From a virus, in IMG/VR virus record IMGVR_UViG_3300045988_166695, positions 1 to 58,545 of that record: a stretch of DNA of 58,545 nt; one strand, written 5' to 3'. Made by a program: the position numbers and the translations under genes. Below the pieces are notes generated by a model. It made no database searches. It was given only the letters and a program-made list of their open reading frames with translations, and was not told where the DNA came from. Below, one piece after another: positions 1 through 58,545 of this stretch; the first letter of the stretch is position 1, and the number at the start of each line of letters is the position of its first letter.

Positions 1-21
1 GTAGTGGGTACGAGAATCGAA
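1..21. repeat. Terminal 21-bp direct repeat, copy 1 (identical copy at 58525..58545): prophage att core or circular-assembly overlap
   Basis: GTAGTGGGTACGAGAATCGAA is both the first and the last 21 nt of the window. Its complement TTCGATTCTCGTACCCACTAC resembles a tRNA T-loop, T-stem and acceptor 3' half. Confidence 0.8.
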
Positions 22-119
22 TAACATTTTGTTACATATCATATTACATTTATAAGTACCCACAAGTTTAATTTAGCCTCAATAGAAATGTCTATATATA
101 ACAATACATACCTTTAAAT

Positions 120-134
120 AGTCCCTATTTTAGT
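120..134 (+). promoter_or_regulatory. AGTCCCTATTTTAGT repeat, copy 1 (copy 2 at 58472..58486); candidate integrase arm-type site
   Basis: An identical 15-mer lies on both sides of the terminal repeat, close to the integrase gene. Confidence 0.3.
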
Positions 135-424
135 CCCCGTTTTTACATAAAAAGGGACCAAAAACAGATGCAAAGGTAGTAAAATCATCAACGATGACAA
201 TTGTATTATTGATAAAATAGATACTCGATCTATTACAACATCCAATACACCCTCGCTAATATCGCACAGAAAGCGCAATACGGAATGTCAGAATCGACGA
301 TATCGATCAATGTAGATATAATACGGTCAAAGATTTCTTCTAAACGTTCCATAACATAACCAACAGAAGTCTACAAAAATCGGAATGGTACCGATCATCG
401 ACTTGTTCCAACAATATGTCCAGC

Positions 425-589
425 TTATCGTTTTTCATTGTCAAGAACTGATTTTATCCGTTCTTCAGTAAAACCAAAACGGGCAGCAAACTTTTTGAAA
501 GCGCCCATCCTGCCACCTGGAATAAGAGCATACATACTATTAATAGGAGTATCGCTCTTCAATGCTTTCTTAATTTCTTTATTTTTCAT
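425..589 (-). CDS. Small hypothetical protein (54 aa, below the ORF-track cutoff)
   Basis: ATG at 587..589 and stop at 425..427. Translation: MKNKEIKKALKSDTPINSMYALIPGGRMGAFKKFAARFGFTEERIKSVLDNEKR. It begins 3 nt after the stop of 593..1027. Confidence 0.35.
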   Translation of the reverse strand: MKNKEIKKALKSDTPINSMYALIPGGRMGAFKKFAARFGFTEERIKSVLDNEKR

Positions 590-592
590 GAA

Positions 593-1027
593 TTAACGTA
601 TTAAATGTTTGACCTTGTTTTTACAGCAATCACACTCACATAATAATGACTTTGCATATTCCCACGTCTTTTCAACAATATCATCACCGATATACTGTAT
701 TTCTTCACCGTACGGATCTATGCCGAGGGCCTGACATATATGGGTGGCCATGTGTCCACATTCGTGCCTCCATGATTTAGCAAACTCCTTTGGGGACGAA
801 GTAAGGGCAATAACCATTACTGTTTCCCTGGTGCCGAAATTAGAGTAAGTAACTCCGGTATTCAAATTGCCGGAGTTTATGTTATCGTACGCAGTACGGA
901 GCATATTACCGTCGCAGCTGATAGAGTGCATATAATCCAATATTTCTTCCGTGTAATACGTATCTACTGCGTAATACACCATGCAGTTCCAGTCATATTT
1001 GGATAGTATAAACCGTTGCCTTATCAT
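593..1027 (-). CDS. Putative zinc-metallopeptidase-like protein (HExxH)
   Basis: WRHECGHMATH motif and a Cys-rich C-terminus (CECDCC). I did not recognise a family by eye. Confidence 0.45.
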   Translation of the reverse strand: MIRQRFILSKYDWNCMVYYAVDTYYTEEILDYMHSISCDGNMLRTAYDNINSGNLNTGVTYSNFGTRETVMVIALTSSPKEFAKSWRHECGHMATHICQALGIDPYGEEIQYIGDDIVEKTWEYAKSLLCECDCCKNKVKHLIR

Positions 1028-1030
1028 TTA

Positions 1031-1450
1031 TCAAAGCATTTCGTCCCACTCTATAGGTATTCCAGCCGCAATCATTGTAACATACCATCTTCGCATCGTT
1101 GTTCCATCAGGTGCGTCAGGATCATCAATCGTGTCTTTTACATACAATGCTTGATACTGTTCGTTCGGAACAGATGATTTAAGAAAATCGGCTTTGCACA
1201 TATTAGCTACATATACGTAGTCATAACCGATCTTATTTTTAAGAGTTACACCGTATTTAGTTAACAGTGCGTCCACCTCGTCCTTAGACATCGCAGGCAG
1301 TTTTTCTTTTTCTCCGTTCTGACCCTTCCATTCCATTAAAGAAACAGCAAATTCACACATTTTCTTGTTGAAATGCCATCCAAAATGCGAAAGATATACT
1401 TCCATTTCTTCCGGTCTTCTATCTCTTATATCCAGAGGTTCTCTTTTCAT
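1031..1450 (-). CDS. Hypothetical protein
   Basis: 139-aa ORF with a 3-nt gap to 593..1027. It belongs to a small operon at the prophage end. Confidence 0.6.
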   Translation of the reverse strand: MKREPLDIRDRRPEEMEVYLSHFGWHFNKKMCEFAVSLMEWKGQNGEKEKLPAMSKDEVDALLTKYGVTLKNKIGYDYVYVANMCKADFLKSSVPNEQYQALYVKDTIDDPDAPDGTTMRRWYVTMIAAGIPIEWDEML

Positions 1451-1498
1451 GACTTAATAAGGTTATAGGGAGCAGATAAACTACTCCCTAATTAAACA

Positions 1499-1786
1499 TT
1501 AGCGATAGCGTGAATAGCGTCCGGTACCCCGTACACCGCGTCTTTCACCCATACCACCACGATTAGAATTACCACCTCGGCCATAACCACCGCGTTCACC
1601 CATGGTTTCTTCGTCAAAATAGCGATCGTCATCATATCTACGATCTTCATCCCAGCGTTCACCAATGCCCTCTCCCTCAGAAAGTTCTTCTATGCATTGC
1701 ATGAGCTTACCACCGTAGCGAAGCATCTTTTCAGCGTAGTCGGACATTTTCTCGACCTTGCTCTCGGAAATTTCAATCATCATCAT
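1499..1786 (-). CDS. Hypothetical protein with an Arg/Gly-rich (RGG-like) tail
   Basis: C-terminus GERGGYGRGGNSNRGGMGERRGVRGTGRYSRYR follows an acidic middle region. Confidence 0.55.
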   Translation of the reverse strand: MMMIEISESKVEKMSDYAEKMLRYGGKLMQCIEELSEGEGIGERWDEDRRYDDDRYFDEETMGERGGYGRGGNSNRGGMGERRGVRGTGRYSRYR

Positions 1787-1791
1787 ACTTG

Positions 1792-2328
1792 TTATTTTTT
1801 AGAATTGTTACTACTTGCAGCCTTCTCAGAGGACTTAAAGAAATCAGCCATCATAGCTTTCAATTCGCTAAGTTCTTGCCGAAGCGCTTTGTTCTCCGCT
1901 TCCTGCTTCTGTCTTTCTGCAAATTCGGGGTTAAGTACCTGGAGCATTTTATCACATGATTCCATCACAGACTTATGATGCTCGACACTTCCTAATATCT
2001 CAGAAGAACGATTTCGCATAGCCGCCACTTCCGCATTCATAGATTCTCTTGAACCGGATATTACCATATTACCTCCACCTGGAAAATTTGCATCAGCAAT
2101 ATCAGACATGGCAGGTATTTTTTGAAAGGTAACAGTCTGTTCACCTACCTTGATAGTTATATCAACCACCATCTTAGGAGGTTGTCCATAAGGAAGGGGT
2201 TGCTGCATAAACTCAGGAACAGGATTAGACACTCCAGAAACGGAGCCGACCTCTATATATGGAGTACCATCCCTATGCAAAATGAAAAACTCACTATTTA
2301 CTCTTAGATTCTGAAAAGGCATAATCAA
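1792..2328 (-). CDS. Hypothetical protein
   Basis: 178-aa ORF with a coiled-coil-like C-terminus AERQKQEAENKALRQELSELK. Confidence 0.6.
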   Translation of the reverse strand: MIMPFQNLRVNSEFFILHRDGTPYIEVGSVSGVSNPVPEFMQQPLPYGQPPKMVVDITIKVGEQTVTFQKIPAMSDIADANFPGGGNMVISGSRESMNAEVAAMRNRSSEILGSVEHHKSVMESCDKMLQVLNPEFAERQKQEAENKALRQELSELKAMMADFFKSSEKAASSNNSKK

Positions 2329-2367
2329 TAAACTCTTTAAGGAGCGGGATTACTCCCGCCCATTGTT

Positions 2368-2712
2368 TTAAACTACCCCGGTAAGAATTTGCAATGTGTT
2401 GCTACCTGATTCGTAGTAGCACAGATAAATTCCGGTACCGGTAATATCCGAAGCAGTAACATCTGCACCGGCGATCGTAGTCAGTGCCTGAGTAGCACCG
2501 TTGGTATCAAAAACTACCGATAATGTACCGGTAGTACCGGAAGGGATCGGCTGTGCCAAACGGAACAGAATCAATCCGCTAAATGGAGCAGAAAGGAACG
2601 GATGATTCCGGAAAGAGAAACGTACGTTGGTAGCACCTACGGTAACACCTGTACTTTCCAATCTTGGAATACCATTCTTATTTGCCATGATAAAAGGACT
2701 AATGAATGCCAT
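2368..2712 (-). CDS. Hypothetical protein
   Basis: The track start at 2739 is a TTG that overlaps the upstream gene. The ATG at 2710..2712 (MAFISPF..) is preceded by AGGAGG. Confidence 0.6.
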   Translation of the reverse strand: MAFISPFIMANKNGIPRLESTGVTVGATNVRFSFRNHPFLSAPFSGLILFRLAQPIPSGTTGTLSVVFDTNGATQALTTIAGADVTASDITGTGIYLCYYESGSNTLQILTGVV

Positions 2713-2729
2713 ATAATGCCTCCTTCCTT

Positions 2730-3707
2730 TTATCCCCAACCATTAAAATTGCCCCATGCTCCAATACCATTGTAAAGACCATACTGAGCTGCAACGCAAG
2801 AAGGAATCCCTACAACCGGACTATAAGGCACCTTCGCTACTTCCGGCTGATTACATTCGATTTTTGCAAGACGAGCACTCAAATCATTTAAAGCTGCACC
2901 AAGAGGAGCCGTTGCCTGTCCGACGATCTGAGAGGTCATGGCAGAACTCTTAAATGTGCTATTCTCCTCACGAAGTTTATCAATCTTGTTCTGCATTTCG
3001 CGCATTTCAGCGGCACGCTGGCCGGCAAGAATCTGTTGTGTGCTATCCTTGATGGAATTTTGCAGATCACAAGTCTGACGTTGAGTTTCATATGCAACAG
3101 AAGCAAAGCCTCTTTCCTGACCAGTCGCAACACCGTTAATGGCATTTTGCAATGTATTCGTTTGCTGACAGATCGCCAGACGGTTTTCGCAGCAGCATGA
3201 AGCAATCTGTTGAGCGATCTGACAGTTACCTTGCTGGATAGCATTGATAATCTGCATTGAGCTTTGACCAACCTGATTTCCTACCTGTTGCACCTGTGAC
3301 ATCACCCCATTGATAGCATTCTGAACCTGACCGATTGAACAGTTTAAATTAGTAGCCAGATTGTTGATTGCCTGTCCGTTCCCCTGAATTGCACTCATAA
3401 GTAACTCCCTTCCTGCATCGTTGTTAATTAAGTTAGGGATACCGGCTCCAGCAAATCCGCCACCGTTTCCGCCATCTCCATTATTTCCCCAGCCATTGCG
3501 TCCAAACAATGGGAACAGGAAGAACAGGAAGATTATCCAAAGGAAAGAAGAGCCATCACCACCAAACATACCGCCACGATTATTCATTGCAAGCAACAAA
3601 TTGGGGTCAAGACCGTTTTTCTGCAATAAGGGGGCAAGCATACCAAGCATACTGCCTCCTCCACCACTCCCGCTTTCCGGGAATACGTAAGTCTTTGTTT
3701 CACTCAT
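2730..3707 (-). CDS. Gly/Gln/Asn/Cys-rich membrane protein of unknown function
   Basis: Features are poly-Gly tracts, one hydrophobic segment FLWIIFLFFLFPLF, long Q/N-rich helical repeats, ASCCCENRLAICQQ, and a C-terminal GNFNGWG. Confidence 0.6.
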   Translation of the reverse strand: MSETKTYVFPESGSGGGGSMLGMLAPLLQKNGLDPNLLLAMNNRGGMFGGDGSSFLWIIFLFFLFPLFGRNGWGNNGDGGNGGGFAGAGIPNLINNDAGRELLMSAIQGNGQAINNLATNLNCSIGQVQNAINGVMSQVQQVGNQVGQSSMQIINAIQQGNCQIAQQIASCCCENRLAICQQTNTLQNAINGVATGQERGFASVAYETQRQTCDLQNSIKDSTQQILAGQRAAEMREMQNKIDKLREENSTFKSSAMTSQIVGQATAPLGAALNDLSARLAKIECNQPEVAKVPYSPVVGIPSCVAAQYGLYNGIGAWGNFNGWG

Positions 3708-3781
3708 ATTTAATTATACAATTATAACACGGTCAATATTAACCGCATCACAAAGAACACGATAAATCCGTTGTACTTAAA

Positions 3782-4081
3782 TTATATCGTTGTAAGCTCG
3801 TTGTAAACTGATTGTAGATTTGTTGTGACACTCCATTTACGGGTGCGGATAGAAAAGTTATTCTTGAGTTTATTAACGCACTGCTGAGTTAGCCCGGTAA
3901 GGTATGATATTTCTCCTTCTGTTATTCCCCTTTCTGTGAGCACATTTACAAGTATTGATCGTGCATCAACACAGACCTCTTTGTTACTATGAAACATTGA
4001 ATATTCGTCTATTCCTGTTGTCTGACAGACTACCGCTACTACCTTCTGATACATATCAACAATTTTCATGCTAAAGAACAT
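3782..4081 (-). CDS. Small DNA-binding protein (HTH, DnaA C-terminal-domain-like)
   Basis: SNKEVCVDARSILVNVLTERGITEGEISYLTGLTQQCVNKL resembles the DnaA domain IV HTH layout. Confidence 0.45.
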   Translation of the reverse strand: MFFSMKIVDMYQKVVAVVCQTTGIDEYSMFHSNKEVCVDARSILVNVLTERGITEGEISYLTGLTQQCVNKLKNNFSIRTRKWSVTTNLQSVYNELTTI

Positions 4082-4098
4082 ATTAGATTATAAAACAA

Positions 4099-4202
4099 AA
4101 CATCGAAGGCACTGTTATTTAACTTTGAAAGCCTCCTAACAGTGTTCCGACGATGTTTGCCCGTTTCTGATTGGTAGTCGTATGACGGGTAGTGAGGCTT
4201 TC
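4099..4202 (-). promoter_or_regulatory. Structured leader / RNA element, copy 1 of a repeated family
   Basis: Hairpin CCCGT/ACGGG (4160..4189) carries CTGATTGGTAGTCGT in its loop. Two alternative helices are possible: 4127..4135 with 4194..4202, or a 7+7-bp hairpin at 4099..4157 followed by a U-run. The region is colinear with 16811..16871. Confidence 0.4.
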
Positions 4203-4293
4203 TTTTACTTCTTTGCCCCTAAAGAAATACGTTTGTTAATGGAGCTTCTTATGCCGGCCTTCTACCACCGGCAAATCAGAATATTATTTCATG

Positions 4294-4689
4294 TCAGCCT
4301 CCTTTCCTTTTAATGCAGATATACAATAAAATAATAGCAATACATATCAAGCCACCAAATGCCCAGCCGCCAAGTTCTATTTTTGCCTTCTGCCACCTGG
4401 TCAACGCCTTTTCAACCGGATAAGGTATCTGAATACTGTCCGTCCTAATCACAGTATCAATGCGATTAATATGTAAATACTTATAGAGATACCGATCCTT
4501 GTACGTATACACTGTATCACCCCTGTCTATTACATAAATGCTGTCACGCTGATATATACTATCATGACGAATACTATCTCTTGTCTTATACTCAGTCTTA
4601 ATAGTTTCAACCGGAACGTATTGAGTGGTCCTACATCCGGTGAAACATATTGCCGACACCAGCAAGACGATACATGTCAACCGTTTCAT
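4294..4689 (-). CDS. Lipoprotein with a C-terminal TM anchor (unimolecular-spanin-like)
   Basis: MKRLTCIVLLVSAICFTGC is a lipobox signal and the C-terminus has the TM segment WAFGGLICIAIILLYICI. Its start shares an ATGA overlap with the stop of 4686..4913. Confidence 0.45.
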   Translation of the reverse strand: MKRLTCIVLLVSAICFTGCRTTQYVPVETIKTEYKTRDSIRHDSIYQRDSIYVIDRGDTVYTYKDRYLYKYLHINRIDTVIRTDSIQIPYPVEKALTRWQKAKIELGGWAFGGLICIAIILLYICIKRKGG

Positions 4690-4913
4690 AATACCCCCTC
4701 TTGCGGAACCGTCCATTCCGGACCACTCAATATATTCCTTAACTCGGACGAATCATGCCGGTACGCGGTCATGGCATCTTCTTCTTTCAAGACAGGGTCA
4801 ATATAATCTTCATGCAGGATAACTTTCAACCCGTCAACTGATCTTCTTGCTTGTTCCGGTACCACAACACCATGGTTAAGGCACCATTCTACTGTTACAA
4901 TTACGTATTTCAT
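4686..4913 (-). CDS. Hypothetical protein
   Basis: I prefer the ATG at 4911..4913 (MKYVIVTVEW..). The longer track ORF would overlap 4930..5475. Confidence 0.55.
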   Translation of the reverse strand: MKYVIVTVEWCLNHGVVVPEQARRSVDGLKVILHEDYIDPVLKEEDAMTAYRHDSSELRNILSGPEWTVPQEGVL

Positions 4914-4929
4914 AATTTTCTTATTAACT

Positions 4930-5475
4930 TTAAGGGAATATTTGTTTGGTCTCAGGGAAACTCTTTGTGACATTCTTATCGTAGAGAACTTCTATCTCAA
5001 TAGGATTGTCAATTTCGATTTGAGCCATTATTCCTAAATTATAAACCCCATCACTCAATGAAATTTCCGGTATATCGTAAACTCCATCTTTAGATATAAG
5101 ATAAGTCCAAGGTTCTTTAGTTGAATCAATCATTATTCCTATTAATCCAACTGCCCAATTATCTTCACCAACACCATACTGATTAAGCCCTGTGGCTTTT
5201 ATCTTATAAGATGGTACTTCAATAGGGTCTCCAGTATCTGCTTCAGGATTCATAGCTATCGCAATAGCACCATTAAAGGTTTCATTTGTGCTATCTACAA
5301 CAATTTTATTTGTTGTAGCTTCGCCACTGGCAAATTCAGGATAATCAACGACTTTATAGGCAAAATTATCAAAGTTCAATGCGAACACTGGATTTGGAGT
5401 ACCATACTGCATAACATCTATCTCTTTCTGAATTTCTTCATCAGTGAGGATCTCCACTATAAATAGCCATTTCAA
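4930..5475 (-). CDS. Hypothetical protein (start uncertain; alternative ATG at 5412)
   Basis: 181-aa ORF whose 5' end overlaps the end of 5441..6406. Confidence 0.55.
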   Translation of the reverse strand: MKWLFIVEILTDEEIQKEIDVMQYGTPNPVFALNFDNFAYKVVDYPEFASGEATTNKIVVDSTNETFNGAIAIAMNPEADTGDPIEVPSYKIKATGLNQYGVGEDNWAVGLIGIMIDSTKEPWTYLISKDGVYDIPEISLSDGVYNLGIMAQIEIDNPIEIEVLYDKNVTKSFPETKQIFP

Positions 5476-6406
5476 ATAGTGCCATAGAAAAAAACTCCTT
5501 AGCTACAAATGCTTCCGTATAAGAACTACCTATATAAAGTGAGTCATCAGCCTGTTTAGGCGTAGCCTTATAGTATAGCGCCAGATAATCACCATACTCA
5601 GAAACAAACATAGTAGTGCCTCTATTTTCAATAGTAGAAGAATAACCTAAATAATTCCTATTAGGAGTGTCGTATCTATTATTATCAAAAACTGTATTCC
5701 AACCAACATTAAACTTAATAGGAACATATTTAACTATAACGGTTCCTATCTTATATCCTACCTTATCAAGTTTCAGATAATCGTCAACACCATCCGTAAC
5801 TATTGCTCCTTCATATCTTGGGATTTGTTCAATAGTTACATTCTTAGTTAAAGCATTCTGTACAATGAAACCAACATTATAAGATGTAGTACCAGTTATA
5901 CTCTCAGGTAAATCATATTCTCCATCTGAAGGAATTGCCATTAAAGTTCTTGCTCCATATCTGGAAGGACAATACCCATAAGCAAGTTGATTATTAGCTG
6001 TAAGTCCAGTTACTTTTACTCTTGTAGCATTTAAATGTTCAATTCCATATTTGAAAAATATCCAAGTATTGACTGGAGCAAAATTCATTATAGTAATACT
6101 ATGGTCAGTTACGAATACATTCTCTGCTTTATGATAAGTTAGGTAATTCTCTTTAAATAAACCATAACCACTGCCTAAGCTCCAACCGAAGTTATACGCG
6201 GTCAATATTTCACCTTTTATTCCCTTGATAGCATTCCTATCTTTATCGAAATTGTTCTTACCTTTAAAGTTCCAATAATCCACAAGGGAAGGGTGAAAAG
6301 GAGAAGTTTGCTCTCCCTTTGAAGCTGATCTAAGACGTATCCCCTGAATGCGGGCAGTGTTAACTCCTACCCGGGATACATTTATCTGATTGATTGGCAC
6401 TTTCAT
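5441..6406 (-). CDS. Hypothetical protein with a LamG/ConA-like C-terminal signature
   Basis: GAIVTDGVDDYLKLDK resembles the FDGxDDYv motif of LamG-type jelly rolls. The gene sits downstream of the lysis genes. Confidence 0.45.
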   Translation of the reverse strand: MKVPINQINVSRVGVNTARIQGIRLRSASKGEQTSPFHPSLVDYWNFKGKNNFDKDRNAIKGIKGEILTAYNFGWSLGSGYGLFKENYLTYHKAENVFVTDHSITIMNFAPVNTWIFFKYGIEHLNATRVKVTGLTANNQLAYGYCPSRYGARTLMAIPSDGEYDLPESITGTTSYNVGFIVQNALTKNVTIEQIPRYEGAIVTDGVDDYLKLDKVGYKIGTVIVKYVPIKFNVGWNTVFDNNRYDTPNRNYLGYSSTIENRGTTMFVSEYGDYLALYYKATPKQADDSLYIGSSYTEAFVAKEFFSMALFEMAIYSGDPH

Positions 6407-6690
6407 TCTGACACAAGGATTTTAGCTATGGAGGGCTGTGAAATAGACCGCACTTTAATGTACATCCCGGGAATCACTCCTGTAATAGCAACATCCATTG
6501 TGCTACCCACATAGTTATATGATCCGAAAGGGACGTAATTCCCATTCGTCATGCTTTGAAACAGAGCGACACCGTTATTCTTATCTTCACTTGCAAATTC
6601 AAGATGAAGACCTGCATCCGATTGAAGTTGCACAGGGTCACATACATAAGCTTCACCCTGTTTGCTGAAAGTTAAATCTGTTAGAGCCAT
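6403..6690 (-). CDS. Hypothetical protein
   Basis: 95-aa ORF with a 4-nt overlap with the downstream gene. Confidence 0.6.
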   Translation of the reverse strand: MALTDLTFSKQGEAYVCDPVQLQSDAGLHLEFASEDKNNGVALFQSMTNGNYVPFGSYNYVGSTMDVAITGVIPGMYIKVRSISQPSIAKILVSE

Positions 6691-6691
6691 G

Positions 6692-7276
6692 TTACTTTGA
6701 ATTTAAATAGTTAATAATACCTTCTACGTGAATATTTGCTACTGTTCGCTTGCCCTCGGATGACAATAAGTACTCCACGTCCTCCTTATTGTCCTGGAAA
6801 AAGTTCTCTGTCAATACAGCGGGGCAATTCGTATCCCGGCAAATAGCCAAGTTCTGCACCCAGTAGTCCTGCCCGGGAGCTTGTTTACGTACTGTCACAC
6901 CTTTACTTATTGCTACTTGTGCCAGAGAAGAAGCTAACATTTTGCTATTAAAAGAAGCATTATCACTGACATATACACCCCATCCCCGAGCGTTCATCCA
7001 ACTTGTCCCGTTGCCGGCCGCATTGCAATGAATAGATACCAGAATAGCGTTTTTCCTTGTTTCACGATATATGTTGTTAGCCCGCTTGCAACGTTCCGAC
7101 AATGAAACATCTATATTCTCTTTTACTATGCGTTCCGCATCAATACCATGTTTTCTCAGACCAAGAACTACCATATCCGCTATCTCTCTGGAATAAGCCC
7201 ACTCACACAACCTTCCGTCCGGTGAACGTTTCCCGGGAGTGTTTTCACCGTGTCCGTTGTCTATTAGAATTTTCAT
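6692..7276 (-). CDS. N-acetylmuramoyl-L-alanine amidase (endolysin, Amidase_3-like)
   Basis: MKILIDNGHGENTPGKRSPDG ... SIHCNAAGNG ... matches the Amidase_3 zinc-ligand pattern. Confidence 0.9.
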   Translation of the reverse strand: MKILIDNGHGENTPGKRSPDGRLCEWAYSREIADMVVLGLRKHGIDAERIVKENIDVSLSERCKRANNIYRETRKNAILVSIHCNAAGNGTSWMNARGWGVYVSDNASFNSKMLASSLAQVAISKGVTVRKQAPGQDYWVQNLAICRDTNCPAVLTENFFQDNKEDVEYLLSSEGKRTVANIHVEGIINYLNSK

Positions 7277-7764
7277 ACTCTTTCCTCCTTATTTTCATTT
7301 ACCCTTTTTCTCTTTCTCTTAGTCACTATACCCTCTGAATCTTCCTTGTCAATTCCGAAAACCTTCTTAGTAAAGACCTCAATAGCTACTATCAGATTAA
7401 AATCATACCCCTTGGGCTTAAGAATATTAGATATGATAGAGCAACCTTCGATGAAGCAGACAGATAAGCAAGCGAATATATCAATGTTATATCTTCCACC
7501 ACTGGCCTCGTTTATCATCACCACCATAATCACGAAACTGAAATATGTAACCATCTTCCCCATCGTAGCCCGCCAAGCCCTACTAAATCTCACATGTTCC
7601 CCCATCATCAAACTCTTTCTGCACCCCGTGGCCAAATCACACAGTATTACAAAGAACATAGTGATTAGCCATGGGATCATATGCTCTATAGCCTCCATTA
7701 CGAAGCTTCCGGCAATGGGAGCAAACAGGCCAGAAGATATTTGATGTATTGATTTATCTTGCAT
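7273..7764 (-). CDS. Holin (phage_holin_4-like)
   Basis: Three hydrophobic segments, CDLATGC and IEGCSIISNILK motifs, and a basic C-terminus. It overlaps the amidase start by 4 nt. Confidence 0.75.
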   Translation of the reverse strand: MQDKSIHQISSGLFAPIAGSFVMEAIEHMIPWLITMFFVILCDLATGCRKSLMMGEHVRFSRAWRATMGKMVTYFSFVIMVVMINEASGGRYNIDIFACLSVCFIEGCSIISNILKPKGYDFNLIVAIEVFTKKVFGIDKEDSEGIVTKRKRKRVNENKEERV

Positions 7765-7833
7765 AATTTGTCATCTTAAAATAATTATACTACTTTTGAA
7801 AAACTATTTCATAATTATTTAGATAATACGCAA

Positions 7834-7863
7834 GTCCATCCTGCCTGTGAAGGTCGGGTGGAC
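7834..7863 (-). terminator. Hairpin downstream of 7877..8236
   Basis: GTCCATCC/GGGTGGAC forms an 8-bp stem (with G-U pairs on the minus strand) followed by moderately U-rich sequence. Confidence 0.3.
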
Positions 7864-7876
7864 ATTCATTGTTACA

Positions 7877-8236
7877 CTACTCAACACTATTGAGGATCTG
7901 GTCTATGATACGGGCAAAATCAGACATGTAAGTAGCAAAACTATCTGTATACCTAAGATTTAAAGTAGTAACCTGAGGCATCGGAGAAGGATCATACCGG
8001 ATCTCACCAAGATTAGTTTCCCTGATTTCTTCATGCGTTCCACTACCGTCAGCATTTGCAACTGTCTCTGTTGCATTATCGGTGATACCAACAAATATAG
8101 ATTGTTTCACTCCATTGATAACCGTATAACGAATGTTATACTTCACCGTAGGGGACTGTAAAGAGGTACCCTCAAACGACTTTACTTCTGTTGTATCAGT
8201 CGCTACAATTTTAATTTCTTCGTTCATAATGTTCAT
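7877..8236 (-). CDS. Hypothetical protein
   Basis: 119-aa ORF downstream of the tail-fibre gene. Confidence 0.6.
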   Translation of the reverse strand: MNIMNEEIKIVATDTTEVKSFEGTSLQSPTVKYNIRYTVINGVKQSIFVGITDNATETVANADGSGTHEEIRETNLGEIRYDPSPMPQVTTLNLRYTDSFATYMSDFARIIDQILNSVE

Positions 8237-8245
8237 TTTAAGTAA

Positions 8246-8593
8246 TTATAAATTTTCTGTTTTACTTTTTTCTACCGCTTCATCAAGTAGCTGAAAAAGT
8301 GGAACTTTTATATATGCATAAAAGATCTTCTCAGCAAACCTCTTGATTAAAGCAGCTCTTGCTTCATCTATCTCAATTTCACCGTCATGGTATATCTTCC
8401 GCCCAATCTCCTGCTCGTTTATATCTTCAACGTTGAAGAAGATTGCGTTACCCAGGTTTTTACTCAGATCCTTATAATCCGGTACAATTTCGGTACCGAT
8501 ACTATTACCTTCAGAGTCTTTTTTTTCGATTTCTTTTGTCATGACATTGCCTTCAATATCATAAACTACGATCTTTCTAAAATCAATTTTCAT
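8246..8593 (-). CDS. Hypothetical protein
   Basis: ATG at 8591..8593 (MKIDFRK..). The longer track ORF overlaps the tail-fibre 3' end. Confidence 0.55.
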   Translation of the reverse strand: MKIDFRKIVVYDIEGNVMTKEIEKKDSEGNSIGTEIVPDYKDLSKNLGNAIFFNVEDINEQEIGRKIYHDGEIEIDEARAALIKRFAEKIFYAYIKVPLFQLLDEAVEKSKTENL

Positions 8594-8609
8594 ATTATTA
8601 TCTTTTAAA

Positions 8610-11600
8610 TTACAATGATATCTTATTATAGGACCATGAATTTCCACCCCAGACACAGATAGCAAGGTGATTGTTCTCTTTTAACAGGTCCGATGTCGCA
8701 CCACCATTCAATGTACTTCCGTTTGCATGAACAATAGGACCACGACCTGTACCCGGCCATCGTTTTATAAGGTATACTTTTCCCACAGGTGGATTTTTAG
8801 GTAAATATACATTCTGGTCACTTCCGGAAAAGCTACATGATACGAAACAGTCTTCTAAGGTTAGATATCCCCCGGAAGTAATTGAACGCAGTTTTACAGC
8901 AAATCCGGAGATACACCCTACCAAGGCAAGCGCGATGTTATTCTCTTTCTGATATGCACCTGTAGCTGAGAAACGTGCGGCAATACAGGTATCTGCATAT
9001 TTGTTGTTATTGATCCACAACGGAACATTCAATCCTAAAGTGGCAGGTGCGGTATTAATACCTAAACCGGCAGTAATACTATCCCCTGAGAACTGAATAT
9101 TCTGGGTTGATATAGTCATTGATCCGGAAGTCAAAGAGGTACCGGATATTTTAAAGCCACCAATCATGGACTCTCCGGTAACAGTAAGGTAATTAGCTAC
9201 AATTTTGCCAGCCGCCAATGCATTTGCAACAATAACCTCAGACTCTATTATAAGGGTATTTATATAACCGTTTTTTATTATAGTTTTCTGTGGATAAGAA
9301 CTGGCGTAATTAACCATATCCTGCCATGAAGAGTACCCTATATTAGTTGCAATACTATTCTTTAGAGTATTCATTGCACTTTCGTCCAATAATCCGGGAG
9401 GTCCTTGTATGCCTTGTGGCCCTTGCGGTCCCCGAGGACCTTGCGGACCTTGTGGTCCCTGAGGACCGGTTGCGCCCTGTTGTCCGGGAAGTCCCTGAGG
9501 ACCTCTATCCCCTTGGGGGCCTTTAGTACCGGCGGGTCCTTGCAATCCTTGCGGACCTTGTGGCCCGGTTGCTCCAGTCGGACCGGTTGCTCCAGTATCT
9601 CCTTTTGGACCTATGCCACCTTGTAATCCCTGTGGCCCCTGTGCACCAGGATCTCCCTTATCCCCTTTATTTCCCTTAAAATTTTGTTGCTCTTCTGGAG
9701 ATAGGCCACCAAACGTCACCATACCACTAATACTGATATCCTGCCCGAATATATTGATAGCACCCGGCTTAATAGTGATTCCAGTTTTTAATTCATCCTT
9801 TGTTGGAGTGTCATCAATAGAGCCGGCGTCATATACTGTAGCAAAGGCAAGGTACCAAGTGACGGGGGAAGAACCAGAAACTAAATAGAAATAGTTGGTT
9901 GAAGAAAATGTACCTCCAACACCACACTTGACATAGTACGCATATTCCTCCCAGTCACCGGTCCCTACATTATTGGTAAGCCATTTTGCTGTCCTACCGT
10001 TACCCGTGGCGTTTGAAGCCCATTCAACATTGTATCCAACAGGAATCCATGCAATAAATCGAACTATAAATACAGCATTGGCACGAGACGCAGTAGTGAA
10101 AGTAAATCCGCCTAAACCTGGACTTACATTTCCTTGTGAAGTAATCTTTAATTTATATCCGGATTGATTAGGCAAATTAATATCTGCGACTCTCTCAACA
10201 GTTACAGATCCTCCGCCACCATTATTGTAGCTACCAATCCCATTTGTCCCATTATTTCTAAATTCTGGATCACGATTCAACATCTTACCCTTGCTCATGG
10301 CAAGAGCAATCAAACGTGCATTGCCCGATACCGTTGATACAAGGTTAATATCCGTCTTGGTCTGAGAGATCTCAGTTCCCTGATTGGATACAACCTGTCC
10401 GAGAGCGTCAAAGTCGGTTTGGGAGACTTTGCTTTCAATTAACCCTTTCGTAACGTTTATCTCTGAGTCGGTGTAGGTTTTGGCAATGTAGTTAAGATCT
10501 TCGGGGGCGGGGCTCCAGGTTACAGGAGTATTGGTTTCAAATACGCCAACTCTTACAGAGCCACCGTAACCATGAGAATAACTTCCTACAATCTTTGAAA
10601 TTGGCTTGCTGGATAGAAAATAGTTATAATCCACGCTATCAGAATATACAACACATATATGTTCCTCTGTTCCATCTGTATACTTGACAATAAAGAATAT
10701 ACTTGCTTTATCCGTTGCATCTGAACGGAATACCTTATCTATAAAAATATAGTATTGTTTTGTAGGGTCATATGTAAGTCCAAACATATCCTTATTTGCT
10801 AAATTGGTCTGTTGATGCAAAAGTCCTGGATCTACATAGAACCTACCATCGTCCTCATAATTTCTTAAATACGTAAATCCCGCATCAACAATACGTTTAA
10901 AAGAGCATAAGTTCTTAATACCTGCAACTCGCTCGCTTGCAGCAGGAATCCACTGTGTTACCCCTATGTTACCATCAGTAAGAACAGCCCAATGCACTTT
11001 TGAACCGAAAGTTCCGTTCGGAAATTGAAAGAAAGACAAATCTTCACCCGGCTTATATCCTTTCATGGTCACTTTTGTGCTTTCTACAACTCTTTCTCCC
11101 TTAGTTGTGAGATTTGCTATCATATTTGTACCACCATTAGAGTAAACACCTATATTGGTATTACCACTTCCAATAGTGTAGCATACAGTCAAAGTGTATT
11201 CCTTGCCATCAACAACAGGAGTATCATAATGATAAGCTGCAAACCTATAAGATGGATTTGCTTTCTCTATATAGGCGCCATTTAATATATTAACATCCCC
11301 CACCTTTATTTTACTCACCTCACCCTTCACAGCCAACGTAATCTGCCCTGGCAAAGCCTCCATAATCGTATCAGTCTCAATCTTAACCTTTTCCCCTACG
11401 TACGAGTATGAAGCGGAATTGATAGCGTCTATAATTGTCCGCTGCTGGTCATAATAAGCCTGTTGAAGAGTCTTGAATGAAGCGCTAACCGGTATATTTT
11501 CAGGCTCACTTGCCGAATGTGTCTCAAGCACATGATAGTAATCGTTGAAAGCATTCCGATAAGCAACGGTATCAATGCCATACCGTGTTGCATTAGCCAG

Positions 11601-14600
11601 AATAGAATCTCTTTCTGCCTTTAATGCCTCCATTTCCTGCTTTAACGCGGTCTTTTCAGTTGGAGAAATAAATCCATCAGAAGCCCAGGTGTTCAATCTA
11701 TCTTGGGCAGCTTTCGCATCGGTTTTGGCGATGTCTATTTCCTTGTTGGTTGACTCAAACTCCTGCTCGATGGTCTTTCCGTTGCGAAGGATGAAGATGC
11801 CTTTGAAATAACCGTTATTTGTATATATACCATTATCGTGCGGCTGCATATTATCCGGAAAATCCGGGTCCGTTATATGATCTAAATTCCCAAATACAGA
11901 GCGAGACGCTCCGGCAAATGACTTAGTCTTGACTCTACCTAATATCTCAATCTTAGGCTTACCATCCTCAGCAGCCGACATATATATCAAGCTCTGACGA
12001 AGAGGATTCTCAGTATTACCCATCTGTACAACTTCATCACCTACTACTGGTATAATTCCTTCAAACTCAGACTTTGGAATAGTTACGAGATTACCATTTA
12101 CACTCGCAACTTCGCACCAATAGTATTTACCTTTTTTAGATGATGTATCCTCCATTTTTTGAGTAACAGTAACCTTTCCGTTACCATGTCCGGAATCTAA
12201 TACAATCATTATACCAAGGTTGTATATCTCTTCGGATACATTGATGGCACGAATTACATTCTCGCCATTTGTCAAAAGCCCTCCTACAGTATCAGAACCG
12301 ATTCCATCCTTTGATAAACCACTCCATACAGCCATAGCACCATCATACAAACCAGATATTTCTAATTTGCATTCTTTAGTCGTTATAGGAGCATCTGCTA
12401 CATGTCCCTCTGGATACATGTAAAGTTGAAAGCCTGAATTTGCTGAATTATTCATGCTAAACTCAATGCTTGTGTTCGTTATCTTTACGCTATCATCTAT
12501 GGCTGAACCATCATATAAATAGGCTGTAAATTTTGTAAAATCAAAAGCCGGTGACTGGATTATTCTTCTATCAAATACTTGACATCTCACTAAGTCGTGC
12601 GCCTGGAATGTTTCATCTTCATCCTCAAATTCAAGAATCCAAGATTGCAAATCAGAAGTCTCAGTAACTGCACTGACTTTACCGTTCGCTTGGCTTATAA
12701 CAAGAGCACCATTTATTGAACGTACTTTCTGTATAAGCAACTCAAATACATTCATAACTTTCCTCACATCTAGAATGTCGCATTCTATATGCCAGTTGCC
12801 ATACTCGTCTTTATATATTTTAAAGCCTTCGCCTGTGAATCCCGGAACAAACTTCGGAGAAGAGGTGTATTCTTTCAATATAGCTGCGGCAGCGTTTAAT
12901 ACGCCATCCTCATATAGAGAAGCAGTAGGCTTTCCTTCGGATTCATTCCAACCGATTTCTATACCTTTACGAAAGGCCTGTTTGTAGAAGGTAACATCCT
13001 CTTGGTCTTTCCGAAAAAATGTTTCCAAAGACCGAAGGGAAGATAAAGCATTACGGTCAGTAAGCCTCGTTTTATCGTATCGCCCGACAATGTAAACACT
13101 TCCGGTACCGGAACCAGTAAAAGCCTCCCCTTTATATGTCAACGCTTCGACTTTACTTTCAATCTCTCCGATACGAGAATATTTAGTCGATTGTCCCACC
13201 GTATAAGTAACTTCATACTTCTTATCCAGTGCCTTTTCAAAGCCATATATACGAGATTGCCGGCTCTTTATTGCATAAGCCGGATTGATAATATTGACAC
13301 GATCCCCTATCTCCAAATCGATAACGCGTCCTCCATCGAATCCACCCACTTTTATCGGGTCCATGACGCATGTATAGACAGACGGGTCTATTTTACTCTT
13401 CTCTACGTAGCTTTTTGTCTTTTCAAGCAATTCCTTTTCGGCATCAGGAATCATGGACACAGAAACAAATTTTGTATCATATCCATACAAGACATAAGTG
13501 TTCCCATTCTCAGGGATTAACGGGACAGACGGAAGTTTGCGGCCGTAATCTTCATTCCTTACGATCTCCCATAACTGGGCAGCGGAGTTCCATGACCCGT
13601 CACTGTTCTTTTCATCCGCAGCACCCGGATTAAAGGTAACAGCGAAGTCCATACCGTTTAAAGGACCTGACTGAAATACAATTCTTAACTCCTGACCGGG
13701 GATAATATACTCTTTTGAAAAAGTTATGCTGGAATCCCTGAAACGGTAGGCATTCCATTTGACTTCCGTTGTGGTACCATCTTCATTCTCAATCTTGTCT
13801 GTGTATTCCTTAGTGGTCACATCTGACATGGTACCTATACGTTTAGGGAACATGTCATCAAATACAACGACTTCTTCAACAGCTTCTTCCGTAGACATAT
13901 CCGGAAAAGCGTCAACATAAGGAGTACCCTCGGGAAGCATCAATCTTCTTTGGACTACTCCGTCGACCACAACACCGGTTATATCCGGACGATAATTAGT
14001 AGGAAGGTTACGGGTAGAACCGAAAGCGTAAACACGGGTAGCATAATTATCGTTGCTTTCCGAACGAGACATTTCGGAAACAAGCCCATTCAGTTCAAAG
14101 TCTACCGCTGTGTTATACTCACATCTGCCCAGATGGATCACATGATCAACGATCCACCATTCAGCGTCCCATGTTTCCGCTATTTTGGTCAACGCATCAA
14201 TGATATTCGTATTATCGTACTGTATCAACTTAGCAGACTTCTCTACTGTGCTGTCAATAGAGAAAGTATATTCTACTCCTGAGTTGTATGTGTAACCTAA
14301 AGATTTTAAGTTAGAGACTACTATCGATAGATGCGCATCCGGAGTACGGGTAAGATTCCATGAAGCCTCGCGGTTACCACCTTGACGATCATAGAACAAT
14401 ATCTTATTCTTCCACTTATAGTATTCCGCGTCAAGACGGAGTTCATAATCATAGCCTCCTGTTGAAGTGTTGTACTTCGGGAATACAAGATCAACGATCT
14501 CAAATCGTCCGAATTCTGTTTCACAATAATCTCCCTTCTCAAAAAGAACCGGTTTGTCGACGTTGAAATAAAGAAGAATATAATCTTCTTTCATCAAAGT

Positions 14601-14675
14601 CTTACGGTATACAGAACCGGTATTCTCTTTCGTAGAGAAACGTATTTTGCCAGTTATGTCTTTAATGCTAATCAT
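8610..14675 (-). CDS. Tail fibre / tail-tip (Tal-like) protein with a collagen-like segment, 2021 aa
   Basis: It directly follows the Dit gene. The N-terminal region is typical of siphovirus tip proteins, and there are about 31 G-X-Y triplets near residue 1700. Confidence 0.8.
9393..9674 (-). repeat. Collagen-like G-X-Y repeat coding segment
   Basis: [19 protein letters not shown]...[13 protein letters not shown] is uninterrupted. Confidence 0.9.
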
Positions 14676-14677
14676 TA

Positions 14678-15094
14678 TTACGATCTGTTAGACGGGTCAT
14701 ATTCATTGAGTTTCACGGATACTTTAGAAAATGTACGAGTTCTATTAAGAGCATACGATTGGAACTTTTGCACTGTAAACTTATATATATCTTTACTAAT
14801 CGGAGGAATGAACACTCTTATACTACCCGTTTGGAGTTCAGAAACAAAGGATTTATATCTTTCTAAATAGATGTCAGGTGTAGAACCTTCCAAAAAGAAT
14901 GTCAGAGTTACGTCTCTGTCAGCTAATTTGGGATTATTGTGAATAACCCTTTTCCCATTCTCAATGCGAGACTCGTTTTCTATGAAGTCTTTCAGTCCAG
15001 CAGGAGAAAGGATGTTACTAATGAAATCATCCCCCATTGACACTCCCCATGTAGTATACGCATCCTTCCCATTTATTTCTAAATCTCCTGTCAT
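14678..15094 (-). CDS. Distal tail protein (Dit-like)
   Basis: It lies immediately upstream of the tip/fibre gene and has Sipho_tail-like size and pattern. The track start at 15154 is a TTG; the first ATG is at 15092..15094. Confidence 0.6.
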
Positions 15095-15161
15095 AATAAG
15101 TATCTTTGTTTCGCAAATATACCTTCTTGGTCTTGTAGTATTTAAGTTCTCCAAGTTTTAT

Positions 15162-15190
15162 AAATGACAGTTACACAAGTGTCGGAAATT
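15162..15190 (-). promoter_or_regulatory. Conserved GACA-N10-TGTC-GGAAA motif, copy 1 of 3 (late promoter or activator-site candidate)
   Basis: The minus strand reads AATTTCCGACACTTGTGTAACTGTCATTT. It aligns with 16727..16757 and 32644..32675. Confidence 0.45.
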
Positions 15191-15271
15191 ACATCAAATT
15201 CTATCGGAGAATTGAGTAATAATGTTTTTTAGAGAATAGAATTAATTTGAGAAAGGTTAATATAAAAAGAA

Positions 15272-15295
15272 AGCCCGGAAATATCATCCCGGGCT
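15272..15295 (-). terminator. Intrinsic terminator after 15399..15620
   Basis: AGCCCGG/CCGGGCT stem followed by TTCTTTTTAT on the minus strand. Confidence 0.6.
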
Positions 15296-15398
15296 CGCAA
15301 TAATCATCTTCCGATGACATGTACAGAAAATGTCGTCAAACAAAAGTCATTGATATTTTAATCAAAACTGAACTGTACATAGTCCTTTCGCTAATTCA

Positions 15399-15620
15399 CT
15401 AAATAACATTATCTTTGGTCTTACATGGTGGTAAATCTATATAATAAACAAGCATAGGACCACACATTACAAAAAGTTTATCGTCTTCAATATGCCAAGA
15501 ATAATGATAATATGGCTTATAATTTGGTAAGGCATTGTGTTTTGCACAAAATTGTATAGCATCTTGTACCGCTATTTCTCGTACATTTTCTGGAATGGGA
15601 TATTTATATACTTCCATCAT
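15399..15620 (-). CDS. Hypothetical protein
   Basis: MMEVYKYPIPENV.. starts at 15620. Confidence 0.5.
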   Translation of the reverse strand: MMEVYKYPIPENVREIAVQDAIQFCAKHNALPNYKPYYHYSWHIEDDKLFVMCGPMLVYYIDLPPCKTKDNVI

Positions 15621-15672
15621 AATAAATTGTTTTCGCAAAAATAACAAATTTACAAAAGCCTCACAAGTATCT

Positions 15673-16566
15673 TCACTTCTTACTTAAATTTCCAAATGCA
15701 ACATGACCATCGACAAAGATACCTTCATAAGCACCAATTATCTTTCCAGGCTTGACTTTAATTCCTGTTGTATCATCTTCTCGCTCTTTACGGAGAAATG
15801 GTTTCTCTTTAGACAAAAATTTCTCTATAAAGTAAATTTGGCCTTTTCCGGATACCTTGGTAGTGGTGGTCACTAATACGGACCCATCAGGCTTAGTGAT
15901 TGAGGTTTTCTTCAACTCAAAAAGCCCTAACTTCATAGCTTTCTGTGTAGGCTGATTGTAGTACTCCCCCTTTTGACAGAGATAGCCATTATCCCGCATC
16001 CAGGAGAACAATCGGTTTTGACCGATATTTACACCGTTTTGCTGCAGTATTTTAGCCAATTCCGCTATCAGGCAAGAGCGTTGATAGGTTGAAACGGCAT
16101 CAGCAAAGAGAACTTTCGGAGCATCCTTTTGAATCTTCTGTTCAGCCTCGATAAGACGCTGCTCTTTACGTTTTAGTGTTTCTTGTGCAACAAGTAACGC
16201 ACGTGCCATTATTTCTTCAGGAGTATCGTCTTGTTGGGTGGCAATGTAGCCGCCATGTTTGCGGATTGAAGGTAGAACTTCATCACAAACCCAATCTTGG
16301 AATTTTTCGGCATCTGGCAATTTAGATTTCATCGTTAACCGATAAACTTCACTCTCTTTGCCATACTTTATAGGTTGTACACCGCTTTGAGTAGGGGTTT
16401 CCAAAACAGTAACCCCCTTACAATGATCTATAACAGCTTTTGCCGGGTTTGAATAACCGAGTGCTTTTGCTACATCAGATAAGCAAAACAAAGGTTCATT
16501 ACTCTCATTCATCGCAATTCTTACTTGTCCGAACTGCTCATTTTGGAAAATCTGAATATTATTCAT
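15673..16566 (-). CDS. Antirepressor-type protein (BRO-N domain + KilAC/ANT C-terminal domain)
   Basis: The BRO-N part is MNNIQIFQNEQFGQVRIAMNESNEPLFCLSDVAKALGY. The KilAC part is APKVLFADAVSTYQRSCLIAELAKIL. Confidence 0.85.
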   Translation of the reverse strand: MNNIQIFQNEQFGQVRIAMNESNEPLFCLSDVAKALGYSNPAKAVIDHCKGVTVLETPTQSGVQPIKYGKESEVYRLTMKSKLPDAEKFQDWVCDEVLPSIRKHGGYIATQQDDTPEEIMARALLVAQETLKRKEQRLIEAEQKIQKDAPKVLFADAVSTYQRSCLIAELAKILQQNGVNIGQNRLFSWMRDNGYLCQKGEYYNQPTQKAMKLGLFELKKTSITKPDGSVLVTTTTKVSGKGQIYFIEKFLSKEKPFLRKEREDDTTGIKVKPGKIIGAYEGIFVDGHVAFGNLSKK

Positions 16567-16726
16567 ATCTTTACAGACTTTTAATTTTAAATTTAACCCC
16601 ACCAAAGGATGCTCCTAACTTCATCCGATGGCGGGGTTTATATTTTCAGCTGTTAGGATAGCTGCTATTCTTCTTTTCTGCAAACATAATCAGTATACAG
16701 ATATTCAAAGAATAAACAAGTCATTT

Positions 16727-16757
16727 AGAACCGACATTTGATCAAATGTCGGAAAAT
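16727..16757 (-). promoter_or_regulatory. Conserved GACA-N10-TGTC-GGAAA motif, copy 2 of 3
   Basis: The minus strand reads ATTTTCCGACATTTGATCAAATGTCGGTTCT. Confidence 0.45.
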
Positions 16758-16810
16758 CGTTAGAAACACCATCTCTCCTATCCCGGGAGCCGTATTACTC
16801 CCGGGGTGTA

Positions 16811-16871
16811 CATCTCCTAACAGAGATGTTCGCCTGATTGGTAGTCGTGGCGTTATGTGGACGGATGAAGC
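16811..16871 (-). promoter_or_regulatory. Structured leader / RNA element, copy 2
   Basis: It contains CTCCTAACAG, GATGTTCGC and hairpin CGCC/GGCG (16831..16852) with loop TGATTGGTAGTCGT. The 15-mer CTGATTGGTAGTCGT is identical to 4167..4181. Confidence 0.4.
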
Positions 16872-17150
16872 CTACAATAGATCCTGATTGAGACTTCGCA
16901 AATCAAACGTGCTCTTAGACGGATATTCAGAACAAAATATGATACCCATTGGGACAGAGGCAGCAGAGCTCAAGCTACTAATAGCCTTCTGATAGTTAGA
17001 CCTTTCTCTTTCCTCCTCTTCCAACATGCCTAAAATAGCTTCTAACCTTTTATAATTTTCTCTATTTCTCAATTCGGTTTGTTTAATTAACCTACAAGTT
17101 TCGATATTCAGATTTTCAACATAGTTTATTGGAGTATTATATGTATTCAT
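16872..17150 (-). CDS. Hypothetical protein
   Basis: 92-aa ORF. Confidence 0.55.
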   Translation of the reverse strand: MNTYNTPINYVENLNIETCRLIKQTELRNRENYKRLEAILGMLEEEERERSNYQKAISSLSSAASVPMGIIFCSEYPSKSTFDLRSLNQDLL

Positions 17151-17232
17151 AAATATGTGTTTTTATGTGTAAAAATGGATATAGCAATGGCCGTCGGGCA
17201 TTTAAACCGACCGCTGATAGTTATGTAATAGA

Positions 17233-18066
17233 TTAAGCTGCTGGATTCACCTCACTCTTTATCTGCTTGATGGCTTTCTTCACGTCCCATTCATTTTCAT
17301 ATAGGGCAATGATGAAACGCACACCTTTGATAGTCCATACTGTATATATACTTGTTCCTGTCGAACCGTCAGAACGTGTGTACGTCTGTGTACGGGTAGA
17401 ATGTAATCCCCACGTGGAATAAGGAGCATGAAGAAGCCATTGCCCGGACTGTTTGTAGATAATACCGACTTGCTTCAGCTTTTTGTGCAGCTTTTCGGCA
17501 TCCATTCCGATTTGCTTAGCCACCTGTGTGGAGGTAAGCGTGTTGACCGATTGTAAATGGTTATCGTAGTAGTTGATTTTCGGAGCTGCTTGCTTGATTT
17601 CCTTCTCTTGTAATTCAATAGTAATTTGCTGTTGTTGGACTTCTAAAGCCAAACGTTCTTTCTCTTCTTCCGATTGGAGTACCATTAAGGCAAGTTCTTT
17701 TCGGGAAAGTTCATGCTTTGCTACTTTATGAAATACTTGTCTATACACCTCAAATACTGGTCTTACTTTGCGAGCGATGAAGAACTCCATACAAGAAACG
17801 GTAAGCTTGTACTCTTTTGTCGGTCTACCTCCGTTTGGGTTTTCCGCATTTTTGCGGAAAACTTGATAATCAACGTTTTCAATAAATTGTTCACTTAAAG
17901 TTAGTGTTCTTACGGCTTCTTCTTTTCTACCATACACCAACATCCATACTTCATCAAGGCTAATTGGGAACTCATTGTCTGATTTCGACAATTCAAGAAC
18001 TGCGTTAAAGTAACGCTTGATTTCTTTTTCGCTACTCTCTTTGGATAAGATTAAATTATTTTCCAT
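17233..18066 (-). CDS. Antirepressor-type protein (AntA-like N-terminus + KilAC C-terminal domain)
   Basis: The AntA-like part is NGGRPTKEYKLTVSCMEFFIARK. The KilAC part is APKINYYDNHLQSVNTLTSTQVAKQIGM. Confidence 0.75.
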   Translation of the reverse strand: MENNLILSKESSEKEIKRYFNAVLELSKSDNEFPISLDEVWMLVYGRKEEAVRTLTLSEQFIENVDYQVFRKNAENPNGGRPTKEYKLTVSCMEFFIARKVRPVFEVYRQVFHKVAKHELSRKELALMVLQSEEEKERLALEVQQQQITIELQEKEIKQAAPKINYYDNHLQSVNTLTSTQVAKQIGMDAEKLHKKLKQVGIIYKQSGQWLLHAPYSTWGLHSTRTQTYTRSDGSTGTSIYTVWTIKGVRFIIALYENEWDVKKAIKQIKSEVNPAA

Positions 18067-18424
18067 GACTGTAAGCATTTAAGTCATTATAGGCAACGGA
18101 AAAGCGGTTGCCATATACGCTGCTTACAGTCCAACATACTTTGCTCCGGAGAACAAAACAATGACTACGTATAGACAACCGCCTAATATCCTTAAATATC
18201 GAGCATAAAAAATGCCCAATAACCATTGAGCAATTAACCGCTGCTCTGCGAAGCAATAAAGTTTGCCGAACTGTAAGCACCGCAAAGATACGAACTTTTT
18301 GTTAATTTGCAAATGCTTTTTGTTATTTAGATTGTTTATAAATTATAAAATTTTCTTTTAGATGTATTGCCAAAACAATTTGTTTGATGTTTATTTGCAA
18401 ATAAAACTTAAAACAAAAATTTAT

Positions 18425-19084
18425 ATGAAAAGTATACTTATAATTATTTTGTTAACAATAACTTCGCTTGTGTCATTCTCTTGTAAAAATACCAATAATC
18501 CGAAAGAGGAAGCTAAGTCAGAGAGTTTATTTGAAAAATATGAAAAGGCTCGTAAAAAAGCGTCGTTTTCTCCTCAAATTGTAGATACTGTATTTATGGG
18601 ACTAACCTTTAATATGTCGGAAAAACAGGCTATTTCCCATTTACGCAAATTATTAAAAAAAGGAAAATTAGAAGATAATTTCGGGGAGTTAACATATACT
18701 CTAACATTTGCAGGAGAAAGTTCAAGAGCAACAATTAGTTTGTCTTATTTTCAAGATAAATTATATGAAGTGCGTTTGAACTTTTACGAAATGTCTATAG
18801 GGAAAACTTCAACATTCTTGCCTATGGATGGAAAACACCTAATACAACCTGCAAGAGCAGCGTTTACTCACAAGATGAATACTACTAAAAATAATTATTC
18901 ATTATATCAATACAATTTAAGTGAAATCGGATGGATACATTGTTTTATTAAAGATAATTTAATCGTAGAATTTTCTCCTCTGGGAATTATGTCATATACA
19001 AATGCTCCAGTTGAAAGAGAAAAAAAAATATTTGAGATGAAACAAAAATCAGAGAAAGCCCAACAAACTATGTCAGATTTGTAA
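18425..19084 (+). CDS. Lipoprotein, unknown function (cargo)
   Basis: MKSILIIILLTITSLVSFSC is a lipobox signal. The gene is very AT-rich. Confidence 0.65.
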   Translation: MKSILIIILLTITSLVSFSCKNTNNPKEEAKSESLFEKYEKARKKASFSPQIVDTVFMGLTFNMSEKQAISHLRKLLKKGKLEDNFGELTYTLTFAGESSRATISLSYFQDKLYEVRLNFYEMSIGKTSTFLPMDGKHLIQPARAAFTHKMNTTKNNYSLYQYNLSEIGWIHCFIKDNLIVEFSPLGIMSYTNAPVEREKKIFEMKQKSEKAQQTMSDL

Positions 19085-19194
19085 TACTATAATTATAAAA
19101 CATAATCATTGATAATTACTAATTCAGTAGGAATAACAACAAAAATCAAGTAAATCAAATAAAAAAAGAATATAAAAAAACTAATAATATCAAC

Positions 19195-19252
19195 AAAATA
19201 GGAATGCGATATTTTCATTGCTTTTGTAATGAAAATATCGCATTCCTATTTT
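19195..19252. terminator. 25-bp perfect inverted repeat (bidirectional terminator candidate)
   Basis: AAAATAGGAATGCGATATTTTCATT, an 8-nt loop, then AATGAAAATATCGCATTCCTATTTT. It lies between convergent genes. Confidence 0.6.
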
Positions 19253-19405
19253 GTCAGCACATGAAGAATCTGTCATTGTCGTCACCGAACAATTTATATC
19301 CGGTATACAGACTTAAAAAGATAACTGTTATCTCAATCATAATTTGATAGTTTTTTATTTGCTCACCTTATTAGTGAGGTGAGCAAAGTGTTTTTTTATT
19401 TTGTC

Positions 19406-19744
19406 TTAATTAAGATCGCCAATAGAAAGTAAATTGGCACGCTTGAAAGAACGCCAAGATTCACGCTCTGTATCATAGTAAGTAAAAAGCGTATCATTAG
19501 GCTTTCTGCCGCTTTCTTTAGTTTCAGGCAATAAACTCTCTTGCAAACTTCCAAAAGCCTCTCTAATCTCACCAGATACTTTACGATAGTAGAAGCGAAC
19601 AATCTTATTCTTCATTGCCTGTTTGAGCTTGTAATTAGCCCAAGCAACCTTCATTGCTTCGCTCATAGTGTAACCATTCTTTCTCACAAATTGCCAAGCA
19701 AGATTTAAAATCTCTCTTAATGCGTTTCTTAATGATGTTGCCAT
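19406..19744 (-). CDS. Hypothetical protein (DUF2693/WYL_2-like SH3-barrel signature)
   Basis: VRFYYRKVSGEIREAFGSL ... YYDTERESWRSFKRANL. The N-terminal helix module is shared with 54546..54821. Confidence 0.5.
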   Translation of the reverse strand: MATSLRNALREILNLAWQFVRKNGYTMSEAMKVAWANYKLKQAMKNKIVRFYYRKVSGEIREAFGSLQESLLPETKESGRKPNDTLFTYYDTERESWRSFKRANLLSIGDLN

Positions 19745-19917
19745 AATACTTATTATTTTATGTGTTAGTATTCTATTTTATCTTATGTGATAATTTTATA
19801 ATGCAAATATATCACATAAAGCAAATATAAACCAAATAAAAGAACAGTTATTTTTATCCCAAATGATATTTTTAACAATTAATCATATCATATATAGCAA
19901 TTATTGGATTTTATATG

Positions 19918-19925
19918 TATATTTG
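19918..19925 (+). promoter_or_regulatory. Bacteroides-type -7 box TATATTTG for the XRE gene
   Basis: It matches TAnnTTTG and lies 25 nt before the ATG at 19951. TATATTTGCATCATC is identical to the box at 55367..55381 on the minus strand. Confidence 0.45.
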
Positions 19926-19950
19926 CATCATCATAATTAATATATCATAT

Positions 19951-20235
19951 ATGAAATATAGAATTAAGGAGCTTTGCAAGGAAAAAGGCATTACATTGGA
20001 GTCTTTAGCCTTAGGAATTGGAACATCTCAAGCAAGTATTAGCCGAATCATTACGGGTAATGGAAATCCTACAATGGACAGTTTAGAAAGAATAGCTAAA
20101 TTTCTCAATGTTGAAGTACCTGAATTATTCGTCAATGACGGTGTGATGGGATTTATTAAAGCTAAAGGACAATTATTTGAAATAAATTCAATATCGGATA
20201 TTGAAACTACATTAGAGACAATAAAACTATTGTAA
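19951..20235 (+). CDS. XRE-family HTH regulator
   Basis: MKYRIKELCKEKGITLESLALGIGTSQASISRIITGNGNPTMDSLERIAKFLNV. Confidence 0.8.
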   Translation: MKYRIKELCKEKGITLESLALGIGTSQASISRIITGNGNPTMDSLERIAKFLNVEVPELFVNDGVMGFIKAKGQLFEINSISDIETTLETIKLL

Positions 20236-20388
20236 CTGTTTGCCCCATTTTCGGTACTAAATTCAAACTAAAGTAAAAAGAGGACTAAAAGCGGATGAAT
20301 TTGAGTACAAAGGAGTAGTTTACACAATAAAATCACGTGCTGACTTGGAAAATCTGCTTAAAATAATTGATTAGTTAAAAATAGTATC

Positions 20389-20396
20389 TATATTTG
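20389..20396 (+). promoter_or_regulatory. Bacteroides-type -7 box TATATTTG
   Basis: It lies 30 nt upstream of the ATG at 20427. Confidence 0.35.
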
Positions 20397-20426
20397 TGTA
20401 GTATTTAACCTTTTAACACACATAAT

Positions 20427-21017
20427 ATGAGAAAGAATCTATCCACATTAGCCATATTGCTAATTATTCTTTTTTCCTGCAAGAGTGAGGAAGAAAATAA
20501 TTTAACTAAAATGAGAGATGCCATTATTAAAGAATTTAATGATAATGCATTTAAAAACAATGCAACATTAGATATTCTTGAATATTCTTATGAAAGTTAT
20601 AGCATAAAAGACGAGAATTATCTTGACACAATAAGACGAAACATAAATCTTGATAAAATAGAGCGATTTAATAAAATGATGAGAGCACAAATAGAACTTA
20701 TGAAACCTTTATCACAACAAGTAAGGTTATATAGAGAGATGTTTGGAGCAAATGACAATATTACACAAATTAAGATTGAGGACTTAAAAGAGGAGCAAGA
20801 GAAATTCCAGCAATATAGCGATTCTATAAAATACTATTTTGAGCAAGATAGTTTGATTGAACTAAGAATTAGCCAAAGGACAGATGCTAAATCTATTTTT
20901 CGTTATAAAGCATATATCAAAGCTGTGTTAAAAGACAACAATTCAAATAAGACTGAAAACTTTGCAGATACAATATATAAAATATTCGACGACAAGTTAA
21001 ACATTATTACATATTAA
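20427..21017 (+). CDS. Lipoprotein, unknown function (cargo)
   Basis: MRKNLSTLAILLIILFSC is a lipobox signal. Confidence 0.65.
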   Translation: MRKNLSTLAILLIILFSCKSEEENNLTKMRDAIIKEFNDNAFKNNATLDILEYSYESYSIKDENYLDTIRRNINLDKIERFNKMMRAQIELMKPLSQQVRLYREMFGANDNITQIKIEDLKEEQEKFQQYSDSIKYYFEQDSLIELRISQRTDAKSIFRYKAYIKAVLKDNNSNKTENFADTIYKIFDDKLNIITY

Positions 21018-21376
21018 CATTCATTAATGCGTCACTATCACCTGCCCCAACTGTGAGAAGAAATTTAAGATGGAGGAATAACCCTATAAATAACAACACT
21101 TTCTTCATATTTTGGCAATGTTACAAGGACATTTACTTCATTTAATGCTGGCGTAAAATCAGCAACAAAAGGGAGTGCCACAAAATATCCATTAAATTTC
21201 TTCTATATTTATATTGGCAATACGATGTATCATCAAATACTTCATAATAGCTCGACACAAGTCCCAACCATTGGAGGCTGGACAACAGATTATAATGAAG
21301 TAAAATGTTGGAAACTGTCGTTTTCTCCTAACGGTATCATTAGTGATTTCGAGAATGTTGACTTATAAAACAGCAA

Positions 21377-21405
21377 CCCCGTTCCTTCTGGTTCGGGGCT
21401 TTTTA
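21377..21405 (+). terminator. Hairpin + T-run
   Basis: CCCCG/CGGGG stem followed by CTTTTTATT. Confidence 0.4.
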
Positions 21406-21654
21406 TTGTTCACATAACTAAGTGCCGGTTCTCTCTCAACTCTCAGAAAGCGTATAAATAGGATATGTCCCTTCACACGCTTTTGGAGCCGGTTCACATA
21501 AGAAGTTCCGGCATCTTCTGAACCTTCCTCTTATTAGTTCTGTTCTATATGATAATAGATGTGATTTAGCTGATAGTCATGTTGATATTGGTTAAAAAGC
21601 TCGTTTTGATGGTAAATTTAGTGGTGATTTAGTGTGAGATACTGACTGATTTAC

Positions 21655-21662
21655 TATATTTG
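21655..21662 (+). promoter_or_regulatory. Bacteroides-type -7 box TATATTTG upstream of the HEPN/SecB-like cassette
   Basis: It matches TAnnTTTG and lies 41 nt before the ATG at 21704. Confidence 0.4.
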
Positions 21663-21703
21663 CACCATCGAAACGCATAAAAACATAACCTAAAAAATAT
21701 ATA

Positions 21704-21892
21704 ATGGCACGTCCAATACAAAATACTCCAACTTTAGAGGGGGAAGATGCTAAAAGATTTAGGTTGGACCTTTTACGATCTTTCATAAAGACACTCACGC
21801 CTGAAGAAAAACAGCTAAGAGAAAAAGAAATGGAAGAGATGGAAAGAAACTATAATCTATTAGTTGAGATTTCAGGTGGATCATTCTATTAA
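21704..21892 (+). CDS. Small protein (62 aa), first gene of the cassette; possible antitoxin or regulator
   Basis: MARPIQNTPTLEGEDAKRFRLDLLRS.. with a charged helical C-terminus. No family assigned. Confidence 0.5.
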   Translation: MARPIQNTPTLEGEDAKRFRLDLLRSFIKTLTPEEKQLREKEMEEMERNYNLLVEISGGSFY

Positions 21893-21918
21893 TTTTTTGA
21901 GCTATTTTAATTTGATTA

Positions 21919-22332
21919 ATGGATAAATTGAAAGATAAATCCGACTTAAACATTAGTGCAGCAGAATTTATGTTAGAAAAAAACATGTATTGTTCTGTAT
22001 GTCATCCTGCATATTATAGTTGCTTACAACTAATGAAGTATTATATAAAAAATAAGTTGGATATTGATTATGAGAAACAAGCTACAGATACAAGTAGTAC
22101 ATATCATGGAGATTCACATAGATATATAATTACTATTATTAGACAAAAACTAAAGGAATCAATTAATAAGGAGATTGCAAGAGTATTTGATTCACAGATT
22201 AAAGACCTGAAAAATTGGAGGATAACATCCGACTATTCCCATGAAGATGTTAATCGAGACCAATGTATTGATGCTATACGCATAGCTAAAGAAATAAGAA
22301 AGACAATTACCAATAATATAAAAAAACAATAA
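21919..22332 (+). CDS. HEPN-domain protein (toxin/RNase candidate)
   Basis: All-helical 137 aa with R101-ITSDY-S-H108, which fits both the Rx6H and RxxxDY patterns, near the C-terminus. Confidence 0.65.
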   Translation: MDKLKDKSDLNISAAEFMLEKNMYCSVCHPAYYSCLQLMKYYIKNKLDIDYEKQATDTSSTYHGDSHRYIITIIRQKLKESINKEIARVFDSQIKDLKNWRITSDYSHEDVNRDQCIDAIRIAKEIRKTITNNIKKQ

Positions 22333-22334
22333 AA

Positions 22335-22700
22335 ATGGATGCTTTAGATTTTATTCGCAATTTCTTAATAGAAATAAACTCTAAGTTTCCTATGATGAAA
22401 TTTAGATGTGAGTATAAAGGATTGTCTTCTATGTATGTTGTAGAAACATTACCAATAGAAGATTATAAGAATAATCATGAATATGCGGAAATGGAATATG
22501 ACTTTATAGAAGAATTTGAGCGTATTTATCTAGACAACATGATAATGTTCGTTTCTGAAGAATCCTTAACCAAAGTAACCAATCCTATTTTAGAAGTAGG
22601 ATATGATAATCCTGTACGATACGAAGATAATAAGAAGGAAGTGTTTAATATACCTTTAGATTGCTGGGTACAAGAAGGGAGTTACGTTTTAGCAGCATAG
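22335..22700 (+). CDS. Acidic hypothetical protein (antitoxin candidate)
   Basis: 121 aa, rich in D/E, with no nucleotidyltransferase GSx..DxD motif. It has a 2-nt gap after the HEPN gene and a 3-nt gap before the SecB-like gene. Confidence 0.5.
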   Translation: MDALDFIRNFLIEINSKFPMMKFRCEYKGLSSMYVVETLPIEDYKNNHEYAEMEYDFIEEFERIYLDNMIMFVSEESLTKVTNPILEVGYDNPVRYEDNKKEVFNIPLDCWVQEGSYVLAA

Positions 22701-22703
22701 AAT

Positions 22704-23123
22704 ATGGAAGAAGTTTATAAATCAGATTTTAGATTAGACAATTATCTAATAAAAGAGTCTTCATTAAAAATAAAAGGCGAAATAGGCAAAGATAATACCT
22801 TATCTATCAGTATTAATCCTAGCGGAATAAAGAGGAAAGACAAATTTACTTTAACGATAGAGCTGGAGGTTAAAGATAAAGAAGGACTTTTTCACGCAAA
22901 GTTAATAATAGATGCTTATTTTCTATTTAGAGAGAGTATTCCTATGGAAAGATTAGGAGCATTTTTTACTATGAATGCTCCTGCAATTATATTTCCTTAT
23001 ATACGAGGGTATATTTCAATGTTGACATCCTTATCCGGATGTGGTACCGTATTACTTCCGACTTTAAATCTGACAGATTTAGGCAAAGAACTTGCTCAGA
23101 ATATAAAAGAGGTAAAAGAGTAA
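22704..23123 (+). CDS. SecB-like chaperone
   Basis: NAPAIIFPYIRGYISMLTSLSGCGTVLLPTLNL compares with E. coli SecB [32 protein letters not shown]. The N-terminal strands also align. Confidence 0.8.
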   Translation: MEEVYKSDFRLDNYLIKESSLKIKGEIGKDNTLSISINPSGIKRKDKFTLTIELEVKDKEGLFHAKLIIDAYFLFRESIPMERLGAFFTMNAPAIIFPYIRGYISMLTSLSGCGTVLLPTLNLTDLGKELAQNIKEVKE

Positions 23124-23375
23124 ATGGAAGAAAAATATAGCCTTTCAAACATAACAGAATTGATCAACTGGGGAAAGCAATTGCTTGTATCGGGAAAGTA
23201 TCCTAATGTAGTCCAATTGGATAAAGCCTCCAAGATCGTAGATTGCAAATTCTATATTGAGTCTATGACAATGATGATTGGGGCCCAATGGGAGAACCCG
23301 ACATATTACCCATGTATTGATCAGTTTTACAGATTTAGGGAAATAGTTGAAGAAATGGATAAGGCAGCCGAGTGA
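23124..23375 (+). CDS. Hypothetical protein (83 aa), last gene of the cassette
   Basis: Its start abuts the stop of the SecB-like gene. Confidence 0.5.
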   Translation: MEEKYSLSNITELINWGKQLLVSGKYPNVVQLDKASKIVDCKFYIESMTMMIGAQWENPTYYPCIDQFYRFREIVEEMDKAAE

Positions 23376-23386
23376 GCTGCCTTTTT
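23363..23386 (+). terminator. Intrinsic terminator of the cassette
   Basis: GGCAGC/GCTGCC stem followed by TTTTT. The stop codon lies in the loop. Confidence 0.6.
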
Positions 23387-23467
23387 GTTCCATTTTTCAT
23401 GTAGTAAAATTATAACCCCCGTGATTTTTCTGACCAATCACTGAAATTTAGTTCTATTTTTAAGATT

Positions 23468-26400
23468 CTACAGATTTCTTGTATTTCGTTTAATCTCTGC
23501 AATATCATTAGCCATATTCTTAATAGGCTTAACCATAGCCGACGTATCATCATGTATCCCCTGCAGTTCCATATACGATTGGACTATGAAGTTCCTGCTT
23601 TCGTCCGCAATATCCCGCACGTTAACATGAATAGCAAGTATCTGTGAAGCTGTAGCATTTGCCAGATTAAGCGCTCTGGTCTGTTCTATAGTTTGATTCT
23701 TGATCTCCTCCCCCGCCATCTGCAATGCAGTGAAACGTCCGTTCAGTTCTTCTCCGGTATCTTGAGACATGGTCTCAAATCCTCTTTTTGTAGAATCTTG
23801 TGAAGTGGAAGTACCGGAATTCCAACCAAAAACTTTAGATAGACTTTCACGTTCTGCAATCATACCTTCAGTTATTGTGTTCTGAAGTTCTCTTAATTTG
23901 GCAACTTCCTCTTCTGAATACTTCTGATCTTTCCCATACTCCACCCAATCATTATATAATTTTTCAATATCAGTCTTGTATTTATTGGCGACAATAGACG
24001 CCAGAATAGATTTTCTCAAATATTCTTCAAAATTATTAGCAAAGTCTCTGGCTGAATTGTCCATATTCGCTAATTGGTCAATAAAACCATCGTAAAAACT
24101 ATCAAAAGAGACACCTGTAATAGCCTCACTTAAACTTTCTATGATACTTTTCCCTTCTTCTGCTGCTTTTATTATCTCTTCTAAGGCTTGTTTTTGCTCT
24201 TCAGGAATAGTTGCCCATAATTCTACATTTTGTTCCTTTAAATCGGCAAGTTCTTTAGATGTTAATTTTGTCAAAATACTGGTATTAGCAAGCCATGTCT
24301 TAGCATAATCAGCCAAATCTTCTCGCTCAATACCCTTGAATGCATCTACCCACTCTTTTCTTAAATCTCCAAACGTATTACTGTAAAATCCTCGAGTAGG
24401 ACTGGCAATTACAATGTTTTTTAAATTCTGTATTTTTTTCTCTAAAACATCCATAGCTTTAGTTGCCTCAGAAATAGAAGAGAAACCACCACCAAAAACG
24501 ATCTCCCCTTTCGCTTTATCAATAATATCTCCATATACCTTATTGATTGAGTTTAGATATTCTAAGTATCTTCTTCTCTCTTCTTCCTTATTTCCTCCAA
24601 ACAGATTTGCTATTTTAGTCGCAATCTTTAATGCCCCCCCGATAACCGTAAGAATTACTGAAGCACGTTCTACACTTAGGATAGAAGTGTTTGCCACTTC
24701 TGATGTTTCAGATATAGCTTTGGCTGAATTATCTGTAAGTGTTACTATTCCATCCACCATTTGAAGAGTTGAAGAGGTTATTTCACCAGCAGCCGATATT
24801 ATTTTCCCCATGGTGCCTCCTATTTCATCACCAATTTCACCAAATTCTTTTTCTACTTTTGAAAGAGTTCGATATAACTCTTGCCACTCTTTATTACTAC
24901 GTTTATCGGGAGAAGTTTTTATTCTTTGAGATTTCTTGTTAATAGCATCTATTAATGTAAGAATCTTAGTTCTTTGTCCCGCCAATTGAGGAGAATTAGG
25001 ATTTAAGAATTCCATTCTCTGCAACTCCTGCTCCGCTTTCACCAATAGCTCTCGTAACTGCTCTAAACTAAGATTAGTTACACTGTCAGCCCATGATTTA
25101 AAGGAATCTTCACGCATGGCAAATTCCTTATCAATAGACATTAAAGCCTCTTTTTCTTGATACCTAAGCTCATCTTGTTTTTCTTTACTTGCTCCTGATG
25201 CGGATAAGATATCCCGATCAGATTGAAATTTTTTTTGTATGGCCAATCTTTTTTCTACATATCCTTGATATTTAGATAGCACACCTTCATAATATTGTGA
25301 AATTTCCCATGATTGCTTTTGGTATGCCAAAGAATACTCTTCGTCAAACTGCTTTCTTTGTTCTGGCGTCAACGAAATGATAGTAGGAATAAACTGTAAG
25401 TTTTTCTTTTGATAATCCGGATTCTTCTTTTCCCATTGTTTTCTCTCTTCATCTTGTAACTTTTGAAGCAGTTCACGTTCTTCTTTTTGAATCTCCTGAT
25501 AGCGTTTATCATAATTAAGCCGAATTTGAGCCAGTTGTTTATCACTGCCTTCTTTCATCAAATCTATTTGCTGTTGACGAATCTCTAACTCTGATTTAAT
25601 AATTGAGTCCTTTATAGCCTGAGAAGATTTTTGTATCTCTTGGGATTGAGCATAAGAATCAATGTATTTAGTTTTTTCCTTCTTTCCGGTAATAGCGTCT
25701 AATTTAGATTGTTCAGCTTTTATTTCAGCCTCTATACGCTTATAATCTTTCGGATCTGTCACCTTTTTCAATGCCTGTTGTTTTAGGCTTATGGCAGCCT
25801 CTATAGCTTCCACAGACCCTTCTATTAAAGAATTGATAATATTTCCACCCGCCTCTATGATTTTCTTATTACCTTCTGTTTCAAATCCTAATGCGCTCTT
25901 TATTAAATTAGACATATTCTGTTCGTAATCTTTAGCTTCAGATTTTATTTTTTTTATTCTTTCTTGAAACATCTCTTCTTCCGTTACTTTTTCACTTTGA
26001 GGAAGAATCGTTAAAGGAATATTTATCAAAGTGCTTTTTATTTTATCTAACCAATTTCGACCTTTACTTTCAGCAACTTCTGCATCAAACATCTTTTGAA
26101 TAGCTTTCGTATATTCTTGGGAAGCTAAATCCATTGTTGCCGCCGCTTTAGCTTTATCAAGCATTCCTTGTATAAAGGCCTCTTTATTATTTATAAGTAA
26201 ATTTTCAGCATCAGAAACATTAGTTATAGATTGTCCCATGCTATTAAATGCATCTTTATTATCTAAAATATATTTCTTTTGAGCATTTATATCATTACCT
26301 AATTGTTTCCATCCTTCAGACAACTTCTCCAATGTTATTATGGAAGATACAGAGCTTTCCCCCACTTTTTTTTGAAACTCTTCTGACGTCCGAAATGTAT

Positions 26401-27562
26401 CTGATAATGCGTTCTTAGCTTTAAATAATCCTGCGACCCAATCAGCAATATCTTTCCCATATATAGAAAGCAATGAAATACCAACAACCAAGGCTGATTG
26501 CCATGAAAGCAAGGATTTTGTCAATTGTTTCCATACAGGAGCAACCTCTTTCACGTCTTTATTCCCAGAAGCAATAGAAGCTTTAAACGCTTTGTATTCT
26601 GCATTTGCCTTTTTTATTTCATCGGCAAGCATGGGTAAGTTATTTGATATGGCCAAGAAAAACGTATTAAGACTAATGGCCAGTGAAGGCATTTCACGCA
26701 CAACCTGTTGGAAAGAGTTCTGTAAACCATTCCAGGACGATCCATAGTTACCTACATTCCTCTGATAATTTCCAATTGTTGCATCTAATTCCTTAAGTTT
26801 AACATCCAATTTTTGGATATCAACAATCAAATTCTTACCAAACTCAGAATTACGTTCCTCTTCTGTAAGAGAACGATATACCATGCGCATCCTTCCTAAA
26901 GTCTGAGACATTCCATCCATAGAGGTAGATGCAGCCAAGAACTCTTTAGTTTCGTTCTTAAGAATCTGATTTAATCGAGAAAGAGATTGTTTGTGTTCAT
27001 TTTCTTGAATTATCAATTTTTCTCTAATCCTTAAGGCATCTTCTTTTGAGATATTTCCAGTTTTAACTTGTTCATCAAGCTTTTTATATTCAGCCTTTAA
27101 ACCAGAAAGTGAATTCAATTCTTTTATAATGGCACGTGCATTTTCTTCCCTCGTTCCAATGATTCTATTAATAGAATCAATGGCTTCAGCATAAGTCCTC
27201 GCCTGCTCTGATAGTGCTCTTCCTTCCGTATTACCTCCTCGTGCGGCTTTTTCCTCAGCTTCTTGATATGCTTTAGTTAACCTACGTATTTCCTCAACTT
27301 GCTGGTTTATAACATCCTTAGCTGCTTTTGCCTGATCATACTGTTCCTGTTTGAGTTTTCTGATTTCTTCCATGTACTCCTTGATCTGCACTCTGGCTTC
27401 CTTATACTCTTCAAACGGTATATTGATAGACGGGTCCTTCGCATCCATCGTGGACATAACAGTTCTCAACTCCTGAATCCTCTCTTTGAGGACTGATATC
27501 TTTTTAATAAGCGCGTCGATCTTAGAATCATTGACGCTTGCATCTATTTTAAGCTTTGCCAT
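23468..27562 (-). CDS. Tape measure protein
   Basis: 1364 aa, mostly coiled coil with central hydrophobic segments. It follows the G/GT chaperone pair. Confidence 0.9.
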   Translation of the reverse strand: MAKLKIDASVNDSKIDALIKKISVLKERIQELRTVMSTMDAKDPSINIPFEEYKEARVQIKEYMEEIRKLKQEQYDQAKAAKDVINQQVEEIRRLTKAYQEAEEKAARGGNTEGRALSEQARTYAEAIDSINRIIGTREENARAIIKELNSLSGLKAEYKKLDEQVKTGNISKEDALRIREKLIIQENEHKQSLSRLNQILKNETKEFLAASTSMDGMSQTLGRMRMVYRSLTEEERNSEFGKNLIVDIQKLDVKLKELDATIGNYQRNVGNYGSSWNGLQNSFQQVVREMPSLAISLNTFFLAISNNLPMLADEIKKANAEYKAFKASIASGNKDVKEVAPVWKQLTKSLLSWQSALVVGISLLSIYGKDIADWVAGLFKAKNALSDTFRTSEEFQKKVGESSVSSIITLEKLSEGWKQLGNDINAQKKYILDNKDAFNSMGQSITNVSDAENLLINNKEAFIQGMLDKAKAAATMDLASQEYTKAIQKMFDAEVAESKGRNWLDKIKSTLINIPLTILPQSEKVTEEEMFQERIKKIKSEAKDYEQNMSNLIKSALGFETEGNKKIIEAGGNIINSLIEGSVEAIEAAISLKQQALKKVTDPKDYKRIEAEIKAEQSKLDAITGKKEKTKYIDSYAQSQEIQKSSQAIKDSIIKSELEIRQQQIDLMKEGSDKQLAQIRLNYDKRYQEIQKEERELLQKLQDEERKQWEKKNPDYQKKNLQFIPTIISLTPEQRKQFDEEYSLAYQKQSWEISQYYEGVLSKYQGYVEKRLAIQKKFQSDRDILSASGASKEKQDELRYQEKEALMSIDKEFAMREDSFKSWADSVTNLSLEQLRELLVKAEQELQRMEFLNPNSPQLAGQRTKILTLIDAINKKSQRIKTSPDKRSNKEWQELYRTLSKVEKEFGEIGDEIGGTMGKIISAAGEITSSTLQMVDGIVTLTDNSAKAISETSEVANTSILSVERASVILTVIGGALKIATKIANLFGGNKEEERRRYLEYLNSINKVYGDIIDKAKGEIVFGGGFSSISEATKAMDVLEKKIQNLKNIVIASPTRGFYSNTFGDLRKEWVDAFKGIEREDLADYAKTWLANTSILTKLTSKELADLKEQNVELWATIPEEQKQALEEIIKAAEEGKSIIESLSEAITGVSFDSFYDGFIDQLANMDNSARDFANNFEEYLRKSILASIVANKYKTDIEKLYNDWVEYGKDQKYSEEEVAKLRELQNTITEGMIAERESLSKVFGWNSGTSTSQDSTKRGFETMSQDTGEELNGRFTALQMAGEEIKNQTIEQTRALNLANATASQILAIHVNVRDIADESRNFIVQSYMELQGIHDDTSAMVKPIKNMANDIAEIKRNTRNL

Positions 27563-28153
27563 TATTTCTCCTCCTTCTTTTAGCCATATCCTTACCTGAT
27601 CCTTTCACAATCTTCTCTCCGTGTACGTTATGGAGCTTATCCTTTTGCATTATCATCAGATTGCGATATGGAATTTTATAAACTACTTCTTCATAAGACA
27701 GATGCAGATTTTCAATGAACGTTGCAATCTGTCCCAGCATGGTATTATTGCCGGCTACTTCGGAGTTGCTGCCAGCCGAGCTACGTTCTTGGCTAAAGCT
27801 AACAGCGTTGTAAAACCCTCTGTAGATATCAAAGATATACACTCGGAAAGGGCGTTTATATTCTCCTCAAGCGTTCCTTTTGCCAAATCTTCATATAGCC
27901 TTTCATCTCCTGTAATAAAAGCAGATACGGCCTTAGAACAAAGTTCAGGAGCATCTTTTAAGGCAATCAGAACCTCTTTTAAATTCTCACCATCTTCCAA
28001 TCCTATTCTTGAAAGATATCCTATTGCCTTTGATATCTTGTGTATGGTAGGAGGATATACAGTGTACATAATATCGGCTACAACCACTATTTTACAGTCG
28101 CTACCGGTAATTGCTTCAGATATAAGTTGTGCTGCTTTATTCATCTCATCCAA
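27549..28153 (-). CDS. Tail assembly chaperone G-T fusion made by a programmed -1 frameshift
   Basis: ORF 27549..27842 is in the -1 frame relative to 27755..28153. The slippery heptamer lies inside the window where both frames are open. Confidence 0.6.
27755..28153 (-). CDS. Tail assembly chaperone (G-like)
   Basis: 132-aa ORF between the major tail and tape measure genes. It overlaps a -1-frame ORF. Confidence 0.7.
   Translation of the reverse strand: MDEMNKAAQLISEAITGSDCKIVVVADIMYTVYPPTIHKISKAIGYLSRIGLEDGENLKEVLIALKDAPELCSKAVSAFITGDERLYEDLAKGTLEENINALSECISLISTEGFTTLLALAKNVARLAATPK
27812..27818 (-). other. Slippery heptamer G GGU UUU
   Basis: The minus strand reads gaG GGT TTT aca in the 0 frame, which fits the X XXY YYZ pattern. 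Confidence 0.6.
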
Positions 28154-28229
28154 TAATTACTCCATTAGAAAAAGGGGTGAGAACAACCCACATTATCCTC
28201 ACCCCTGTCACCTTAAAACACTAATCCTA

Positions 28230-28775
28230 TTACAAACCAGAAGAAGCAGTATCAACCTCAGACTTATCAAACCAATACTCCGGAGAAACTGCCGCAACAT
28301 CTGGTTCAAGCGCTGTAGCGGCAACAGCCAAACCAACGGCCCCGTCCGTATTTGCTTCGCGAGCCGAGATAGCCCCTTTGGGAAAGACAACGTACTGATC
28401 ATCTTCAGTCAATGCAATCATACACTTATAAATATCTACAACCTCTCGACTACGTTTCCAAGTTTTCTCGGTCGCTGTACCACCCATCAAAGCGGCTTTG
28501 GTCTCATAATCATACTGACCAATTGTAAAAGACATAACAACATCACCCATATCCTTTGTCTGCCGGTAATTGTTTCCGGTTAATTGATTCCTATACCGGG
28601 TAATACTTGCCTCGGATTCCTCTACTGACCAGGTATCCTGATGAACATTAATAATTTCCTTCGCTTTACCGAGCAATGTCTTCAGCAGCGCTCCGGTAAG
28701 ATCCGCTGTAACATCTGTTGTTTCGGCATACCAAAGTTTCTTAATATCCACCGCTGTAATTAAAATTCCTGCCAT
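28230..28775 (-). CDS. Major tail protein
   Basis: Assigned by position, upstream of the chaperone pair, and size (181 aa). Confidence 0.65.
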   Translation of the reverse strand: MAGILITAVDIKKLWYAETTDVTADLTGALLKTLLGKAKEIINVHQDTWSVEESEASITRYRNQLTGNNYRQTKDMGDVVMSFTIGQYDYETKAALMGGTATEKTWKRSREVVDIYKCMIALTEDDQYVVFPKGAISAREANTDGAVGLAVAATALEPDVAAVSPEYWFDKSEVDTASSGL

Positions 28776-28780
28776 AATAC

Positions 28781-29167
28781 TTATTTTTTTACATTTAACA
28801 CTTCAAATAATATACTCACATTCACAAAATGACATTTTAAAGCTTCGTCTTTCTCTTGGCTCACACTATCTACTGAATACCGGTATACAGTCCCATCATA
28901 AGCGGACACTGAACTTACCACAGCTAATTTGCGTTCTATTTCTGTTAATCTTTTGGTATTAGCTTCTCCTTTGATGTCCGGGACATACACATTCACATTA
29001 ACGAATGCAATCTTCCAAATAGTAGCCTTATCAAGAGAACCACATAGCACAACGAGACGCTCTTCTTTTACCGGACCGGTAGTAATTGCATTTTTACGGA
29101 ACATTTTAAAACCATATGGTTTCAGATCCCTAAAAAGAATAGTTTCTATATCCCCAGTAGTAATCAT
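28781..29167 (-). CDS. Tail terminator / tail completion protein
   Basis: Assigned by position between the gp10-like gene and the major tail protein gene. Confidence 0.45.
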   Translation of the reverse strand: MITTGDIETILFRDLKPYGFKMFRKNAITTGPVKEERLVVLCGSLDKATIWKIAFVNVNVYVPDIKGEANTKRLTEIERKLAVVSSVSAYDGTVYRYSVDSVSQEKDEALKCHFVNVSILFEVLNVKK

Positions 29168-29649
29168 AGTTCTCTGAATAATGAAATTACATGCTTCTTT
29201 GCACTATCCAACACATCAAGCCCCTTCGCATTAACATAGCTGGCGTATTCCATTCCGGCAACAACCACAAGGGTAATACCTTTGTTATTTTCAGAAATGA
29301 TCTTGCGCGCATACTCCATACCTTCATAACTTCCCTCCGATCCGTCACCGATTCTCCCTTTTGCCCAAAAATTTACCGAATTTCCTGTTTTCGTTATAAA
29401 AGATACGCGTTTCATGTTTACCCCATGTCCGGCAACCTTTTTAAAACCTCCCTCTTTGATGATTTTTCCATTCTTGGCAATGATATATCCGATAGAACTA
29501 CGAAGATTGCCAGTGATATTCTCGTATCTTCCTTTGCTTATAGCTACTTCCACAGACTCCTCTCCTATCTGAACAAGCATAGCAATGATTTCATTCAAAA
29601 AATCATCAATGCCCTTATACAAATCTGAAAAGTCATATGTTATATCCAT
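29164..29649 (-). CDS. HK97 gp10-like head-tail joining protein
   Basis: ITGNLRSSIGYII motif and synteny. Confidence 0.55.
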   Translation of the reverse strand: MDITYDFSDLYKGIDDFLNEIIAMLVQIGEESVEVAISKGRYENITGNLRSSIGYIIAKNGKIIKEGGFKKVAGHGVNMKRVSFITKTGNSVNFWAKGRIGDGSEGSYEGMEYARKIISENNKGITLVVVAGMEYASYVNAKGLDVLDSAKKHVISLFREL

Positions 29650-29966
29650 ATCTGTGAATAGTTTAAGTAGTTATTAACAGAACATCGCTTTACAATACCT
29701 TTACCACGAATTGCACCATCATCATCCAAGACTTTAACTTCAGTATCCGGTGCAATATTTCCTCCTGTATATACAATATGATAGCTGAAATCAAACAATT
29801 GACCACCAACAGAAATTTGCCGAGCAGTACCATTATCATCACATCGACATTCCCCAACTTCTTTCCAGGTTTCATCCTGTAAAGTAATAGGATTTCCGTC
29901 TTTATCATGCTCAACCTTACTGTCAAGTCTAACATACAATATGTGTGGAGTAAATATCATCACCAA
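29640..29966 (-). CDS. Head closure / head-tail adaptor protein
   Basis: Assigned by synteny and size. Confidence 0.45.
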   Translation of the reverse strand: MVMIFTPHILYVRLDSKVEHDKDGNPITLQDETWKEVGECRCDDNGTARQISVGGQLFDFSYHIVYTGGNIAPDTEVKVLDDDGAIRGKGIVKRCSVNNYLNYSQIWI

Positions 29967-30283
29967 ATATCAGAAACATCTTTTATTGAACTAACTCCAT
30001 TTAATTGATCTTCTAAATCATACTTTCGACACAAATAAGCGTAGTATTCTTTAAGAGAATCAAAATCCCAAGAAATAGAAAACCCATTTTCATCTATAGC
30101 TTTAGGTCTGAGGAGAAGAGAAGGGATATACTCAGCGATAGCTATAGAAATCATATCAATATTGTTCGTTGAGATTTCATCGTCTTCTTCTAAACCACTA
30201 TTGAGTACAATATCCAAAAGATCAGCCTTCGATAAACTACCGAAGGACTGAAACTTCTGCTTTATGTAGTCACCTACTGTCAT
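29960..30283 (-). CDS. Head-tail connector (gp6-like)
   Basis: Assigned by synteny; it lies directly after the capsid gene. Confidence 0.45.
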   Translation of the reverse strand: MTVGDYIKQKFQSFGSLSKADLLDIVLNSGLEEDDEISTNNIDMISIAIAEYIPSLLLRPKAIDENGFSISWDFDSLKEYYAYLCRKYDLEDQLNGVSSIKDVSDIW

Positions 30284-31386
30284 TTATCAACTGTCAACGA
30301 ATAGATACCATTGATCTCGGTAATGATAGGCAAAGACAAAGATTGAGCTTTAGTAAACTCTACTCCATTTGAATTATCCGTCTCACCTTTTCCCCATTGA
30401 GAGATACGGATTCTACCTACATTTGAATAAGTAACTCCAGGCTCCTGTCTCAACTCGTTATCGGCATAAGCATTCTTGATGACACCAAGCTTCCCAGCCG
30501 GAACGAATACGATATTTTTATCATTCCAAGGACTGTATTCTGTCAATTTTCCGTTGTTCTGAATGCGTGTCGTACGTCTTATTACCTCAAATTCCGGCCA
30601 TCCGTTCTGGCGCATAAATTCGTTCAGATTAGATAGCAAAAGAGGAGTAGAAGACTTATCTTGTCCAAAAATCACAAGTTTCATCTTCTTGTTACGAAGA
30701 ATATAAGACAGCCTTCTCTGGGAAAGCAGAATCTTATCAAAGGTTACTTTATCTTGTGCAGCATCGAATATTGCTTGAAGATCCTCAAAAGTATCAACAA
30801 CATCCTTATTTGAATCCGTCCAATCCGTAAGAACAGTAGCAATATTTTCCTTAGGCATTTTATGGTCAATAATACCTCTTACTCCACCTTCTGGATTATT
30901 GGTTTCATCAAACGTAAACACCCCTTTATTAGAAAGAGCGCCAAGGAAAATGATATCTAATTTAGATTGCACAGAATTGACAACCTTTGTTACATTGTTC
31001 CACATCAGATTGATTAACTGTTGTGTTTTTGCTGAATCTGAAATGACACGAGAATCAAGAATCTGCAGGACCTTACGGTACTCCTCTATCGGCATAGAAT
31101 AGCTCATCTGGTGAGTAAGCACCTTTTGCTTGATCGTTTCAAGTCCCTCTGTACCCATAATAGGCTCTTTGCCTTTCGAATCAAGGGTGGCAGCAGCAAC
31201 ACTTAGGTTGTATGTACCAAGCAGTTCCTCAAAATTAAGACCAATAGTCGGAGTATCCCAATCAAGAAACCTTTCATAGATATTCTGATCGAAAAGACGT
31301 TTTCTTAATTCCGAAGCTGCATCAATGCGAACCTGGACCTGTTTGGTGAGTTCGCCAAAAATAGAACTATAAAGTAATCCTGGCAT
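30280..31386 (-). CDS. Major capsid protein (lambda gpE-like)
   Basis: 368 aa, positioned after scaffold and decoration-like genes. The N-terminus resembles the capsid E family. Confidence 0.8.
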   Translation of the reverse strand: MPGLLYSSIFGELTKQVQVRIDAASELRKRLFDQNIYERFLDWDTPTIGLNFEELLGTYNLSVAAATLDSKGKEPIMGTEGLETIKQKVLTHQMSYSMPIEEYRKVLQILDSRVISDSAKTQQLINLMWNNVTKVVNSVQSKLDIIFLGALSNKGVFTFDETNNPEGGVRGIIDHKMPKENIATVLTDWTDSNKDVVDTFEDLQAIFDAAQDKVTFDKILLSQRRLSYILRNKKMKLVIFGQDKSSTPLLLSNLNEFMRQNGWPEFEVIRRTTRIQNNGKLTEYSPWNDKNIVFVPAGKLGVIKNAYADNELRQEPGVTYSNVGRIRISQWGKGETDNSNGVEFTKAQSLSLPIITEINGIYSLTVDK

Positions 31387-31389
31387 AAC

Positions 31390-31956
31390 TTATTGTCTTA
31401 CATATTTAATACTAGGGTTATTTTTCATGCACCATCCTCCCAGCAACCATTCATCTGGAATTGGATAAGCTACTTCTTTCAAGATAACCACATCATAACC
31501 TGCAGAAACAGTTTGAAAACTCATGTTTGTCTTGTATTCATAGTCTGTTTCTACGACAGCGTTGGGAACATCGTCTCCAACTACGGCAAAAGCTCCTTCT
31601 GTAGCTCCAGTTAAGGCTGCAGCCAATGTCAGAACATCATAATCTGCATTGGTTTTATCAATAGAGTTGATACTCTGTTTCGCTTCACCAATTTTTAATT
31701 CATCCCCAGGTTGAACAAGACTACCCTTTACAACTCGTGGTTTTGTTGTTGTTCCTCCAGATATAACCTTTACCGCTTTACAAACGCTACATTCCATTTT
31801 GGAGAAATCTAAAGCAATTGGTGTCCCCTTCTTAATCATTGTTCCTTCGGGAAACGTCTGCTTAAGTTTGAAATCTCCTGGGAGCACTTTACATTCTCCC
31901 CTCCAGAAAACGGGAAAATTCCCTTTGACTTGTCCTTTTTCAAAAACAATACCCAT
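31390..31956 (-). CDS. Head decoration / accessory head protein (tentative)
   Basis: Assigned only by its position between the scaffold and capsid genes. Confidence 0.35.
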   Translation of the reverse strand: MGIVFEKGQVKGNFPVFWRGECKVLPGDFKLKQTFPEGTMIKKGTPIALDFSKMECSVCKAVKVISGGTTTKPRVVKGSLVQPGDELKIGEAKQSINSIDKTNADYDVLTLAAALTGATEGAFAVVGDDVPNAVVETDYEYKTNMSFQTVSAGYDVVILKEVAYPIPDEWLLGGWCMKNNPSIKYVRQ

Positions 31957-31968
31957 AACTTATTTTTT

Positions 31969-32574
31969 TTAATTAGCGTCCGGCAATGTTTCAGCCCATT
32001 GTTTTGCGAGTTCTTTGCCCTGCGCTTCCGGTGTAGATAAGGAGAATGCCGAACTTTTATCCTCCAAGCTTCTAGCTACCTCGTTTTGTCTGACTCTTGA
32101 GAGATAAGAGTTAATTGCATTTTCGTCCATCTCGTCCGTAATAGCAAATCCCTCTTCAATTCTTTCTTTAGAAATATTCAGTTCACGAGCTTTTGAAAAA
32201 ATCATACTCTCTCTTGATGCTTTCGCCGCACCTGCTTCATACTGATTTATTTTCTCCTGAAGCGGCATAACTTTAGCAGCAATTGCATCATCAATCAACT
32301 TTTGGAGATCCGGTAGTGGAGTTGATTCTTCACCTCCAAGGACTGTTACCTCTTTTTTCTCTTTAGCTTTATTTAAAGCATCAGTTACGCGCTTATCAAT
32401 ACCGCTTTGCAAAGAAGAAAATAAAGGTTTTTGAGCGGCCACGATTGTAGCCAGATTGTCATCAGTTACTAATCCTGTTGCAGTTAAAGCGTCAGCATGT
32501 CCCTGCAGAATATCATCACTTAACCCAAAGCTAGAATAAGCCTGTTTTAATGACTGAAATATTTTATCTTTCAT
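31969..32574 (-). CDS. Scaffolding protein
   Basis: Helical, Ala/Lys/Glu-rich 201-aa protein upstream of the capsid gene. Confidence 0.55.
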   Translation of the reverse strand: MKDKIFQSLKQAYSSFGLSDDILQGHADALTATGLVTDDNLATIVAAQKPLFSSLQSGIDKRVTDALNKAKEKKEVTVLGGEESTPLPDLQKLIDDAIAAKVMPLQEKINQYEAGAAKASRESMIFSKARELNISKERIEEGFAITDEMDENAINSYLSRVRQNEVARSLEDKSSAFSLSTPEAQGKELAKQWAETLPDAN

Positions 32575-32643
32575 ACTAAAATGTTTTAATTCAGCAATAA
32601 AATTAGAGGAAATAATATTCCTATAGAAATATTGAGTATAGAT

Positions 32644-32675
32644 AGAAATGACATTTGATTAAGTGTCGGAAAAAA
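32644..32675 (-). promoter_or_regulatory. Conserved GACA-N10-TGTC-GGAAA motif, copy 3 of 3
   Basis: The minus strand reads TTTTTCCGACACTTAATCAAATGTCATTTCT. It lies between the portal terminator and the scaffold gene. Confidence 0.45.
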
Positions 32676-32680
32676 CAAAA

Positions 32681-32714
32681 AAAATAGGCGTATAGTTAGT
32701 TTTACGCCTATTTT
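32681..32714 (-). terminator. Intrinsic terminator after the portal gene
   Basis: AAAATAGGCGTA/TACGCCTATTTT stem followed by TTTTTTTTGTTTTTT on the minus strand. Confidence 0.7.
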
Positions 32715-32745
32715 TATTAATCTTCTTATATAAGCCAGAAGTCAG

Positions 32746-34116
32746 TTAATCTGCAAGAGATTGAAATCGTATTCTATTAATTTCTTCTTCCGGATTTTCA
32801 GATACAGCAATCATTTTAACCGCCTGTTCAAGAGAAATAATTCCATCCTTATATGCTTTCCCTATTGCTTCCCATTTAGAAGTAATATCTTCATTAAAAG
32901 GCTCTGCAAATTCATGTTCTATGCTTAATTTAGAAAGTTTTTCTCTCAGATGGATGTGTGTAACATTCATCATAATAGATAGAATTAGATTCTTTTCGCG
33001 ATCTATCAAAATATCATATGTCTCTTTTAGATTATCTCGTTTAATAAATCCCAACACCATAGCTCTCTTCAGCGCCTCACCAGAGAGAGTGCCTAAACCT
33101 TTCATATTCTCAAAAGAAAAGTCAGGTGTAAATGAATCAAATAGTATGGATAAATTTAAATCTCGTTTCTCACTATCTTTCATTGATGAATACTCTGGAG
33201 GAGCCATATAATCAATTGCACTATCTTTACCTGAAAGTTGTATAACTTGTCCTACTGTATCAGGATCAGCCAAAGACTGTATTACATCTGTTGTTGCCTT
33301 TACTTTTGGGTCCGAGAAATAGTTATTTGTATCAGCAGCTTTAGAATCAATCATCTCTTCCCTTTCAATCCTAATTTGTACACCATCCCATGCTTTATCT
33401 TGCCGGTAATAAATAACATTAATTTTACCCGTTGGATTAATAATTGGAACGACCTCCCACCCTACATTCCCTTTTTTACATCTAAAGATATACTGTGGAG
33501 TTTGGACATCAAAATGTTCTACAGTCTTATTATTTTCCTTCAAATAATAGCCATAGCCAAAAGCAATCATATTTTCATATTGATCAAATAAAGGACGGAG
33601 AGTATATCCTTTAGACTTTGAAATAACCAAGACTTTTACAGCAGGCTTCCCCCCATCATTATAAATATGATATACTTTTGCGCTTTCTGTTTCTGAGCCA
33701 GCCAATCTTTTAGCCTGACGCATAGAGGTATTAAAACGCGTATCTTTTAGAAATTGATTATATGCTTCAAATGCGTCATCCTGACCTTCAACATTAGCAA
33801 GTTTCCATTTAACAGGATTTCCTAATAAAAAGAATAATTCTATTTCATTTATATAAACTTGCCTTCTTCTCGGAAGCTTCTCTACAATATAAGGAGATCT
33901 ATTTTTACGAGGCTTATCTTTCCTTCTCATTACAGCGTGAGTATCTGGATTATATTCTTTTATAGCTTCACAGACCTCTTGGCTTCTATCTTGCAACATT
34001 GATTTAACTTGGCTGACATCTTTGTCACGCATAAGTTGAAATAGATCTCTTTCAACTCCCAAAGAATTGAAGGTTTTATTCCTTAATACATTAAATACAT
34101 CATCTATGAACCCCAT
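32746..34116 (-). CDS. Portal protein (SPP1 gp6-like)
   Basis: 456 aa, located after the terminase genes, with an EYNPDTHAVMRR motif. Confidence 0.85.
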   Translation of the reverse strand: MGFIDDVFNVLRNKTFNSLGVERDLFQLMRDKDVSQVKSMLQDRSQEVCEAIKEYNPDTHAVMRRKDKPRKNRSPYIVEKLPRRRQVYINEIELFFLLGNPVKWKLANVEGQDDAFEAYNQFLKDTRFNTSMRQAKRLAGSETESAKVYHIYNDGGKPAVKVLVISKSKGYTLRPLFDQYENMIAFGYGYYLKENNKTVEHFDVQTPQYIFRCKKGNVGWEVVPIINPTGKINVIYYRQDKAWDGVQIRIEREEMIDSKAADTNNYFSDPKVKATTDVIQSLADPDTVGQVIQLSGKDSAIDYMAPPEYSSMKDSEKRDLNLSILFDSFTPDFSFENMKGLGTLSGEALKRAMVLGFIKRDNLKETYDILIDREKNLILSIMMNVTHIHLREKLSKLSIEHEFAEPFNEDITSKWEAIGKAYKDGIISLEQAVKMIAVSENPEEEINRIRFQSLAD

Positions 34117-34187
34117 ATCTTACATTTTGTTTTATTTCAACTAAGCTATAAACCTCATTTTGGACAATATTTTCTATCATTTTAACA

Positions 34188-35456
34188 CTAATACAATCCT
34201 AAATCCTCTTTTGAGTATTGTTTTGGTTGCTGTATTCTTCCTAATACTTCACCAAGGACCCAATATCTAGCAGCATCCAATAGATGATTAAACTTATCTA
34301 TTGGAGTATTTATATAATTCCCATCTTTATCTTTATCCCAAGTGTATTTTCTAAGCTCATACAGAAGGTTATATGAATGTTTAGTTACTTTTATATTCAT
34401 CCCAAGCATTTTATCAATTCCGGCCTTTATAGAACCAGGATATTTATCAACAGGATAAATAAGAATCCCAGCATTTGATATTTCTTGAATAAGTCTAGGA
34501 TCCGCACTCTCCGATATTACTTTTAACTTCAATGGCTTAAGAGCATCAGAAATTTCCCCAGAAAGCATGCGAGTTCTATAGAAATGTTCATCAAGATATA
34601 GATCATTGTCTAAAATAGCACATTCAACACATGCCGATGGATCATTGGTAAATCCAAAATCAAGACCAAGTCCTCTCTTTTTAACGTAATCAGGTATACA
34701 GTCTACGATCTCAAACTTTTTAAATATTGCTCCTTCTGCAACATCGGACCATCTCCCTATAGCTATATGTGCATATTTATCTGGTTCTTCATCCTTCATA
34801 CGTAACATCTCCTGAATGAACTGAGGAGATAAATTTTCCAAGTTATCTAAGTAAGTTGTATGAATATGGAGCACATTTGGATGTGTGGAAATCTGAACCT
34901 TAACACCGTCAACCTCCACAAGTTTATGAGTGTTCTCAATATATTTTTTGTAGATAAAATGATTGGAATCTGTTGGATTCATTATGATTATGACTCTATT
35001 TTGAATCCCCTTCTGGCGAATAGAAAGTACTAATTTGTCAAAATCATCTTCACTATTCCATTCTTCAGCTTCATCACAGATAAAAGTGGTAAGGCCCTGT
35101 ATAGATTTTAGTTTAGCCGTTTGATTCCCAGAAGACGTCCTTATCCCTCGGAACATAATAACGCTATCAGAAAACGTATTTATAATGTCTTTCTTCGTTA
35201 TATCAAAGAAGTCACTCGTACCTTCTAAATCGATCTTTTCTTGAAACTCAGGAATTACAGATATATCAGCGGATGTCATTGTATAACGGCTATACAATAT
35301 TTTATGCCCACCCTCAAAAGACAGTCTCTCTATAAATGTTCCGACGTTAAAACTCTTGGCACTACCACGGCCTCCAGTTATCAATGTAATTAGCTTATCT
35401 TTATTTTCATAAAGAGGATCATATGCACTCTGAGTTTTAATATTGAATACTATCAT
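34188..35456 (-). CDS. terL: Terminase large subunit
   Basis: Walker A sequence LITGGRGSAKS, as in PBSX/Terminase_3-like proteins. Confidence 0.9.
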   Translation of the reverse strand: MIVFNIKTQSAYDPLYENKDKLITLITGGRGSAKSFNVGTFIERLSFEGGHKILYSRYTMTSADISVIPEFQEKIDLEGTSDFFDITKKDIINTFSDSVIMFRGIRTSSGNQTAKLKSIQGLTTFICDEAEEWNSEDDFDKLVLSIRQKGIQNRVIIIMNPTDSNHFIYKKYIENTHKLVEVDGVKVQISTHPNVLHIHTTYLDNLENLSPQFIQEMLRMKDEEPDKYAHIAIGRWSDVAEGAIFKKFEIVDCIPDYVKKRGLGLDFGFTNDPSACVECAILDNDLYLDEHFYRTRMLSGEISDALKPLKLKVISESADPRLIQEISNAGILIYPVDKYPGSIKAGIDKMLGMNIKVTKHSYNLLYELRKYTWDKDKDGNYINTPIDKFNHLLDAARYWVLGEVLGRIQQPKQYSKEDLGLY

Positions 35457-35926
35457 TTCTTGGTTGATCTTCCTTTAATCCATTCCTGCACAGGAATACT
35501 CCCTTTTACATTCAATGTACTCTCCTGCTTTTCGGCAAGACCTAATTTGCGCGCAATTATATTAGGGTTAAATGCTCCAACAATAGCTCCTTCCAGTTGT
35601 TGGGTTTCAATTATATTCTCTATTCGTGATATGACCCCCTTAAAATCTATGTGGTTAGCAGCCTTGAAATTTCTCCAATATTCCTCTCCAGCATCACAAT
35701 AAAGAAGAAATCCTGTTAATGTATATGGGCGCTGGGTAATTGTTTCCTCTTTCTCTTTTGTTTTACCTTTTGTCTTACGCTTAACCACTGTCAATGAATT
35801 GTTATCATCACACCATTGAAAGTATTCGCAAGCAGCATCCCAAAGCAACTCAGGTGTGGCAAATAGCTTATCACGCCCATGCTTACTACGAAGTTTCCAA
35901 AATTGATTACCTTTTGGTGCAGCCAT
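35453..35926 (-). CDS. terS: Terminase small subunit
   Basis: MAAPKGNQFWKLRSKHGRDKLFATPELLWDAACEYFQWCDDN. It overlaps terL by 4 nt. Confidence 0.75.
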   Translation of the reverse strand: MAAPKGNQFWKLRSKHGRDKLFATPELLWDAACEYFQWCDDNNSLTVVKRKTKGKTKEKEETITQRPYTLTGFLLYCDAGEEYWRNFKAANHIDFKGVISRIENIIETQQLEGAIVGAFNPNIIARKLGLAEKQESTLNVKGSIPVQEWIKGRSTKK

Positions 35927-35930
35927 AATA

Positions 35931-36383
35931 CTATAAATATTCTAATACATCCTTATTCAATATCTTCTTAGATATCAACTGACTCAGCATTTCTTTGTAA
36001 AGATAGTCCATATTAGGACGAAAAGACTTATAAGTCTTATACAAAAAGATGACATCTTCGCAATAGTCGGAAATTGACGAAAATGCCCTAACCCCTAAAA
36101 TTTCTGCAATTTTTTTTCTAAGACCTTTCATCATTTGATCGCCAAAAAGTATAGTAGCAGGAGAATACAATCTTAAGGCTATAAAACAAAATTTTTTCCT
36201 TTGATTTACACTTCCTTTTCTAGGAGGAATACTTTTTGTAGATTCTATAGCATTAAAAATATCATATATAGTTTCTATTAATCGTAAATCAGAAAGTATA
36301 GGAGTGCTTAATAGCTTTCTTCTATACTCCAATGACTCTTGTAATTCTTTTATTGATTTGGCATCTGTTATTTGATCAATCAT
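35931..36383 (-). CDS. Hypothetical protein, possibly DNA-binding
   Basis: 150 aa. The central KKFCFIALRLY...GLRKKIAEILGV loosely resembles the layout of 3782..4081. Confidence 0.5.
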   Translation of the reverse strand: MIDQITDAKSIKELQESLEYRRKLLSTPILSDLRLIETIYDIFNAIESTKSIPPRKGSVNQRKKFCFIALRLYSPATILFGDQMMKGLRKKIAEILGVRAFSSISDYCEDVIFLYKTYKSFRPNMDYLYKEMLSQLISKKILNKDVLEYL

Positions 36384-36435
36384 AGTACTTGCAATTTAAA
36401 ATATTAATAGTATATTTGTACTATAATCGTGTAAG

Positions 36436-36478
36436 AGAGGAAGAATCTTGATTGGTCGTGCGGTCTGATTCTTCCTCT
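36436..36478. promoter_or_regulatory. 12-bp perfect hairpin with loop TTGATTGGTCGTGCGGTCT (element copy 3, or a small-RNA terminator)
   Basis: Stem AGAGGAAGAATC/GATTCTTCCTCT. The plus strand has TATATTTG at 36411..36418 upstream and TTCTATTTT downstream. Confidence 0.4.
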
Positions 36479-36480
36479 TT

Positions 36481-36660
36481 CTATTTTAAAGGTTTATCCA
36501 TCTCCTGTATAGCTTTATTCTTCTCATCAATATCTTTGCCCCACATCATAGCAGAATAGAGAGCACCTGCATACAAGAATAGTTCTTCACTATTTTCAAG
36601 GAAATCAACTTTTAAAGCTGCTTTAATAGCTTGGCTGTAAACATTAGTATCTCTTTCCAT
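36481..36660 (-). CDS. Small hypothetical protein (59 aa)
   Basis: MERDTNVYSQAIKAALKVDFLENSEELFLYAGALYSAMMWGKDIDEKNKAIQEMDKPLK. It is below the ORF-track cutoff. Confidence 0.3.
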   Translation of the reverse strand: MERDTNVYSQAIKAALKVDFLENSEELFLYAGALYSAMMWGKDIDEKNKAIQEMDKPLK

Positions 36661-37219
36661 GCTTCTTTTCTCTTAGCTCGTTATATCTCATCTTCTGCTC
36701 GATATGCCAAAGGAGGTCTATGCCAAGATAATTGGCTAAACCAATAATTGCCAATAGCATAGCGTTTACTTGTTCATCAAACAAAGAATCGTATTCATAT
36801 TCATGCCGTATAGGAATTGTAGATATGGCGTATATGCTTTCTGTGAAGGTCTCTCCGTTGCAGCTTTCCACTGCCCCATATATCATTTCTTCTGAAAAAT
36901 CCTTGATGTCTATCTTACGAAGTCCGCACAAATCAAGCAGGCGTATAGCTGCATCGGCAAGCTCTTCGGGCACTGTGCCTTTAATGCAGTAGTCATACAC
37001 CTGCTTTAAGTTGTTCTTTGGATATGACATACCGCAATTAAATTGCTCTATATTGGGCTGTTTTCCTTTCCTATCTGCTTCCACAGCTTCCATAAGCTCA
37101 GAAATGACAAGGCAAAGGCAGTGTTCTTTACTCAGCTCCTTATCATGGAAACCGTGCTCGCAAGCGGTCTTATAAGCACGGTCGCGCCATTTATTCAAAT
37201 TGATATTTTCCATAATCAC
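36644..37219 (-). CDS. MazG-like nucleotide pyrophosphohydrolase
   Basis: LVISELMEAVEADRKG, EELADAAIRLLDL and KMRYNELREKKHGKRY motifs. Confidence 0.6.
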   Translation of the reverse strand: MIMENINLNKWRDRAYKTACEHGFHDKELSKEHCLCLVISELMEAVEADRKGKQPNIEQFNCGMSYPKNNLKQVYDYCIKGTVPEELADAAIRLLDLCGLRKIDIKDFSEEMIYGAVESCNGETFTESIYAISTIPIRHEYEYDSLFDEQVNAMLLAIIGLANYLGIDLLWHIEQKMRYNELREKKHGKRY

Positions 37220-37578
37220 ATAAGTTTTAATGCTTCCTGTATTCCTGCTTCAAGTGCTTCTTCGTAGGTGTTGTAACGAACAGAGTCTCTATCCTCCAAT
37301 CCTATCAGATCATGGGTAGGTATTCTCAGAATACCGTAAAGCCAATAGCCTCCATACATATAGCCTATTTCAATATGGAGGCATTTAGTGTCACGCAACC
37401 ACTTTTGGGCAGCGGATTGAGTAGGATGGGAACATACTTTTATTGGTAACTCGCTATTTGTTCTACTAGTACCATATTGTCTACCATCTTCAATATTAAT
37501 AGCTATCGAACATGGCTCGTCAAATCCTTTCTCTTTCAGCAGTTTCGCTGTTTCTAATGTTACAAATTCTTCGGTCAT
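37216..37578 (-). CDS. Hypothetical protein
   Basis: 120-aa ORF with a 4-nt overlap with its neighbour. Confidence 0.6.
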   Translation of the reverse strand: MTEEFVTLETAKLLKEKGFDEPCSIAINIEDGRQYGTSRTNSELPIKVCSHPTQSAAQKWLRDTKCLHIEIGYMYGGYWLYGILRIPTHDLIGLEDRDSVRYNTYEEALEAGIQEALKLM

Positions 37579-37580
37579 AG

Positions 37581-37934
37581 TTATTCTCCTTTCTTTAATT
37601 CTTTAATAAGAGCATCAGCGTTTCTTACTGCCGCTATTGCCAGTTCACAAGGTGTTGGATTAGGATCTACTCCCTCAATAATAGGAGCGCATAAAATCCC
37701 TTGCATAGCGGTTTTCGCTATTTCATAACGCCTCTGTTCCCAATCAATATAAGGGCTATAATCCGTAATATCAACTTTATTAGAATTAATCATAACTTGT
37801 TTTCCTTTGGGGAGTTTACATCGGTATACGACACCAGCATATCCGTTCAAACTATCTAAAATCTCAACTTCTGTACCTATGGCAAGCATTTCTGTTTTTG
37901 AAAGCTCAATTCCGATATTAGTTTTTCCTTTCAT
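37581..37934 (-). CDS. Hypothetical protein
   Basis: 117-aa ORF. Confidence 0.6.
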   Translation of the reverse strand: MKGKTNIGIELSKTEMLAIGTEVEILDSLNGYAGVVYRCKLPKGKQVMINSNKVDITDYSPYIDWEQRRYEIAKTAMQGILCAPIIEGVDPNPTPCELAIAAVRNADALIKELKKGE

Positions 37935-37938
37935 TATT

Positions 37939-38160
37939 CTATCCTTTAAAAGTTCTCATATATTCACATTTTTCATCACATACTCCCTTCTTTGCACAAT
38001 GGGCAATATTGGAGTCAAATTTATACTCGAAGTTATAACATAGCTTCTTGTATGCCTCTCGTTTAGCTTTTTCTCTGTCAGCCTTCATCTTAGCTTTGAT
38101 GTGTTCTGGCAAAGCGTCTTGTGCTGCTTTATCGAAGGTTATACATTTGATTTTATCCAT
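37939..38160 (-). CDS. Hypothetical protein
   Basis: 73-aa ORF. Confidence 0.5.
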   Translation of the reverse strand: MDKIKCITFDKAAQDALPEHIKAKMKADREKAKREAYKKLCYNFEYKFDSNIAHCAKKGVCDEKCEYMRTFKG

Positions 38161-38162
38161 AT

Positions 38163-38531
38163 TCAGTCTCCTTTCTCTTTAATCCGTTTCAACACATCTT
38201 TGTTGGCTTCCAGTATTTCATCGAAAGAAGGAATAGGCATCCAGTGAGTGACGTCCCAAGCTCTAATTGTTTCATAGGAGTAATTGTCATTCCAGAAATA
38301 TATATTACTATCTTCTTCTATATCATAACATGCAAGCCTAACAACACCGTCTTTAAGTCTTATTAATACAGGATCTCCTTCTTCCGGCAACCGTTCTTTC
38401 ACGCTTATCCACGGTGATTTCTTAGTACCATCCACAAAACCTTTCGCATATACTTGTCGAAGATAAACTTCAATCACATACGGTTGGTTTATCCGGTTAG
38501 CCAATTGATTTATTATATCTTTCAACTTCAT
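38163..38531 (-). CDS. DUF551-like phage protein
   Basis: WISVKERLPEEGDPVLIRLKDG. Confidence 0.65.
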   Translation of the reverse strand: MKLKDIINQLANRINQPYVIEVYLRQVYAKGFVDGTKKSPWISVKERLPEEGDPVLIRLKDGVVRLACYDIEEDSNIYFWNDNYSYETIRAWDVTHWMPIPSFDEILEANKDVLKRIKEKGD

Positions 38532-38553
38532 TTCTCTTTATTTTTTATTGGAA

Positions 38554-38733
38554 TCAAGCCCAATATTTTCCGAAACGATTGCATTTTATTATTTCATCTA
38601 ATTTCAATTGTTTCCGACGGAACTTATTTATAGCCCGTTTCTCAAACTTTCTTTTTTTAGAACTGCAATGCTTCTTATCCATTCGACATTGGTAACAATG
38701 ACATATTCCAATGCCTGTATGTGATTCTTTCAT
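38554..38733 (-). CDS. Small basic Cys-rich protein (59 aa)
   Basis: MKESHTGIGICHCYQCRMDKKHCSSKKRKFEKRAINKFRRKQL... It is below the ORF-track cutoff. Confidence 0.35.
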   Translation of the reverse strand: MKESHTGIGICHCYQCRMDKKHCSSKKRKFEKRAINKFRRKQLKLDEIIKCNRFGKYWA

Positions 38734-38743
38734 ATATTTCTTA

Positions 38744-38911
38744 TTAAGAATTTAACTTTTCATATCTAAATCCGAAACACCATTTCATCATTCTGCGTTG
38801 CAGCCAATTCATGGGTTTAAAAACAGGGATAATTGATTTGGTGTATTCATGTACTAATTGAGCGACAGCCTTTGGTTGCTCAAAGAAAAAGGATGTCTGT
38901 TTTTCGTTCAT
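38744..38911 (-). CDS. Small hypothetical protein (55 aa)
   Basis: MNEKQTSFFFEQPKAVAQLVHEYTKSIIPVFKPMNWLQRRMMKWCFGFRYEKLNS. Confidence 0.3.
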   Translation of the reverse strand: MNEKQTSFFFEQPKAVAQLVHEYTKSIIPVFKPMNWLQRRMMKWCFGFRYEKLNS

Positions 38912-38923
38912 ATTTATCTTGTT

Positions 38924-39172
38924 TTACTTCAATTTACGCATCAATAAAACATCACAATATGTATCAGCATCTATTTTTTTTGAACATATCGTTTTGATTT
39001 CAAAGCCAGCTTCAAAAATTTCCGTAAGCAGATTATCAGCTAAAAAAGAACCTCTTATTGCAATGTACTCCCCAGGCAGTGTTAAACCTGATATTTCTTC
39101 CTGTACCCAATATCTAACCCACGTATGTGCACCATAATTAGCAATATTGAAAATAATTTTTTCTATATCCAT
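38924..39172 (-). CDS. Hypothetical protein
   Basis: I prefer the ATG at 39170..39172 (MDIEKIIF..). Confidence 0.5.
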   Translation of the reverse strand: MDIEKIIFNIANYGAHTWVRYWVQEEISGLTLPGEYIAIRGSFLADNLLTEIFEAGFEIKTICSKKIDADTYCDVLLMRKLK

Positions 39173-39183
39173 ATTTGTATAGT

Positions 39184-39426
39184 TTAGAGGTATTTCTTTA
39201 GTTCTTCTCGATCTATAAAAAAGGCACATGCCATATACTTGCCTGGTAAACCCATTGTCTGGGCGAATGCATCATCTCCGCAAACTTTTTCAGTCCCAAA
39301 GCCAACGATTGAGCCGCGCGGATCATCTTTAACATCGACTATCGTAGTGGTCATTATCAAACCTTTATTGTCATCTGCTGCCATTCTCTTAATAGCATCC
39401 AGAATTTTATTACCATCACTATTCAT
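39184..39426 (-). CDS. Hypothetical protein
   Basis: 80-aa ORF. Confidence 0.55.
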   Translation of the reverse strand: MNSDGNKILDAIKRMAADDNKGLIMTTTIVDVKDDPRGSIVGFGTEKVCGDDAFAQTMGLPGKYMACAFFIDREELKKYL

Positions 39427-39472
39427 TTCTACTCTGTTATTAGTTAATTATTTTTTATCTTCATTGGTTGAT

Positions 39473-39718
39473 CTACTCGCAGAGAGCTACCCGAATTCCG
39501 GAACGTATCAGTTTTGTTAGGTGATTGTCAAGTTCATTGCATGGAAAACGTATCATCAGGAGCGTTTGGCTATACCCGTAGGTCTGTTTTTTGATGTCAA
39601 TGTTCAAAACTTTGGAAGCGATTGCTGCATCGTTCGCATACATTTCACAAAAATCTGCTTTCCTGAAAATTAATAGGTAGTCTGGATGCTTCTCTTTTAT
39701 TTCGTAATATCCCTCCAT
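39473..39718 (-). CDS. Stand-alone MutS domain I (mismatch-binding domain)-like protein
   Basis: YYEIKEKHPDYLLIFRKADFCEMYANDAAIASKVLNI...IRSGIRVALCE aligns with E. coli MutS residues ~14-94, including the F-x-E motif. Confidence 0.75.
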   Translation of the reverse strand: MEGYYEIKEKHPDYLLIFRKADFCEMYANDAAIASKVLNIDIKKQTYGYSQTLLMIRFPCNELDNHLTKLIRSGIRVALCE

Positions 39719-39761
39719 TACTGTCTATTTTTTTTAACATAATGTTTGTAGTACATGATAA

Positions 39762-40415
39762 TCAATGATAGATACTATGATTTTTCCATCCCTCTTGTTG
39801 GCAATTGGCTGGGAAATAAATACCTGTGTAAACAAGATAACGATATAATGTTCCCTTTGACACTTTCAAATTCTTAGCTATAAAAGTTTTTTCTGTTCCT
39901 TTAGCCAATTCTTTTACAATATAATCATGTTTGTTGGCACATTTGGGATTAAGTCTACAGCGAAAGCCACGACGATGACCGAGCATTGCCCCTTCTGCTT
40001 TTTTTCTAGCTAATGCCTCTTTTGTACGTTGACTGATAAGATTACGTTCAATCTCAGCTGACAATCCGAAAGCAAAGGCAAGAACTTTACTTTGTATATC
40101 TTCCCCAAGTCGATAGTTATCTTTAATTGTCCACACTTTGCATCCCTTTGTCATACAGATATTCAAGATTTCCATAATCATAAAGAGATTACGTCCAAGA
40201 CGTGAAAGTTCACTACAGATGATAATATCATCTTTGCGTACTTTACGTAGTAAACGTCCAAGCTGTCGTTTTGTGTAATTTTTCGTTCCACTAATAGTTT
40301 CTTCAATCCAATCGCCAATTGTTAACTCATTAATTTTACAGAAATTACTTATCTCAAAACGTTGGTTTTCTACAGTTTGTTTATCACTACTTACTCTAAT
40401 GTATCCGTAAATCAT
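39762..40415 (-). CDS. Small serine recombinase (resolvase/invertase family)
   Basis: MIYGYIRVSSDKQTVENQ with the catalytic Ser, SELSRLGRN, and a C-terminal HTH VSKGTLYRYL. Confidence 0.9.
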   Translation of the reverse strand: MIYGYIRVSSDKQTVENQRFEISNFCKINELTIGDWIEETISGTKNYTKRQLGRLLRKVRKDDIIICSELSRLGRNLFMIMEILNICMTKGCKVWTIKDNYRLGEDIQSKVLAFAFGLSAEIERNLISQRTKEALARKKAEGAMLGHRRGFRCRLNPKCANKHDYIVKELAKGTEKTFIAKNLKVSKGTLYRYLVYTGIYFPANCQQEGWKNHSIYH

Positions 40416-40424
40416 AATATATAT

Positions 40425-40811
40425 TTATTTCTCCATGTTAACTAAATCACACCAAGTATTATCGTTTTCCCAAAACCATTGATACCCACCAGCATGTTTA
40501 CGCTTGCCGAAACAACAGCTAACTATATTCTGTACACATATTCCATTTCTTCTGCCAGCCTCGCAGGCTGAATGATAAACGCCCACAAGTTTGTCTTTTT
40601 CAATCGCAACAACAGGCTTTGCATTCCATCCCGCTATCCGACAGGTTCGTACAAGATTCTTCGTTCCGATTCGTTTTATCTTTTCGGCTTTATCTAAGTC
40701 CATGTAATCTGAAATCTTTTTCCCCTTATTGTGAGGAATGTGACCTTTTAAAAACTTACCAGTAATTAAGTTCCTCGTAGGGCGTTCAATAGGTATATAT
40801 AATTCACTCAT
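40425..40811 (-). CDS. NUMOD-type DNA-binding protein (homing-endonuclease-related, no catalytic motif seen)
   Basis: IPHNKGKKIS is NUMOD3-like. The C-terminus SACEAGRRNGICVQNIVSCCFGKRKHAGGYQWFW resembles the C-terminus of 49789..50427. Confidence 0.5.
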   Translation of the reverse strand: MSELYIPIERPTRNLITGKFLKGHIPHNKGKKISDYMDLDKAEKIKRIGTKNLVRTCRIAGWNAKPVVAIEKDKLVGVYHSACEAGRRNGICVQNIVSCCFGKRKHAGGYQWFWENDNTWCDLVNMEK

Positions 40812-40831
40812 TTCTGTTTAGTTTTAAACGT

Positions 40832-40981
40832 TTATAATTTACTATAAATCAATATCAACCAACCAATAATATTTAATAAGCAGGACATCAGGGTTGAATC
40901 GTCCCTGTCTCGAAAGTTAGCCACAATCGAAGCAATAAAGACAAACATTGCAGCCAAACGAAGAAGTATTCTTGGGTCCAT
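40832..40981 (-). CDS. Small membrane protein (49 aa)
   Basis: MDPRILLRLAAMFVFIASIVANFRDRDDSTLMSCLLNIIGWLILIYSKL. Confidence 0.3.
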   Translation of the reverse strand: MDPRILLRLAAMFVFIASIVANFRDRDDSTLMSCLLNIIGWLILIYSKL

Positions 40982-40999
40982 TTTACTAAGTTTTAATGG

Positions 41000-41392
41000 T
41001 TACTTATTCTCAAAAACATGCGCAAACACACACTTTTCATCAGACAGCTCCAAGCCGAGTTGCGACGGATACCGTTTGATATAATTATAGAACTCAAACA
41101 TCTTCTTGTCATCATCACCGCAGCGATCTATTAACAGCTTAATGAAGGCAAGAAGACAATCGGAGTCATTCCCGAAGTTTTCCTGTGTAGAGAGCTGCGT
41201 TTTGTCAACGTCAAGCTTCAATTTACGGATGGAGGAAATCGCAGTGTTGAAGTTGCGTTTTGCATCATGACGCAATTCATAGCCTTGTTTTCCCATTTCA
41301 CTTCTCAAATCGTAGAGAAGCGTTTCTACGACATCGGTCAACACATAGGTTAGGTTGAGCGTCGTATTAAGATTTGTTGTTCCTACTAACAT
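41000..41392 (-). CDS. Hypothetical protein
   Basis: 130-aa ORF. Confidence 0.6.
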   Translation of the reverse strand: MLVGTTNLNTTLNLTYVLTDVVETLLYDLRSEMGKQGYELRHDAKRNFNTAISSIRKLKLDVDKTQLSTQENFGNDSDCLLAFIKLLIDRCGDDDKKMFEFYNYIKRYPSQLGLELSDEKCVFAHVFENK

Positions 41393-41396
41393 GATT

Positions 41397-41582
41397 TTAT
41401 TTATTTCTTAAGCTTATAAAGCCTCGTTTAACCAACTCCATCAGATCCGGTATATCCTCTTCGCTTATTTCTGCCTGAGTCTCACCATTGACAGACATAT
41501 AGTGAGGAATGCCAAATCGATCACGGATTCTCTTACGGATAACAGGAGTAGACTTGTTCTCCCAGTAGATAGTTACTTTCAT
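41397..41582 (-). CDS. Hypothetical protein
   Basis: 61-aa ORF with a 4-nt overlap with the upstream gene. Confidence 0.5.
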   Translation of the reverse strand: MKVTIYWENKSTPVIRKRIRDRFGIPHYMSVNGETQAEISEEDIPDLMELVKRGFISLRNK

Positions 41583-42199
41583 GGTGGCTGCTTTAATAGT
41601 TCAAGAGCTTCAGTATCCCCGGATTCTGCACGACGTTTCAGAGCCTGATATTCACCATACGTGATTCCATTTCCACTCTCTGGAGGATATAAAGGCTTAA
41701 ATTTATCCTTCTCTTTAATGCTTTCCTCTTGTGCAATCGTATCACGATGAATATCGTATTTGATAAGCCAATTCATAATAACTTCCCCATCCATACGACC
41801 AAATATCTGTCCAAATACGCCTTTCTTAGCCATATTGAAAAACAACTTAAAGTCTTCCTGGATATAATGGGGATATGATTCTATTATCAAATTTATGGTA
41901 TCTCCCACCTGTAATGCATCCATTGATCCATTGACAGAGTAAAAATGAAGAAATCTGTTCAACCATTTGACCATTAAAGCCCGTAGATATTCTCCACCAA
42001 ACTCTTTTTCTATAGTCGAAATAGACAAACAGACGCTATCCTGAGCCTGAAACACATCAAGGACATTCTTGGGCCTAATGCTGTCCCAATATAGCATCGG
42101 CGAGGTCTTCAAGAGACTGACGGCTTGATGCTTTGTCTTGGGCAACTCTCCCACCGGTATAAGTTCCTGTGATTGATATTGAATTACTTGATTTTCCAT
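41579..42199 (-). CDS. Hypothetical replication-module protein (start uncertain)
   Basis: The track ORF runs to 42229. Every candidate start overlaps the 3' end of 42075..42944. Confidence 0.5.
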   Translation of the reverse strand: MENQVIQYQSQELIPVGELPKTKHQAVSLLKTSPMLYWDSIRPKNVLDVFQAQDSVCLSISTIEKEFGGEYLRALMVKWLNRFLHFYSVNGSMDALQVGDTINLIIESYPHYIQEDFKLFFNMAKKGVFGQIFGRMDGEVIMNWLIKYDIHRDTIAQEESIKEKDKFKPLYPPESGNGITYGEYQALKRRAESGDTEALELLKQPP

Positions 42200-42944
42200 T
42201 AAATTTTTCTCTATTAGCCCACGTAGCAAGTCTTTTCGCTACTTCCCACGTTTGATTAGTTTCAAATTTCATTTTGGTTTCTGACTTGTTAAGTTCAGAC
42301 CAGTAGTCGAAGAAAGCACGTATCATCTCCTTTCCGTATCTTTCTACATACGGAATTAAAGACTGATAGAAAACATCTCTTCGTTTGAGTGTAGCAGCTT
42401 TAGCTGCGGCAAGTTTCTTAGCTTGTTCGGCTTTCTTTTCCTCTACGTTAGTAGAGGTTTCTTTACTTTCTTTTTTATTTCTCTTTACCTTTACTTTACT
42501 TTGTTCATTATCACTGTTATTAATTGAATTATTTGCATGATTAATTGAATTATTTGTGCAATCAATTAAATATTCTGGAATTATAGTAGTTTCTTTTCGT
42601 TGATAAGTAGCAAGAAGAAATCTCTTTTGAATGCCGGAAGATGTGAGTATCTTGTATTTTTCGTAAAGCGTATTGTCGAAAAAACCGACCTGCAATGCTT
42701 TTATCAACACTTCCTTTACTGCGCCCTCGGAAACCCCAACTGTGTCAGCAATAACAAAAGGCAAATCTTCATCCCACAATATGTAATACCCCTCATCTTT
42801 GTAGATATTACATAGCAGGCAAATAAGTATAGAAGTGGATTGAGAACCACATGCTCGCGAAATCTTCCTTATCTTAACGTCCGAAAAGAAACCGACATCC
42901 ATAGGGAAATAGTCTATCCCTTGTTTTGTAGGTCTGCCAGCCAT
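42075..42944 (-). CDS. DUF4373 (Lin1244/Lin1753-like) replication-associated protein
   Basis: MAGRPTKQGIDYFPMDVGFFSDVKIRKISRACGSQSTSILICLLCNIY. Confidence 0.65.
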   Translation of the reverse strand: MAGRPTKQGIDYFPMDVGFFSDVKIRKISRACGSQSTSILICLLCNIYKDEGYYILWDEDLPFVIADTVGVSEGAVKEVLIKALQVGFFDNTLYEKYKILTSSGIQKRFLLATYQRKETTIIPEYLIDCTNNSINHANNSINNSDNEQSKVKVKRNKKESKETSTNVEEKKAEQAKKLAAAKAATLKRRDVFYQSLIPYVERYGKEMIRAFFDYWSELNKSETKMKFETNQTWEVAKRLATWANREKFNGKSSNSISITGTYTGGRVAQDKASSRQSLEDLADAILGQH

Positions 42945-42970
42945 GTTACTTAGGTTTAAAACTCATATTT

Positions 42971-45229
42971 CTAAAATCTCACGTTAGTTAATTGTCTACC
43001 ATTAGAAAATACAGCCCATTTCCCATTGCCGCTATCAAATAACCGCAAATCCGACACCTCACCGAAGCGTTTGATGTTTCCACATAAATCTACAATCCAT
43101 CCAACCTCTTTCTGAGGATGTGGACGAATAGCCCGACCAACTATCTGATACCACATAGCAAGTGACATCGTAGGACGGGCCATAACAACCGTATCAAGCT
43201 CGGGATAATCGAATCCACAAACCAGTACACCTACATTCGCCACTACTGGTATTTCTCCAGCCTTGAACGCTTCGAGTATTCTTTCACGCTCGCCTTTTGG
43301 AGTATCACCGGAAACAATGACACATCCGGGAATGGACCATGTAAGCTGTTCAGCTTCTTTCAAGAATCGGGTAAATACTAAAATGCCTTTTCTCTTACCA
43401 CCTGCTTTTGGATTCATCAGCCTTTGGACGATATGAACGAGATAACCGTAGAAGTCTATTCGTTCATATTCCTTTTGGATTGATTTATCCGTATAGTCGG
43501 CGCCAGTGGTATTTACCTTCAAATTGAGTTCATTCCACCCTGAAGGATTCATCGGATAGTAATTCAACTTTGCCAAATATCCCATATCTAAGAGAGTTGA
43601 TACCTGTACATGGTAAATGACCTCTGAAAAGACATGAGGCTTTGTCCGAGTGATGAATTTCAGCATGGAGCCGAAGTCACGTGAGGAAGACAATCTATAA
43701 GGAGTTGCCGTCAAGCCAAGAACCTTACACTTCACCGCATTGAAGAAATCCTTGTACATCCCCTCTTTAGGGTTAACAAGGTGGCATTCGTCCACGATGA
43801 TGTTCTTGAAGTGGGTGAACAGTTCAGGATGGTTCTTCACGCTGCCTATGGTGGCAAATGTTATCCGGCTTATCTCCTTTGAGTTGAAAGAAGCTGAATA
43901 GATACTGCAATCAAGAATGCCGTATGAACAGAGTTTCTTAAAGTTCTGTTCGAGTATTTCCTTGCTCGGCTGAAACACCAAGGTATGTCCATCAAGTCTT
44001 GCGGCTATATCCGCTATAATAAGGCTCTTTCCGCTGTTATGGTGTATGAAGAATTGACCATCGCAGTATAAATGATTACCATCAATCGTGAAACCATAAT
44101 AATTACCACGTCCTAAGTATTTTACGGTAAATCCTGTTACAAGAACACTTTTCTTTTGTAAACGTGGTTTTCCTTTTCTGATTTTAACTTTGGTAGGTAT
44201 TATGTCAAGTTTTCCAGTTATCGACATACGGTAATACGTTTCACCATTTACTATTTTCCATGTTTTAGTGCCACAGAAAAGACCAAGAGAACGACATAAG
44301 AATATTATATCATCTGCTAGTTGCTCTGATTTGGTGCAATATTCATAGGTGTTTTTGTTGTTGTCGTAATAGGAATCTGTATCAAGCAATCCTGCAAGTA
44401 ACTCTAATCTATCGCATTTTGAAGCTGTCTTATAATGAGTTGGAATGAATTTGAACGCAGAAGTCAATCCTGTAAGCCCCAATTCATCCAAGAATACTAT
44501 AATTGGATTAGGATTCGCACGGCTAACTTTAATATTTGAAAGGCTGTAAGTAGAAGCTAAATTATTTTTCTTTGTGGCTTTTCTTACTTTCATACCATAC
44601 CTTGCAGCAAAAGAATATAGAAAATCCTCCACTTCTTTCCGTTGAGAGGTTATATCAATACCATTGACAGAACAACCGTCACCAAGATAAAGACCAAGGA
44701 AATAAGGTTCAATCACAGACTTTGTTTCGTTGCCGAAATCTACAAAATCCGGCTTCCTTAACTTATGAAGATGTTTGTAATTGTTGCTTGTTTTAAGATA
44801 TTCCTCTACGGAAATTTCGTCAATCCTCGGCATACATGATGGAAAGTTCTTACCCTCATTCGTTTTATACAAAGAAAGTATATGACCGCCATTAACGACA
44901 AATGGTTCACCTTTTATTGGTGTAATCTCATAAAGTTTATCTACACCTCTATGAAGCTCCAATACGGTACGTTTATTACCATCATCGCCAACAAGCTCGT
45001 CATCGACTTTTACATCTTCAACATACTTGATTGAACCGTCATACATTAGGATTTTAGAGCCTTTTGCGTGGCATCCAGTCGGAAGAACCATAATCGCATT
45101 GCTCTTTTTGTTAGAACAGAAGAAAGATACAGCAGAATCGCTCGCCTTTTGCTGGTAATCCCTCAACTTAAAAGTTGTGGTAACGGTACTATTATTCACG
45201 TTATCACCTAATTCATTGTACTTTGGCAT
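42971..45229 (-). CDS. SF2 (DEAD/DEAH-type) helicase interrupted by an intein in the P-loop
   Basis: Motif I is split as LPTG / SGKS. Motif II is VDECH and motif III is LTATP. I prefer the ATG at 45227..45229 (MPKYNELG..). Confidence 0.85.
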   Translation of the reverse strand: MPKYNELGDNVNNSTVTTTFKLRDYQQKASDSAVSFFCSNKKSNAIMVLPTGCHAKGSKILMYDGSIKYVEDVKVDDELVGDDGNKRTVLELHRGVDKLYEITPIKGEPFVVNGGHILSLYKTNEGKNFPSCMPRIDEISVEEYLKTSNNYKHLHKLRKPDFVDFGNETKSVIEPYFLGLYLGDGCSVNGIDITSQRKEVEDFLYSFAARYGMKVRKATKKNNLASTYSLSNIKVSRANPNPIIVFLDELGLTGLTSAFKFIPTHYKTASKCDRLELLAGLLDTDSYYDNNKNTYEYCTKSEQLADDIIFLCRSLGLFCGTKTWKIVNGETYYRMSITGKLDIIPTKVKIRKGKPRLQKKSVLVTGFTVKYLGRGNYYGFTIDGNHLYCDGQFFIHHNSGKSLIIADIAARLDGHTLVFQPSKEILEQNFKKLCSYGILDCSIYSASFNSKEISRITFATIGSVKNHPELFTHFKNIIVDECHLVNPKEGMYKDFFNAVKCKVLGLTATPYRLSSSRDFGSMLKFITRTKPHVFSEVIYHVQVSTLLDMGYLAKLNYYPMNPSGWNELNLKVNTTGADYTDKSIQKEYERIDFYGYLVHIVQRLMNPKAGGKRKGILVFTRFLKEAEQLTWSIPGCVIVSGDTPKGERERILEAFKAGEIPVVANVGVLVCGFDYPELDTVVMARPTMSLAMWYQIVGRAIRPHPQKEVGWIVDLCGNIKRFGEVSDLRLFDSGNGKWAVFSNGRQLTNVRF
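44036..45073 (-). mobile_element. Intein with a LAGLIDADG homing-endonuclease domain (346 aa)
   Basis: It starts CHAKGSKILMYDG and ends FFIHHN, followed by a +1 Ser. The two LAGLIDADG motifs are LGLYLGDGC and LLAGLLDTDS. Confidence 0.8.
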
Positions 45230-45409
45230 TTTGTGAATGAATTTAGTTGATATAAGAAAGGCTATCGCCTCCCATACTCGCCAAAGTACAATTACCACGT
45301 GAATGTAGTAACCACTGGGATTTGATAGCCCTATGCAGTGCTAAATAAGCGTCAATAATAGCATAAAAAATAGCTACTACTTTCACGAATGAAATGTACT
45401 TTGGCATTG

Positions 45410-45417
45410 CAAATATA
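45410..45417 (-). promoter_or_regulatory. Bacteroides-type -7 box TATATTTG (minus strand) upstream of the helicase gene
   Basis: The plus strand reads CAAATATA. It lies in the non-coding insert between the relic fragment and the helicase start. Confidence 0.3.
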
Positions 45418-45453
45418 GTTATTATTTTCATTATTTCAATGATTTATTTGATT

Positions 45454-45570
45454 TTATTTTCCCGATCCCGTAGGTAACACCATGATAGCATTTGTTTTCT
45501 TCGCCTTGTTGTTGAAGAAAGAAACGGCAGCATCAGAGGCTTTCTGTTGGTAATCACGTAGTTTGTACAT
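45454..45570 (-). pseudogene. Relic 5' fragment of an intein-free helicase allele (38 codons)
   Basis: MYKLRDYQQKASDAAVSFFNNKAKKTNAIMVLPTGSGK then a stop. It parallels residues FKLRDYQQKASDSAVSFFCSNKKSNAIMVLPTG of the full gene but carries an uninterrupted P-loop. Confidence 0.6.
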
Positions 45571-45730
45571 ATCTATCTTCTGATTTAATGATAAAAGGGG
45601 AATCCTCACTAAGTTTGGACAGAAATGCCCGAATTATATAAGCCTGTTCCTTACTTAATCCAACCGGAGAGAATGAACCATCATCATTCTTGACCATCAT
45701 GACAAATGTTCCTGCTTCCAAATCATTCAT
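45554..45730 (-). CDS. Small hypothetical protein (58 aa)
   Basis: MNDLEAGTFVMMVKNDDGSFSPVGLSKEQAYIIRAFLSKLSEDSPFIIKSEDRYVQTT. Its start shares an ATGA overlap with the NinG-like stop. Confidence 0.4.
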   Translation of the reverse strand: MNDLEAGTFVMMVKNDDGSFSPVGLSKEQAYIIRAFLSKLSEDSPFIIKSEDRYVQTT

Positions 45731-46206
45731 ATCCCTTTCTCCTTTCGTAACTTCTTATTAAGTGCCTTGTAATACTTGATTAGCTGCTCGTACTCAAAAT
45801 CAGACATCTTAGAAGTACCAGCAGCTTTCACTTTCAGCAAGTCAAATTTCTGTTGTCCGATTTTAGCAATTAGATTCACCCGATAGCCTTCCAAATGGTC
45901 AGCTTTGAACCTGTTGCAGTGTCGGCATTCGGCATGACAATTATCTTCATCGAAACGTGTCGCCAGATGTGTGCGACTGAAATAGTGTCCGCAGTCAGCT
46001 TGCCCGAATGGTTTTATCTGTCCACATGAGATACAGCGAAAGTACCCGTTCGGCATTGCATCACGAAGCCGGATAAAAAGGGAAAACTCCTTGTCGAGCT
46101 TAGCTTTCAAATCCGGCTTCTTCTTTACTGTTATCCCTGCTTTATCAAACAAGGGTAAAGGCTTGTCTTTCTTCTTAGCCTTTGTTCGTTTTATGTAGTA
46201 CGGCAT
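45727..46206 (-). CDS. ninG: NinG/Rap-like recombination endonuclease
   Basis: FSLFIRLRDA...CISCGQ...CGHYFSR...NCHAECRHCN. Confidence 0.75.
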   Translation of the reverse strand: MPYYIKRTKAKKKDKPLPLFDKAGITVKKKPDLKAKLDKEFSLFIRLRDAMPNGYFRCISCGQIKPFGQADCGHYFSRTHLATRFDEDNCHAECRHCNRFKADHLEGYRVNLIAKIGQQKFDLLKVKAAGTSKMSDFEYEQLIKYYKALNKKLRKEKGI

Positions 46207-46610
46207 TCTACTATTGGTTTACATAGTTCAACAACTCGTTTGCAATCCTCCACATCGAACATTCCAATGTGACAAACCTCATGTGGTATGTTTAGTTGGT
46301 TAGATAACCATAAATAGGATTTGTTCCTGTTTGAGGTATTAGGAATGTACTCTTTCCAAATTTTATTAATAAGTCCAGTTTTCGCTATTTGGTCGAAATA
46401 GAAATGGGCTTCTTTCTTAGCTTCTCTTAATTCCGCATTTGCCAAACGTCCTAATGCTTGGTCTGTACCCTTATGTACACCAACGTAAGCTCTACAATCA
46501 CGACACAGATAAATCATGCCGTAGGAGCGTCCGTAGATTATGGAACTATCCATGTATTCAGTTGGCTTACCACAATAAGGACAAATCTTGCCAGTTAATA
46601 TTTCATTCAT
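46191..46610 (-). CDS. Zinc-ribbon protein (DUF3268-like)
   Basis: CPYCGKPTEY...YLCRDCRAYVGVHKGT. I prefer the ATG at 46608..46610. Confidence 0.5.
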   Translation of the reverse strand: MNEILTGKICPYCGKPTEYMDSSIIYGRSYGMIYLCRDCRAYVGVHKGTDQALGRLANAELREAKKEAHFYFDQIAKTGLINKIWKEYIPNTSNRNKSYLWLSNQLNIPHEVCHIGMFDVEDCKRVVELCKPIVECRTT

Positions 46611-46852
46611 AGTTTTCCAATTAAAAGCCCCGAAGCGTATTCTCCGGGGCACAACCATTCTTTACTAACCCTTGCCATTTATGTGTGGCTCACATTTATG
46701 TGGTGGCAGCAGGACTTGCACCTGCATGATAGGATTGATACGGATTGTCAGGTTTTATTTTCAACCTACCTAACACTTAGCAAAGAATTTCACTTTACGA
46801 TTAACCGTACTCAATTAGCGTCTCTCATTGTTCCGCCATACCACCAACTATC

Positions 46853-47773
46853 TTATACTTCAATAATTTCAAATTTCCCTTTTTTGATATATATCTTGTG
46901 GCTATAATAGTCCTTAACTATGGCGTAATCTGAATGGGGACGTATATTCCCTATACAATCCTCTACATAAGAATTTTCGTAGGCTTCCACCGTTGCGCTG
47001 CCGCAGGCTTTCACCGTTGTGCTGCCGTAGGCTTTCACCGTTGTGCTGCCGCAGGCTTTCACCGTTGCGCTGTCGTAGGCTTCCACCGTTGCGCTGCCGT
47101 AGGCTTTCACCGTTGCGCTGTCGTAGGCTTTCACCGTTGCGCTGTCGTAGGCTTTCACCGTTGCGCTGCCGTAGGCTTTCACCGTTGCGCTGTCGTAGGC
47201 TTCCACCGTTGCGCTGCCGCAGGCTTTCACCGTTGCGCTGTCGTAGGCTTTCACCGTTGCGCTGTCGTAGGCTTCCACCGTTGCGCTGTCGTAGGCTTTC
47301 ACCGTTGCGCTGTCGTAGGCTTCCACCGTTGCGCTGCCGTAGGCTTTCACCGTTGTGCTGCCGCAGGCTTTCACCGTTGTGCTGTCGTAGGCTTCCACCG
47401 TTGCGCTGCCGCAGGCTTTCACCGTTGCGCTGCCGTAGGCTTCCACCGTTGCGCTGCCGTAGGCTTTCACCGTTGCGCTGTCGTAGGCTTCCACCGTTGC
47501 GCTGCCGCAGGCAAATGAAGAGGTTTTAACCTTATGTATGCCTCGGATGTAAATACCAGCTTGCAATAATTCTTCTTCGGTAAAGTTATCTTCCAAGTAT
47601 TCAGCATCAACTATTTTTTTGTCCCTAAATACCCAAAACCAATTTTCGGTAATAGCTTTCAGTAAGTCAGTTTTAGTTTCGCTTCTTAATCCCATTGCAT
47701 AACCTCTTTGACACGCTCCTGCATTTTTAGCGCGGGTTAACAGGTCTTCTTTCAGTTCTTCGAATGCTTTCAT
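46853..47773 (-). CDS. Repeat protein with 23 tandem 8-residue units A-[YC]-[GD]-S-[AT]-T-V-[EK]
   Basis: An N-terminal 87-aa domain is followed by ACGSATVEAYDSATVKAYGSATVE... Confidence 0.7.
   Translation of the reverse strand: MKAFEELKEDLLTRAKNAGACQRGYAMGLRSETKTDLLKAITENWFWVFRDKKIVDAEYLEDNFTEEELLQAGIYIRGIHKVKTSSFACGSATVEAYDSATVKAYGSATVEAYGSATVKACGSATVEAYDSTTVKACGSTTVKAYGSATVEAYDSATVKAYDSATVEAYDSATVKAYDSATVKACGSATVEAYDSATVKAYGSATVKAYDSATVKAYDSATVKAYGSATVEAYDSATVKACGSTTVKAYGSTTVKACGSATVEAYENSYVEDCIGNIRPHSDYAIVKDYYSHKIYIKKGKFEIIEV
46961..47512. repeat. 24-bp tandem repeat array (23 units)
   Basis: Units such as GGCTTCCACCGTTGCGCTGCCGTA and GGCTTTCACCGTTGCGCTGTCGTA differ at only a few positions. 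All three frames of the opposite strand are open as an artefact. Confidence 0.9.
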
Positions 47774-47799
47774 CGTATATTCTTGTTAATTAGTAAAAT

Positions 47800-47929
47800 T
47801 GGAGGATAAGGGTGGACTCGAACCACCAATCAGCATTATTTACGAGCAGACCCCTGATTTACGGGCAGCACTACATTTGTTTTTCGAGGTGTAGCATGCC
47901 TCTTTACAATACCATTCTGTCACTTATCC
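47800..47929 (-). ncRNA. 130-nt tRNA-like RNA with an encoded CCA end and an oversized central insertion
   Basis: 7-bp acceptor GGATAAG/CTTATCC, T-arm GGTGG-TTCGAGT-CCACC, discriminator U + CCA, D-arm-like ACAG-AATGGTA-TTGT, and a possible anticodon loop AUGCUAC (GCU). About 58 nt occupy the place of a variable arm. Confidence 0.5.
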
Positions 47930-47979
47930 ATGTTTGCCCGCCATATCTTCACAGACTGAGCAGGCAAGTTAACACAAAG

Positions 47980-48717
47980 TTATACTTCGATGATTACGAT
48001 GTCCGGTGCAATCTGTCTGATTTGCTTCAGTTGTTCGTCAATCACCTTATTCTTGTATTCTTCAATGGCTTCATTTGCACCAGCGGACACAAGAGAAAGA
48101 GATACATCACGACCGTCCACATCAGCGTAAATCTCAACTTCTATCTCTTCGTTGGCAAAACCTTTGAAAAGAGGAATGTTTAGTTTGAAAGATTTTGGAA
48201 GGTTGGAATCAACCACCTGTGAGTAATTATCCACTTTGCTTCCGTTTTCTTCTTTACTACGCTCAATGTCTTGGTTTATCTTTACTTTGAAGCTCTTCAA
48301 AGTAGAAACAAGCATCATGTTCTGCGACTTGTCAGTAAAGAAAGCTCGGTGCATCTTCAAAAACTGTGATAATTTGATAGGTTCCCAATTCTTATCTGTA
48401 TTGATGCCGAACTCCAGCATTTCTTTTGAAGGCTGCAAAATGCCGTTGATTTCTGTCTGATAGTAGCTGGTTTCATCAATCGTCAGAGCCAGCCCCATCT
48501 TATCACGGTTTACGATAATGTTCGTCTCTTTCTGATTAATCAGTTCGACACGTTTCTCTAACCATCTGAAAGGTGCGTCTATTGTTCCATTGATAACCAC
48601 TCTTTCCGGTTCTTTCGGGTCAAGTGCTACGGGTGCTTCACCTTCTCTTAACACTACTTCGATAGGTTTGCCGTTATAATCTTTCGGCACAACCAAGTTG
48701 ATTTTGTTTTCGCTCAT
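47980..48717 (-). CDS. Hypothetical protein
   Basis: 245-aa ORF. Confidence 0.65.
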   Translation of the reverse strand: MSENKINLVVPKDYNGKPIEVVLREGEAPVALDPKEPERVVINGTIDAPFRWLEKRVELINQKETNIIVNRDKMGLALTIDETSYYQTEINGILQPSKEMLEFGINTDKNWEPIKLSQFLKMHRAFFTDKSQNMMLVSTLKSFKVKINQDIERSKEENGSKVDNYSQVVDSNLPKSFKLNIPLFKGFANEEIEVEIYADVDGRDVSLSLVSAGANEAIEEYKNKVIDEQLKQIRQIAPDIVIIEV

Positions 48718-49145
48718 GATTCTGTTCCTGTTTTACGATTAATATTAAAAATAGTTCTTTGCATTTCCTGCGGCATGATAGGACGGGAATAAACCAGCTC
48801 ACCAAGTTTGTTGTAATACCCGGCCATTTTTTCTTCATGATAGAGAATCTTCACACACTCTTCATTTTCAACATATTCAGAGCCTTTCTTTATGTTTTCA
48901 AGAAGTTCCTGTTTTCTTTCATTTAAAGGCTTTAATTCAGCCTTAAATGCTTCCATAGCTTCTTTTTTCTCTATCTCAATATCATTGATTTTGATTGAGG
49001 TTTCAGCAAGAGATTCTTTCTTTTGTGCTAATTCATCCGGTGTAAACCGATGTGTATAGCCAATCTCTTCCACTGCATCGGCATTGTCCTGTAGGAACTG
49101 CCATCTTTCCTTTTCGGGGATTTCTTGACCTAAAAATTTATCCAT
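48714..49145 (-). CDS. Hypothetical protein (coiled coil)
   Basis: 143-aa ORF. Confidence 0.6.
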   Translation of the reverse strand: MDKFLGQEIPEKERWQFLQDNADAVEEIGYTHRFTPDELAQKKESLAETSIKINDIEIEKKEAMEAFKAELKPLNERKQELLENIKKGSEYVENEECVKILYHEEKMAGYYNKLGELVYSRPIMPQEMQRTIFNINRKTGTES

Positions 49146-49359
49146 TATTTTTCATTTTAGAAATTAGTTCTTCTTTCATCCTCAGCATATTAGCCATGCC
49201 TTTCATTCGGGATTGAGCAGCAAGATACATCTGTTTGTATTTGCCAGCATCCTTCAAAGCACGCTCATACTTCGCTGTCTTTTCATCAGAAAATCTACCG
49301 GCACTATCACGGTTGTATATCTTGATTGGCTTTATCTCATTTCCGAATAAATCTTCCAT
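49138..49359 (-). CDS. Hypothetical protein
   Basis: 73-aa ORF. Confidence 0.5.
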   Translation of the reverse strand: MEDLFGNEIKPIKIYNRDSAGRFSDEKTAKYERALKDAGKYKQMYLAAQSRMKGMANMLRMKEELISKMKNNG

Positions 49360-49361
49360 AG

Positions 49362-49799
49362 CTAAATAAACTCTTTGTTACGTTCAATTTCTTGCTGGGC
49401 ATAAATCAGCATTTGATGTTCATTTGCAGCTGGCAGATAGATACCTGCCACCGATGCGCTCCAATTACGGAAGCGGTCAATCGAAAGGGTCATTTCACCT
49501 GTTGTCAGTTCGGCAGAACTACGCAAGTAGGTTACTTCCTTTCCTTTCTTGTTGATCGTCTTGCGTTCAAACAAATCACGGTTGCAAGTCCTCTTATAGA
49601 AGTCAATTTTGGCTTCGTCAAGGCTACAACCGTACTCACTGCCGAAATACCCTAAAAGAAGATGCAAGTAGCTGTTTTGGGCAAGCGTGCGGTTAGGGAG
49701 TTTCTTTTTCACTTCCACCACCGCACGTTCACTAAACAGCTTGTTTACATACTCCTTGAATTTGGGTATTTCATAATGATTTGATAAATTAAATATCAT
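49362..49799 (-). CDS. ninB: NinB/Orf-like recombination mediator (tentative)
   Basis: RTLAQNSYLHLLLGYF and SSAELTTGEMTLSIDRFRNW parallel lambda NinB RSLDQNRKLWACLGDV and STSRMRVGEFAELLELIQAF. Confidence 0.45.
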   Translation of the reverse strand: MIFNLSNHYEIPKFKEYVNKLFSERAVVEVKKKLPNRTLAQNSYLHLLLGYFGSEYGCSLDEAKIDFYKRTCNRDLFERKTINKKGKEVTYLRSSAELTTGEMTLSIDRFRNWSASVAGIYLPAANEHQMLIYAQQEIERNKEFI

Positions 49800-50427
49800 T
49801 TTTCTTTTTCCAAATATAGCCACCAGCCGTTTTCCTTTTGCCGAGCGTACAAGCATTGATACTTGATGCAGCAACTTGTGTTTCAAGAGAAGCCACTTTT
49901 GCACTTTCAAATTCAGCTATATAATTCATTTGTAATCCAAATTGCACAACTGGAATTGAATGAGTTATAGACATCTTTCTTTTAGAAAAACTTGAATGCT
50001 TTTTATTATACATTGGATGTTTTTCCCCTTTTCGGCTCATTGACATTCGTTTTTTAGTTTCTGCATTGATAACTTTACCTTTAGCAGATTTACTAAAACG
50101 GCTTTTAGTAATAGGATTATTATTGTTTTCCGTGCGAGTTACCCACCTTAAATTACAAACATTATTATCCGTTCTAATTCCATTAATGTGGTCTACCTCT
50201 GGTTTATTAAATGGATTGGGGATAAAAGTTTCTGCAACAATTCGATGTAACAGTCTTTTATCTTTTCTCAAAGTAACATAAACATATCCGTTCTTTACTC
50301 CAACATTTGGAGTAAGCACCTTATTAGGATTCCGAACTTTACCTGTATTAGAAACTTGATAATATCCATTATAACCTTTTACTGTTTTCCAAATCTCTTC
50401 CATATCATTCTTCAAATCGAACAACAT
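49789..50427 (-). CDS. HNH homing endonuclease (NUMOD4 + HNH_3 + NUMOD-type DNA-binding repeats)
   Basis: WKTVKGYNGYYQVSNTGKVRN; HRIVAETFIPNP...VDHINGIRTDNNVCNLRWVTRTENN. Confidence 0.8.
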   Translation of the reverse strand: MLFDLKNDMEEIWKTVKGYNGYYQVSNTGKVRNPNKVLTPNVGVKNGYVYVTLRKDKRLLHRIVAETFIPNPFNKPEVDHINGIRTDNNVCNLRWVTRTENNNNPITKSRFSKSAKGKVINAETKKRMSMSRKGEKHPMYNKKHSSFSKRKMSITHSIPVVQFGLQMNYIAEFESAKVASLETQVAASSINACTLGKRKTAGGYIWKKKNDI

Positions 50428-50430
50428 ATA

Positions 50431-50880
50431 CTAAAAAGGTAAATCGTCCTTTGCATTACCATTCGCATCAACTGGTGGCGGAAAGTTCTGCGGTTGCTGA
50501 TAAGTCGGCTGTGGTGCTGGTTGTTGTACTGGTGCATTCTGTGGAGGTTGCGATACACCGCCACGCACCTCTATCTTATAACATCGAATAGACGCCATAC
50601 GTTTAAATTCTCCGTCCAAGTTCGTCCACGAACGCCCTTGTAAGACAAATGATATAGTAACAACATCACCCTGATTAAAACGGTCAAGTTCTGCACACTT
50701 ATCGCCCGAAAACTCTAAGGGAATAATGTTTTCATACTCGCTACGCTCACCCGTATAAGGGTCGTAAGTAGTAGCATCTAAAATAAATTCCCGTTTGGTA
50801 AATGGAGAACCACCGTTCTTGGACGGAATTTGGACGGTCTGACCGATTTCGATTATCCGTCCGGTTATTTGATTTGCCAT
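50431..50880 (-). CDS. ssb: Single-stranded DNA-binding protein (DUF3127-type)
   Basis: OB-fold-like N-terminus, Pro/Gln-rich linker and an acidic tip ending DDLPF. Confidence 0.75.
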   Translation of the reverse strand: MANQITGRIIEIGQTVQIPSKNGGSPFTKREFILDATTYDPYTGERSEYENIIPLEFSGDKCAELDRFNQGDVVTISFVLQGRSWTNLDGEFKRMASIRCYKIEVRGGVSQPPQNAPVQQPAPQPTYQQPQNFPPPVDANGNAKDDLPF

Positions 50881-51635
50881 TAATTTTCTCCTCCAAATAT
50901 CTTTTTATCGGTGATTAATTCTCTGTTTTCTTCCAAGAACCGGATAAATTCCTCACAATGATTAGTAAGAATAGGTATATCACGCTCCGGATTGAACACA
51001 TAAGTTTCAGTATAGGTATCTACCACATAACCGCCCTTGTTAAACTCTACAATGTTGTACTCAAATGTCCGTACATCAGAACCGTTCTGCATAAGAGCGA
51101 ATGGATAAACAAGGTGTTGGTGGTGGTCTTTGAACTTTCCTACGGTGTAGCTACCGGTAGTTTTGATGTCATGAACGCTCGTAGGCATCAATTCATCAAT
51201 CAGACCGTAAACCAAAACATTACCATAGACTGTTGGTAAAATCGCTTCCACCCTCTGCTGGGTTAATGCGCCTTTGAAATAATCAGCAAATTCTCGGCAA
51301 AGAGAAATGGGAAAAACAAATGTGCGGTCATTGTAAACAACCGTATAACAAGTATTATCCTTGTTGCGCTCTACATCCATACCGTTCGGCTTGCGATTTT
51401 CTATAAGAGCGTCCACCAACTCATTAAAGGCTGTGCCCTTGTCGGCCGCTTCACTGTCGAAAGGTTTACGATTGATACAGTTTATCAGTTCTTGAAACTG
51501 TTGCTCGTGAAACTCTTCGGGGGTATGGGGTGGGTTTTCTGACCACTCCCAATATTTATCCCAAATCACATCACTATTCAGATATCCCCAAAAGGCATCA
51601 AGAATCGTGGCGTAAAAGCGATATCTAGGCTGCAT
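50880..51635 (-). CDS. PD-(D/E)XK nuclease superfamily protein
   Basis: GLIDEL...VHDIKTT...QHLVY fits the D..(D/E)xK..QxxxY pattern. An alternative start is at 51662. Confidence 0.65.
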   Translation of the reverse strand: MQPRYRFYATILDAFWGYLNSDVIWDKYWEWSENPPHTPEEFHEQQFQELINCINRKPFDSEAADKGTAFNELVDALIENRKPNGMDVERNKDNTCYTVVYNDRTFVFPISLCREFADYFKGALTQQRVEAILPTVYGNVLVYGLIDELMPTSVHDIKTTGSYTVGKFKDHHQHLVYPFALMQNGSDVRTFEYNIVEFNKGGYVVDTYTETYVFNPERDIPILTNHCEEFIRFLEENRELITDKKIFGGEN

Positions 51636-52557
51636 CTGAATAAGTTTTTGTCTCTTTATCAAATACTAACCCCAAAGAGTTTACTTTGGCGGCAAACAGG
51701 CTTCTCGCTTTCATCAGAGAACTACCAACATGTTCAAACTCATTAATATGAGAGGCGAATTCATTAGCAGACTTGGCATCAGTTATAAACTCGATACTTT
51801 CTTTGATTTCCTCTATCACCTTGTCATACTTTTCCTGCGCTTCCTTCTTAGCCGCCAGCATACTTAAATAAGAATTGATTATCTTAGTGGTGATAAAGTC
51901 GTTCTTTGCGATCGGATTGCCGTTTCTGTCAAGAATAATAGGCACTTCCATTACTGATGGCAGATTACAGGTGTTTTTACCGTCATTTCTTGAAGTCGGA
52001 TCAAAGGTTATAGTACGTCTCTGTATGCCTCTCTCGCTCTTCATTTCGAGATAACCGAGTAAATCCAATTCTGTAACGATGGAATTATAAGATTTCTCAC
52101 GTAAAGCAGGAATGAACACCGTATCATCACCTTCTTTTCTTGTATCACGATGGGCTACAAAAATGATATGCTTATTCAAACCTGACAATGTTCTCGTCAT
52201 CCATGAAAATTCAGCATTGATACCACTCCAATCCCTGATAGACGGCTGGCGAGTTCCACATTTATAAGTAATGATAAAATCCATCATCTTACCGATAGTA
52301 TCTACTACGATTGTCTGATAATCCGATAAATCTTCTTGCAAAACCTGTTGAACATCATTCCATGAAGTGACCTGTACGGTATCTATGTTTTCCAGATGCA
52401 CCATATTCATGCGTTTAACACCATTATCAAAGTCTAATAACAAAGGCTTCGGAGCACTCAATGCTACTGTACTCTTTCCCATACCTGCTTGACCGTAAAT
52501 CATCATCTTTACGGTGGTGGGAATTACTAATTCATTCGATTTTTTGATTAAACTCAT
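51625..52557 (-). CDS. Sak4-like RecA-fold ATPase (AAA_24)
   Basis: MMIYGQAGMGKSTVALSAPKPLLLDFDNG. Confidence 0.8.
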   Translation of the reverse strand: MSLIKKSNELVIPTTVKMMIYGQAGMGKSTVALSAPKPLLLDFDNGVKRMNMVHLENIDTVQVTSWNDVQQVLQEDLSDYQTIVVDTIGKMMDFIITYKCGTRQPSIRDWSGINAEFSWMTRTLSGLNKHIIFVAHRDTRKEGDDTVFIPALREKSYNSIVTELDLLGYLEMKSERGIQRRTITFDPTSRNDGKNTCNLPSVMEVPIILDRNGNPIAKNDFITTKIINSYLSMLAAKKEAQEKYDKVIEEIKESIEFITDAKSANEFASHINEFEHVGSSLMKARSLFAAKVNSLGLVFDKETKTYSDAA

Positions 52558-52580
52558 AATCTTAGAAATTAAAGGGTTAT

Positions 52581-52865
52581 TTATTTTTTTTCTCCTACAA
52601 GTTTTAGGGCCATATCCTTATCAACTATAATTTTCCTTCCATCTTGGATAATTGCTTTGTCTATTTTCCCACTTTTTTTAAGTTCAAAAGCTGCTGACTT
52701 GGAGCAATGGAAAAGTTCAGCTATACCAGACAGTCCATAAACGTATTTTTTTTCTTTTTCCAAAGATTTTATAGGCTTTGAAAAGGATTCACATAGAGCT
52801 TTAAATTCGCCTACTGTAAGATCAATGATGCGAGTATCATCAGTTATGTTACTATAAGATATCAT
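52581..52865 (-). CDS. HTH DNA-binding protein (DUF3853 / excisionase-like)
   Basis: YVYGLSGIAELFHCSKSAAFELKKSGKIDKAIIQDGRKIIV. Confidence 0.55.
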   Translation of the reverse strand: MISYSNITDDTRIIDLTVGEFKALCESFSKPIKSLEKEKKYVYGLSGIAELFHCSKSAAFELKKSGKIDKAIIQDGRKIIVDKDMALKLVGEKK

Positions 52866-53221
52866 GTTTCTATCCTCCTAATTCTATATTCCATTCTAGA
52901 TCTTCTTAACCTCTTTATATCTCCATTATCATGATAAAGCGACAAAGAGAAAATACATAATAGACTAAATGCAATAGCAGATCGGGTTACAGGAGAAAAA
53001 TCAAAAGTAAACTTCATACCTGAGATACGTTCTGCAAGCTTTCGCATCAGTTCTCTCCCATTTCTAACATTTAATTCTGCGAATGCCGTTTGTATCTGAT
53101 TGTTGATGGTACTGATAGCTCTACATTTAAGAGCTGCAATTTCCTTTTTTTCGTACCCTTGTGCGTACATCCTTGCTGTAATTTCGCATTCAGGTGTTAA
53201 TTCTGTAAATACTCTGTCCAT
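52862..53221 (-). CDS. LuxR/GerE-type HTH regulator with a C-terminal hydrophobic segment
   Basis: LTPECEITARMYAQGYEKKEIAALKCRAISTINNQIQTAFAELNVRNGREL. Confidence 0.6.
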   Translation of the reverse strand: MDRVFTELTPECEITARMYAQGYEKKEIAALKCRAISTINNQIQTAFAELNVRNGRELMRKLAERISGMKFTFDFSPVTRSAIAFSLLCIFSLSLYHDNGDIKRLRRSRMEYRIRRIET

Positions 53222-53240
53222 AATCGTGTAAGTTTGAGTA

Positions 53241-53462
53241 CTATTTAGTCATGTTATTAACGATATACATAGAATTTGTATATTTATTCTTCGAAATGGT
53301 ATATACATTCTTACCACCCGGAGCTACAACACCTTTTTCTCTTAATTCTTTGTTTATCTCATGTGCCTCTTGTCGGTATCCAGTTACTTCAACTTCTGAT
53401 AGCGGGATAATCTTCTGTTTTCCCGGTTTTACTTTTAAAATCGTTTCTCTAATTGTTGCCAT
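53241..53462 (-). CDS. Hypothetical protein
   Basis: 73-aa ORF. Confidence 0.55.
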   Translation of the reverse strand: MATIRETILKVKPGKQKIIPLSEVEVTGYRQEAHEINKELREKGVVAPGGKNVYTISKNKYTNSMYIVNNMTK

Positions 53463-53491
53463 AAAATTTATTGTTTAAGTTTAATAAATAG

Positions 53492-53574
53492 TGGATGGTA
53501 AAGGAGTCGAACCTTTCTCACTCGTTTTGAATTGGTTGCGCAACACGAAGCTCTAACCGATAAGCTAACCACCC
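53492..53574 (-). ncRNA. 83-nt tRNA-like element with a G3:U70 pair and a 17-19-nt anticodon-position loop
   Basis: GGGTGGT/ACCATCC acceptor, D-arm GCTT-ATCGGTTA-GAGC and T-arm AAAGG-TTCGACT-CCTTT. The central stem TCGT/ACGA closes a loop GTTGCGCAACCAATTCAAA. No CCA is encoded. Confidence 0.45.
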
Positions 53575-53783
53575 AAATTGCCTGCATCACTCTTGATACA
53601 GGACTTTATCGAAAAAATCACAAAATAAAAAACCATGAAAACTATTCTCACGAACCGTCATTCACCAACACATAAAAACACAATATTAAGAACCCGCCCG
53701 ACTGGTTTCCCTTACTATCAGCGCTGAACATTGCAGGCGCCTTATGTCGAATTATAGGACTACCTTTTTGCGGGTGCTAAAAT

Positions 53784-53963
53784 CTATTTTCCAAATATTT
53801 CATCTATTTCTGTTTCCAATCTTTTATAATGCCTACCCATATAAACACAAACAATAGCAAAAGCTATAAATGCAATCCAAAAGGCAACACCAAAATCTTG
53901 AAAAGTGATGGTCATAACTATAAATGACACACACCAAATAAACGTCAATGGTAATACTTTCAT
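53784..53963 (-). CDS. Small two-TM membrane protein (59 aa)
   Basis: MKVLPLTFIWCVSFIVMTITFQDFGVAFWIAFIAFAIVCVYMGRHYKRLETEIDEIFGK. It is an AT-rich island between G+C-richer non-coding flanks. Confidence 0.4.
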   Translation of the reverse strand: MKVLPLTFIWCVSFIVMTITFQDFGVAFWIAFIAFAIVCVYMGRHYKRLETEIDEIFGK

Positions 53964-54326
53964 TTTTCTTGTAGTTATTAATTAAAGTTCCCGTGACCGT
54001 TCCGATGTTTGGCCTTACAACCTCTTTAGAGGCACGGGATATATTGTCGATATGCGTGTCGGTCGCCTAATCCGTCATTACTTACTCCTCAAAGACTATG
54101 GATACATATCTGCTAATCGTTATACATTGTACAGCTCGCAGGCCCCAACCTGCTTATGTACGTTAAGCTGAGTCAGTCACTCCAATAAGCTGTAACCCTT
54201 AAAGGAGGCTTTCACAAGATGTAAAAGATCTATTTTCTGTGTTCCCAGCCTCCCTTCAAGGGCAGGCTCAATGACCGGACTGGGTGCCGAACAACCGGCA
54301 GTTTTGATTTGACTTTAGGGTGAAGA
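53964..54326 (-). ncRNA. ORF-free, G+C-enriched, helix-rich region (structured RNA candidate; strand inferred from context)
   Basis: Several GC helices are present, for example 53990..53995/54033..54038, 54138..54153, 54247..54268 and 54285..54300. No ORF of 60 aa or more occurs on either strand. Confidence 0.4.
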
Positions 54327-54524
54327 TTAAGGCTTTGCCGAAATAATATTGGCGATGGTACCGATGGACTTAATAGCCTCTATCAGTTCCGATTTCTTGG
54401 AATCCGCTGTTGTCCACAATGATTCATACATTGCTTTGTCCTTTTTCAATTGTTGGTTCTCCTCTTCCAACTTCTCCACTTTTTCTTCAAGAAGTTCAAT
54501 CTGTGATTTCTTTAAATCTTCCAT
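54327..54524 (-). CDS. Hypothetical coiled-coil protein
   Basis: 65-aa ORF. Confidence 0.5.
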   Translation of the reverse strand: MEDLKKSQIELLEEKVEKLEEENQQLKKDKAMYESLWTTADSKKSELIEAIKSIGTIANIISAKP

Positions 54525-54545
54525 ATCGATTTATTATTAATTTGA

Positions 54546-54821
54546 TTATCTTGATACATACCCCATTGTCAGATTACCCAGTGGATCACTGTACAAATCT
54601 GAGATAGAGAGATTCTTGTTCGGGAAAAGTGGTTTTCCACTTTCTATAAATTCTTTTTCAGATTTATATTCATCCATATTTAAACGAGCATCTACCCATG
54701 ACATTTTTAGTGATGATTTCAGAGAATATCCGTAGTTGCGGACATACACCCAAGCTCTCTGCATGATCGCTTTCATGTTATATTTGCCATTTATTACTAA
54801 CTTATAATCTCTTTTCTTCAT
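54546..54821 (-). CDS. Hypothetical protein (N-terminal module paralogous to 19406..19744)
   Basis: RAWVYVRNYGYSLKSSLKMSWVDARL compares with LAWQFVRKNGYTMSEAMKVAWANYKL. Confidence 0.55.
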   Translation of the reverse strand: MKKRDYKLVINGKYNMKAIMQRAWVYVRNYGYSLKSSLKMSWVDARLNMDEYKSEKEFIESGKPLFPNKNLSISDLYSDPLGNLTMGYVSR

Positions 54822-54888
54822 AACTTTTTGTCTTTTAATACGTTTAGACTATTTATATCTAAAAATCTTTTCTTTATCTTTGTATCGG

Positions 54889-54902
54889 TGATTACGTTAT
54901 CA
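54889..54902. promoter_or_regulatory. Near-palindromic operator-like box TGATTACGTTATCA, copy 1
   Basis: An identical 14-mer lies at 55346..55359. Confidence 0.45.
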
Positions 54903-54903
54903 C

Positions 54904-54922
54904 CTTATTGATGATGCAAAGA
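54904..54922. repeat. Left arm of a perfect 19-bp inverted repeat (CTTATTGATGATGCAAAGA)
   Basis: It is the exact reverse complement of 55300..55318. Confidence 0.9.
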
Positions 54923-54924
54923 TA
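54917..54924 (-). promoter_or_regulatory. Leftward -7 box TATCTTTG (early-left promoter candidate)
   Basis: It matches TAnnTTTG on the minus strand, upstream of 54546..54821. Confidence 0.45.
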
Positions 54925-54938
54925 CTACTAATTAGTAG
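54925..54938. promoter_or_regulatory. 14-bp perfect palindrome CTACTAATTAGTAG (operator candidate)
   Basis: It lies immediately upstream of the leftward -7 box. Confidence 0.4.
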
Positions 54939-54990
54939 CATTGCAAACCAAACAGTATTAAAAATTATACTATTTAGTATTATTAACGTT

Positions 54991-55317
54991 ATGACTATCA
55001 ACGAAAGATTTGCTGAAATACTTAAATCAAAGAATATCAGCGTAAAAGACACTGCATCCTTAATAGGTAAGTCAGAGGTATATGTGCGTAAGTTAATGCG
55101 TGCTGGTGAAAGTTTCGGCATAGAACCAGTACTTCTTATACTAAATAGTATAGAAGATGTAAATCCCGATTGGTTGTTAAGGGAAAAAGGTACTATGTTC
55201 AGAAAACAATCCGAGATGGAAGAATCATCCCCTATCACCAACGAACGCCTGCTTTCTATCATCGAGAGCCAGCAGAGAACCATTGAGAACCTTTCAAACT
55301 CTTTGCATCATCAATAA
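54991..55317 (+). CDS. CI-type phage repressor-like HTH protein
   Basis: FAEILKSKNISVKDTASLIGKSEVYVRKLM ... NPDWLLREKGTMF, the Phage_CI_repr signature. Confidence 0.8.
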   Translation: MTINERFAEILKSKNISVKDTASLIGKSEVYVRKLMRAGESFGIEPVLLILNSIEDVNPDWLLREKGTMFRKQSEMEESSPITNERLLSIIESQQRTIENLSNSLHHQ

Positions 55318-55318
55318 G
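55300..55318. repeat. Right arm of the perfect 19-bp inverted repeat (TCTTTGCATCATCAATAAG)
   Basis: It covers the last six codons (SLHHQ plus the stop) of 54991..55317. Confidence 0.9.
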
Positions 55319-55345
55319 TCAAAGAACGAATAACTTTTATATCAA

Positions 55346-55359
55346 TGATTACGTTATCA
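55346..55359. promoter_or_regulatory. Operator-like box TGATTACGTTATCA, copy 2
   Basis: Identical to 54889..54902. Confidence 0.45.
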
Positions 55360-55373
55360 TTGTTTCGATGATG

Positions 55374-55381
55374 CAAATATA
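55374..55381 (-). promoter_or_regulatory. Second leftward -7 box TATATTTG, facing the 3' end of the repressor gene
   Basis: It is part of a 39-bp direct repeat of 54889..54927 located at 55346..55384. Confidence 0.4.
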
Positions 55382-55390
55382 CTAATTTGA

Positions 55391-55437
55391 TTGTAATTAC
55401 AAACACAACATACAATCAATGTTTGTAATACAAACAT
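55391..55437. promoter_or_regulatory. Two TTGTAAT..ACAA palindromes (operator candidates)
   Basis: TTGTAATTACAA (55391..55402) and the 9-1-9 palindrome ATGTTTGTAATACAAACAT (55419..55437). Confidence 0.45.
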
Positions 55438-55471
55438 TATTTAACTATTAGAGTAGTTTATACCTTATTAT

Positions 55472-56086
55472 ATGAAGAAGAAAGAAAACAAACATGAAAA
55501 TAGGATAGTGCGGATAGCGCTTGGATTGAGTGCCATTGCAATAATAGTAAGCATCATTGCAATCTGCATTGCGTGCCCTCATGTTCCAGAATTAGGCTTT
55601 GATTATCAAGGAGTAATAGTGGGTATATTAGCACTATTAGTAACTATGCTAATTGGTTGGAATATCTTCTCTATTATTGATATAAGAAAAATAAGAGATG
55701 AATTATTGACTACAAAGGTTAGCTCTGTATTCAATGCCGAAAAGAATAATGCAATAACATGTCATGCTGTATCTGATTATTATTATCATGTGCTATTAAA
55801 ATCAGACCCTTTAGGTATTGAGTATCAATTTCTTTATTACAGAATAAGTGAATTATTTCATGTGTCAAATATAGGAGACACAGAAACTTGTAATGTAATA
55901 GTTAAGGTTTTATTGGAAATAATTAAATCGCCCGAAGATATACATATCCTGCAAAGCTGCAAGGATAAACTTATAGGATTATTGTCAATGGTTAATGAAA
56001 AAGAGAAAATAATAAAGTACAATGAATTAATGTCAGTTATTGCAAGACTGGGTACTAAGCCACGTGACAATAGTGACAATAAATAG
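55472..56086 (+). CDS. Two-TM membrane protein in the immunity region (superinfection-exclusion/Abi candidate)
   Basis: The TM segments are IALGLSAIAIIVSIIAICIA and VIVGILALLVTMLIGWNIFSII. No family recognised. Confidence 0.5.
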   Translation: MKKKENKHENRIVRIALGLSAIAIIVSIIAICIACPHVPELGFDYQGVIVGILALLVTMLIGWNIFSIIDIRKIRDELLTTKVSSVFNAEKNNAITCHAVSDYYYHVLLKSDPLGIEYQFLYYRISELFHVSNIGDTETCNVIVKVLLEIIKSPEDIHILQSCKDKLIGLLSMVNEKEKIIKYNELMSVIARLGTKPRDNSDNK

Positions 56087-56275
56087 CCTTAAAATAAGCA
56101 TCTGCATATTCATCTGCAGTTCGTTCAGAGAGAGGTACCATAGTAATAAAGTAAAGCGATCAACTCCAAAGTTGCGGTTTGAAGCTTAGTCGCATATATA
56201 GTCCCTTATGGGAACAGTTAAACATATTAGTTGGTATCATCCGCAACTTGATAACCATACAAACATACTATTAAA

Positions 56276-56291
56276 GTTTGTAATAACAAAC
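56276..56291. promoter_or_regulatory. Third TTGTAAT..ACAA box (GTTTGTAATAACAAAC)
   Basis: It lies 5 nt upstream of the ATG at 56296. Confidence 0.4.
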
Positions 56292-56295
56292 ATTT

Positions 56296-56817
56296 ATGGC
56301 AAGAATTATTCAAAACTTAGAAGAATTACCATTTGAAAATAGAAAAATATATAATTTGGTAATAAAACAAAGTGAAGGGAACATAAAAGCGTTCTCTGAA
56401 CTAATAGGTGTGTCACAGCAAGTATTAGACAGAATATTTAGAATCGATAAAAGAACTAATAAGTATCCATCTGTATCTTATAGTATAAAACAAGCTATAA
56501 AAAACAAATTTGCAGTAGATGATACATGGTTTGTATTAGCAGAAGATGAAGATTGCCAACAAAGTACATCAACCCCCAAAGAAAGTTTGCAATACGAAGC
56601 CCCTACCTTCAATGAAATGCTTCGGGTTATAACTCTTCTGTCCGAACAAGGAAAAGAAAACTCTGAAGCAAACAAAATCAATGCAGAAGCGAATAAGATC
56701 AACGCAGAAGCAAATGAAAGAAATAGCAAGAACATGGAAAAGATGGTGAACATGTTAGAAAGAATGATTGGCAAAGAAAACACACCTATGGAAGAGCATA
56801 AAAAGGGAAGAGCATAA
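56296..56817 (+). CDS. HTH regulator with an EANKINA repeat tail
   Basis: IKAFSELIGVSQQVLDRIF ... DDTWFV. A 21-bp x3 repeat lies at 56665..56727. Confidence 0.65.
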   Translation: MARIIQNLEELPFENRKIYNLVIKQSEGNIKAFSELIGVSQQVLDRIFRIDKRTNKYPSVSYSIKQAIKNKFAVDDTWFVLAEDEDCQQSTSTPKESLQYEAPTFNEMLRVITLLSEQGKENSEANKINAEANKINAEANERNSKNMEKMVNMLERMIGKENTPMEEHKKGRA

Positions 56818-56919
56818 AAACAGAATATTTATAATATGTTACAAAACATATAACAAAACCCGAAGTTTTCAAAAACAAATAAACATCCATATATGTTGAA
56901 AAAAGAAATTTGACTAATT

Positions 56920-57096
56920 ATGGATAATTCATTTCAAGAAAGATTTAATGAGATTCTAAGAATCGCAAGTGAGCTATATCCTCCGTCAAACAAGAGGACT
57001 ATGCAAGTTATAAAATGCAAACGCAACAAATCCAGTGCTCCGTTTGATCTTAAAAGTCTAAACATAGACTTAATTAGCAAATTTCATAAGACATAA
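56920..57096 (+). CDS. Small hypothetical protein (58 aa), upstream of int
   Basis: MDNSFQERFNEILRIASELYPPSNKRTMQVIKCKRNKSSAPFDLKSLNIDLISKFHKT. Confidence 0.3.
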   Translation: MDNSFQERFNEILRIASELYPPSNKRTMQVIKCKRNKSSAPFDLKSLNIDLISKFHKT

Positions 57097-57114
57097 AACC
57101 AATAAAACAGTAGG

Positions 57115-57137
57115 ATAAGCCGATCTTATCGGCTTAT
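57115..57137 (+). terminator. Hairpin ATAAGCCGAT/ATCGGCTTAT
   Basis: A 9-10-bp stem followed by a short T-run. Confidence 0.4.
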
Positions 57138-57165
57138 TTAGTATCAATAATATCAAGGTAATTTT

Positions 57166-58434
57166 ATGAATATCAAAAGAAATTGCATATTCTTACTCGA
57201 TAAAGAGAAGGATAAAACAGACGCCAAACTTCGGTATCGAATCAAATGGGAGACAAATACAGTCGCATTCAATGTTGGATATAGGATTGATATAGACAAG
57301 TGGATTCCGGAAGCCCAAAGATGCAAAAATAATACAACTCACGGCAAAAAAAGGATTCATTCCTCTTACATAAACAGTGAGATACAAAGATACGAACAAA
57401 CTATGAATGAAGTGTTCTGCATATTTGAGCAAAAGGGATTATCACCAAACCAAGAAGAGTTTAAAGAATTATTTAATGAAAAAATAGGAAAAGATAAAAA
57501 GCCTCAAAAGAGCATCTTTGAGTATTATCAAGATTTTATGATTGATCAGGGAAGAGAAAACCAATGGACAGAGGCAACATATAAGGAACATACCACAATC
57601 AAAAGACATTTATTAAAGTTTGCCCCTAAACTTGAATTTTCAGACTTTACAGAGAAAGGATTATCTTTATTTGTAGAATATATGCAGAATGTAAGAATCA
57701 ACTCTAAGAAAACAGGTATGAAGAATACGACAGTAAGAAAGAACCTGGATAATCTTAAATGGTTTTTGCGTTGGGCCTCAGAAAAAGGATACAATACAGA
57801 AATGGCATTCATGTCTTATCAACCAAAGTTGAAAACGGTCAAAAACAAAATCCTCTTTTTAACCTGGGAGGAACTAATTACTATGTATAATTTCGACCTA
57901 TCAAACAATGATACTTTAGAAAAAGTGAGAGACGTATTTTGTTTCTGCTGCTTTACCTCATTAAGATATTCTGATGTGGCACATCTGAGGCGATCTGACG
58001 TGTTTGATTCATATATCCAGATAACCACAATAAAAACTTATGAAAACCTCAAAATAGAGCTAAATGACCGATCTAAATCTATCCTTAATAAATATCGTAA
58101 TGCTAAGCTATCTAATGATTTAGCTCTTCCCGTTATTTCAAATCAAAAGATGAATGAATATATAAAAGAAATAGGAAGAATATGCAATATCAATACTCCT
58201 ATTACAGTCATATATTATAAAGGAGGAAACAGAATAGAAGAAATACGTCCGAAACATGAATTGATAAGTACACATTGCGCAAGGCGGACATTTATCAGCA
58301 ATGCAATAATGATGGGGATTCCTCCTGAAATCGTAATGAAGTGGACGGGGCATGAAGACTACAAAGCAATGAAACCCTATATTGACATAGCAGATCAAGC
58401 AAAAAAAGACGCAATGAAACTATTCAATAAATAA
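57166..58434 (+). CDS. int: Tyrosine recombinase (Bacteroides-type phage integrase)
   Basis: N-terminal SAM-like and core-binding regions are present. The C-terminus HCARRTFISNAIMMGIPPEIVMKWTGHEDYKAMKPY carries the R/H/R/Y catalytic pattern. Confidence 0.9.
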   Translation: MNIKRNCIFLLDKEKDKTDAKLRYRIKWETNTVAFNVGYRIDIDKWIPEAQRCKNNTTHGKKRIHSSYINSEIQRYEQTMNEVFCIFEQKGLSPNQEEFKELFNEKIGKDKKPQKSIFEYYQDFMIDQGRENQWTEATYKEHTTIKRHLLKFAPKLEFSDFTEKGLSLFVEYMQNVRINSKKTGMKNTTVRKNLDNLKWFLRWASEKGYNTEMAFMSYQPKLKTVKNKILFLTWEELITMYNFDLSNNDTLEKVRDVFCFCCFTSLRYSDVAHLRRSDVFDSYIQITTIKTYENLKIELNDRSKSILNKYRNAKLSNDLALPVISNQKMNEYIKEIGRICNINTPITVIYYKGGNRIEEIRPKHELISTHCARRTFISNAIMMGIPPEIVMKWTGHEDYKAMKPYIDIADQAKKDAMKLFNK

Positions 58435-58471
58435 CACGTAATATACAAAAAGAGAGTATATATAAAGAAAA

Positions 58472-58486
58472 AGTCCCTATTTTAGT
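58472..58486 (+). promoter_or_regulatory. AGTCCCTATTTTAGT repeat, copy 2
   Basis: Identical to 120..134. Confidence 0.3.
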
Positions 58487-58524
58487 ACACAACTAAGATA
58501 AGGACTTGATAATCAGAACACTTT

Positions 58525-58545
58525 GTAGTGGGTACGAGAATCGAA
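58525..58545. repeat. Terminal 21-bp direct repeat, copy 2
   Basis: Identical to 1..21. Confidence 0.8.

Follow-up and report, generated by a model that had tools for sequence, protein, structure and literature searches.

The HK022 put sequence is a cis-acting, RNA-only processive antiterminator of a lambdoid phage and consists of two stem-loops in about 60–70 nt. The purine riboswitch is a three-way-junction aptamer in which P1 closes P2 and P3, with kissing loops. GOLLD and ROOL each form one RNA, several times the size of any module of the array described below. Both are associated with phages and prophages and lie in proximity to tRNA genes (PMC5737381). DUF2693-FD (Rfam RF02926; Weinberg et al. 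2017, PMC5737381) is filed in Rfam as an sRNA. In Bacteroidota prophages, the ncRNA arrays associated with UG27 reverse transcriptases are built of tandem units of ~135–167 nt with one shared structure; they are located beside the reverse transcriptase and two accessory proteins (sORF and bORF), and they template cDNA (bioRxiv 10.64898/2026.09.22.753630).

The window analysed here is the whole 58,545-nt stretch of viral DNA. When ORFs of at least 60 aa on both strands are considered, its longest uncovered run is 53479–54326 (848 nt) and the second-longest is 592 nt, in agreement with the initial annotation, which had singled out this part as the largest ORF-free stretch; the 59-aa ORF that it placed inside was confirmed at 53784–53963 on the minus strand. 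The stretch has no coding potential (5–8 stops in every frame), and its non-coding flanks are better conserved than the embedded ORF. The homologous DNA in relatives is likewise non-coding; protein coding in relatives, which the annotation had named as an observation that would speak against an RNA, was not encountered. The G+C content amounts to 44.6% for 53964–54326, 47.0% for 54001–54300 and 63.3% for 54241–54300. The last two values reproduce the earlier counts, but the background of roughly 30% given with them does not hold, the window mean being 37.3% and the flanking ORFs ranging from 30 to 38%. The enrichment of 53964–54326, which falls at the 94th percentile among 363-nt windows, is thus real, but moderate. 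The region had also been described as packed with helices. All four G+C-rich helices quoted for it are present at the positions given, but they do not exceed chance thermodynamically: compared with dinucleotide shuffles, the MFE z-score of the whole region, folded as a single sequence, was −1.20 for the minus strand and −1.60 for the plus strand. Structure is therefore supported by comparative data and not by folding energy.

Many temperate Bacteroides phages and prophages carry homologous non-coding DNA at the corresponding position, and the homology holds module by module. We compared about 180 related phage and prophage loci (L numbers), and since these were retrieved by patterns taken from the same modules, locus counts are not estimates of prevalence. 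The modules are oriented in sense with the early-left (lytic) genes, on the minus strand, and follow in the order T (hairpin), Z (clamp), S and H (hairpins), X (three-way junction) and Y (clamp); after this array come a two-TM ORF, block B and an odd tRNA. The features are as follows.

54917–54924, minus strand: Bacteroides-type −7 promoter box TATCTTTG (pattern TANNTTTG), the putative early-left promoter
54875–54882, plus strand: divergent partner box
54546–54821, minus strand: orf91, small early ORF upstream of the array
54327–54524, minus strand: orf65, small early ORF with a coiled coil, upstream of the array
54285–54300, minus strand: hairpin T, UGCCGG-UUGU-UCGGCA, present in L292–L297 as UGCCGGUUAUCCGGCA (by eye)
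54241–54284, minus strand: clamp Z, DUF2693-FD-like (by-eye comparison)
54209–54227, minus strand: conserved linker motif UCUUU(U/G)A...GUGAAAG (by eye)
54180–54207, minus strand: hairpin S, CUCC/GGAG and UAAG/CUUA, loop GGUUACAG (by eye)
54129–54161, minus strand: hairpin H (formal pairing count, 9 distinct sequences)
54049–54110, minus strand: motif X, pseudoknotted three-way junction of 62 nt (covariance model, covariation, RNAalifold)
53987–54038, minus strand: clamp Y, DUF2693-FD-like (by-eye comparison)
53784–53963, minus strand: two-TM ORF of 59 aa between RNA modules (ORF list)
53693–53774, minus strand: block B, structured element directly after the two-TM ORF (RNAalifold)
53491–53574, minus strand: tRNA-like gene (ARAGORN; Rfam tRNA RF00005, 40.2 bits, threshold 29)

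As judged from these comparisons, 53964–54326 would form the middle of an array of small RNA domains that fold independently. The modules of the window have different affinities among the relatives: T and Z are common to one phage group, S to another, H and X to a third and Y to a fourth, a distribution by which modules are exchanged between phages. The closest relatives of orf91, orf65, T and Z (L292–L297) lack X and carry other modules and a tRNA. X, H and block B keep their base pairs through compensatory substitutions, and none of X, H, S and block B matches an Rfam family. These comparisons, together with the non-coding homologues, support the original proposal of a structured ncRNA or long leader inside the early-left transcription unit, for which covariation analysis and an Rfam scan had been suggested as checks. 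A literature search retrieved no paper on the modules; the text supplements of Fremin and Bhatt 2021 contain none of the strings looked for, and overlap with their catalogue is possible.

Motif X, at 54049–54110, had been overlooked in the initial annotation. It is composed of P1 (GAUAUG/CAUAUC), P2 (UCC/GGA, loop AUAGUCUUUGA) and P3 (CGG/CCG, loop AUUAGGCGA) around the junction GUAAGUAAUGA, and GUCU of loop 2 pairs with AGGC of loop 3 in a pseudoknot. A first covariance model, made from window-type sequences only, was too narrow; a second one, made from its hits, worked and matches the window at 54047–54112 on the minus strand, the window sequence being part of the seed. A MAFFT alignment of all X types was structurally inconsistent, and a loose gapped pattern run over genome contigs gave mostly chance matches in unrelated phyla, besides about eight real Bacteroides loci. 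In 17 distinct homologues 96.0% of the cells are paired, compared with 68.0±1.9% in shuffles (0 of 500 reach the observed value) and 35–45% in slid-partner controls, which preserve relatedness, and 13 of the 17 pairs have changed on both sides. It should be underlined that the covariance model fitted this alignment to the nested helices and is biased toward pairing, which is mitigated by two checks: the pseudoknot helix, which is outside the search model, is 96% paired, and RNAalifold recovered the same junction. One pseudoknot position is CG in five sequences and UA in four, another is UA in 14, AU in one and GU in one, and the helix contains an invariant U·G on the minus strand. The stems vary (eight distinct P1 sequences and at least four P2 and P3 sequences), whereas the loop and junction nucleotides GUCUUU, GURAGYA and UAGGC are invariant. 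By these comparisons X is strongly covarying and the best-supported element of the array, although its folding energy alone is ordinary (MFE z +0.24).

X is found in prophages of at least eight species-level genomes. The second covariance model gives one copy in the window; L196 carries two copies. Against 4227 Rfam 15 models nothing overlapping 54047–54112 was found at E ≤ 10, and the homologous X gave no Rfam match in the relative BS-TP2 and none at gathering threshold in 12 further loci. A G+C-rich clamp is located within ~10 nt after X (linker ..AUAUAR) in every type inspected, and the genes downstream of X differ between loci, being the two-TM ORF, more RNA modules with a tRNA, or unrelated ORFs. 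This lack of a conserved downstream gene argues against a gene-specific switch, and, together with the absence of X from L292–L297, it suggests that the array is accessory.

For hairpin H (outer stem GUACA/UGUAC, an internal loop, inner stem GCAGG/CCUGC and loop UUGGGG; MFE z −2.9), nine distinct sequences are 100% paired, compared with 12–46% in slid controls. In two pairs both partners have changed (C-G to U-A and A-U to G-C), one of these pairs lying in the inner stem, which is among the helices quoted earlier. Formal covariation support for H is modest. All six of its G·U cells are G·U on the minus strand and, like the U·G of the X pseudoknot, they point to this strand as the structured one. 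In block B, P1 (CCCGC/GCGGG), P2 (UCGAC/GUCGG) and an invariant AAAAGGUAGUCCUAUAAU were recognised. RNAalifold predicted P1 and P2 from 10 distinct sequences, with compensatory change in 7 of 18 pairs; some P1 variants have A·C mismatches that are G·U on the opposite strand, and an 18-mer of the block is present in more than 120 IMG/VR contigs.

The candidate structures of Z, Y, S and T are supported by few sequences and few events, read by eye. Z has an outer stem CCCA/UGGG around CCGGUCAUUGA and the hairpin GCCU-G-CCCU-UGA-AGGG-AGGC, with GGGAAC at the end of the module. Its homologues, in the same slot in L292–L297 and after X in L253 and L270, have the outer stem CCCC(GCC)/(GGC)GGGG, an A-U to C-G change from the window (by eye). 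Y starts 10 nt after X (linker GACAAUAUAU); its outer stem CCCGUG/CACGGG encloses the hairpin CCUCUAAAGAGG and the conserved AUCGGAACG, it likewise ends with GGGAAC, and its MFE z is −2.1. By eye, homologues of Y are present in L271 (identical outer stem, other inner hairpin), L160 (CCAGC/GCUGG) and L196 (CCCGU/ACGGG), and the same slot is occupied by CCUGUAC/GUACAGG in BS-TP2, by CCCGUGC/GCACGGG in L068 and by a true DUF2693-FD copy in L122. No U tract follows the clamps. The outer-stem variants of Y and the CCCA/UGGG versus CCCC/GGGG difference of Z also provide by-eye backing for two further helices of the initial annotation. For that of T, the closing pair is G·U in the window and G-C in L292–L297, a one-sided change only (by eye); on the plus strand T scores as terminator-like, with a T run after it. 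The S variant of the window is common to L233 (stem CCUCUUAU/AUAAGGG), and most relatives have another type with loop UGUAAUUCAUAAG and stems ACGG/CCGU, AUAG/CUAU or UCGG/CCGU (both by eye). A 15-nt alternative pairing of the Z 3′ arm with the S 5′ arm is unconserved in relatives and was treated as chance.

The two-TM ORF is conserved in position, but barely in sequence: BLASTP gave no similarity to BS-TP2 gp19, and tblastn gave 54–58% identity to the versions of L068 and L239. The tRNA-like element that had been noted after the stretch is indeed there. Its anticodon loop comprises 19 nt (UUGCGCA plus ~12 extra nt) versus the standard 7 nt, ARAGORN could assign no amino acid, and the BS-TP2 homologue is called tRNA-Arg(GCG) with a 13-nt insert. 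A group I intron, tmRNA and RNase P were considered for the two conserved blocks and rejected, ARAGORN finding no tmRNA and Rfam nothing. These readings had been prompted by UAGUCC- and UUCGAC-like strings and by a T-arm downstream of block B in BS-TP2, which is part of a separate tRNA-like gene with an AT-rich insert.

Beyond a conserved structure on the minus strand, everything that follows we infer from sequence. On balance we lean towards the reading that the array is an accessory element expressed early as structured RNA, and that it works at the RNA level on a factor of either host or phage. No minus-strand box of pattern TANNTTTG is present inside 53464–54326, and the array, having no promoter box of its own, would be co-transcribed with orf91 and orf65 from the box at 54917–54924. 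From established knowledge of Bacteroides promoters, this putative box would serve orf91, orf65, the array and all that lies downstream, with transcription running on through the two-TM ORF, block B and the tRNA into the recombination genes. In none of 14 representative loci do the 450 nt preceding the X core contain a TAnnTTTG box on the sense strand, and two have such boxes only downstream of it. The conserved UUCUUUGA linker was considered as an internal Bacteroides promoter and rejected, as it misfits TAnnTTTG and no box was detected. Between 53200 and 55200 the only minus-strand terminator found is upstream of the promoter. Upstream of the array, L292–L297 carry close homologues of both orf91 and orf65; orf91 has only a 32-residue N-terminal stretch in common with BS-TP2 gp17 and lacks a WYL_2 (DUF2693) barrel. 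The G+C-rich clamps (Z and Y, or DUF2693-FD in relatives) would bracket the S-H-X core and, with the tRNA close by, probably mark out and protect a stable RNA cut from the transcript. X, with its invariant loop and junction nucleotides, would be the likely working part, offering a docking surface to a partner that remains constant as the surrounding phage genes vary; this partner may well be a host factor.

The main rival is cis-acting antitermination. More broadly, the array would control the lytic transcript in cis, with X (perhaps together with its clamp) acting on RNA polymerase or the nascent RNA as a put-like processive antiterminator, an attenuator or an RNA-stability element, and would allow expression to extend into ~31 kb of co-directional genes downstream. 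We regard this as a tentative explanation, clearly less probable than an RNA acting on a separate factor. It fits the position of the array, which heads the long minus-strand gene run 0.5–0.9 kb from the putative early-left promoter, its constant sense orientation, its lack of an own promoter box or terminator, and the clamp that closely follows X in every inspected type. The invariant loops suggest a conserved host partner, e.g. RNA polymerase, and X presumably recalls put in its size and two stem-loops. One strong intrinsic terminator within the co-directional block (46650–46627, minus strand) also speaks for it, but terminator-like sites in 34–54 kb are at chance level (13 found versus 12.0±3.9 expected) and the clamps have no U tracts after them. 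Moreover, the absence of X from L292–L297 and its two copies in L196 would be odd for an essential operon control, and the module content is highly mosaic.

Covariation cannot distinguish RNA from ssDNA (Weinberg et al. 2017, PMC5737381), and the structures might work as ssDNA, whether in replication or priming, as a hotspot of recombination or annealing, or as a boundary sequence favouring module exchange. The covariation fits both molecules alike, G·T-tolerant ssDNA of the same strand is compatible with the sequence, and the region is itself a recombination mosaic that adjoins recombination genes (Sak4, SSB and HNH). We nevertheless find this improbable: the structured strand is the transcribed one, with an invariant U·G (G·T in DNA) in the X pseudoknot; tRNA genes are interleaved among the modules; and the DUF2693-FD of the relatives is classed as an sRNA. 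A replication origin, which the initial annotation had offered as an alternative, is in particular unsupported. The region is G+C-enriched, a repeat search gave only short matches of ≤2 copies, with no iterons or multi-copy repeats, and the replication initiator and helicase genes are 7–10 kb distant (helicase at 42971–45298, which the initiator adjoins in the BS-TP2 annotation). That the stretch has no dedicated function, being decayed coding, selfish or hitch-hiking DNA with helices due to chance or shared ancestry, is the least probable reading and for X is largely refuted. In its favour, whole-region folding energies are ordinary, most fetched relatives are so close that many 'conserved' columns are uninformative, and in several modules the informative substitutions number only one or two. 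Against it, a reading frame is lacking and X keeps three helices and a pseudoknot over eight unrelated P1 and at least four P2/P3 sequences, with invariant loop and junction nucleotides between variable stems and a fall in pairing in the slid controls that preserve relatedness.

Among the viral contigs of human-gut metagenomes, temperate Bacteroides phages of this kind rank with the commonest, and to our knowledge the phylum of Bacteroides lacks Hfq and ProQ and its RNA biology is poorly known. The array places the orphan Rfam motif DUF2693-FD as one bead in a longer chain of structured RNA modules and adds X, defined with strong covariation, as a previously uncatalogued bead that is absent from Rfam. 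Such RNA beads, interleaved with unusual tRNA genes, are swapped between phages in a manner comparable to protein-coding morons. X would represent a new class of regulatory RNA if it turned out to bind RNA polymerase, a defence protein or a small molecule. That X is a new phage RNA class of this kind (an RNA-only antiterminator for Bacteroidota RNA polymerase, a decoy or inhibitor of a host protein of defence or RNA processing, or a ligand-sensing or catalytic RNA), with the clamps as packaging into stable RNAs, is a speculative proposal that we consider rather unlikely; if true, the early-left array would be a swappable toolbox of functional RNAs in abundant gut phages. Since BS-TP2 is cultured and carries the same S-H-X core, its RNA is directly testable.

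With regard to known systems, the array is like GOLLD and ROOL in being phage-borne and close to a tRNA gene. A GOLLD/ROOL-like large ornate RNA, a comparison made in the initial annotation, was not borne out: the Rfam models of both gave no match on the window, the largest single module has 62 nt, and the locus is a mosaic of recombining modules of 16–62 nt. Like the UG27 arrays, it comprises phage-encoded, structured and sequence-diverse ncRNA units with a pseudoknot in gut Bacteroides prophages, and units are gained and lost among close relatives. Unlike them, the window has modules of different kinds, no tandem repeat unit and a single X. No reverse transcriptase (RVT domain) was detected by Pfam in the array-flanking ORFs or in the ORFs of at least 250 aa other than the 2021-aa ORF at 8610–14675 and the 310-aa ORF at 51625–52557, the BS-TP2 counterpart of the latter being annotated as a Sak4-like ssDNA annealing protein. 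An RT-linked array of the UG27 type was thus rejected, as there was no RT in the scanned ORFs and no tandem unit.

Like HK022 put, X is carried in sense orientation close to where an early operon begins and would presumably target a conserved host machine. It differs from put in being a closed three-way junction with a loop-loop pseudoknot, in its location ~0.8 kb from the promoter after two ORFs, in its generally single copy per phage, and in its absence from some close relatives. X resembles the purine riboswitch in gross architecture and size, paired P2 and P3 loops and conserved junction nucleotides, but the conserved nucleotides themselves differ and no Rfam riboswitch matches.

By eye, Z and Y resemble DUF2693-FD in a CCC.../...GGG outer stem, a short conserved segment plus a hairpin, and a GGG(U/A)AC end. 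DUF2693-FD has a 7-bp outer stem, a mini-hairpin CG-GAUUGAA-CG and a 5-bp hairpin; by eye, Z has a 4–5-bp outer stem, CCGGUCAUUGA and one interrupted hairpin, and Y a 6-bp outer stem, one hairpin and AUCGGAACG. The window gave no match to the family at its gathering threshold (44.5 bits), and a 1.2-kb scan of 53400–54600 gave none even at E ≤ 10. Relatives have DUF2693-FD in the clamp slots at 62–76 bits, on the same strand and in the same phage lineage as the window array: it lies upstream of S-H-X in BS-TP2, L009, L064, L069, L139 and L161, and on both sides in L122. The window agrees with DUF2693-FD in host lineage (Bacteroides phage) but not in location, as DUF2693-FD has WYL_2 (formerly DUF2693) two genes upstream, whereas the only WYL_2 gene of the window (19406–19744) is 34 kb distant and has promoter boxes and a terminator of its own; orf91, which occupies the equivalent position, is without the domain. 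Co-replacement of WYL_2 type and clamp type, as expected if the DUF2693 protein bound the DUF2693-FD RNA, was rejected, as L068 and L273 have WYL_2 and a non-Rfam clamp, and the associations seen follow phage relatedness. DUF2693-FD as described is the 49-nt clamp only, and X, H, S and block B are outside the family; its presence in the clamp slots of relatives means that the region is not wholly unprecedented.

The region at positions 53964-54326 of the window belongs to a temperate Bacteroides phage whose closest cultured relative is phage BS-TP2 (~87% identity over the recombination module). Besides a tyrosine integrase (57166-58434), the phage encodes a serine recombinase (Resolvase and HTH_7 domains; 39762-40415, minus strand), and its 775-aa helicase (ResIII and Helicase_C domains; 42971-45298, minus strand) is interrupted at residues ~76-365 by what resembles an intein bearing Hint and LAGLIDADG homing-endonuclease domains. 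The longest run without an ORF of at least 60 aa extends over 53479-54326, and the G+C content is 44.6% for the region, 47.0% for 54001-54300 and 63.3% for 54241-54300. This agrees with the initial annotation, whose four quoted helices were all recovered, as was a tRNA-like gene (53491-53574) after the ORF-free stretch; the background G+C content is 37.3% rather than the claimed ~30%. The G+C content of the region falls at the 94th percentile among 363-nt windows, and the region folds with an unexceptional minimum free energy (z-scores of -1.2 on one strand and -1.6 on the other). A single sequence does not on its own prove structure; the structured RNA proposed earlier is borne out by compensatory changes in relatives, which show that several RNA-type secondary structures are under selection on the transcribed strand.

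Several other readings were ruled out. Every one of the six frames holds 5-8 stops, which precludes coding sequence. The replication origin that the initial annotation offered as an alternative found no support, as an iteron-type origin, in a repeat search, and the suggested likeness to GOLLD or ROOL fell away in an Rfam scan, in which neither these nor any other Rfam family matched the array. The UG27 reverse-transcriptase ncRNA arrays recently described in Bacteroides prophages require the RT (bioRxiv 10.64898/2026.09.22.753630); no RT domain was present in the window's scanned ORFs of at least 250 aa, and the modules in the window, unlike such an array, do not repeat a single unit in tandem.

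Pairwise alignment with BS-TP2 revealed two non-coding blocks with conservation above that of the intervening 2-TM ORF. Motif scans with a 20-mer from block A, a conserved non-coding block, and an 18-mer from block B, a structured element on the other side of this ORF, hit 73 and more than 120 IMG/VR contigs, respectively, and a scan for the pattern of clamp Z hit six loci that are more closely related to the upstream part of the window. Scanning species-representative genomes gave mostly chance matches, but eight genome records did contain copies in prophages, seven of them named Bacteroides (B. muris, B. pyogenes, Ca. B. pullicola, sp. GD17, sp. KFT8 and two uncultured) and the eighth labelled just Bacteroidetes bacterium. 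When the loci (L-numbers below) were read side by side, a chain of short modules emerged, bounded by the last of the small early ORFs on one side and the 2-TM ORF on the other:

54285-54300, minus strand: hairpin T
54241-54284, minus strand: clamp Z
between Z and S, minus strand: linker with conserved UCUUU(U/G)A...GUGAAAG
54180-54207, minus strand: hairpin S
54129-54161, minus strand: hairpin H
54049-54110, minus strand: motif X
between X and Y, minus strand: linker GACAAUAUAU
53987-54038, minus strand: clamp Y

The tract past Y holds first the 2-TM ORF, then block B (53693-53774) and the tRNA-like gene. The 2-TM ORF (53784-53963, minus strand) keeps its slot in relatives, its sequence being almost unrelated among phage groups. 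It gave no BLASTP match to BS-TP2 gp19 and shares 54-58% identity with its counterparts in L068 and L239; the 2-TM ORF of L253 is different again, with a similar ERLxxEI tail at its C-terminus.

Motif X is a three-way junction in which two hairpins are closed by P1, and its conserved nucleotides lie in loop 2 (GUCUUU), the junction (GURAGYA) and loop 3 (UAGGC). A first covariance model, made from window-type sequences, matched the BS-TP2 type weakly; a second, made from the matches of the first, recovered 23 instances (17 distinct). P1 has eight unrelated sequences across loci (GAUAUG/CAUAUC, GAUGUG/CACAUC, GAAAACA/UGUUUUC, CUUUCAGC/GCUGAAAG, CUGUUAG/CUAACAG, AACAUGC/GCAUGUU, ACAACCCAGC/GCUGGUUGU and AAUCCAG/CUGGAUU), and P2 and P3 have several versions each, while the loop and junction sequences were shown to be invariant. 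Standard pairs occupied 96.0% of the alignment cells versus 68.0 ± 1.9 in shuffles (0 of 500 reached this value), 13 of the 17 pairs changed on both sides, and the covariation score was 0.626 versus 0.147. As a control, the 3' partners were shifted by 1-3 columns, which brought pairing down to 35-45%; RNAalifold alone returned an identical junction from the same alignment, with compensatory change in 12 of 13 pairs. Loops 2 and 3 also pair with each other (N-GUCU with AGGC-N'; 96% paired), although this lay outside the search model. One loop-loop position alternates between C-G (5 sequences) and U-A (4); another is U-A (14), A-U (1) or G-U (1), the A-U coming from the L064/L069 variant, in which GUCU has become GUCA together with AGGC to UGGC. 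By itself X is thermodynamically unremarkable (z +0.24) and was therefore missed when the raw sequence was read; it matched no Rfam model, either in the window or in relatives. A riboswitch tied to one gene is disfavoured by the varying feature 3' of X, which depending on the locus is a 2-TM ORF of unrelated sequence, further RNA modules plus a tRNA, or unrelated ORFs.

Hairpin H was 100% paired in nine distinct sequences, with two pairs altered on both sides and three switching between G-C or A-U and G.U. Hairpin S has two loop types, and its stems vary among phages with pairing preserved, as judged by eye; the sole change in T is G.U to G-C. For block B, RNAalifold predicted a long-range P1 plus P2, in which 7 of 18 pairs are compensated and some P1 variants contain A.C mismatches. 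Block B lies on the minus strand immediately 3' of the 2-TM ORF stop codon, contains the invariant 18-mer AAAAGGUAGUCCUAUAAU and accompanies this ORF even without the upstream modules (L037, L038). An alternative pairing is available to the Z hairpin, whose 3' arm could join the 5' arm of S (54196-54210 with 54247-54261; 15 nt, 80% complementary) and so make the folds mutually exclusive; among the relatives examined this pairing is not conserved.

The array is also evidently mosaic in composition. The window has T and Z in common with L292-L297, while its S type is found in L233, H and X in the L122 and BS-TP2 groups, and the Y type in L271, L160 and L196. L002-type phages keep X and have ~250 nt of other sequence in place of S and H, L068 has a different middle module, L292-type phages retain T and Z and lack X, and in L253 and L270 a Z-type clamp is positioned after X. 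These arrangements show that modules have been exchanged between phages.

The invariant U.G of the X pseudoknot and every G.U cell of H indicate the minus strand, which is also the sense strand of every gene nearby. The sequence TATCTTTG at 54917-54924 (minus strand) is a -7 box of the Bacteroides type, with a divergent partner at 54875-54882 (plus strand). No such box was found on the minus strand of the array, nor in any of 14 representative loci when the 450 nt preceding the X core were checked, and no minus-strand intrinsic terminator was predicted between this putative promoter and the tRNA. We infer that the array is transcribed within the early-left transcript, at the head of ~31 kb of co-directional genes. 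A strong hairpin resembling an intrinsic terminator (46627-46650, minus strand; 9 bp, 7 of them G-C), followed by UUUUAAUU, sits where ORF 46191-46658 begins, within the co-directional early/middle block. On the plus strand, T (54285-54300) runs into GTTTTGATTT, a combination that scores as an intrinsic terminator and could halt antisense transcription into the early-left genes or reflect chance (three regional sites versus 0.8 expected).

The tRNA-like gene at 53491-53574 (minus strand) scored 40.2 bits against Rfam tRNA and has a 19-nt anticodon loop, from which ARAGORN called a 4-base anticodon 'tgcg'. Its sequence may be read as an Arg-GCG loop, UUGCGCA, with ~12 extra nt that start close to position 37/38, where introns canonically lie. 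In BS-TP2 the homologous gene contains an insert of 13 nt, and the 'tgcg' type also occurs in L295 and L296. More odd tRNA genes occur in the arrays of L001 (~13452-13575, minus strand) and L009, and in L292 and L295 ~420 nt downstream of Z. The BS-TP2/L009 type, for which ARAGORN made no call, combines a well-formed acceptor stem, D arm and T arm with a ~45-nt AT-rich anticodon-loop insert. A tRNA with the 4-base anticodon 'taat', intact in L293 (2658-2733, minus strand) and L296 (3056-3131, plus strand), carries a ~100-nt anticodon-region insert in L292 and L295. Anticodon-loop insertions seem recurrent in these arrays.

On balance, we lean towards the array being an accessory structured RNA, expressed early, which as RNA acts on a factor of the host or the phage, whether in cis or in trans, because X is absent in close relatives, occurs in two copies in one prophage and is part of a moron-like shuffling. 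In this scheme, the early genes and the array would share a transcript, an excised RNA would be delimited and stabilised by the clamps and adjacent tRNA, and X would dock a partner; a partner conserved across phages with differing genes points to a host factor. The main rival, in which the long lytic transcript is controlled in cis by put-like antitermination, an attenuator or a stabiliser, appears distinctly less probable. In its favour, the array is promoter-proximal and in sense orientation only, the X-linker-clamp arrangement is invariable and there is one strong terminator at 46650-46627 (minus strand), but overall terminator counts are at chance level. A single-stranded DNA function is improbable, and a lack of any function still more so.

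Structured-RNA motifs of Bacteroides phages are already a known kind, exemplified by DUF2693-FD (Weinberg et al. 2017, PMC5737381), so the region does not form a new category. The Z position in BS-TP2 and many relatives matches Rfam RF02926 (DUF2693-FD RNA) with 62-76 bits, as does the Y position in L122-type phages. Z and Y of the window resemble this RNA in their CCC.../...GGG outer stem, short conserved segment, inner hairpin and GGG(U/A)AC end, but stayed below the RF02926 model even at a permissive threshold, and we accordingly call them DUF2693-FD-like rather than members. As judged by eye from few sequences, pairing is kept in the outer stem of Z (CCCA/UGGG versus CCCC/GGGG) and of Y (CCCGUG/CACGGG versus CCAGC/GCUGG, CCCGU/ACGGG, CCUGUAC/GUACAGG and CCCGUGC/GCACGGG). 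The phage's sole WYL_2 (formerly DUF2693) gene, 19406-19744 within 19085-19830 (minus strand), looks like a stand-alone moron, with two TATATTTG boxes upstream (19804-19811 and 19822-19829), a terminator-like hairpin directly 3' and then a long near-perfect hairpin (AAAATAGGAATGCGATATTTTCATT...AATGAAAATATCGCATTCCTATTTT, ~19195-19250). What is new is motif X, a well-supported pseudoknotted three-way junction that is uncatalogued, though the 3161-motif catalogue of Fremin and Bhatt 2021 might list some module, together with the recognition of H, S and block B as additional modules; the known DUF2693-FD motif now becomes one bead of a mosaic array adjoining unusual tRNA genes.
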